Below, piece after piece: positions 1 through 10,827 of a stretch of DNA of 10,827 bases. The stretch comes from Nitrososphaerota archaeon (GTDB lineage Archaea; Thermoproteota; Nitrososphaeria; Nitrososphaerales; UBA57). The stretch spans positions 1-10,827 of the forward strand of contig JACAFS010000034.1 in assembly GCA_013378385.1 (NCBI GenBank), written 5' to 3'. Within the stretch, counting starts at the first letter, position 1; every line of letters starts with the position of its first letter. Under the pieces are notes generated by a model that was given only the letters and a program-made list of their open reading frames with translations, was not told where the DNA came from and did no database searches. The position numbers were made by a program, and so were the translations under genes.

Positions 1-307
1 CAAGCCTTGTGGCTACAACGACCCAGGATATTGCTCCCATTAGAGCGGCAAGAATTAAATATTCAGTAACAATTTCGGGATTAATAATTCCCTTTCCAAT
101 GGTATTAGCTACTGCTACCCCAAAACCAAATGCTGCTGCAAAATTCCAAAAAGCAGCCCACAATACAGCATGAAATGGCTTCAATACCTTTGTAGAAACG
201 ATGGTGGCAACAGAATTTGCTGCATCATTCATTCCATTCCAAAAGTCAAAAATAAGTGCTACAACTACTATACCAGAAATAAGGAAAAAAAAGCTATCGT
301 AAATCAA
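1..307 (-). CDS. pitA: Inorganic phosphate transporter, PiT/PHO4 family (N-terminal part only; the gene runs off the left edge)
   Basis: Absent from the ORF track because the window edge truncates it. Minus-strand translation from TTG (307-305) gives (M)IYDSFFFLISGIVVVALIFDFWNGMNDAANSVATIVSTKVLKPFHAVLWAAFWNFAAAFGFGVAVANTIGKGIINPEIVTEYLILAALMGAISWVVVATRL. This contains the PiT signature FDFxNGxNDAANSxAT and hydrophobic TM helices. An in-frame TAA lies at 331-329, and TTG at 307 is the only canonical start before the conserved motif. The gene begins 7 nt after the stop (317-315) of the DUF47 gene, which is the classic DUF47-Pit pairing. Confidence 0.85.
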   Translation of the reverse strand, partial: MIYDSFFFLISGIVVVALIFDFWNGMNDAANSVATIVSTKVLKPFHAVLWAAFWNFAAAFGFGVAVANTIGKGIINPEIVTEYLILAALMGAISWVVVATRL

Positions 308-314
308 AACTAGA

Positions 315-938
315 TCACGAATATTTAGTTACAATATCTCGTAGAACGTCAGCTACATCTTCACAATAATCAACACTTTTTTCTAATTTTTCTAATATTT
401 CTTTGTGTTTAAGAAGTTCTTTAACATCGTCTATTTGAAAGATTTCAGAAAGGGTTACATCATGTAGATTGTCAGCTTGGTTTTCGTATGTATGAACATT
501 TATCACATGTTTTTCAATGGTTTTGCGATCCATAACTCGAATTAATTTAAGAGCGTTGTCTATTTCAGAAACAGATTTTTCAACTATAACAGGAAATGAA
601 GTCATGTATTCAAGTTTGTCTACAGGACGCATTAAATGCATTCGATTAGTAACATCCCAGATAGCGTCTAAAACATTATCATATAATATTGTAAGTTTAG
701 AAATATCTTCTCGATCTATCGGTGTAATAAAGGACTTGTCAAGCATAGTATAGATCTCATGTACAATTCTATCTCCTTCATGCTCCAAGTCTTCAATTGT
801 ACTTAACTTATTAGAATTATCAAATACGCTACTTAATTCAATGGATGCTATTCTAACTTTACTAGAGAGTTCTTCAAGTAAATCAAAAAATTTTGTTTCC
901 TGTGGAATTAATATATCCTTAATGCCCATTCTTTTCAA
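315..938 (-). CDS. PhoU-like phosphate transport regulator, DUF47/COG1392 family (Pit accessory protein)
   Basis: 207-aa acidic, all-helical ORF (KFFDLLEE... N-terminus, ...DYCEDVADVLRDIV C-terminus) typical of PhoU-divergent DUF47 proteins. It lies directly upstream of the PiT gene on the same strand. The track start at 938 is a TTG. The ATG at 929 (MGIKDIL...) is better spaced from the TATA-like CATATATG at 953-960, so the true start may be 929. Confidence 0.8.
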   Translation of the reverse strand: MKRMGIKDILIPQETKFFDLLEELSSKVRIASIELSSVFDNSNKLSTIEDLEHEGDRIVHEIYTMLDKSFITPIDREDISKLTILYDNVLDAIWDVTNRMHLMRPVDKLEYMTSFPVIVEKSVSEIDNALKLIRVMDRKTIEKHVINVHTYENQADNLHDVTLSEIFQIDDVKELLKHKEILEKLEKSVDYCEDVADVLRDIVTKYS

Positions 939-952
939 TTAAAAATAAATAA

Positions 953-960
953 CATATATG
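953..960 (-). promoter_or_regulatory. TATA-like box for the DUF47-pit operon
   Basis: Palindromic CATATATG spans about -24 to -31 relative to the ATG at 929. The same spacing is seen at other genes in this window, consistent with leaderless or short-leader archaeal transcripts. Confidence 0.4.
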
Positions 961-972
961 CTTATCACAAGG

Positions 973-990
973 GATATATAGATATATACT
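973..990 (+). promoter_or_regulatory. Tandem TATA-like boxes (GATATATA x2) for the AbrB-PhoU gene
   Basis: An exact 8-nt direct repeat GATATATA occurs at 973-980 and 981-988. The second copy spans about -25 to -32 relative to the ATG at 1013. Confidence 0.45.
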
Positions 991-1012
991 ATAACCATAT
1001 GGTAAAATATAG

Positions 1013-2065
1013 ATGTTTAAGCGTAAAAATGTAGAAAATCACTCTGAAATGAGAAAAATACAATATTCCGGAAAATCATCGTTTACTCTTGCACTGCCAA
1101 AAAAATGGGTTATAAATCAAAAATTAAAGGCTGGAGATCAGTTATCTGTAACCACAGACGGTACAAATAATTTAATATTATCTTCTGAAAAGAAAAAAAC
1201 TTATGTCAAAAAGCAAACAAACATTCTACTCGATGAAACGAGTGAAAAAGGACATATAGAACGAAAGATTATTGCGACGTATATTTCGGGATACAATCAG
1301 ATTCACATACGAAGTAAGCATAAAAGAATGACGCCGCAACAAAGATCAATCATAAAGAAGTTAGTGCGCGATAAGCTAGTTGGGACAGAGATAATAGAGG
1401 ACTCGAACTTGATTATTTCTATACAAGTAATTCTAGATCCGTCAGAGCTTAATATTGAGAATACGTTAAGAAGAATGTCTGTCATCACACAAGGAATGCA
1501 CGGTGACATAATTTATGCAATAAAGAAACACGATATTGAAATGTGCAAGGAGATTATTAGAACAGACGATGACGTAGATAGATTTGGTCTTTATGTAATA
1601 CGACAATTACGATTTTCTTTAGAGAATGATAACTCATTAGAGTTAGCAAATTCGGTTGATAAAATCTACTGTCTAGGTTATAGGATGATAGCGAAGAGTT
1701 TAGAAAGGATTGCAGATCACGCGAGTTTAATGGGACAGCAATTAATGAGTTTGAATAAACCATTGCCAAAATCCATAGTAGTTCAATTGGATGAATTTTC
1801 TGAGTTTTCAAGAGGGAATTTAGAAAAGTCCATGAGAGCGTTATTGAATAAAGACTACAAGCTTGCCGACAAAGTTGTTACTACTTGTTTGGAAGCTCCA
1901 AAGAAGGAGCTAAAGATTTTGAACTCAGATTTCAAGATGACTAAGGATCAAGATGCATGTGTAGTCTCTATATTGGAGCATATTAGGCGTGTGTCGGATT
2001 ATTCGGCGGACATTGGCGAAGTGGTATTAAATCTGACAATCGATGAGAACTTGAAAAAGCAGTAG
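1013..2065 (+). CDS. phoU: Phosphate uptake regulator, N-terminal SpoVT/AbrB DNA-binding domain fused to a tandem PhoU domain
   Basis: 350-aa ORF. The N-terminus RKIQYSGKSSFTLALPKKWVINQKLKAGDQLSVTTDGTNNLIL is a swapped-hairpin AbrB-type motif. The remaining roughly 220 aa are helical with PhoU-like repeats (e.g. ERIADHA..., RRVSDYSADIGE). This architecture is common in archaea. The gene is divergent from the DUF47-pit operon. Confidence 0.85.
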   Translation: MFKRKNVENHSEMRKIQYSGKSSFTLALPKKWVINQKLKAGDQLSVTTDGTNNLILSSEKKKTYVKKQTNILLDETSEKGHIERKIIATYISGYNQIHIRSKHKRMTPQQRSIIKKLVRDKLVGTEIIEDSNLIISIQVILDPSELNIENTLRRMSVITQGMHGDIIYAIKKHDIEMCKEIIRTDDDVDRFGLYVIRQLRFSLENDNSLELANSVDKIYCLGYRMIAKSLERIADHASLMGQQLMSLNKPLPKSIVVQLDEFSEFSRGNLEKSMRALLNKDYKLADKVVTTCLEAPKKELKILNSDFKMTKDQDACVVSILEHIRRVSDYSADIGEVVLNLTIDENLKKQ

Positions 2066-2075
2066 AATTATTTTT
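2054..2075. terminator. Candidate bidirectional oligo-T terminators between convergent genes
   Basis: The convergent stops lie only 2 nt apart (2065 and 2068). A T5 run on the + strand at 2071-2075 follows the phoU stop. An A5 run at 2054-2058 (T5 on the minus strand) follows the arsC stop. Archaeal termination typically uses oligo-T tracts. Confidence 0.3.
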
Positions 2076-2490
2076 CTGATTTGGAGAGTTCCTGAAGCAA
2101 AATATCGACTTTTTCTTTAATTACATCCCTGACTTCTCTGAATTTTTCAATGGGATGAGAAACAGGGTCTTCTATCATCCAATCTTGCGTTTTTGGGATA
2201 AAAGTAACTGGGCAAAAATCTGATGCCATGCACCCCATGCTGATAATTACATCTGCTTCAGACATCATTTCATCGGAAAGAATCTTTGGGTCGGAATGAT
2301 GATCTATATTTAATTCCTTCAAGACTTCCAACGCAGAAGGGTTTACATCGTCTGCTGGAACGGTACCTGCGCTAGCAGCGGTTGCATCGACTGCATAGTT
2401 AGATGCAAGTTCGTTAAACAGAGCCTCGGCCATCTGGCTACGGCATGAATTTGCAATGCAAACAAACAGTACATTAATTTTCTTTTTCAT
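2068..2490 (-). CDS. arsC: Arsenate reductase, thioredoxin-coupled ArsC / low-molecular-weight phosphotyrosine phosphatase family
   Basis: 140 aa. The P-loop is CX5R at the N-terminus (VLFVCIANSCRSQMAE: C11...R17). A second Cys pair follows a hydrophobic strand (IISMGCMASDFCPV: C87, C93), as in the pI258/Bacillus ArsC C82/C89 relay. The DP motif and FREVRD helix (IEDPVSHPIEKFREVRDVI) are present. Confidence 0.75.
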   Translation of the reverse strand: MKKKINVLFVCIANSCRSQMAEALFNELASNYAVDATAASAGTVPADDVNPSALEVLKELNIDHHSDPKILSDEMMSEADVIISMGCMASDFCPVTFIPKTQDWMIEDPVSHPIEKFREVRDVIKEKVDILLQELSKSEK

Positions 2491-2530
2491 TCCTTGAGGA
2501 TTACAAATCAGTACTAATAGAAATATATTG

Positions 2531-3154
2531 TTATATTTGTGAGAGTTTTGACCTTATGAAACCAATTGCTACGAATGCTCCAGCCGTACTCATCAAGATG
2601 TTTTTTGAAAGAGAGAATACCCAGATTCCAACTACTCCAATATCAGATGTAAGAACTGAGATCTCGCTAAATGAAAAGCCTATAGCGAATAGACCGGCAG
2701 TAACGATTGCGGATTCTGCAGCTCCACTTAACATGGAACCAATCACTATCATTTTGTTAGAGATTGCATTTTTTGCATAATCTCCGCGTCGTAACCAGAA
2801 TTCATAGACTAGACCTGCGCCAATGGAACCTGGAAGGTAAAGATAGGAAGCAGGGGCAGGAACCATGAGCAGTAGTAATCCACTGACTATACTGAAGACT
2901 AATGGTCCGTTCTGTGTTCTCAGTTGGGAAGCAATAAGAACCATACAGAATGCACGGAAGAAATGTGCGCCTGAACCTCTCAACAAAGGACCAATTGTTG
3001 CAGAAACAACATAAGATAAGACAAAATATACAGCTGTAAACATTGTAGCGTATGCAATGAGTTTGACTCGTGAAGTTTTTAGACTAGTGGCATTAGAAAA
3101 TAATTCCATAACAAAACTATTCAATATTGTATTCAAACAATCACCATGATTCAA
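2531..3154 (-). CDS. Uncharacterised polytopic membrane protein (about 6 TM; loosely resembles an ECF-transporter S component)
   Basis: The ORF has six hydrophobic segments (e.g. VKLIAYATMFTAVYFVLSYV, GPLVFSIVSGLLLLMV, MIVIGSMLSGAAESAIVTAGLFAIGF). I recognise no diagnostic motif. The track start at 3154 is TTG, and the first ATG is at 3109 (MELFSNATS...). No TATA-like box lies at the usual spacing for either start, so the gene is probably co-transcribed with FTR1, 40 nt upstream. Confidence 0.6.
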   Translation of the reverse strand: MNHGDCLNTILNSFVMELFSNATSLKTSRVKLIAYATMFTAVYFVLSYVVSATIGPLLRGSGAHFFRAFCMVLIASQLRTQNGPLVFSIVSGLLLLMVPAPASYLYLPGSIGAGLVYEFWLRRGDYAKNAISNKMIVIGSMLSGAAESAIVTAGLFAIGFSFSEISVLTSDIGVVGIWVFSLSKNILMSTAGAFVAIGFIRSKLSQI

Positions 3155-3194
3155 TCTAGATAATAAAGAATTTTCGGATTTTCAAAATTGATTA

Positions 3195-4076
3195 TCAATA
3201 ACTTGCAAACGTTTTACGGTAGAAACGTCCTGCCCACGCCCAATAGCTAAGATATCCTATAACACGAATCCATTCAGGATTGCCATCATAACCAAGTAGG
3301 GCCTTGAACCAAACGCCTATCGCTCCCTTTTCATGAAGAGGATGTGATTTTTCAGCTGGATTAATGTCCCAGGCATAAGAGAACAAGAAGTTTGTTGGTT
3401 CTCCGTCGGCGTCATAACCAACTCCAGCGTATTCAGCTGCTTCGACTAATTCATGTAGTCCGTAGCCAAATAGACCTGCTGCAAATACTATTAATATTAA
3501 ACTGGTATATTTGAAGAATTTTCCAATATCCAAATTGTAAATTTGTCTTTTAGCTGCAAGTGATAGAACTAATGCAACAACAACTGCAAGAATTGAACCA
3601 ATTATTGTACTACCGATATCGATTGAAAGTAATGGAGCAAGGAAAAGAACTGTCTCTAGTCCTTCTCTGGCCACTGCAACGAATGCGAGGAACACTAAAG
3701 AGTTTGCGGATTGTGAAGTAATGGCAAAGTCCATCTTGGATTCAAGTTCGCCCTTCATTGAACCAGCGTGTTTAGCCATCCAGATAATAACATAAGATAA
3801 TACGAGTGTAGCAGAAATAGAAGCGACTCCTTCGAACATTTTCTCCCAGAATCCCGCTAATTCACCTAGAAGTATTATAATTCCTCCACCTAAAACTAGG
3901 CTCAGTGCTATCGCACCGATAGTACCATAAGCTAGATATTTTTGATATTCTTTATTGTTGGTTTTATCCAAATAAGCCCACATGATACCAACAATCAACG
4001 CAGCCTCAATTGACTCACGGAGTACGACTAGGAATGGCGCTACAAGCGCAGATCCGATTGATATTCCGTCTGTCAT
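3195..4076 (-). CDS. High-affinity iron permease, FTR1/EfeU family
   Basis: 293 aa, about 7 TM. Both hallmark RExxE motifs lie in TM helices: LRESIEAALIVG (res 19-30) and VAREGLETVLFLAP (res 135-148). The conserved C-terminal region LLGYDGNPEWIRVIGYLSYW resembles bacterial EfeU. Confidence 0.9.
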   Translation of the reverse strand: MTDGISIGSALVAPFLVVLRESIEAALIVGIMWAYLDKTNNKEYQKYLAYGTIGAIALSLVLGGGIIILLGELAGFWEKMFEGVASISATLVLSYVIIWMAKHAGSMKGELESKMDFAITSQSANSLVFLAFVAVAREGLETVLFLAPLLSIDIGSTIIGSILAVVVALVLSLAAKRQIYNLDIGKFFKYTSLILIVFAAGLFGYGLHELVEAAEYAGVGYDADGEPTNFLFSYAWDINPAEKSHPLHEKGAIGVWFKALLGYDGNPEWIRVIGYLSYWAWAGRFYRKTFASY

Positions 4077-4097
4077 ACAGCAAGTTAATAACGGACG

Positions 4098-4105
4098 TTA
4101 TATAA
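4098..4105 (-). promoter_or_regulatory. TATA box of the FTR1 operon
   Basis: Palindromic TTATATAA spans -22 to -29 relative to the FTR1 ATG (4076). Confidence 0.5.
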
Positions 4106-4155
4106 GGTTCACGATGTAAATAAAAATATGTTAACAGCGTGAATTAACAACAAAT

Positions 4156-4164
4156 CTATATATC
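4156..4164 (+). promoter_or_regulatory. TATA box of the HTH/erythrin-like regulator gene
   Basis: CTATATATC spans -23 to -31 relative to the ATG at 4187. Confidence 0.5.
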
Positions 4165-4186
4165 GTAAATCAACAATAACTAGTCT

Positions 4187-4915
4187 ATGCAAAAAATGAA
4201 AAATGTTGAACAGATTCTACCTGCAGTTAGATCGTTGTTGGCAAAGGAATTAATCCAGAGTCATAATGTAACAAAGGCAGACGTTTCAAAGATATTGGGA
4301 ATATCTCCTGCTGCGGTAACGCAATACACAACAAACAAGAGGGGAAATTACGCTGATGAACTTGGAAAGAACCGCGAGGTTAGACCCGTAATCGCAAGTC
4401 TTGCTGAGCATTTTTCAAACAAGAAGAAGAAAGAAGGAGAAATGAGGAGGAACATGACGATTATTGAGACTTCGGAAAATATACTTGCCATTATTAACAA
4501 TCAAGGAATCAAGGATAAAGAAAAAAAGATGGATCCTAATACTAGGATTCTGCAGGACAGAGTTGAAGCTGAACTTCATGAGGCAAGAACGAGTTTGAGT
4601 ATGGCAAATAAGATAGAAGACGGTTTTGGAAAACTGCTCTTCAAAGGAATTGCGTCAGACAGTATCCGACATGCAGAGATAGTTTCTCAGGTAATCAGAG
4701 ATCAAGAGACAGTTGGCAGTTTCAGATTAGATAAACAATCAAAGAGATATCTAAAACAGATGATTCAAGAGGAAGAGAATGCCAGTGAACAGTTGATGGT
4801 TAAATTAGTTAAGACAAAACATCCAGCGGTCCGTGCTTTGCTGCAGTCAATCGACCAAGATGAGATGAAGCACAAAAAGATGCTGAGATCTCTCAAAAAG
4901 TATCTAGAAGCCTGA
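4187..4915 (+). CDS. Putative transcriptional regulator: N-terminal helix-turn-helix (COG2522-like) fused to a C-terminal rubrerythrin/ferritin-like four-helix domain
   Basis: 242 aa. The HTH is VTKADVSKILGISPAAVTQYTTNKRG (res 28-53). A Lys-rich linker follows. The C-terminal roughly 125 aa consist of four predicted helices with erythrin-type ligand patterns: VEAELHE (res 126-132), DSIRHAE (158-164, degenerate), QEEENASE (194-201) and DEMKH (225-229, canonical ExxH). Confidence 0.65.
   Translation: MQKMKNVEQILPAVRSLLAKELIQSHNVTKADVSKILGISPAAVTQYTTNKRGNYADELGKNREVRPVIASLAEHFSNKKKKEGEMRRNMTIIETSENILAIINNQGIKDKEKKMDPNTRILQDRVEAELHEARTSLSMANKIEDGFGKLLFKGIASDSIRHAEIVSQVIRDQETVGSFRLDKQSKRYLKQMIQEEENASEQLMVKLVKTKHPAVRALLQSIDQDEMKHKKMLRSLKKYLEA
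4874..4899 (-). terminator. Candidate terminator of the propeller operon, embedded in the 3' end of the convergent regulator gene
   Basis: On the minus strand, just after the TAG stop (4906-4904), there is a T5 run (4899-4895), then the 10-nt palindrome TGAGATCTCA (4884-4893), then a second T5 run (4878-4874). Confidence 0.35.
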
Positions 4916-6328
4916 CTTTCTTAGCATAATAATAGCTGACAATACGCACAATGATGTTCCTATTAGAAATATAGGATCAGTAAGTCCAGTAGAGATTTCC
5001 ACCTCTACAAAGGAACCAGTGTAATAACTCAGATCCATAGTTGCAGCCCCGATTGTCAGGTGTGTTATGCCTGTAGGAAGGTTCCTGGCCGCTTGTACAG
5101 AATAGGATACGATTGTTTTGGCTGAAGGGTCGCTGTGTGATGGGGTAAATTCAACAGTTATTCCATCAAGAATACCTGTCACACGTTCGTTTCCACGTGC
5201 AAGGAAGAAGACGTCAATTTCGGAAAACAAGTTAAACTGTGTTGTTGTGGATTGGGGCCTGCTAACAACGATTCTGTTTGAGTCGAAAATGATATTTGTC
5301 GGTTCGGGAATTTGTGAATTGAAGAATCCAATTTTGTTCTCGTTTCTTTCTACGAACCATATGTTTCCGTTAGAGTCTGAGGTCAAGGTTTGTGTGAATG
5401 TATTGTCGGTCGGAATCTTGAACTCGGATATTGAATTTGTTTGAGGGGATATTTTGATTAATCGATCTGCTCGGAATTGCGTTGTCCATATGTTGCCGGC
5501 GTTGTCACTGATTATCTGGTATGTTCCTGCAGTAAGTGTTCCTGTTGCATACTCCGTAATTTCATTTGTATTTGGATTAAGTTTTCCGATGAGGCTTGTT
5601 CTGAATTGGCTGTACCAGATATTACCGTCGTTGTCAATTGCAAGTCCAATTGGATTCACGGTTTCACTTCCGACTCCGTCACTTGGAAGAATAAATTGCG
5701 TAAATTCGTGTGTATAAGTGTCAAATTTTGTCAGAATTCCAGGGCCGGATTCAACAAGCCATATGTTTCCGTCTTTATCAAATTCAAAATAGCTTGGACT
5801 GGAGATGTTTGACGGAATCCTGTATTCGGTCAGAGAATTTACATCATTTATCTGCACACTTGTAAGAAAACTGCGTCCGAATTCCGTGAACCATAATGTA
5901 CCTTCGTTATCGAACTTCAAATCCCAAGGCAATGAATCATCTTCGAGTTGAAGAAATTCGTTGAATTCGCCTGTTTCTGGATCCAGAGTCCTTATCTTAT
6001 TCTCTGTAGCATCAGTGAACCAAATCATTCCATCAGGGCCTACCGTTATCCCCCACATCTGAAGTGTTTCTTGATAGAAATAACGCTCTTCAGGTGGATA
6101 GAGATGATAGGTAGTAAAATTCGAGGTTTCTGTGTCAAAATGCACGATTGAGGGATTTAGACGCTGAGTAAACCATATGTCTTTATTGTGGGCAGTGATT
6201 GCATACGGATTGATGAAAGTTCCGTTTGTAGGAATATCAAATTCTGTTATTGGACTTTCTTGAGCAAAGATAGGTTCTACAAGGAAGAATAACAGAAAGA
6301 TGGTTGAGAGAAATATTATATTTTTCAT
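4904..6328 (-). CDS. Membrane-anchored extracytoplasmic 7-bladed beta-propeller, streptogramin lyase (Vgb, COG4257)-like, with a C-terminal beta-sandwich-like domain and TM anchor
   Basis: 474 aa. The signal peptide is MKNIIFLSTIFLLFFLVEPIFA|QE. Seven repeats of about 42 aa carry the motif D..GN(I/L)W(F/Y)T(E/Q)...(N)KIG. These are followed by about 100 aa rich in beta-formers, then the TM anchor IFLIGTSLCVLSAIIML and the tail RKSGF. The start lies 14 nt after the stop of the upstream gene and has no TATA of its own, so co-transcription is likely. Confidence 0.75.
   Translation of the reverse strand: MKNIIFLSTIFLLFFLVEPIFAQESPITEFDIPTNGTFINPYAITAHNKDIWFTQRLNPSIVHFDTETSNFTTYHLYPPEERYFYQETLQMWGITVGPDGMIWFTDATENKIRTLDPETGEFNEFLQLEDDSLPWDLKFDNEGTLWFTEFGRSFLTSVQINDVNSLTEYRIPSNISSPSYFEFDKDGNIWLVESGPGILTKFDTYTHEFTQFILPSDGVGSETVNPIGLAIDNDGNIWYSQFRTSLIGKLNPNTNEITEYATGTLTAGTYQIISDNAGNIWTTQFRADRLIKISPQTNSISEFKIPTDNTFTQTLTSDSNGNIWFVERNENKIGFFNSQIPEPTNIIFDSNRIVVSRPQSTTTQFNLFSEIDVFFLARGNERVTGILDGITVEFTPSHSDPSAKTIVSYSVQAARNLPTGITHLTIGAATMDLSYYTGSFVEVEISTGLTDPIFLIGTSLCVLSAIIMLRKSGF
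5315..6250 (-). repeat. Seven tandem protein-level blade repeats (Vgb/NHL-like)
   Basis: The blade cores are NKDIWFTQ, DGMIWFTD, EGTLWFTE, DGNIWLVE, DGNIWYSQ, AGNIWTTQ and NGNIWFVE, spaced about 40-45 residues apart. The repeats are diverged at the DNA level. Confidence 0.7.
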
Positions 6329-6342
6329 GCAAGTTTTCTCAT

Positions 6343-8688
6343 TTAATTAGAACGATTTTTTCTAACGACATACATAGAGAAGGCAATTGCAATCACAGCA
6401 ATTCCCAATGAAACTATGGAAAGAATGTTTGGATTTGTTTGAGATGTCTGTGTATTTTCTTCAGAACCGTCAGCTAGAGTATATGCTTGTAATATTCCTG
6501 TAGTTCTTTGGCCGAATTCACCTGCGCCACCGCTAGTTATGAAAAGTGTAGCTTGTCCATACGCATTGGAACCTATTGAGACTCCAGCGCCACCTAATCC
6601 GCCAGTAGTAAATATTCTAAGTAATTCTCCTGTCTCTTCGTCGACTGCATGAATCTTTCCGAGTCGATCAGGCACAAAGACTATTCCTCCACTTGTCGTA
6701 ACTGCACCGTATTGGTTTCGATTTTCCATTTCGTAAACCCATTTTACTCGTCCGTTGGATGCGTCGATAGCATATAATGAAGCGTTGCCAACGTGGAATG
6801 AATCAAAATACATTGGTCCAGCAACGTGATGGAATATATCAGCTTCTCCATCTTTGTATGGAGCTCCTTCTTCCTCTATGTAAGAAGTACAGAAGGTTTG
6901 TGTTACAACGTAAATCGTATTATGTGCAAATGCAGGGGCTGCATCAATGCCTCCTTGGAATCCAGGACATACTGGTTTACGAATTAGATTATCTTGAGAA
7001 AGTTCCATGTCGGCGTTGTTTCCCATATCGGCCTGTTGTGTGTTAATTGCAGGAGGGCCTACCCGAATGGATTCGTAGATAGGTTTTCCTGTAGCTGCAT
7101 CAAGAACATGAACGAGGTTTGTCTTTGAGCCGACAATTACTGCTTTTTGTGTGCTATCGCCTGATTCAATTTCGGCAAGGATTGTAGACCAACGAGATTC
7201 GTGATAATAGATATCATGAGTTACAATTTGATAGTACCAGTTCATTTCACCGGTATTTGCGTTTAAGGATACAACAGATGAAGTGAAGAGATTTGGTCCG
7301 GGTCGCATGTCGCCAGGAACGTCAGGTGTAGGAGCATTTGTTGTAAAGAATATGTCGCCCGTATCTTCGTCCAAGGCAATAAGAGTCCATACACTGCCTC
7401 CTCCGATCCAATTACAATCGTGAAGTCCTTCCTTGTGTTCGTCGTGTCCTTCGTGTCCTTCTCCGTGTTCTTCAGCTTCATGTTCTTCGAATTCCTCGAT
7501 GCCAGATTCTATATCAGTAAGAATTGCAAGTAATTCATCAGTACTGGATATAGGACTAAGCATATCCTCTAGTTCGTGGACATGTTCTTCGACCTCATGC
7601 ATAATTTCAGTTAGATCATTTCCGTGAGGATGTTCAATTTCGTGTGTAACTTCGTCTACATGGTTTTCTATTTCAGAAACGATGCTCAAGATTTCGACAG
7701 CCATTCCCATATTCAGAGGAAGTCTAGAAGCTTTTTCCTCGAATTCATGAACGTTTGTTGCGATTTCAGCCATGATTGCAAGTAATTCTGCGGAATGTTC
7801 TTCTTCGTGTTCTTCTTCTGCTACTTTTTCACATTTTCCCCAATCCCAAGGATAATTGTCAAGGTTGCCTTTAGAAACTAAATCAGCTGCCCAGTCCTCT
7901 TCATTGCCTGTGGGTGGAATTGTTTCCCATCTCCAGACAAGTTCTCCGGTATCTTTATCATAAGCAGAAATGAATCCACGTTCTCCCGTGAAGCCTCCGC
8001 CTCCAGTAGGTCGTGTAATGAGAAGATTATTGTATTCAATTGGAGCAAAACTTGCCCAATATATTCCTGTGTTCCCTGGAATGTCTTTACATGTATCAGG
8101 AATGGTAACCAATACTTCACCAGTCATTGGCTCTAATCCGTATATTGTACAATCACTAGCTTGCATCCAAACTTTTTCATCAAAGTAATCTATGCCATGT
8201 TGGGCATACACTTTTGCCCACCAATTCTTTTCGTCGAATGAACCAATTGGTGCAGCAAAACGCCAAAGTAGTTGGCTGCTTTCTGCATTTAGTGCATAAA
8301 GCACATTGAATTCACTAGCAATGTAAACAATTCCGTTTACAACAAGTGGAACTGTTTGCACACCAGTAGGTACATGTGGCACCTCAAAATTAAAACCTCC
8401 TTCTCCATGTTCATGGCCGTCGCCTCCTACAGAAATAACTTCTCCAGGTACTCCGCCTCCGCTTCCCCAATAGCCAGGGACTTGAAAGATCCAGCGTAAT
8501 TCTAAATCGTCAATGTTGTCTTTGTTGATTTGTGTCTGTGGACTAAATCCTGTATTGGTTCGGTCGAATGCAGGGTGTTCCCAATTCAGACCTTCCATTT
8601 GTGCAGTAACCTGAAATATCGAAGACGGAATAAGCAATAAAAATATGAATAAGGTAGAAACTGTATAGATAATGTTATTATTTTTCAT
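6343..8688 (-). CDS. Membrane-anchored quinoprotein (methanol/ethanol dehydrogenase family, PQQ-like) 8-bladed beta-propeller carrying two His/Glu-rich insertions
   Basis: 781 aa. It has an N-terminal signal/TM segment (IIYTVSTLFIFLLLIPSSIFQVTAQ). MDH/ADH-family motifs seen by eye include NWEHPAFDRTNTGFSPQTQINKDNIDDLELRWIF, PLVVNGIVYIAS, AYDKDTGELVWRW and IGGGSVWTLIALDEDTGDIFFTTNAPTPD...MRPGPNLF...LNANTGEMNWYYQIVTHD. The C-terminal TM is ILSIVSLGIAVIAIAFSMYVV with tail RKNRSN. It is a clear paralog of the upstream 596-aa gene. Confidence 0.8.
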   Translation of the reverse strand: MKNNNIIYTVSTLFIFLLLIPSSIFQVTAQMEGLNWEHPAFDRTNTGFSPQTQINKDNIDDLELRWIFQVPGYWGSGGGVPGEVISVGGDGHEHGEGGFNFEVPHVPTGVQTVPLVVNGIVYIASEFNVLYALNAESSQLLWRFAAPIGSFDEKNWWAKVYAQHGIDYFDEKVWMQASDCTIYGLEPMTGEVLVTIPDTCKDIPGNTGIYWASFAPIEYNNLLITRPTGGGGFTGERGFISAYDKDTGELVWRWETIPPTGNEEDWAADLVSKGNLDNYPWDWGKCEKVAEEEHEEEHSAELLAIMAEIATNVHEFEEKASRLPLNMGMAVEILSIVSEIENHVDEVTHEIEHPHGNDLTEIMHEVEEHVHELEDMLSPISSTDELLAILTDIESGIEEFEEHEAEEHGEGHEGHDEHKEGLHDCNWIGGGSVWTLIALDEDTGDIFFTTNAPTPDVPGDMRPGPNLFTSSVVSLNANTGEMNWYYQIVTHDIYYHESRWSTILAEIESGDSTQKAVIVGSKTNLVHVLDAATGKPIYESIRVGPPAINTQQADMGNNADMELSQDNLIRKPVCPGFQGGIDAAPAFAHNTIYVVTQTFCTSYIEEEGAPYKDGEADIFHHVAGPMYFDSFHVGNASLYAIDASNGRVKWVYEMENRNQYGAVTTSGGIVFVPDRLGKIHAVDEETGELLRIFTTGGLGGAGVSIGSNAYGQATLFITSGGAGEFGQRTTGILQAYTLADGSEENTQTSQTNPNILSIVSLGIAVIAIAFSMYVVRKNRSN
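7414..7833 (-). other. Inserted His/Glu-rich helical module (res 286-425) bracketed by Cys286 and Cys425
   Basis: The paralog reads PGDWGENDLIGGGS where this protein reads PWDWGK-C[138 aa]C-NWIGGGS. By my count the insert holds about 16 His, 37 Glu, 7 Asp and only 4 Lys/Arg. It has an internal duplication (see findings). Confidence 0.8.
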
Positions 8689-8708
8689 TGAAATATTAAT
8701 AACTTAAT

Positions 8709-8718
8709 AATATATTAA
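8709..8718 (-). promoter_or_regulatory. TATA-like box of the 781-aa propeller gene
   Basis: An AT palindrome AATATATT/TTAATATA spans about -21 to -30 relative to the ATG at 8688, inside the 56-nt gap after the upstream paralog. Confidence 0.45.
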
Positions 8719-8744
8719 TATGATTTTTCTATCAGAAATAATGC

Positions 8745-10535
8745 CTAATTTTTCCTGTAGAATCTCAAGAATGCCAAATACAGTATTCCTACTATCGATG
8801 TAAGAGCTAGCGAACCAATTATACCACGTCGAGAAATGCCATCGTTGTCAGCAGTAGATTCTTCAGGTAGGCCTAATGCAGTTATAATACCTGATTTGCT
8901 TCCACCCGTTGCAACGAATAAACGCATATCACCATTGGCATCGGATGCAATTGTTACGCCAGTATTTCCTGCGCCATTCATAGGAATTTTTTTCAACACA
9001 TCGCCAGTTTCTGAATCAAGAGCGTAAAAGTTTCCAGATATGTCGACAAGATAAACGACTCCGCCACTTACAGTAATACCACCTTGATACCTGGACTCGA
9101 TTGGAAATGTCCATTTAATTTGGCCGGTGGAAACATCGATTGCATGAACTGTAGAGCTCTGTCCTGCCAATGAAGGTTCTATTCGAAAGCCATTAATCAG
9201 TTTTTCTTTGTAAGGAATCTGTCCTGCATTGAATTTCGAACAATAGTTTTGGCTTGCAACAAAGAAAGTGTCATCAGCGAATGCCGAAGTGCTGGCGGCT
9301 CCGCCGAAAGCTCCTGGACAGTATTCATTTCCCTCCAGAACATCCTGAGATAGATTCATGTCGGCATTGTTTCCTTGGTTGGTGTTGTATGCACTGATTT
9401 TTTGTGCGCCGAAACTTATAGGATTGTGTAGAAGTTCCCCTGTTGCGGCGTCTAAAACATATGCATAATCTCCTTTTGTGGATGCGAGTATTACTTTTCT
9501 TTCTTCTCCGTTTATTGTAGCATTAGCAAGAATCAATGAACGTGCTGGTTCATGACCGTTAATGTCATGAGGAGTTGTTTGATGGTACCAAATCATTTTA
9601 CCAGTATTCGCATCAAGAGCGACAATTGAATTAGAGTAGAGATTTGGACCTGGTCGAAGTGATGCATCATAAGCTAATGCAGGAGCGCCAGTTGGGAAAT
9701 AAATTATCCCAGTAGATTCGTCCACTGCTACCAAGGAGAATATCGAGCCTCCGCCAATGAGATCGTTCTCTCCCCAATCTCCCGGATACGGATTTATGTT
9801 TCCTTTTGCGGCATCCTTAAAATCCCATTCTGGATCTCCGCCACTTGGCGGGACAGAGAACCATTGCCACAAGAGTCTGCCATTAAACTCGTCATAACCA
9901 GCAATGAAACTTCTTCCGCCTCCTCCGCCTGCTGATACTCTGCTAATTATTATAGTCTCGAAAAATGTTGGAGAGTAATGCCCTACATACTTTCCTGAAT
10001 TACCTGGAACGTCGCTACATGTATTCAGTATCTCGTTTTTTACTTCGCCAGTGAATGGATCAAACGCAAAGATATGGCAGTCGTTTGTCTGCATCCACAA
10101 TAAATCATGGAAGAAACTGATAGAATGTTGCGCCTCCAGCATTGACCAGTCTTCAGAAAGTACAAGTTCGACAGGATCGTATTGGAATGTCCAGAGTTCT
10201 TCGCCGTTTAGTGTGTTAAGAGCTGTAAGTTTATTCGATTCAGTAACAAAATACAAGAGTCCGTATACAGCGATTGGTGGGGCATGTGTACCGAATGCCA
10301 TACGCGCTCCAGGGATTGGAGCTGGTCTTTCGGGTGATTGATAGATCCATTTCAGTTCTATATTTTGAACATTTTCCCGAGTTATAATTTGTTGAGGGTT
10401 GTGTGCAGAATTAAAAATATCAAAAGCAGGTTGTGTCCAGTTAATACCTTCAGGGGATTGTGAAATAGATTGAGGAATAAAGGTAAGCAAAAGAAGCGTC
10501 AACAGAATAGTGATAAATTTCATATTTTTTATCAT
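8745..10535 (-). CDS. Membrane-anchored quinoprotein (PQQ-like) 8-bladed beta-propeller, paralog without the insertions
   Basis: 596 aa. The signal peptide is MIKNMKFITILLTLLLLTFIPQSISQ. It shares the family motifs of the 781-aa protein: INWTQPAFD...ELKWIYQ, AGYDEFNGRLLWQW, IGGGSIFSLVAVDESTGIIYFPTGAP...LRPGPNLY...LDANTGKMIWYHQTTPHD, and NQGNNADMNLSQD...CPGAFGG. The C-terminal TM is IIGSLALTSIVGILYLAFL with tail RFYRKN. Confidence 0.8.
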   Translation of the reverse strand: MIKNMKFITILLTLLLLTFIPQSISQSPEGINWTQPAFDIFNSAHNPQQIITRENVQNIELKWIYQSPERPAPIPGARMAFGTHAPPIAVYGLLYFVTESNKLTALNTLNGEELWTFQYDPVELVLSEDWSMLEAQHSISFFHDLLWMQTNDCHIFAFDPFTGEVKNEILNTCSDVPGNSGKYVGHYSPTFFETIIISRVSAGGGGGRSFIAGYDEFNGRLLWQWFSVPPSGGDPEWDFKDAAKGNINPYPGDWGENDLIGGGSIFSLVAVDESTGIIYFPTGAPALAYDASLRPGPNLYSNSIVALDANTGKMIWYHQTTPHDINGHEPARSLILANATINGEERKVILASTKGDYAYVLDAATGELLHNPISFGAQKISAYNTNQGNNADMNLSQDVLEGNEYCPGAFGGAASTSAFADDTFFVASQNYCSKFNAGQIPYKEKLINGFRIEPSLAGQSSTVHAIDVSTGQIKWTFPIESRYQGGITVSGGVVYLVDISGNFYALDSETGDVLKKIPMNGAGNTGVTIASDANGDMRLFVATGGSKSGIITALGLPEESTADNDGISRRGIIGSLALTSIVGILYLAFLRFYRKN

Positions 10536-10546
10536 ATCTTTATATT

Positions 10547-10827
10547 ATGACCAGCAATAATAGTTTTGTGCGAAATTATATTATCATAGGCGTCGTTATT
10601 TTAGCTGCCATAGGTATTGGCTATATTTTGATTGGGAATGTAAACAGTCCTGAACAAAATATAAGCAGACCGGTAGTGGAAAAAGGATTCTTCAATGTAG
10701 AATCTGAACAAGAGATTGTACAGACGATGTTTGGTGAAAAAGTTGAAGCAAGATTTGTGCTTTCTTCAGAACTCGGTTTTGAATCAGATGTTAACTTCGT
10801 AATCAAGACTCCGTTGATTGGAGTGAA
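10547..10827 (+). CDS. Hypothetical protein with N-terminal signal anchor (5' part only; runs off the right edge)
   Basis: Absent from the ORF track because it is edge-truncated. The frame from the ATG at 10547 stays open to the window end: MTSNNSFVRNYIIIGVVILAAIGIGYILIGNVNSPEQNISRPVVEKGFFNVESEQEIVQTMFGEKVEARFVLSSELGFESDVNFVIKTPLIGV. It has one N-terminal TM helix followed by a soluble, acidic region. I recognise no family. Confidence 0.55.
   Translation, partial: MTSNNSFVRNYIIIGVVILAAIGIGYILIGNVNSPEQNISRPVVEKGFFNVESEQEIVQTMFGEKVEARFVLSSELGFESDVNFVIKTPLIGV

Follow-up and report, generated by a model that had tools for sequence, protein, structure and literature searches.

Three consecutive archaeal genes, encoding proteins of 596, 781 and 474 aa (p596, p781 and p474), form a conserved cell-surface module. 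To judge by their sequences, p596 and p781 are an old pair of paralogs that have the fold of PQQ alcohol/methanol dehydrogenases and have lost the quinoprotein catalytic apparatus. The composition of these sequences and the gene neighbourhood make it possible that the trio constitutes a metal-linked surface module operating without PQQ, a reading that we favour tentatively. The genes lie in a stretch of 10,827 nucleotides, analyzed as a whole and referred to below as the window.

Organization of the gene cluster

The open reading frames of p596 (8745..10535), p781 (6343..8688) and p474 (4904..6328) are all carried by the minus strand. Each protein contains exactly two hydrophobic segments (KD > 2.0), one N-terminal and one C-terminal, the latter followed by the tails RFYRKN, RKNRSN and RKSGF, respectively, and the two-segment topology is common to the 21 family members of alignment A1 (21/21). 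All three proteins are, as far as such features tell, exported and then tethered to the outside of the membrane by their C-terminal helix. The architecture that the preliminary description had attributed to them (signal peptide, beta-propeller, transmembrane helix and basic tail) was confirmed by open reading frames, Pfam matches and hydrophobicity, and direct reading of the sequence upheld the spacings of 56 nt, with a TATA-like box, between p596 and p781 and of 14 nt between p781 and p474.

The 14-nt gap (6329..6342, minus strand) leaves no room for a promoter, so that p781 and p474 are probably co-transcribed on a single mRNA; tight spacing of 5-14 nt is retained at loci L090, L093 and L101. 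The 56-nt spacer (8689..8744, minus strand) holds the AT-rich TATA-like stretch TTAATATATTATTAAG and a palindrome, TATTAA-N15-TTAATA (8694-8720), that overlaps the p781 core promoter and is a candidate operator of this gene. The pattern TATTAA-N14/15-TTAATA, with 0.02 occurrences expected in the window, is present there once; in a set of 101 loci, its sole occurrences precede p781 orthologs and the Zn-type ABC operon of L087. A SNP breaks it in L001 and L004, both from the same species, and the p781-like genes of L090, L093, L101 and L095 lack it upstream, two points that weigh against the metal-linked reading.

A quinoprotein fold with a remodelled pocket

Both p596 (6.6e-49) and p781 (5.5e-52) match the Pfam PQQ family PF01011, an insertion dividing the p781 match in two; the proteins are paralogs with ~35% identity. 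An eight-bladed propeller of the PQQ-ADH fold is flanked in p596 by a signal peptide (residues 1-26) and a transmembrane helix (residues 570-593; window 8757-8828). The same fold in p781 lies between a signal peptide and a helix at residues 751-777 (window 6358-6438), and this protein has three pairs of cysteines (180/200, 286/425 and 574/600).

Residue-by-residue mapping onto 1KB0 (quinohemoprotein alcohol dehydrogenase) and 6DAM (the lanthanide methanol dehydrogenase XoxF) covered all seven sequences of the p596 group and all 14 of the p781 group, and C103-C104, E177, N261 and D303 were absent from every one of them. In p596, S-M stands for the Cys-Cys pair and Gly for both Glu177 and the catalytic Asp303, while Asn261 corresponds to Ala or a gap, depending on the alignment. 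Glu55 and Trp476 are likewise replaced in both ortholog groups; the pair has consequently been stripped of Ca/Ln ligands, catalytic Asp and Cys-Cys. At position 303, the p596 group has Gly and the p781 group one of several residues (Y/F/V/Q/H), whereas sister families of thaumarchaeal paralogs retain a carboxylate at this site, within DHE, EHE or D[WYF]D motifs; the loss is therefore specific to the p596/p781 pair.

An alternative set of polar residues is conserved at the former pocket positions, namely His109, His304-Glu305 and Lys331, joined in the p781 group by Asp394. The corresponding motif reads GHE in p596 and YHE in p781, and H304-E305 is kept in all but two mapped sequences, P0031 and P0033, which carry S or T at 305. 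Such conservation between orthologs only 50-60% identical argues for a specific site. The pair has also kept Lys in place of Arg331 as well as the PQQ-stacking Trp (in p596, a Phe), and might therefore still bind PQQ. The family profile matches quinohemoprotein alcohol dehydrogenase and XoxF at E = 1e-65, and p596 and p781 score 198-204 bits with TIGR03075 (cutoff 480).

The Vgb/SGL-like propeller p474

The third protein matches PF24684 Vgb_lyase (6.5e-40, 137 bits) and PF08450 SGL (43.3 bits, cutoff 26.3), and reaches 94-114 bits with the NCBIfam VgbA/B models (cutoff 600). Behind its signal peptide, a seven-bladed Vgb/SGL propeller (residues 27-336; window 5321-6250) is followed by a region without family match (residues 337-445) and by the transmembrane helix (window 4916-4987). 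Its seven blades align in register with those of the streptogramin B lyase Vgb(A) (2Z2N) and Glu284 and Tyr18/Phe are shared, but His228, Glu268, His270 and Trp243 are replaced by Tyr, Phe, Gln and Phe, likewise in 9/9 orthologs checked, and the C-terminal region and membrane anchor are additional. By its sequence, p474 has the Vgb/SGL fold without the lyase residues. Alignment reading places mostly aromatic residues (Y, W, W, S, I, Y, Q) at the top-face positions that appear to line the central pocket. With the lyase residues gone from p474 and the catalytic Asp, Ca/Ln ligands and Cys-Cys from p596 and p781, the initial view of the trio as redox enzymes with a lyase-like partner becomes doubtful.

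The His/Glu-rich insertion of p781

The insertion that splits the p781 propeller (7417..7830, minus strand; residues 287-424) is framed by Cys286 and Cys425 and consists of 27% Glu and 12% His. This Glu-rich module contains ExxE/ExxH motifs, and it has 17 ExxH/HxxE pairs where shuffled sequences have 8.5. AlphaFold2 predicts an up-down four-helix bundle (pLDDT 84.7) exposing His and Glu on its outer and flanking faces. No homologs of the insertion were found in Pfam, PDB or wider searches. Close p781 orthologs contain 0, 1, 2 or 4 copies of the module, and the ortholog of the closest species (L008) reaches 1207 aa, with GHGGHG linkers. Many p781 orthologs are devoid of the module, as is p596 altogether, which counts against the metal-linked reading.

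Variation in copy number among close relatives is reminiscent of surface repeat proteins, and the trio could be a non-catalytic binding or scaffold assembly, of the BamB type or akin to anchored solute receptors, capturing organic substrates or organizing the pseudo-periplasm. The His/Glu module would then be an acidic spacer or a cation-attracting surface devoid of any specific metal role. The lack of namesake catalytic residues in all three proteins, the mostly aromatic presumed pocket of p474 and the huge expansion of a surface-tethered family agree with this proposal, which nevertheless leaves unexplained both the His/Glu/Asp/Lys set conserved at ex-active-site positions in such divergent orthologs and the links to NikR, cupredoxin and palindrome described here. 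We consider it unlikely.

A published family and its host

The family has been published as the expanded set of 'PQQ-dependent dehydrogenases' of heterotrophic marine Thaumarchaeota, present in 4-19 copies per ~1 Mb genome, noted to sit side by side in pairs or trios and suggested as electron donors to blue copper proteins (PMC7300363, PMC10640624). Published work regards its members as highly expressed dehydrogenases, and, of the genes for PQQ synthesis, a pqqC/TENA-family homolog is the only one to have been reported from the clade (PMC7300363 supplement; PMC10640624). The earlier statement that the proteins match no characterized pathway was thus wrong at the family level. Membership in this family also makes the ammonia-oxidizing host envisaged at first unlikely; the host is probably an uncultured marine Nitrososphaerales archaeon of a heterotrophic, non-ammonia-oxidizing clade.

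With the published family, p596 and p781 share the signal peptide and membrane anchor, the lack of Cys-Cys and the arrangement in pairs or trios (Aylward & Santoro 2020, PMC7300363; Gagatemarchaeaceae paper, PMC10640624). They differ by lacking the DYD or DXD motif, the catalytic Asp and Glu177, by the orphan His/Glu-rich module of p781 and by the association of the pair with a Vgb/SGL-like propeller as well as with NikR or a cupredoxin; neither paper (PMC7300363, PMC10640624) mentions these features. Since the catalytic residues are lost and the pair stays together across rearranged genomes beside metal-related genes, the label 'PQQ dehydrogenase' is doubtful for p596 and p781.

Genomic neighbourhood

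All lineages examined have the 596-like and 781-like paralogs side by side, whether arranged in tandem, convergently or divergently. In four variants of one lineage, the Vgb-like gene comes 5-14 nt after the 781-like gene, and a rearranged lineage again has it clustered with the pair; pair, Vgb-like gene and amicyanin-like cupredoxin occur together in one lineage. These linkages support the co-functioning extracytoplasmic set proposed initially. As to the concern that the genes might belong to an expanded family placed at random, the expansion of the family is indeed massive, yet p596 and p781 are not randomly placed.

The cupredoxin gene diverges from p596, 32 nt from its start, and encodes a membrane-anchored type-1 copper protein of 227 aa. 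The window includes its first 86 codons (10568..10827, plus strand), corresponding to the transmembrane anchor and the start of an N-terminal domain; the cupredoxin domain, with the full ligand set H...C-x2-H-x3-M, lies beyond the window end. The remark that the window holds no cupredoxin therefore stands for the domain and fails for the gene. The best NCBIfam match is amicyanin (37.8 bits, cutoff 110).

L008, L101, L090 and L093 have kept the divergent arrangement, and a cupredoxin also adjoins a canonical D[WM]D paralog in L011 and L015. Both facts suit the published reading of divergent PQQ-dependent dehydrogenases that would oxidize extracellular alcohols or sugars and deliver electrons to the blue copper protein, p474 acting as an SGL/lactonase-type enzyme on a product such as a sugar lactone. 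The profile match to quinohemoprotein alcohol dehydrogenase and XoxF, the retained Lys331 and stacking Trp, the SGL score of p474 above threshold and the literature (PMC7300363, PMC13374868) point the same way. Such activity is difficult to reconcile with the replacement of Asp303, Glu177, Asn261, Cys-Cys, Glu55 and Trp476 in both ortholog groups, with a position 303 that bears a carboxylate in the sister paralogs, or with PQQ synthesis represented by a pqqC/TENA-like gene only, and we hold it to be somewhat unlikely. The cupredoxin neighbour taken by itself is equally compatible with a redox enzyme, which counts against the metal-linked module.

In lineages B and C the pair adjoins a NikR-family gene with an HxH...C motif and a His upstream of it. 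Because L007 and L087 are syntenic relatives, the NikR adjacency seen in the two counts as a single evolutionary event; moreover, in such small and dense genomes some nearby metal genes are expected by chance. Further neighbours encode a Met/His-rich protein and, in L087, ZIP and an AztB/ZnuC-like ABC transporter.

If the trio is a metal-linked surface module, p596 and p781 would no longer perform PQQ/Ca-dependent dehydrogenation and would use the remodelled pocket to bind or handle a transition metal. A disulfide-bracketed loop near a pocket-lining Trp would carry an expandable antenna, in which (GH)n linkers accompany 0-4 four-helix bundles bearing a coat of His and Glu. Metal could control expression through the neighbouring NikR-family gene and the promoter palindrome that p781 appears to have in common with a relative's Zn-type ABC transporter. 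Electrons or metal may pass between the module and the adjacent amicyanin-like copper protein, and p474 may be a ligand-binding partner.

The FTR1 cassette

Adjoining the trio, a unit spanning 2531..4915 comprises a regulator with HTH and ferritin-like parts (4187-4915, plus strand), an FTR1 permease with two REXXE motifs (3195-4076, minus strand) and a membrane protein of 192-207 aa (2531-3154, minus strand). The propellers and cupredoxin could accordingly be imagined as an extracytoplasmic ferroxidase or iron-capture partner of FTR1, following the Fet3/Ftr1 or FtrABCD logic, in keeping with the presence of the cassette in the window, L008 and L101, with the adjacent cupredoxin gene and with the ExxE/ExxH motifs of the Glu-rich module. 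However, the cassette is absent in L090 and L093, which keep the trio and its PhoU/PHO4 flank, as well as from the cluster in lineages B and C, and the divergent FTR1-HTH pair is found alone, without propellers, in an unrelated context. FTR1 and its regulator are a unit independent of the trio, the link first suggested between them is not conserved, and a role in iron uptake is highly improbable.

Comparison with known systems

Like 1KB0 and 6DAM, p596 and p781 have eight blades, Lys/Arg331 and the stacking Trp; unlike them, they lack Cys-Cys, Glu177, Asn261, Asp303 and a cytochrome c domain and have gained a C-terminal membrane anchor. The acidobacterial 'empty quinoprotein' group A (TIGR04528), a family that presumably lacks PQQ-binding residues, has the same fold and a score level similar to that of TIGR03075. 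Membership of p596 and p781 was rejected, their 182-192 bits being far under the cutoff of 650, and phylum, anchor and insertion all differ.

Methylamine dehydrogenase and amicyanin likewise associate an extracytoplasmic propeller enzyme with a small type-1 copper protein bearing a C-x2-H-x3-M loop. The neighbour described here is nonetheless below the amicyanin cutoff, membrane-anchored and endowed with an extra N-terminal domain, and the propellers are not TTQ enzymes. AztD is a periplasmic beta-propeller zinc metallochaperone, and ZnuA-type binding proteins have His-rich loops. The module might be compared with these extracytoplasmic propellers or loops that capture metal for hand-on, an analogy of role rather than of sequence: its propeller family differs from that of AztD and no transporter is genetically fixed to the p596/p781 pair. 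In L087, a His-rich YVTN propeller adjoins the AztB/ZnuC-like transporter.

Three anchored propellers without the catalytic residues of their namesakes

The three neighbouring minus-strand genes encode exported, membrane-tethered proteins that are inherited together and all lack the catalytic residues of the enzymes after which their families are named. Two of them, p596 (8745-10535, 596 aa) and p781 (6343-8688, 781 aa), match the Pfam family of PQQ alcohol/glucose-dehydrogenase propellers (6.6e-49 and 5.5e-52) and the third, p474 (4904-6328, 474 aa), matches the Vgb_lyase family (6.5e-40). Hydrophobic segments are limited to two per protein, one at the N-terminus and one at the C-terminus, where a short basic tail follows. 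This two-segment topology is common to all 21 aligned family members. The genes are separated by 14 nt (p781/p474) and by 56 nt (p596/p781), with an AT-rich TATA-like stretch in the longer gap. Open reading frames, topology, basic tails, gap sizes and the TATA-like stretch all agree with the preliminary description. At about 35% identity, p596 and p781 differ in length by a single insertion in p781 (between residues 286 and 425). None of the NCBIfam CTERM models matched the three C-termini at E <= 10; an archaeosortase/exosortase sorting signal was rejected for want of a signature model match, and the C-termini are best read as plain transmembrane anchors.

Host and published family

The dark ocean has abundant heterotrophic marine Thaumarchaeota (HMT). 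A single MAG of this group, with a genome of about 1 Mb, encodes 4-19 "PQQ-dependent dehydrogenases", which fall into 21 families; most have signal peptides and transmembrane segments, none has the Cys-Cys pair, and quinone or blue copper proteins were proposed as their electron acceptors (Aylward and Santoro, PMC7300363). The Gagatemarchaeaceae study notes that genes of the PQQ family occur "in adjacent pairs or trios" (PMC10640624). The PQQ-like genes described here match that published set. Proteins identical to those of the window, which NCBI labels "[Nitrososphaerales archaeon]", are encoded on numerous contigs from marine metagenomes. When each species was represented by one genome, a scan gave 575 relatives in all, the closest genome being a marine station-ALOHA 'Nitrososphaerales archaeon' MAG (locus L008, 91% identity). 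The archaeal matches come from uncultured Thaumarchaeota and Caldarchaeum MAGs, one of which holds at least seven paralog loci, and no named ammonia-oxidiser genus appears among the source names of the 45 archaeal loci. One paralog locus, L010, is from a record labelled isolate ATL, a MAG name used in the published survey (PMC7300363). An ammonia-oxidiser host is unlikely given the marine MAG as closest genome, the missing ammonia-oxidiser names and the match to the published HMT set, and we infer that the host is probably not one. The family itself is already described, so nothing is new at that level. What appears undescribed, and is directly testable, is a degenerate PQQ-like pair, an orphan metal-type module in p781, a conserved partnership with a degenerate Vgb-like propeller and a link to NikR and a palindrome.

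Loss of quinoprotein hallmarks in p596 and p781

Hallmark residues were mapped by HMMER alignment to the quinohemoprotein alcohol dehydrogenase 1KB0, the register being set by Cys116-117, Glu185, Asn263 and Asp308 on known motifs; the mapping was repeated with a family profile against 1KB0 and the XoxF methanol dehydrogenase 6DAM, and a third time with a MAFFT alignment of both references and the 7 p596-group and 14 p781-group orthologs. Positions follow MxaF numbering, in which Asp303 corresponds to Asp308 of 1KB0.

The vicinal disulfide Cys103-Cys104 is absent from both groups (S-M in p596, A-K in p781), as reported for all HMT paralogs (PMC7300363). Throughout the two groups the Ca/Ln ligand Glu177 is Gly, Ala or a gap, the second ligand Asn261 is Ala, Ser, Ile or Gly, Trp476 is Gln, and Glu55 is Gln or His (Glu in the homologous protein P0033). 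The catalytic base Asp303 is Gly in 7/7 p596-group sequences and Tyr, Phe, Val, Gln or His in the 14 of the p781 group, while position 305, an Asp ligand of Ca/Ln in XoxF, is Glu in all sequences except two p781-group members with Ser or Thr. Two PQQ-contacting positions are retained: Lys occupies the place of Arg331 in 20 of 21 proteins, P0035 alone having Arg, and the stacking Trp243 is kept in the p781 group and is Phe in the p596 group. Another polar set is conserved at pocket positions of both groups, namely His109 and His304-Glu305 ('GHE' or 'xHE' at 303-305), joined in the p781 group by Asp394. Sister families among 64 other thaumarchaeal paralogs keep a carboxylate at 303, in the motifs 'DHE' (as in a paralog of the ATL MAG), 'EHE' or the XoxF-like D[WYF]D, which marks the loss as peculiar to the pair and not as an artefact of alignment.

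Family models agree with this picture. The methanol/ethanol dehydrogenase model TIGR03075 gives p596 and p781 204 and 198 bits, below its cutoff of 480, an NCBIfam "empty quinoprotein" model scores them about as high, and the PF01011 propeller model, which both pass, indicates superfamily membership only. A canonical PQQ enzyme is rejected for both proteins, since the hallmark residues are absent. As for cofactor supply, a pqqC/TENA-family homolog is the only PQQ-synthesis gene reported for the clade (PMC10640624), and the corresponding orthologous cluster spans 51 genomes of the comparison set of the published clade study.

A blue copper protein next to p596

On the plus strand, 32 nt away from the start of p596, a gene for a 227-aa, membrane-anchored type-1 copper protein begins at 10568 and runs out of the window. 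The preliminary description listed no cupredoxin in the window, which holds for the domain, located past the window end, but not for the gene start; the statement was an artefact of the window edge. The protein matches PF13473 and PF00127 and has the complete His...Cys-x2-His-x3-Met ligand set (VIHSV...34 residues...FCKPHPYMM); with 37.8 bits against an amicyanin cutoff of 110 it is no equivalog of amicyanin. At L011 and L015, a cupredoxin adjoins a canonical D[WM]D paralog.

This neighbour bears directly on the published model, by which the propellers would be dehydrogenases passing electrons to a cupredoxin. The conservation of the copper protein and the retained Lys and Trp in the pocket speak for it, but the catalytic base and the metal ligands are missing from the pair, and for p596 and p781 we place this model on the unlikely side.

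The amicyanin-like cupredoxin carries an extra N-terminal domain and opens a block upstream of p596 (window 10568-10827, plus strand, and beyond; 6507-9968 in L001, the 27-kb scaffold of the window species). The block also encodes a 12-Cys protein of 124 aa with a transmembrane helix, a 267-aa protein that has Met/His-rich stretches (MGDMGDMNMD, EEEHGHEEEE) and a weak match to cupredoxins, and a 463-aa multi-transmembrane protein whose predicted mature N-terminus is His. No family assignment is available for these proteins. In Thaumarchaeota and Caldarchaeum MAGs from soil and hot springs, homologs of the Cys-rich protein (35-46% identity) lie near further PQQ-like paralogs (L018 1859-2071, L019 21038-21259, L033 5486-5830, L036 385-579, L037 4268-4477), and the protein may serve the PQQ-like family as a general partner subunit.

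A degenerate Vgb-like propeller

The Vgb(A) reference was translated from plasmid LR961926 and aligned globally with p474 and nine orthologs; its seven blades are in register with those of p474. The catalytic and Mg site of Vgb comprises His228, Glu268, His270 and Glu284, and the alignment confirms Tyr18, His228, Trp243, Glu268, His270 and Glu284 as the residue types at these numbers in Vgb(A). The four site positions read Y/F/Q/E in p474. Across p474 and 9/9 orthologs, His228 is replaced by Tyr or Phe, Glu268 by Phe, His270 by Gln or Glu and Trp243 by Phe or Gln; Glu284 alone is retained, and it recurs in each blade. The equivalent top-face positions of the seven p474 blades are mostly aromatic. 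Identity as a streptogramin lyase is rejected, the catalytic residues being absent, and the Vgb models NF000022 and NF000096 score 94 and 114 bits, below their cutoff of 600. The family model PF24684 is passed (137 bits, cutoff 50), as is PF08450 (SMP-30/gluconolactonase/LRE-like; 43.3 bits, cutoff 26.3), a six-bladed family where p474 is seven-bladed; residues 337-445 match no family. With namesake residues lost from all three proteins, a non-catalytic binding or scaffold role of the trio also has to be weighed, and we rate it as rather unlikely.

Plastocyanin/cupredoxin domains are joined to a Vgb-like propeller in distant bacterial proteins (P0144, P0148-P0151, P0153, P0161), some of which JGI names 'streptogramin lyase/plastocyanin'. 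This arrangement hints independently that propellers of the type function together with blue copper domains.

Gene neighbourhoods across relatives

The p596/p781 pair is found in three gene-order arrangements. Lineage A comprises the window (= L001), L008, L101 and L090/L093, with 86%, 76% and 55% identity to p474 in the last three, and keeps the order cupredoxin <- -> p596 -> p781 -> Vgb-like, with 5-14 nt ahead of the Vgb-like gene. The upstream block is kept as well (small Cys-rich protein, Met/His-rich cupredoxin-like protein, 463-aa membrane protein, eIF2-alpha and AglB). In lineage B, formed by L007 and the freshwater locus L087, a NikR-like gene precedes a p781-like gene that is convergent with a p596-like gene; ZIP, an AztB/ZnuC-like ABC transporter and a His-rich YVTN propeller are also in the vicinity at L087. 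Lineage C (L095) has a Vgb-like gene (40% identity to p474) facing a NikR-like and a p596-like gene (79%), with a divergent p781-like gene (75%). The pair thus stays together in all lineages examined, accompanied by the Vgb-like gene in A and C and by NikR in B and C. Partners kept through rearrangement are good evidence of functional linkage. About 40 other thaumarchaeal PQQ-like paralog loci lack these Vgb-like and NikR partners, and FTR1 and HTH genes as well; the one exception is L034, where a weak Vgb-like tblastn match (23% identity) lies about 5 kb away from the gene of the PQQ-like protein.

The NikR-like neighbour matches PF08753 and combines a ribbon-helix-helix N-terminus with a NikR_C domain bearing the HxH...C site and the trans His (IKHNF...SHLHY...KKCLE). 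Its scores of 46-73 bits with the NCBIfam NikR models, against cutoffs of 83-175, place it in the NikR family without making it an equivalog. A literature search on NikR in Thaumarchaeota and on Vgb-like proteins in the trio's clade returned nothing relevant.

The preliminary description had also placed the trio next to the iron permease gene FTR1 (3195-4076, minus strand) and the HTH gene (4187-4915, plus strand). FTR1 has two REXXE motifs (RESIE, REGLE) and matches PF03239 (2.1e-47); its 182 bits with the EfeU model, cutoff 255, make it no equivalog. The window, L008 and L101 carry the cassette of FTR1, HTH and membrane-protein genes; L090/L093 have small ORFs and a GATase in its place, with LMWPc-PhoU-PHO4 still there, and L098/L099 carry HTH and FTR1 as a divergent pair (5018-6732) in an unrelated context free of propellers. 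A functional link is rejected on these grounds, and a role of the trio as dedicated FTR1 partner, which in the window has adjacency in its favour, is very unlikely. The earlier interpretation is partly supported: the pair is always together and the Vgb-like gene recurs in A and C, but the connection to FTR1 and the HTH gene is not conserved.

The His/Glu-rich insertion of p781

The insertion lies between Cys286 and Cys425, immediately ahead of the strand of the stacking Trp. It consists of 27% Glu and 12% His, with 17 ExxH/HxxE spacings, twice the 8.5 found in shuffles. AlphaFold2 models it as an up-down four-helix bundle (pLDDT 84.7, pTM 0.76), and helical-wheel analysis puts His and Glu mostly on outer and flanking faces around a Leu/Ile/Val/Met core. 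From this placement, a buried ferritin-like di-iron centre inside the insertion is unlikely. Module number varies: P0015, P0022 and the L101 ortholog have only a 15-22-residue His/Asp/Glu-rich loop, the window p781 has one module of about 120 aa, P0004 has two, and four with GHGGHG-type linkers are found in P0001 and in the L008 ortholog, a protein of 1207 aa from the locus where p596 is 91% identical.

Pfam gives only noise for the insertion (E > 0.01), and a profile search of 1.84 billion representative proteins retrieved only its own family and a few His-free coiled coils. Foldseek against the PDB returned nothing significant, only generic four-helix bundles, among them copper storage proteins at TM ~0.5-0.6, which we do not take as homology.

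A soil Nitrososphaerales protein, P0046 (708 aa), a distant PQQ-like paralog, has a similar Glu/His-rich helical insert at another propeller position (residues ~470-590; …IVHELEEH…LVHELEE…VEHEHEHEEE), which suggests independent or mobile acquisition of such modules. In L001, otherwise a 99.6% match to the window, a 100-N gap (12743-12842) falls within the insertion (window ~7760-7795) and the p781 gene call is cut down to 455 aa. Assemblies and gene callers evidently have trouble with the repetitive insertion, and counts of the module taken from public data may be unreliable as a result.

A candidate operator palindrome

The window has a single copy of the palindrome TATTAA-N14/15-TTAATA, located between p596 and p781 at 8694-8720 (chance expectation 0.02; match in 4/200 shuffles). 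Among 101 loci it was found only upstream of p781 orthologs (window species, L008, L007, L087/88/89) and in the promoter of a Zn-type ABC transporter at L087. In L008, L007 and L087 the second half-site sits at the expected TATA-box position, ~24-31 nt ahead of the start codon. One half-site is lost to a SNP in L001 and L004, both of the window species, and the palindrome is absent upstream of the p781-like genes of L090, L093, L101 and L095.

In the L087 region 3526-6774, the transporter is an AztB/ZnuC-like metal ABC operon of permease and ATPase genes, with no binding-protein gene. Its divergent partner encodes a YVTN beta-propeller of 480 aa that has His-rich loops and, at the C-terminus, HEEHGH, and the promoter region they share carries TATTAA-N15-TTAATA at 5126-5152. 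By analogy, this may be an AztD-like metallochaperone arrangement.

A proposed metal-linked reading of the pair

We tentatively propose that the p596/p781 pair has left PQQ chemistry and is now a metal-linked surface module. Its pocket would be a remodelled His/Glu site, p781 would bear an expandable His/Glu antenna, expression would be under metal-responsive control and the neighbouring blue copper protein could act as redox or metal partner. A more specific version, doubtful as it stands, has the PQQ-dehydrogenase fold repurposed, as a conserved heteromeric pair, into a cell-surface device for transition-metal capture or hand-off. The old active-site funnel would then house a new His/His/Glu(/Asp) metal site, beside it a disulfide-clamped loop would carry an expandable antenna of His/Glu-coated four-helix bundles (0-4 copies), and control would be of NikR type, through a TATA-overlapping palindrome shared with a Zn-type ABC transporter.

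The energy metabolism proposed for HMT rests largely on the label "PQQ-dependent dehydrogenase", and the family so labelled makes up ~3% of the HMT genome and is among its most expressed genes. If a widely conserved pair lacks the catalytic machinery, the HMT metabolic model needs revising one paralog at a time, and the links to NikR, copper proteins and the His/Glu module would suggest that the archaeal cell surface handles trace metals by a route so far unrecognised. Should the capture device be real, some of the top-expressed 'dehydrogenases' of heterotrophic dark-ocean archaea would serve trace-metal acquisition instead of energy metabolism.

Other features of the locus

The family of the HTH protein (242 aa) numbers 75 clusters, and its few source-named members are mostly thaumarchaeal. 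The protein's C-terminal helical domain has the invariants E129, D158...H162 (ASDSIRH), E196 and E226-x-x-H229, a ferritin-like di-metal ligand pattern. An AlphaFold2 model (pLDDT 83.9) gave nothing significant in Foldseek, the weak matches being mostly ferritin-like proteins. The recurrence of the HTH-FTR1 divergent pair in two unrelated genomic contexts suggests a putative dedicated iron-sensing regulator of FTR1. The convergent HTH and p474 genes overlap by 12 nt at their 3' ends (4904-4915), which therefore leaves no space for separate terminators.

Between the p596-like and p781-like genes, where the window has only 56 nt, three lineage A loci have a conserved small ORF of 68-75 aa with a CxxC...CxxC zinc ribbon (L090 3464-3691, L093 8646-8873, L101 12329-12535) and a second ORF of 46-53 aa. 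At the other end of the window, 315-2490 encodes an LMWPc phosphatase (ArsC-like), a 350-aa PhoU and a PhoU_div/DUF47 protein, with a PHO4 phosphate transporter past the window, and every lineage A variant, with or without the FTR1 cassette, keeps this LMWPc-PhoU-PHO4 cluster beside the trio.

What the first reader, a model, noticed from the sequence alone, without database searches (positions are those of the whole stretch)
4187..4915. HTH fused to a rubrerythrin-like four-helix domain, divergent from FTR1: candidate new iron/redox-sensing regulator
Seen:
- The N-terminal HTH is ...SKILGISPAAVTQYTTNKRG.
- The C-terminal half has four helices with the erythrin-type ligand layout E / ExxH / E / ExxH, half degenerate: VEAELHE, DSIRHAE (Ser where the first ExxH Glu is expected, Asp one position earlier), QEEENASE and DEMKH (canonical).
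- The gene shares a 110-nt divergent promoter region with the FTR1 permease operon and converges on the propeller cluster.

Inference:
- A (di)iron- or oxidant-binding sensor domain controls a DNA-binding domain, acting as a local regulator of iron uptake.
- This is not Fur, DtxR or any other characterised iron-regulator architecture that I recognise.
Basis: partly seen in the sequence, partly recalled or inferred. Interest (0 to 1): 0.6.

Follow-up and report, generated by a model that had tools for sequence, protein, structure and literature searches.

The report
Archaeal ferritin-like iron-sensing regulator candidate
A small gene next to an iron-import gene in an uncultured marine archaeon encodes a DNA-binding protein fused to a ferritin/rubrerythrin-like metal-site domain, and comparison with about 40 relatives shows an uncharacterised, archaea-wide family that sits beside metal importers behind a conserved set of DNA boxes, so it is probably a new type of iron-responsive gene switch.

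Summary
ORF 4187-4915 encodes a 242-aa protein with an XRE-type HTH and a C-terminal domain that passes Pfam's Rubrerythrin threshold. It lies 110 nt from, and divergent to, an FTR1 permease gene.

The reading is supported by comparative evidence; nothing here is experimental.
- The candidate ligands E129, D158-S159-x-x-H162, E196 and D225-E226-x-x-H229 are invariant (S159 is Cys in 2) in 38 homologues, from marine Thaumarchaeota to Pyrobaculum.
- Homologues sit next to FTR1 (three separate clades), FeoAB, ZIP or ZIP-like genes, Nramp, ZnuA/ABC-3 and ferritin.
- A conserved promoter module recurs: 13-bp palindromes TTmAC-N3-GTkAA, two of them 21-23 bp apart, plus a box over the transporter's TATA. 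The window holds the only perfect pair in its 1-Mb genome.
- No Fur or DtxR was found in this 96 % complete genome.

Best reading: an Fe(II)-responsive repressor of FTR1 and of itself.

Open points:
- Metal identity and the sign of regulation are inferred.
- Fold searches did not rise above the helical background.
- Several relatives flank a phosphonate-type ABC transporter instead of a metal importer.

No paper on the family was found. An earlier report of this scan (e1-715616) described the same family on other DNA.

The parts
4187..4915 (+). Regulator gene, 242 aa: XRE-type HTH, two linker helices, then a four-helix ferritin/rubrerythrin-like sensor domain. The protein contains no Cys.
4244..4342 (+). 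HTH region (res 20-52). The recognition helix carries the motif PAAVTQY; Y47 is invariant in the family.
   Evidence: Pfam HTH_3; alignments
4535..4909 (+). Sensor domain (res 117-241). Candidate ligand codons: E129 4571-4573, D158 4658-4660, S159 4661-4663, H162 4670-4672, E196 4772-4774, D225 4859-4861, E226 4862-4864, H229 4871-4873.
   Evidence: PF02915 above threshold; residues invariant in 38 homologues; aligned to canonical ligand positions of bacterioferritin-like PDB chains and Due Ferri designs
4088..4101 (.). Box U1, ATAAC-GGAC-GTTAT. It overlaps the FTR1 TATA box and lies between the TATA and the FTR1 start.
   Evidence: Conserved in G000, G002, G003 and G004. The same ATAAC-N3/4-GTTAT box sits at the transporter TATA in the f29, ZIP-like and Zip loci.
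4098..4105 (-). Probable TATA box of FTR1 (TTATATAA), centred about 26 nt upstream of the ATG at 4076, which implies a leaderless mRNA.
   Evidence: Read from the sequence; invariant in 5 orthologous spacers; its function is inferred.
4108..4120 (.). Box U2, TTCACGATGTAAA. A 13-bp palindrome abutting the BRE side of the FTR1 TATA.
   Evidence: Invariant in 5 spacers apart from one base; perfect match to TTmAC-N3-GTkAA
4131..4148 (.). Box U3, TTAACAGCGTGAA (4131-4143), plus an extra half-site TTAAC (4144-4148). It lies 23 bp from U2 and ends 7 nt upstream of the regulator's TATA.
   Evidence: GTTAAC-N7-RTTAAC occurs once in the 1-Mb genome, here.
4156..4163 (+). Probable TATA box of the regulator gene (CTATATAT), about 27 nt upstream of the ATG at 4187.
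   Evidence: Read from the sequence; its function is inferred.
3195..4076 (-). FTR1/EfeU-family iron permease, the presumed target gene. Both RExxE motifs are present (RESIE, REGLE).
   Evidence: PF03239 2.1e-47 and NF041756 EfeU 1.3e-53 (below that model's own cut-off of 255 bits); motifs read; conserved divergent partner

Best explanation
The gene encodes a one-component metalloregulator of an uncharacterised, archaea-wide family.

Anatomy: an N-terminal XRE-type helix-turn-helix is joined by two helices to a four-helix ferritin/rubrerythrin-like domain. That domain carries a conserved but half-degenerate di-metal site: E129; D158-S159-x-x-H162; E196; D225-E226-x-x-H229.

DNA binding: the protein, presumably as a dimer, binds 13-bp palindromes TTmAC-N3-GTkAA. 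In the window three boxes fill the 110-nt divergent promoter. U1 lies over the FTR1 TATA box, U2 abuts it on the BRE side, and U3 abuts the regulator's own promoter.

Most likely logic: when cytoplasmic Fe(II) is sufficient, the metal-loaded sensor domain holds the protein on these boxes. That blocks TBP/TFB/RNA-polymerase access, so FTR1 and the regulator gene are repressed. When iron is scarce, the apo-protein leaves and the importer is made. Replacing the first ExxH Glu by Ser may make one metal position weak and exchangeable, as a sensor needs.

Shown here: the domain architecture, invariance of the ligand set, conserved adjacency to metal importers, and a conserved operator module.

Inferred: the metal's identity, co-repressor logic, oligomeric state and the promoter elements.
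For: Architecture:
- PF02915 is above threshold and HTH_3 is present.
- 35 of 53 members match each family.
- Profile hits reach bacterioferritin-like PDB chains and designed di-iron Due Ferri proteins, with the ligand columns aligned.
- Models have pLDDT 92-93 with four helices.

Conservation: the eight candidate site residues are the most conserved positions in 38 homologues spanning the phylum.

Context:
- FTR1 is the divergent neighbour in three separately supported clades.
- FeoA/FeoB are divergent neighbours in three loci.
- Weak-ZIP proteins are divergent neighbours in four loci; Nramp x2, Zip plus cupredoxin, ZnuA/ABC-3, ferritin, and DtxR plus CDF are nearby.
- Within the window's genus, 4 genomes have both the regulator and FTR1 and 4 have neither.

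Operator:
- The boxes are footprinted in 5 orthologous spacers.
- The 13-mer is 79-fold denser in the 250 bp upstream of regulator genes than elsewhere in 459 kb.
- 16 of 22 phased box pairs lie within 300 bp upstream of a regulator gene.
- The same U1/TATA/U2/U3 layout precedes FTR1, ZIP-like, Zip and PhnD-type ABC genes in 52-63 % GC genomes.
- The window has the only perfect pair in its genome.

Genome: no Fur or DtxR hit at 96 % completeness.
Against: - No experiment exists for any member.
- Structure searches do not place the domain above the helical-hairpin background: Z about 9, rmsd 12-20 A to rubrerythrin, sulerythrin and ferritin. I could not measure ligand geometry.
- The 11-residue B-C linker is too short for the canonical ferritin crossover, by my own geometric estimate. 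A monomeric canonical site is therefore doubtful, and a domain-swapped dimer would be needed.
- One canonical ligand is Ser.
- Six sampled loci (L022, L027, L073, L075, L076, L081) flank an ABC transporter whose binding protein passes the NCBIfam phosphate/phosphite/phosphonate model, not a metal model.
- The Pyrobaculum/Thermoproteus clade and family f48 show no metal neighbour and no such boxes.
- ZIP, Nramp and ZnuABC neighbours would fit Mn or Zn as well as Fe.
- The box pattern was derived from part of the same data on which its enrichment was counted.
- The box positions also allow activation.
Confidence: 0.6

Rival explanations
1. The di-iron site is constitutively loaded and acts as a peroxide or oxygen sensor. 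Oxidation, as in rubrerythrin, switches DNA binding and shuts iron import under oxidative stress, a PerR-like logic. Alternatively it integrates iron and O2, as the FBXL5 hemerythrin domain does.
For: The domain's closest named family is rubrerythrin, a peroxidase (and established knowledge). Di-iron carboxylate sites are redox active. Limiting iron import during oxidative stress is a known strategy. The window's organism is an aerobic dark-ocean heterotroph lineage, with PQQ dehydrogenases as described for heterotrophic marine Thaumarchaeota in PMC7300363.
Against: No peroxiredoxin, SOD, catalase or rubrerythrin gene was seen next to any of the 38 regulators; the neighbours are importers and storage genes. 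The family is also present in anaerobes such as Pyrobaculum islandicum and Thermoproteus tenax (anaerobiosis is my own knowledge).
Confidence: 0.15
2. The family senses another divalent metal (Mn or Zn) or a non-metal ligand such as a phosphorus oxyanion. The FTR1 link in this clade would be one of several interchangeable targets.
For: ZIP or ZIP-like, Nramp and ZnuA/ABC-3 neighbours are typical Zn/Mn systems. PhnD-type (TIGR01098) ABC operons carry the same operator layout in family f29. Sulerythrin crystallises with Mn, Ni or mixed metals, judging by the PDB titles.
Against: FTR1 and FeoAB are iron-specific importers and account for 11 of the 38 loci, in four clades. The ligand set is identical in all clades, so a change of specificity is not visible. 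E/H-rich ferritin-like sites are classic Fe sites.
Confidence: 0.12
3. The four-helix domain is only a dimerisation module. The conserved acidic and His residues are structural (salt bridges), and the protein is a constitutive or otherwise-controlled local regulator.
For: Fold searches match generic helical hairpins as well as ferritin-like proteins. One canonical ligand is missing. HTH-only paralogues of 110-140 aa exist widely, including one in this genome.
Against: The invariant residues are exactly the canonical E / xxH / E / ExxH positions, plus a symmetric Asp on helices B and D, across proteins only 22-30 % identical. The rest of the helices vary freely. Neighbours are consistently metal-transport genes.
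Confidence: 0.08
4. It is a Dps-like protective or ferroxidase protein that uses an HTH to coat DNA non-specifically while oxidising Fe(II).
For: Dps is a ferritin-like DNA-binding protein (established knowledge). Source annotations call some members 'ferritin family protein'.
Against: A specific, phylogenetically footprinted operator module lies in the gene's own divergent promoter. The domain is a single four-helix unit with no sign of cage-forming extensions. Gene placement is typical of a local regulator.
Confidence: 0.03

Closest known systems
Fur and DtxR/IdeR/MntR-type metalloregulators (including archaeal MDR1, TroR, Idr, SirR)
   Same: The predicted job is the same: a small dimeric protein whose metal-loaded form binds palindromic boxes over the core promoters of metal-uptake genes and of its own gene. 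It is placed next to FTR1, Feo, ZIP, Nramp or ZnuABC genes.
   Different: There is no sequence relationship: no PF01475, PF01325 or PF02742 hit in the protein. The DNA-binding domain is an XRE/Cro-type HTH, not a winged helix. The sensor is a ferritin-like helical bundle rather than the Fur or DtxR metal-binding and dimerisation domains.
Rubrerythrin / erythrin / sulerythrin / bacterioferritin di-iron four-helix domain (Pfam PF02915, ferritin-like clan)
   Same: The Pfam hit is above threshold. The E...ExxH...E...ExxH spacing on four helices aligns with canonical ligand columns. The C-D hairpin resembles designed Due Ferri proteins.
   Different: The first ExxH Glu is Ser (Cys in two members), and there is an invariant Asp at i-4 of each His. 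There is no rubredoxin domain and no Cys at all. The B-C connection is short, about 11 residues. The domain is fused to a DNA-binding domain. No structural superposition better than 12 A rmsd over the whole domain was obtained.
Hemerythrin-domain iron/oxygen sensors FBXL5 (mammals) and BRUTUS/BTS (plants; PMC12022348)
   Same: The working principle is analogous: a di-iron four-helix bundle whose metal occupancy or redox state reports cellular iron and controls iron-uptake gene expression.
   Different: It is an unrelated fold family (hemerythrin HHE, not ferritin-like) in eukaryotes. The output there is ubiquitin-ligase stability, not direct DNA binding.
XRE/Cro-C1 family one-component regulators (PF01381)
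   Same: The N-terminal HTH has the S/T-x-x-x-(V/I)-(S/T)-x-(Y)-x-x-G-x-R pattern. It binds short palindromes with 3-4 bp centres, in phased arrays.
   Different: HTH_3 is below threshold for this member (18.6 against 23 bits). I know of no XRE protein with a ferritin-like C-terminal sensor that has been characterised (own knowledge, plus literature searches).
Earlier report of this scan, e1-715616 (another genome)
   Same: It describes an FTR1 permease divergently paired with an HTH/ferritin-like protein, repeated 13-bp boxes, and an uncharacterised archaeal family of probable metal-sensing repressors.
   Different: It concerns a different organism and locus. Here the family is extended to a small-genome marine heterotrophic thaumarchaeon. 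This report adds the U1/TATA/U2/U3 layout, FeoAB, ZIP and PhnD-ABC partners, and the absence of Fur and DtxR.

Membership tests
Ferritin-like / Rubrerythrin domain (Pfam PF02915) | Profile match above the curated gathering score | tested here: met
   25.5 bits against a cut-off of 22.8, res 123-236 covering 4-136 of the 137 model positions. 35 of 53 family members match at E<0.01.
Ferritin-like / Rubrerythrin domain (Pfam PF02915) | Six di-iron ligands: E (helix A), ExxH (B), E (C), ExxH (D) | tested here: inconclusive
   Five of the six are present and invariant (E129, H162, E196, E226, H229). The sixth position is Ser159, with an invariant Asp158 next to it that might substitute. Metal binding was not tested.
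Ferritin-like / Rubrerythrin domain (Pfam PF02915) | Four-helix bundle with up-down-down-up topology and a B-C crossover that brings the ligands together | tested here: inconclusive
   Four helices are predicted with pLDDT 93 and pTM 0.83. Foldseek ranks ferritins and sulerythrin first at probability 0.97-0.99, but with E about 0.06 and rmsd 13-20 A. VIA-align gives Z 9.0-9.2 for rubrerythrins, level with unrelated hairpins. The B-C linker is only about 11 residues.
True rubrerythrin | C-terminal rubredoxin-like FeCys4 domain (two CxxC pairs) | tested here: not met
   The protein ends at res 242 straight after helix D and contains no cysteine.
XRE/Cro-C1 HTH (PF01381) | Profile match to HTH_3 | tested here: inconclusive
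   This member scores 18.6 bits, below the cut-off of 23. 35 of 53 relatives match at E<0.01, the best at 7.7e-8, and 21 match HTH_31. PDB profile hits go to XRE-type proteins 3op9 and HigA.
Fur family | PF01475 profile match | tested here: not met
   No hit in the protein and none in the whole genome, while the control genomes ring.
DtxR/IdeR/MntR family | PF01325 or PF02742 profile match | tested here: not met
   No hit in the protein. No PF01325 hit in the genome.
Metal-responsive transcriptional repressor (functional class) | Sequence-specific operator in promoters of metal-uptake genes | tested here: met
   This is computational only. A conserved box module precedes FTR1, ZIP-like, Zip and Feo genes.
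Metal-responsive transcriptional repressor (functional class) | Metal-dependent change of DNA affinity | not testable with these tools
   It needs purified protein, EMSA or footprinting with and without Fe(II).

The most novel reading that the evidence does not exclude
This is a further major family of prokaryotic iron regulators, beside Fur, DtxR, and the Fe-S and haem sensors. It is native to archaea (Thermoproteota including Nitrososphaeria; perhaps Thermoplasmatota). Cytoplasmic Fe(II) would be read by a deliberately weakened di-iron ferritin-like site fused directly to an HTH, possibly formed across a domain-swapped dimer so that metal binding sets the spacing of the two DNA-reading heads. 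That would be convergent with the eukaryotic hemerythrin iron sensors. In small-genome marine Thaumarchaeota lacking Fur and DtxR, it would be the only iron regulator.
Probability: 0.45. Interest if true: 0.8.

Novelty: new variant of a known kind. Interest (0 to 1): 0.66.

Why it matters
How most Thermoproteota and Nitrososphaeria sense iron is not established. This 96 % complete genome shows neither Fur nor DtxR.

If true, this would be a metalloregulator whose sensor is a ferritin-like di-iron domain. It would add a new sensor principle to bacterial and archaeal metal homeostasis, and a prokaryotic parallel to FBXL5 and BRUTUS.

It would also give a predicted operator with which iron regulons of uncultured archaea could be read from sequence. 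Those include abundant dark-ocean heterotrophic Thaumarchaeota living where iron is scarce.

It is directly testable, because cultured Pyrobaculum and Thermoproteus encode family members.

It also flags a 'phosphonate-type' ABC transporter as a possible mis-annotated member of the same regulon.

Tried and rejected
- Shared 8-mer lead (e1-2557859): GTTATTAA upstream of FTR1 and of the 781-aa propeller gene. The FTR1 copy is the left arm of box U1, but the propeller spacer 8689-8744 has no palindromic box. The only 10/10 boxes in the window are at 4108 and 4131. I rejected it as a common operator.

- First operator model: GTTAAC-N7-RTTAAC. It is unique in the genome, but it turned out to be the adjoining arms of neighbouring 13-bp boxes. 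I replaced it.

- Relaxed 13-mer as a genome-wide regulon probe. It gives 69 hits against about 96 in shuffles in this 34 % GC genome, so single boxes are uninformative. Only phased pairs are useful.

- Structure route. The full-length and C-domain models were searched with Foldseek and VIA-align against the PDB. There was no match with E<=0.001, and rubrerythrin, sulerythrin and EncB rows sat at Z about 9 among unrelated hairpins. This neither supports nor refutes a ligand cluster. No multimer prediction was available.

- The search for related loci with the family alignment failed because no stretch was conserved enough. I replaced it by the genome search.

- The 207-aa membrane protein downstream of FTR1 was compared with the 207-aa divergent neighbour in L021. 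They are unrelated; the latter is a weak ZIP match.

- The downstream genes (207-aa membrane protein, ArsC/LMW-PTP) are syntenic only in the closest genome, G004. They are absent after FTR1 in G003 and G010, so they are not counted as parts.

- FeoB_N hits in the own genome are generic GTPases of 252-402 aa open frames, not FeoB.

- Six literature searches found no description of the family or of its named accessions. The library lacks most subscription journals.
Full report
**What is there**

The window is AT-rich (34 % GC genome). It comes from a 1.0-Mb, 96 % complete archaeal genome. Its PQQ-propeller genes and small size fit the heterotrophic marine Thaumarchaeota described in PMC7300363.

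ORF 4187-4915 (+) encodes 242 aa without any cysteine.

Pfam gives Rubrerythrin PF02915 at 25.5 bits (cut-off 22.8) over residues 123-236. It also gives a sub-threshold HTH_3 match over residues 20-52.

The divergent neighbour, 110 nt away, is an FTR1/EfeU permease (3195-4076, minus strand; 2.1e-47) with both RExxE motifs. On the other side, a Vgb-like propeller gene converges and overlaps the regulator gene by 12 nt.

**The family**

Word-indexed and exhaustive HMMER searches find about 57 clusters at E<=1e-10. Most are 230-270 aa and cover both domains. The only names are generic: 'predicted transcriptional regulator/rubrerythrin', 'ferritin family protein', 'hypothetical'.

A profile search of 401 genomes sampled across the phylum finds full-length members (E<1e-48) in about 68 of them. 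They are found in every sampled genome of two families (17/17 and 23/23), in two more families of that sample, and in the window's own genome. A second family of the window's own order was found in the order-level search.

Named members include the following, again with generic names only:
- Pyrobaculum aerophilum AAL63324.1
- P. islandicum ABL88477.1
- Thermoproteus tenax CCC81127.1

The protein-atlas look-up suggests further clusters in Thermoplasmatota.

Six literature searches, including one by accession, found no description.

**The sensor domain**

In a 53-sequence alignment, and in 38 homologues translated from fetched loci (22-87 % identical), the most conserved positions are these:
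- Helix A: E129.
- Helix B: D158, S159 (Cys in two members), H162.
- Helix C: E196.
- Helix D: D225, E226, H229.
- Also R125, A156, R161/K and K228.

Helices B and D carry the same word, D-[S/E]-x-[R/K]-H.

Family profiles hit bacterioferritin-like PDB chains: 9viw at 1.9e-7 with the full-length profile (7.2e-4 with the C-domain profile), and 9qq4. The C-domain profile also hits designed di-iron 'Due Ferri' bundles. In these alignments E129, H162, E196, E226 and H229 fall on the canonical ligand columns, and S159 falls on the first ExxH Glu.

So five of six canonical ligands are kept. The sixth is replaced by Ser, with an invariant Asp beside it. This is the pattern expected of a functional but modified metal site, not of a generic coiled coil.

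**Structure**

AlphaFold2 gives confident models: full length with pLDDT 92.3 and pTM 0.62, and the C-domain alone with pLDDT 93.4 and pTM 0.83. The helices are 117-142, 146-171, 183-200 and 213-241.

- Foldseek ranks ferritins and sulerythrin first (probability 0.97-0.99), but at E about 0.06 and rmsd 13-20 A.
- VIA-align gives Z 9.0-9.2 for rubrerythrins and sulerythrin at rmsd about 13 A, tied with unrelated helical hairpins. The A-B hairpin alone fits the half-ferritin EncB at 2.8 A over 62 residues.

I therefore count the fold evidence as inconclusive.

The B-C linker of about 11 residues is short for the canonical crossover, by my own estimate. A sulerythrin-like domain-swapped dimer, with each metal site built from two chains, is an attractive but untested solution. 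I had no coordinates and no multimer prediction.

**Genomic association**

In the order-level sample, the 2x2 table of full-length regulator against canonical FTR1 is:

| | FTR1 present | FTR1 absent |
|---|---|---|
| Regulator present | 10 | 5 |
| Regulator absent | 5 | 41 |

In 8 genomes the two genes are adjacent and divergent. Within the window's genus, 4 genomes have both and 4 have neither. Kin are not independent, so I give no p-value.

A maximum-likelihood tree of the 38 regulators needs FTR1 adjacency in three separately supported clades.

Other clades have different neighbours:
- FeoA/FeoB, divergent, in 3 loci.
- Weak ZIP/ZupT-like proteins, divergent, in 4 loci.
- Two Nramp genes.
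- Zip plus a cupredoxin.
- ZnuA/ABC-3.
- An ABC importer with a fused double permease and a TOBE ATPase.
- Ferritin.
- DtxR plus CDF.

Unexplained: six loci flank an ABC operon whose binding protein passes NCBIfam's phosphate/phosphite/phosphonate model. The Pyrobaculum/Thermoproteus clade has a 145-aa protein without any family match, and family f48 has a HIT protein.

**The operator**

Alignment of five orthologous spacers shows footprints at ATAAC...GTTATATAA, TTCACG.TGTAAA and TTAACA..GT.AATTAACA, with variable sequence between them.

Across clades the unit is a 13-bp palindrome, TTmAC-N3-GTkAA, often with an AsT centre.

- It occurs 20 times in the 9.5 kb lying within 250 bp upstream of regulator genes, and 12 times in the remaining 449 kb. 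That is a 79-fold difference, found in 16 of 38 loci.
- Pairs of boxes 21-23 bp apart occur 22 times, 16 of them within 300 bp upstream of a regulator gene. One more lies upstream of the Zip gene of L038.

The layout is conserved in front of FTR1, ZIP-like, Zip and PhnD-type ABC genes, including genomes of 52-63 % GC. Reading away from the transporter start it is:
1. A box ATAAC-N3/4-GTTAT overlapping the TATA box.
2. A 13-bp box.
3. 9-10 nt of spacer.
4. A second 13-bp box.
5. The regulator's promoter.

In the window these elements are:

| Element | Coordinates |
|---|---|
| U1 | 4088-4101 |
| FTR1 TATA | 4098-4105 |
| U2 | 4108-4120 |
| U3 | 4131-4143 |
| Extra half-site | 4144-4148 |
| Regulator TATA | 4156-4163 |

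The window carries the only perfect box pair in its genome.

Caveat: I derived the pattern by eye from part of these loci, so the enrichment figures are descriptive. The TATA and BRE assignments and the leaderless starts are read from the sequence, not measured.

**Mechanism**

Boxes on both sides of the FTR1 TATA, and against the regulator's own TATA and BRE, fit repression by occluding TBP/TFB/RNA polymerase, together with autoregulation.

All recurrent partners but ferritin are importers. The simplest logic is therefore the Fur/DtxR one: holo-protein on DNA when metal is plentiful. FTR1 and FeoAB point to Fe(II).

The genome shows no Fur and no DtxR, so this may be its only iron regulator.

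I put 0.6 on 'Fe-responsive local repressor'. Rivals:
- A peroxide/O2 sensor using a loaded di-iron site (0.15).
- Another metal or ligand (0.12).
- Mere dimerisation (0.08).
- A Dps-like role (0.03).

**Comparison and novelty**

The protein works like Fur or DtxR but is a member of neither; both membership tests were run and not met.

It is a member of the ferritin-like/rubrerythrin Pfam family by score. It lacks one ligand, lacks the rubredoxin domain of true rubrerythrins, and lacks demonstrated bundle topology.

In principle it resembles the hemerythrin iron sensors FBXL5 and BRUTUS (PMC12022348).

The architecture is visible in databases but, as far as I could find, uncharacterised. I rate it a new variant of a known kind, the metalloregulator.

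After deriving the boxes I found that an earlier report of this scan (e1-715616) had reached the same family-level conclusion on another genome. The two agree.

Noticed in passing
G000:C30:9286-9321 (locus L094:3287-3322): This is a second phased box pair in the same genome: CTCACTACGTTAA, 10 nt, CTAACACTGTTAA, scoring 9+9 of 10. It has a TATA-like run between it and the start of a 267-aa gene with a weak cupredoxin match. That gene is followed by a 463-aa membrane protein with no family match and preceded by a plastocyanin-type cupredoxin gene. The geometry mirrors the FTR1 promoter. It could be a second regulon member, and perhaps the missing extracytoplasmic partner of FTR1.
   Followed up: partly
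G000:C33:9001-9013 (locus L093:4002-4014): A perfect palindrome, TTAACAGTGTTAA, lies 34 nt upstream of a 114-aa membrane-protein gene that has no family match. It sits between two tandem paralogues, at the end of a contig.
   Followed up: partly
G000:C31:9659-10012 (locus L036:5660-6013, minus strand): This is a sensor-less paralogue: 117 aa, about 50 % identical to residues 1-110 of the regulator, at a contig end. HTH-only relatives of 110-140 aa accompany the full-length gene in many genomes of the phylum, shown by a second match in families f29 and f35. It may be a metal-blind competitor for the same boxes.
   Followed up: partly
Loci L073, L075, L076, L081, L022, L027: An ABC operon whose binding protein passes NCBIfam TIGR01098 (phosphate/phosphite/phosphonate) sits beside the regulator. 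In family f29 it carries the same U1/TATA/U2/U3 promoter layout that precedes FTR1 in the sister genome (L074). Either its substrate is mis-annotated, or the family's signal is not purely iron.
   Followed up: partly
window 2531-3154 (-): The 207-aa six-helix membrane protein after FTR1 has no Pfam or NCBIfam match. It is 27-29 % identical over 171 aa to part of 426-439-aa proteins that lie 1.4-3.7 kb from the regulator homologue in two FTR1-less relatives (G008, G012). It is syntenic after FTR1 only in the closest genome.
   Followed up: partly
whole genome G000: No Fur (PF01475) and no DtxR N-terminal domain (PF01325) was found in the 96 % complete assembly, while the control genomes ring. 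The FeoB_N hits are generic GTPases.
   Followed up: yes
protein P0009 (84 % identical homologue): The closest named homologue sits on a 134-kb contig deposited as 'Chloroflexi bacterium' MAG, although the family and the window's relatives are archaeal. This is probably a mis-binned or mislabelled contig.
   Followed up: no
window 8689-8744: The spacer upstream of the 781-aa PQQ-type propeller gene shares TTAATAAC with box U1 but has no palindromic box. The similarity looks like AT-rich chance.
   Followed up: yes

Follow-up and report, generated by a model that had tools for sequence, protein, structure and literature searches.

A Cys-bracketed insert of 140 residues lies beside the cofactor pocket of a quinoprotein-type beta-propeller in the analysed window (the whole stretch of 10,827 nucleotides), and its core is predicted to be a four-helix bundle, a cassette of which closely related strains carry 0, 1, 2 or 4 copies. 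We tentatively read the insert as an extracytoplasmic surface cassette for metal capture and hand-off, a reading to which we attach appreciable credence while stopping short of calling it probable. New are the copy-number polymorphism and the orphan status of the module, and also the contrast in gene neighbours: NikR-like, ZIP and ABC-3 metal genes beside insert-less orthologs, cupredoxin and FTR1 in this clade. The genes that bear on this reading are the following.

3195..4076, reverse strand: FTR1/EfeU-type iron permease with RExxE motifs RESIE and REGLE (Pfam PF03239, E 2.1e-47)
4187..4915, forward strand: HTH plus rubrerythrin/ferritin-like protein, 242 aa, divergent from FTR1 (Pfam Rubrerythrin E 1.9e-5; HTH_3 weak)
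4904..6328, reverse strand: third same-strand gene, 474-aa Vgb-lyase/NHL-like propeller with a C-terminal TM helix (Pfam PF24684, E 6.5e-40)
6343..8688, reverse strand: host propeller gene (ORF, 781 aa)
8745..10535, reverse strand: tandem paralog propeller (ORF, 596 aa), without the insert and without the bracketing Cys
10547..10827, forward strand: N-terminus of a TM-anchored cupredoxin-domain protein, divergent and cut by the window end (translation matches the L001 and L084 cupredoxins)

The host protein is an 8-bladed quinoprotein-type propeller (Pfam PF01011, E 5.5e-52; 177.7 bits against a cutoff of 26.7), and its fold matches the PQQ-ADH and XoxF structures 1yiq, 1kb0 and 6dam (Foldseek E ~1e-25, target-normalised TM 0.63-0.72). 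With its N-terminal signal/anchor and C-terminal TM helix (AF2 helices 3-34 and 755-780) it is extracytoplasmic and anchored, an enzyme-like protein on the cell surface of uncultured marine archaea. Cys counts are even in both paralogs, and the insert-less paralog has a constant length of 596 aa across its 216-member cluster. The genes that neighbour the host gene are far more conserved. The insert and the elements around it were delimited as follows.

7414..7833, reverse strand: Cys-to-Cys insert, C286-C425, 140 aa (BLASTP break against the paralog; composition; 369-nt gap)
7831..7833, reverse strand: codon of C286, the first bracketing Cys, present in every ortholog with a loop insertion and in none that is insert-less
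7795..7830, reverse strand: N-terminal acidic/His linker, residues 287-298, EKVAEEEHEEEH, within the segment 258-294 with pLDDT <50
7417..7464, reverse strand: C-terminal His/Gly/acidic linker, residues 409-424, GEGHEGHDEHKEGLHD, pLDDT <50 over 409-431
7414..7416, reverse strand: codon of C425, the second bracketing Cys, in a conserved GLHDC-NW motif (ortholog comparison)
7387..7404, reverse strand: GGGSVW strand, residues 429-434, directly after the insert (HMMER alignments to 6dam, 1kb0 and 1kv9)
8371..8469, reverse strand: second His/acidic loop, in blade 1, residues 74-106 (...GGDGHEHGEGG...), pLDDT <50

An earlier reading made from the sequence alone had proposed a clean insertion into the propeller, and the alignments are in agreement with this. 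The BLASTP alignment of host and paralog breaks off at ...PWDWGK and restarts at IGGGS, while removal of residues 286-424 leaves DWGKCNWIGGGS in the host where the paralog has DWGENDLIGGGS, 12 residues each, as had been claimed. Comparison of the window gene with the L084 ortholog gene (90% nucleotide identity) revealed one in-frame 369-nt gap that begins directly 3' of the first Cys codon. The composition reported earlier also held: the 138 residues between the Cys comprise 37 Glu, 16 His, 7 Asp, 3 Lys and 1 Arg, giving a net charge of -40. Glu thus makes up 27% of the insert versus 5.9% of the remaining protein, and His 11.6% versus 2.0%. The spaced His/Glu pairs that had been noted number 9 HxxE and 8 ExxH, and the exact 14-mer ATTGCAAGTAATTC is indeed present at 7523-7536 and 7775-7788, where it forms part of a longer direct repeat (54 nt, 70% identity; 7483-7536 versus 7735-7788, helices 4 and 1).

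Both bracketing Cys are found in 25/25 sequences with a loop insertion (the window and P0001-P0024) and neither is found in 7/7 scored insert-less orthologs; the paralog has counterparts of neither C286 nor C425, as the earlier reading stated. Conservation is strict for both the Cys pair and the GLHDC motif. Since the two Cys co-occur perfectly and the protein is extracytoplasmic, we infer a probable C286-C425 disulfide, which would pin the ends of the insert together on the rim of the funnel at the propeller's centre. The linkers on either side of the module are classic (GH)n, HE and HD tracts, predicted to be disordered and His/Glu/Gly-rich, and they become very long in 4-module alleles. The DNA of the N-terminal linker is rich in TTC/GTG and is a direct repeat of the C-terminal linker DNA (7796-7835 versus 7454-7493, 73%), which itself contains a 9-nt repeat at 7430-7461 (TRF). 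The C-terminal linker aligns with the short loop of L084 and is the portion of the insert that short-loop alleles keep. The second His/acidic loop, in blade 1, is missing from the paralog in the BLASTP alignment; it is longer, and also Cys-bracketed, in the orthologs P0014, P0016, P0018 and P0022.

The expectation of a folded four-helix unit was borne out by AF2, which modelled the module alone (core residues 299-409) with a pLDDT of 93.7 and a pTM of 0.86; within the full-protein model the pLDDT of the module was about 74-89.

7729..7788, reverse strand: helix 1, residues 301-320 (AF2 module-model helix 3-22), in heptad register, with H16, E19 and E20 near-invariant
7633..7710, reverse strand: helix 2, residues 327-352 (module-model helix 29-54), with E34, I42 and E43 invariant
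7558..7614, reverse strand: helix 3, residues 359-377, MHEVEEHVHELE (module-model helix 61-79), the most conserved helix, with H71, H73, L75 and E76 invariant and H66 near-invariant
7465..7539, reverse strand: helix 4, residues 384-408 (module-model helix 86-110), a duplicate of helix 1, with E96, E101, F102 and E103 invariant

The earlier reading had helices 1 and 4 as duplicates at an offset of 84 codons, and duplication and offset both stand, with the identity corrected from 11/19 to 10/19. All four helices are in fact copies of one 17-residue helix pattern and align in one register: their summed pairwise identity is 39, whereas 20,000 within-helix shuffles gave 12.4 +/- 3.0 and never attained the observed value. 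In the 11 module copies the a and d positions are hydrophobic in 44/44 helices, Glu occupies the e positions in 39/44 and 34/44 helices and also occurs at c and f, and His lies at b and g. The helices contain no Cys. The proposed His/Glu register is kept across orthologs and four divergent module types; H71, H73 and six Glu are invariant between module types that are only 46-50% identical, and H16 and H66 are near-invariant. The conserved Glu and His are therefore on the surface and flanks of the module around a fully hydrophobic core, and a buried site of the ferritin or Csp kind is unlikely because these residues lie outside the bundle core.

Searches for relatives of the module returned none outside the ortholog group among 1.84 billion representative proteins. 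Kinship to EfeO/imelysin, ferritin-like, hemerythrin or AztD proteins, all brought up by the earlier reading, found no support, with zero Pfam or NCBIfam matches even at E<=10; structural kinship to known metal-binding families fared no better, as Foldseek gave no significant match. Specifically, 11/11 module copies lacked a match to EfeO/imelysin (Peptidase_M75) at E<=10, and M75 structures were absent from the best 50 Foldseek matches of the module. A ferritin-like, rubrerythrin or hemerythrin di-iron bundle was rejected on the grounds that Pfam gave no match and that the a/d core positions are hydrophobic, not ligand-bearing. Membership of the AztD family was likewise rejected, no AztD model being among the NCBIfam matches at E<=0.01 for both propellers and the Vgb-like protein. 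Csp1 and Csp3 have a similar fold (TM 0.61-0.67, E>0.5) but were set aside because the module has Cys-free helices and a hydrophobic core. In sequence, the nearest PDB entries were de novo designed binary-pattern bundles, at non-significant scores (E 0.025-1.8).

The insertion point is 4 residues ahead of the cofactor-pocket GGGxxW strand, and the earlier claim that the insert directly precedes this strand is confirmed: the strand aligns with GGGxxW in structures of XoxF and ADH. The counterpart of W434 in 6dam (XoxF) is the Trp of GGGTTW, and W434 is near-invariant among orthologs; in methanol dehydrogenase, the Trp after GGG stacks on PQQ. Other quinoprotein features are absent from the host. 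Where XoxF (6dam) has the vicinal Cys-Cys over PQQ, the host has A-K in the pairwise alignment and S-K in the profile alignment; the catalytic Asp and Asp-x-Asp are missing, as Y-Y-H-E stands opposite W-D-Y-D of XoxF and opposite N-W-D of 1kb0; and the position of the Ca/Ln Glu ligand (GGE-x-G-V-R-G) is G, F or L within GGGGFTGERG. The host also scored far below the NCBIfam cutoffs of TIGR03075 (197.9 bits versus 480) and of the 'empty quinoprotein' model TIGR04528 (181.8 bits versus 650). Judged by these alignments, the host keeps the quinoprotein fold without the Cys-Cys pair, the metal-binding Glu or the catalytic Asp. Its pocket has gained invariant His residues, among them H496, which is invariant in the host family. 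In the literature on quinoproteins, we found no described member with such an insert.

Gene neighbourhoods lend independent support to a metal link. This clade has a cupredoxin, a His/Met-rich protein, FTR1 and the ferritin-like regulator as neighbours. In L001 and L084 the cupredoxins match Pfam Cupredoxin_1 and Copper-bind, and the cupredoxin is acidic (pI ~4.5). The Vgb-lyase/NHL-like gene is syntenic in L001, L002, L005, L006, L084 and L085. The FTR1 protein matches NCBIfam EfeU (E 1.3e-53) with 182 bits, under the 255-bit cutoff, and the 242-aa HTH/ferritin-like protein, a candidate metal-sensing regulator, is gained and lost along with FTR1. The earlier reading pointed to FTR1 lying 3 kb from the propeller; it is a neighbour, but it belongs to a separate transcription unit and is absent from the syntenic locus L085, which keeps the propeller cluster. 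The promoter regions of FTR1 and of the propellers have no regulatory motif in common. A NikR-like regulator is encoded directly upstream of insert-less orthologs in three loci, while ZIP, ABC-3 and a His-rich propeller are close to the insert-less ortholog in L003, and ABC-3 also in L086. The neighbouring genes point to different metals in different clades.

Copy-number alleles are scattered among subclades, and zero-module alleles occur in every subclade. It had been considered beforehand that the insert might be a strain-specific low-complexity expansion of variable length; its length does vary between strains, but by whole folded modules (0, 1, 2 or 4) and not by low-complexity expansion. 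The module is dispensable because zero-module alleles are common and adjoin module-bearing alleles on the tree. Its dN/dS is 0.33-0.51 versus 0.05-0.07 for the propeller, 5-8 times the propeller value, so that the module is under constraint, if a weaker one than the propeller. Independent 4-module alleles from different samples preserve the order A-B-C-D; near-identical alleles differ in the length of their linkers by (GH)n units. Whatever the module does, it is an unusually clear natural example of the birth of a domain, since living relatives still show all stages: the short Cys-closed loop, the four-helix bundle composed of four copies of a single helix, and arrays of 2 and 4 bundles.

Metal capture and hand-off, which we infer together with the metal's identity, could work as follows. 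The whole solvent face of the bundle would lie under ~44 carboxylates and 16 imidazoles, and the bundle would hang on two flexible His/Glu/Gly-rich leashes. This polyanionic surface and the leashes would bind trace-metal cations from very dilute seawater with moderate affinity and high capacity, several ions per module, at sites made of HxxE pairs and of the facing Glu (e) and His (b, g) stripes of neighbouring helices. The leashes would let the loaded bundle swing over the funnel, where conserved His/Asp/Glu residues in the remodelled pocket (GLHDC, QH164, HD492, H496/E497), or else membrane transporters, may take over the metal. Capacity would be set by how many cassettes an allele has (0, 1, 2 or 4), a number that is polymorphic among co-occurring strains. 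Iron is our best guess for the metal in this clade, because the chemistry is Glu-dominated and because FTR1 and the ferritin-like regulator are next door; Zn, Ni or Cu is nearly as likely. The confident bundle prediction, the His/Glu conservation, the (GH)n linkers, the second His-rich loop, the constraint on the module, the extracytoplasmic host, the site of insertion, the remodelled pocket, the metal-gene neighbours and the AztD/ZnuA precedent all speak for capture. Against it, no known metal-binding family is matched by sequence or fold, Glu/His-rich surfaces can come merely from helix-favouring, soluble sequence, the module is under weaker selection than the host and is dispensable, the contexts suggest differing metals, and FTR1 is not co-transcribed with the propellers and is missing in L085. 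A bolder version is more doubtful: a domain born de novo from a loop by fourfold helix amplification might serve as a copy-number-tunable 'metal antenna' on abundant uncultured deep-ocean Thaumarchaeota, the host having been converted from a dehydrogenase to a trace-metal acquisition or hand-off protein that feeds FTR1-, ZIP- or ABC-type importers, with strains carrying 0 to 4 cassettes according to metal regime.

Much of the same evidence could be read as near-neutral, self-propagating repeat expansion, in which slippage and unequal recombination enlarged an acidic His-rich loop into helix units that fold by chance; these would be tolerated because the loop is on the surface, would lack a specific function and would drift in copy number. 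The fourfold repetition of one helix pattern, the direct repeats in the flanking linker DNA, the (GH)n-unit differences, the range of copy numbers with zero-module alleles in every subclade, the raised dN/dS, the lack of homologs elsewhere and the likeness to designed binary-pattern bundles all fit this account. We nevertheless regard it as unlikely, given that dN/dS is still below 1, that the Cys pair and GLHDC are strictly conserved, that A-B-C-D order is kept in independent alleles, and that specific His and Glu are invariant between module types whose divergence to 46-50% identity implies long retention. A changing surface region that evades viruses or alters adhesion would also account for patchiness across strains in an extracellular, anchored protein whose neighbouring genes are far more conserved. 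What varies, however, is the copy number of a conserved unit and not its sequence, the His/Glu pattern is conserved, and virus-related context was seen in none of the loci examined, so that this explanation is very improbable.

Two further explanations keep the host closer to a quinoprotein enzyme. The module might be a lid or docking domain of a true quinoprotein dehydrogenase that gates the funnel, steers cationic substrates or docks an electron acceptor such as the neighbouring cupredoxin. Insertion at the funnel rim beside the pocket strand and the conserved divergent cupredoxin gene are consistent with this, as are the membrane-anchored PQQ dehydrogenases with blue copper acceptors proposed in marine heterotrophic Thaumarchaeota (PMC7300363). 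Yet docking of an acidic cupredoxin to a module with a charge of -40 is electrostatically unfavourable, the catalytic Asp, metal-binding Glu and Cys-Cys pair are gone, and a lid essential for catalysis would not range from 0 to 4 copies among close relatives; we think it quite unlikely. A store of Ca2+ or lanthanide, loading the enzyme's own PQQ site where ocean rare earths are picomolar, would make sense of 44 carboxylates per module, of closest solved relatives that include the lanthanide-dependent XoxF and PedH, and of the DYD motif kept in some HMT quinoproteins (PMC7300363). It is improbable for this host, which has Y-H-E in place of the D-Y-D of XoxF and no Glu ligand, and whose conserved His and (GH)n linkers suggest borderline transition metals, not Ln3+ or Ca2+.

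If the module binds metal as the capture reading holds, it would be a new protein solution for scavenging from sub-nanomolar seawater. It bears on the question of how marine Thaumarchaeota acquire iron and copper; in N. maritimus, an Fe-specific transporter and a ferric reductase have not been identified (PMC6776035). Heterotrophic marine Thaumarchaeota are reported to have many highly expressed, membrane-anchored PQQ dehydrogenases, for which blue copper proteins are the proposed acceptors (PMC7300363), and at least some of these reported 'PQQ dehydrogenases' may not be dehydrogenases at all if the reading is true. The small, predicted-stable module might also serve as a metal-binding scaffold.

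Among known systems, the host shares the 8-bladed fold, PF01011 and the GGGxxW strand with its Trp with XoxF, MxaF, type II ADH and TIGR04528, but differs from XoxF, MxaF and type II ADH in having no Cys-Cys, metal-binding Glu or catalytic Asp. Csp1 and Csp3, recurrent structural neighbours (probability ~0.9, E>0.5), are also small up-down four-helix bundles that act as high-capacity metal stores. Csp proteins bind Cu(I) via Cys lining the bundle core, whereas the module's His and Glu face outward and there is no sequence similarity. EfeO/imelysin proteins are likewise helical and extracytoplasmic with HxxE pairs, and an FTR1/EfeU-type gene is 3 kb off, but the module has no GxHxxE context and FTR1 is outside the operon. 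The designed bundles WA20/SUWA and S-824 show the same idealised polar/non-polar heptads with His/Glu-rich polar faces; they are synthetic and resemble the module in pattern only, with no homology implied, and the resemblance hints at a recent evolutionary origin of the module from repeats. A parallel in design is found in AztD propeller metallochaperones, which carry inserted or terminal disordered His-rich tracts, and in ZnuA, which has a His-rich loop; low-affinity capture and hand-off has been proposed as the role of these tracts (PMC6689063). As here, the host is extracytoplasmic (for AztD, a beta-propeller) and has His/acidic tracts predicted or observed to be disordered, near a metal site in the known proteins, and the linkers and short-loop alleles look exactly like the ZnuA/AztD tracts. 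By analogy only, the His-rich low-pLDDT linkers and blade-1 loop of this host, its FTR1 neighbour and the ZIP/ABC-3 genes near insert-less orthologs can be set beside AztD. The host is a quinoprotein-type 8-bladed propeller and not an AztD homolog, however, and in this protein a folded four-helix bundle, repeated up to four times, has developed from the tract.

Two quinoprotein-type propellers stand in tandem in the window, both encoded by the minus strand, and the longer one contains the insert:

6343-8688, minus strand: host, a propeller of 781 aa
7414-7833, minus strand: insert, residues C286-C425 of the host
8745-10535, minus strand: paralog, a propeller of 596 aa

The BLASTP alignment of host and paralog breaks exactly at ...PWDWGK and restarts at IGGGS, so that residues 286-425 have no counterpart in the paralog, and deletion of residues 286-424 gives back the paralog's loop length. 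Both results agree with the sequence-only reading, which had described a clean insertion. Its account of an acidic, His-rich composition also holds, since the 138 residues between C286 and C425 comprise 37 Glu, 16 His, 7 Asp, 3 Lys and 1 Arg (computed net charge of the insert -40). The 14-mer said to occur twice is present at 7523-7536 and 7775-7788, within a 54-nt repeat of 70% identity that codes for helices 4 and 1. These two helices are duplicates as claimed, with identities of 10/19 rather than 11/19, the sole correction to that reading. GC, GC3 and Glu codon use of the insert equal those of the rest of the host gene; a foreign origin was therefore rejected, and the insert is home-grown. 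Even among close orthologs the insert is a clean indel: the window gene and its counterpart at L084, a locus of a related archaeon (protein P0012), are 90% identical in nucleotides and have the same neighbours, and the alignment shows one in-frame 369-nt gap that starts directly after the first Cys codon and leaves P0012 with a 17-residue loop, CEAHDEDEEQHEGLHDC.

Measured between DWGx and xxIGGGS across orthologs, this loop falls into a few discrete length classes.

Loop classes in orthologous proteins (P) and loci of related archaea (L): length; Cys pair; content; members
1 aa; without Cys pair; no insert; P0025, P0027, P0028, P0031-33
16-23 aa; Cys pair; short acidic His loop; P0012, P0015-24
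137-147 aa; Cys pair; 1 module; window, P0002, P0003, P0013, P0014, L089
290-292 aa; Cys pair; 2 modules; P0004-11, L090
516-566 aa; Cys pair; 4 modules; P0001/L001/L002, L006, L091-93

Both bracketing Cys residues were found in 25 of the 25 sequences with an insertion, and neither in the 7 of 7 scored without one. The module is a cassette, polymorphic in copy number. Consistent with the His/Glu register proposed earlier, the ortholog survey found the divergent module types A to D to be 46-50% identical with His and Glu positions unchanged. Independent four-module alleles repeat the order A-B-C-D (L006 and L093 start with a more diverged variant), two-module alleles read B-A, and P0014 carries D alone. 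Four-module forms were met repeatedly, on independent contigs of different samples, and an assembly artefact was rejected as the source of multi-module alleles. In a neighbour-joining tree built from the propeller only, module-bearing alleles are scattered and each adjoins short-loop alleles (window with P0012, P0014 with P0015-19, P0013 with P0023). The linker DNA on the left of the module is directly repeated on its right (73%), and linkers differ in length by (GH)n units; both features give substrate for recombination. The propeller had a dN/dS ratio of 0.05-0.07; in the module the ratio was 0.33-0.51 and in the linkers 0.4-0.9. The ortholog at L005 (8980-11495; GTDB representative MAG binchicken_co46_310) is broken in two: its ORF stops at 11157 and similarity runs on to 11495, probably owing to a frameshift or an assembly error.

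An AF2 model of the module alone, computed from 11 aligned module copies of orthologous proteins, bore out the expected four-helix fold (pLDDT 93.7, pTM 0.86), with helices at module residues 3-22, 29-54, 61-79 and 86-110. In the full-length host model the module reached pLDDT ~74-89, and values fell below 50 at residues 258-294, 409-431 and in a second His-rich loop at 74-106. As modelled, the module is folded and tethered by flexible leashes. Heptad analysis showed that the a and d positions are hydrophobic without exception in all copies, with Glu at e, c and f and His at b (H16, H66, H73) and g (H71, H45, H105). Ligand-type residues are therefore placed on the surface and in the helix-helix grooves, not in the core. 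Heme binding by the module was rejected because the conserved His residues lie at b and g, outside the core. One 17-residue pattern, LL[A/E]Ix[H]EIEx[H]VHE[F/L]EE, fits all four helices, whose summed pairwise identity was 39 versus 12.4 +/- 3.0 in shuffles; the module is therefore a fourfold repeat of one helix.

Pfam and NCBIfam gave no family match for the module, even at E<=10. The valid test for relatives is an exhaustive HMM search: across 1.84 billion representative proteins, the profile found no family beyond that of the module itself (4.7e-77, with one fragment), the six remaining matches (E 1e-6 to 3e-4) being His-free coiled-coil repeats. Word-indexed searching of proteins with this profile yielded a single fragment, its prefilter swamped by acidic low-complexity words, and a metagenome scan with module patterns recovered at least five true loci. 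Foldseek against the PDB gave no match below E 0.25, and the neighbours were generic up-down bundles (pectin methylesterase inhibitor, TM 0.79; single-chain ROP; copper storage proteins, TM 0.61-0.67). The best PDB sequence matches, none of them significant, were de novo designed binary-pattern bundles. Family HMMs, Foldseek and heptad analysis led us to reject a relation to EfeO/M75, hemerythrin, ferritin or rubrerythrin and AztD, most of them families that the sequence-only reading had brought up, and likewise membership of the copper storage proteins (Csp). Literature searches were as empty as that reading had anticipated for quinoproteins, and for PQQ enzymes or Thaumarchaeota no insertion of a His-rich or four-helix kind was found in the literature searched. 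The module is an orphan: a real, well-delimited domain with unusual population-level modularity, of which we found no description in the databases or literature searched.

The host has an 8-bladed PQQ-ADH/XoxF fold, and its signal peptide and C-terminal TM helix make it extracytoplasmic. As proposed, the insert sits directly before the GGGxxW strand, 4 residues upstream of GGGSVW. Host W434 aligns with the Trp after GGG in XoxF. In methanol dehydrogenase that Trp stacks under PQQ; such a position would put the module on the rim of the funnel. Several other signature residues of PQQ dehydrogenases are replaced as follows.

Signature residues of PQQ dehydrogenases and their counterparts in the host
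Cys-Cys pair: A-K or S-K
Ca/Ln-binding Glu: G, F or L
D-Y-D: Y-H-E, with H496 invariant
N-R-G: invariant Q-H-G

NCBIfam scores of the host were far under the cutoffs of both the PQQ dehydrogenase and the 'empty quinoprotein' families. In blade 1 the host has a second His/acidic insertion (8371-8469, minus strand, residues 74-106, ...GGDGHEHGEGG...), which the paralog lacks and for which disorder is predicted. Its versions in P0014, P0016, P0018 and P0022 are longer, with a bracketing Cys on either side, GCIGADHDEEEDEAHDEELHEC, so that the same design arose at two loops. Heterotrophic marine Thaumarchaeota are reported to have 4-19 PQQ-dehydrogenase genes, which are divergent, membrane-anchored and highly expressed and are without the Cys-Cys motif (PMC7300363). 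The window organism likely belongs to this group, because one MAG has several PQQ-like genes.

The remaining genes of the window are:

315-2490: phosphate-/arsenate-related genes (PhoU_div/DUF47, a PhoU-domain protein of 350 aa that starts with an AbrB/MazE-like domain, ArsC-type LMW phosphatase), followed in L001 and L002 by pstSCAB-phoU
2531-3154, minus strand: 207-aa polytopic membrane protein without family match, between FTR1 and the ArsC/LMWP-like gene; synteny kept (62-78% identity), including in L085, which lacks FTR1
3195-4076, minus strand: FTR1, with both RExxE motifs
4187-4915, plus strand: 242-aa protein with a weak HTH and a rubrerythrin/ferritin-like domain, divergent from FTR1
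4904-6328, minus strand: third gene of the propeller trio, Vgb-lyase/NHL-like, six-bladed type, with a TM helix at the C-terminus; at the 3' end it shares 12 nt with the convergent regulator gene
10547-10827, plus strand: start of a divergent TM-anchored cupredoxin-domain gene (product pI ~4.5), its start codon ~11 nt from that of the 596-aa propeller

In the marine clade, one strand of a conserved cluster codes for a membrane protein of 463 aa, a His/Met-rich protein of 274 aa, a Cys-rich protein of 124 aa and the cupredoxin; the 596-aa, variable and Vgb-like propellers are divergent from these. The cupredoxin is conserved in L001, L002, L005, L006, L084 and L085. The three conserved genes upstream of it (L001 4666-7386, minus strand; also L005, L006, L084 and L085) are without Pfam family, and the 274-aa protein has the motifs MEMGGMNMD and MNMEEEHEHGEEEE; the three together look like a copper- or metal-handling set. 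FTR1 and the HTH/ferritin-like gene then follow in the window, L001, L002, L005 and L084; L006 stops within the HTH gene, L085 has neither, and the two genes are co-present or co-absent across loci. The 242-aa protein is a candidate iron-sensing regulator. Its 110-nt AT-rich spacer from FTR1 contains the small inverted repeats ATAACG-GA-CGTTAT (4088) and TGTTAA-N9-TTAACA (4129). Operator motifs common to the FTR1 and propeller promoter regions were rejected, as the comparison gave only trivial AT-rich 9-mers. At three loci with insert-less orthologs of the propeller pair, a NikR-like 127-aa gene (RHH + NikR_C) lies directly upstream (L003 9549-9932, L086 6186-6569, L008 4832-5212). Within a few kb, L003 has ZIP and ABC-3 transporters and a His-rich propeller, with an MFS transporter also nearby; in L086 an ABC-3 transporter is near the insert-less ortholog. 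The L003 propeller (5332-6774, 480 aa, DUF5074-type; His-rich patches EEEDEHGAGKHHKES and AGHGHGGGHGRS, C-terminal MHEEHGH) adjoins the ABC-3 transporter, which recalls the arrangement of AztD. No metal context was seen around the more distant homologs examined.

The best fit, which we put forward tentatively, is that the insert serves as a putative surface metal-capture and hand-off cassette, in which a Glu/His-coated bundle on (GH)n leashes would capture metal at the cell surface and hand it off. What points this way is a stable bundle with a Glu/His surface, its tethering by (GH)n leashes, a Cys-closed base where a pocket opens in which dehydrogenase residues have given way to His, and metal-homeostasis neighbours in two different forms. 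The main rival, a near-neutral repeat expansion, would account for the dispensability of the module and the relaxed selection on it, but is unlikely given a His/Glu register conserved across old module types. More doubtful still is a lid or docking domain, because the neighbouring cupredoxin is acidic and the catalytic residues of the host are missing; electrostatic docking of the cupredoxin on the likewise acidic insert was rejected.

For metal capture, the Glu-dominated chemistry and the adjoining FTR1 would make iron the first guess in the window clade, with Zn, Ni or Cu inseparable from it in this analysis. The proposed function of the module is plausible. Its analogues would be a His-rich loop in ZnuA and the His-rich tracts that AztD propellers carry as insertions (PMC6689063), compared with which the insert is elaborated into a folded, repeatable unit.
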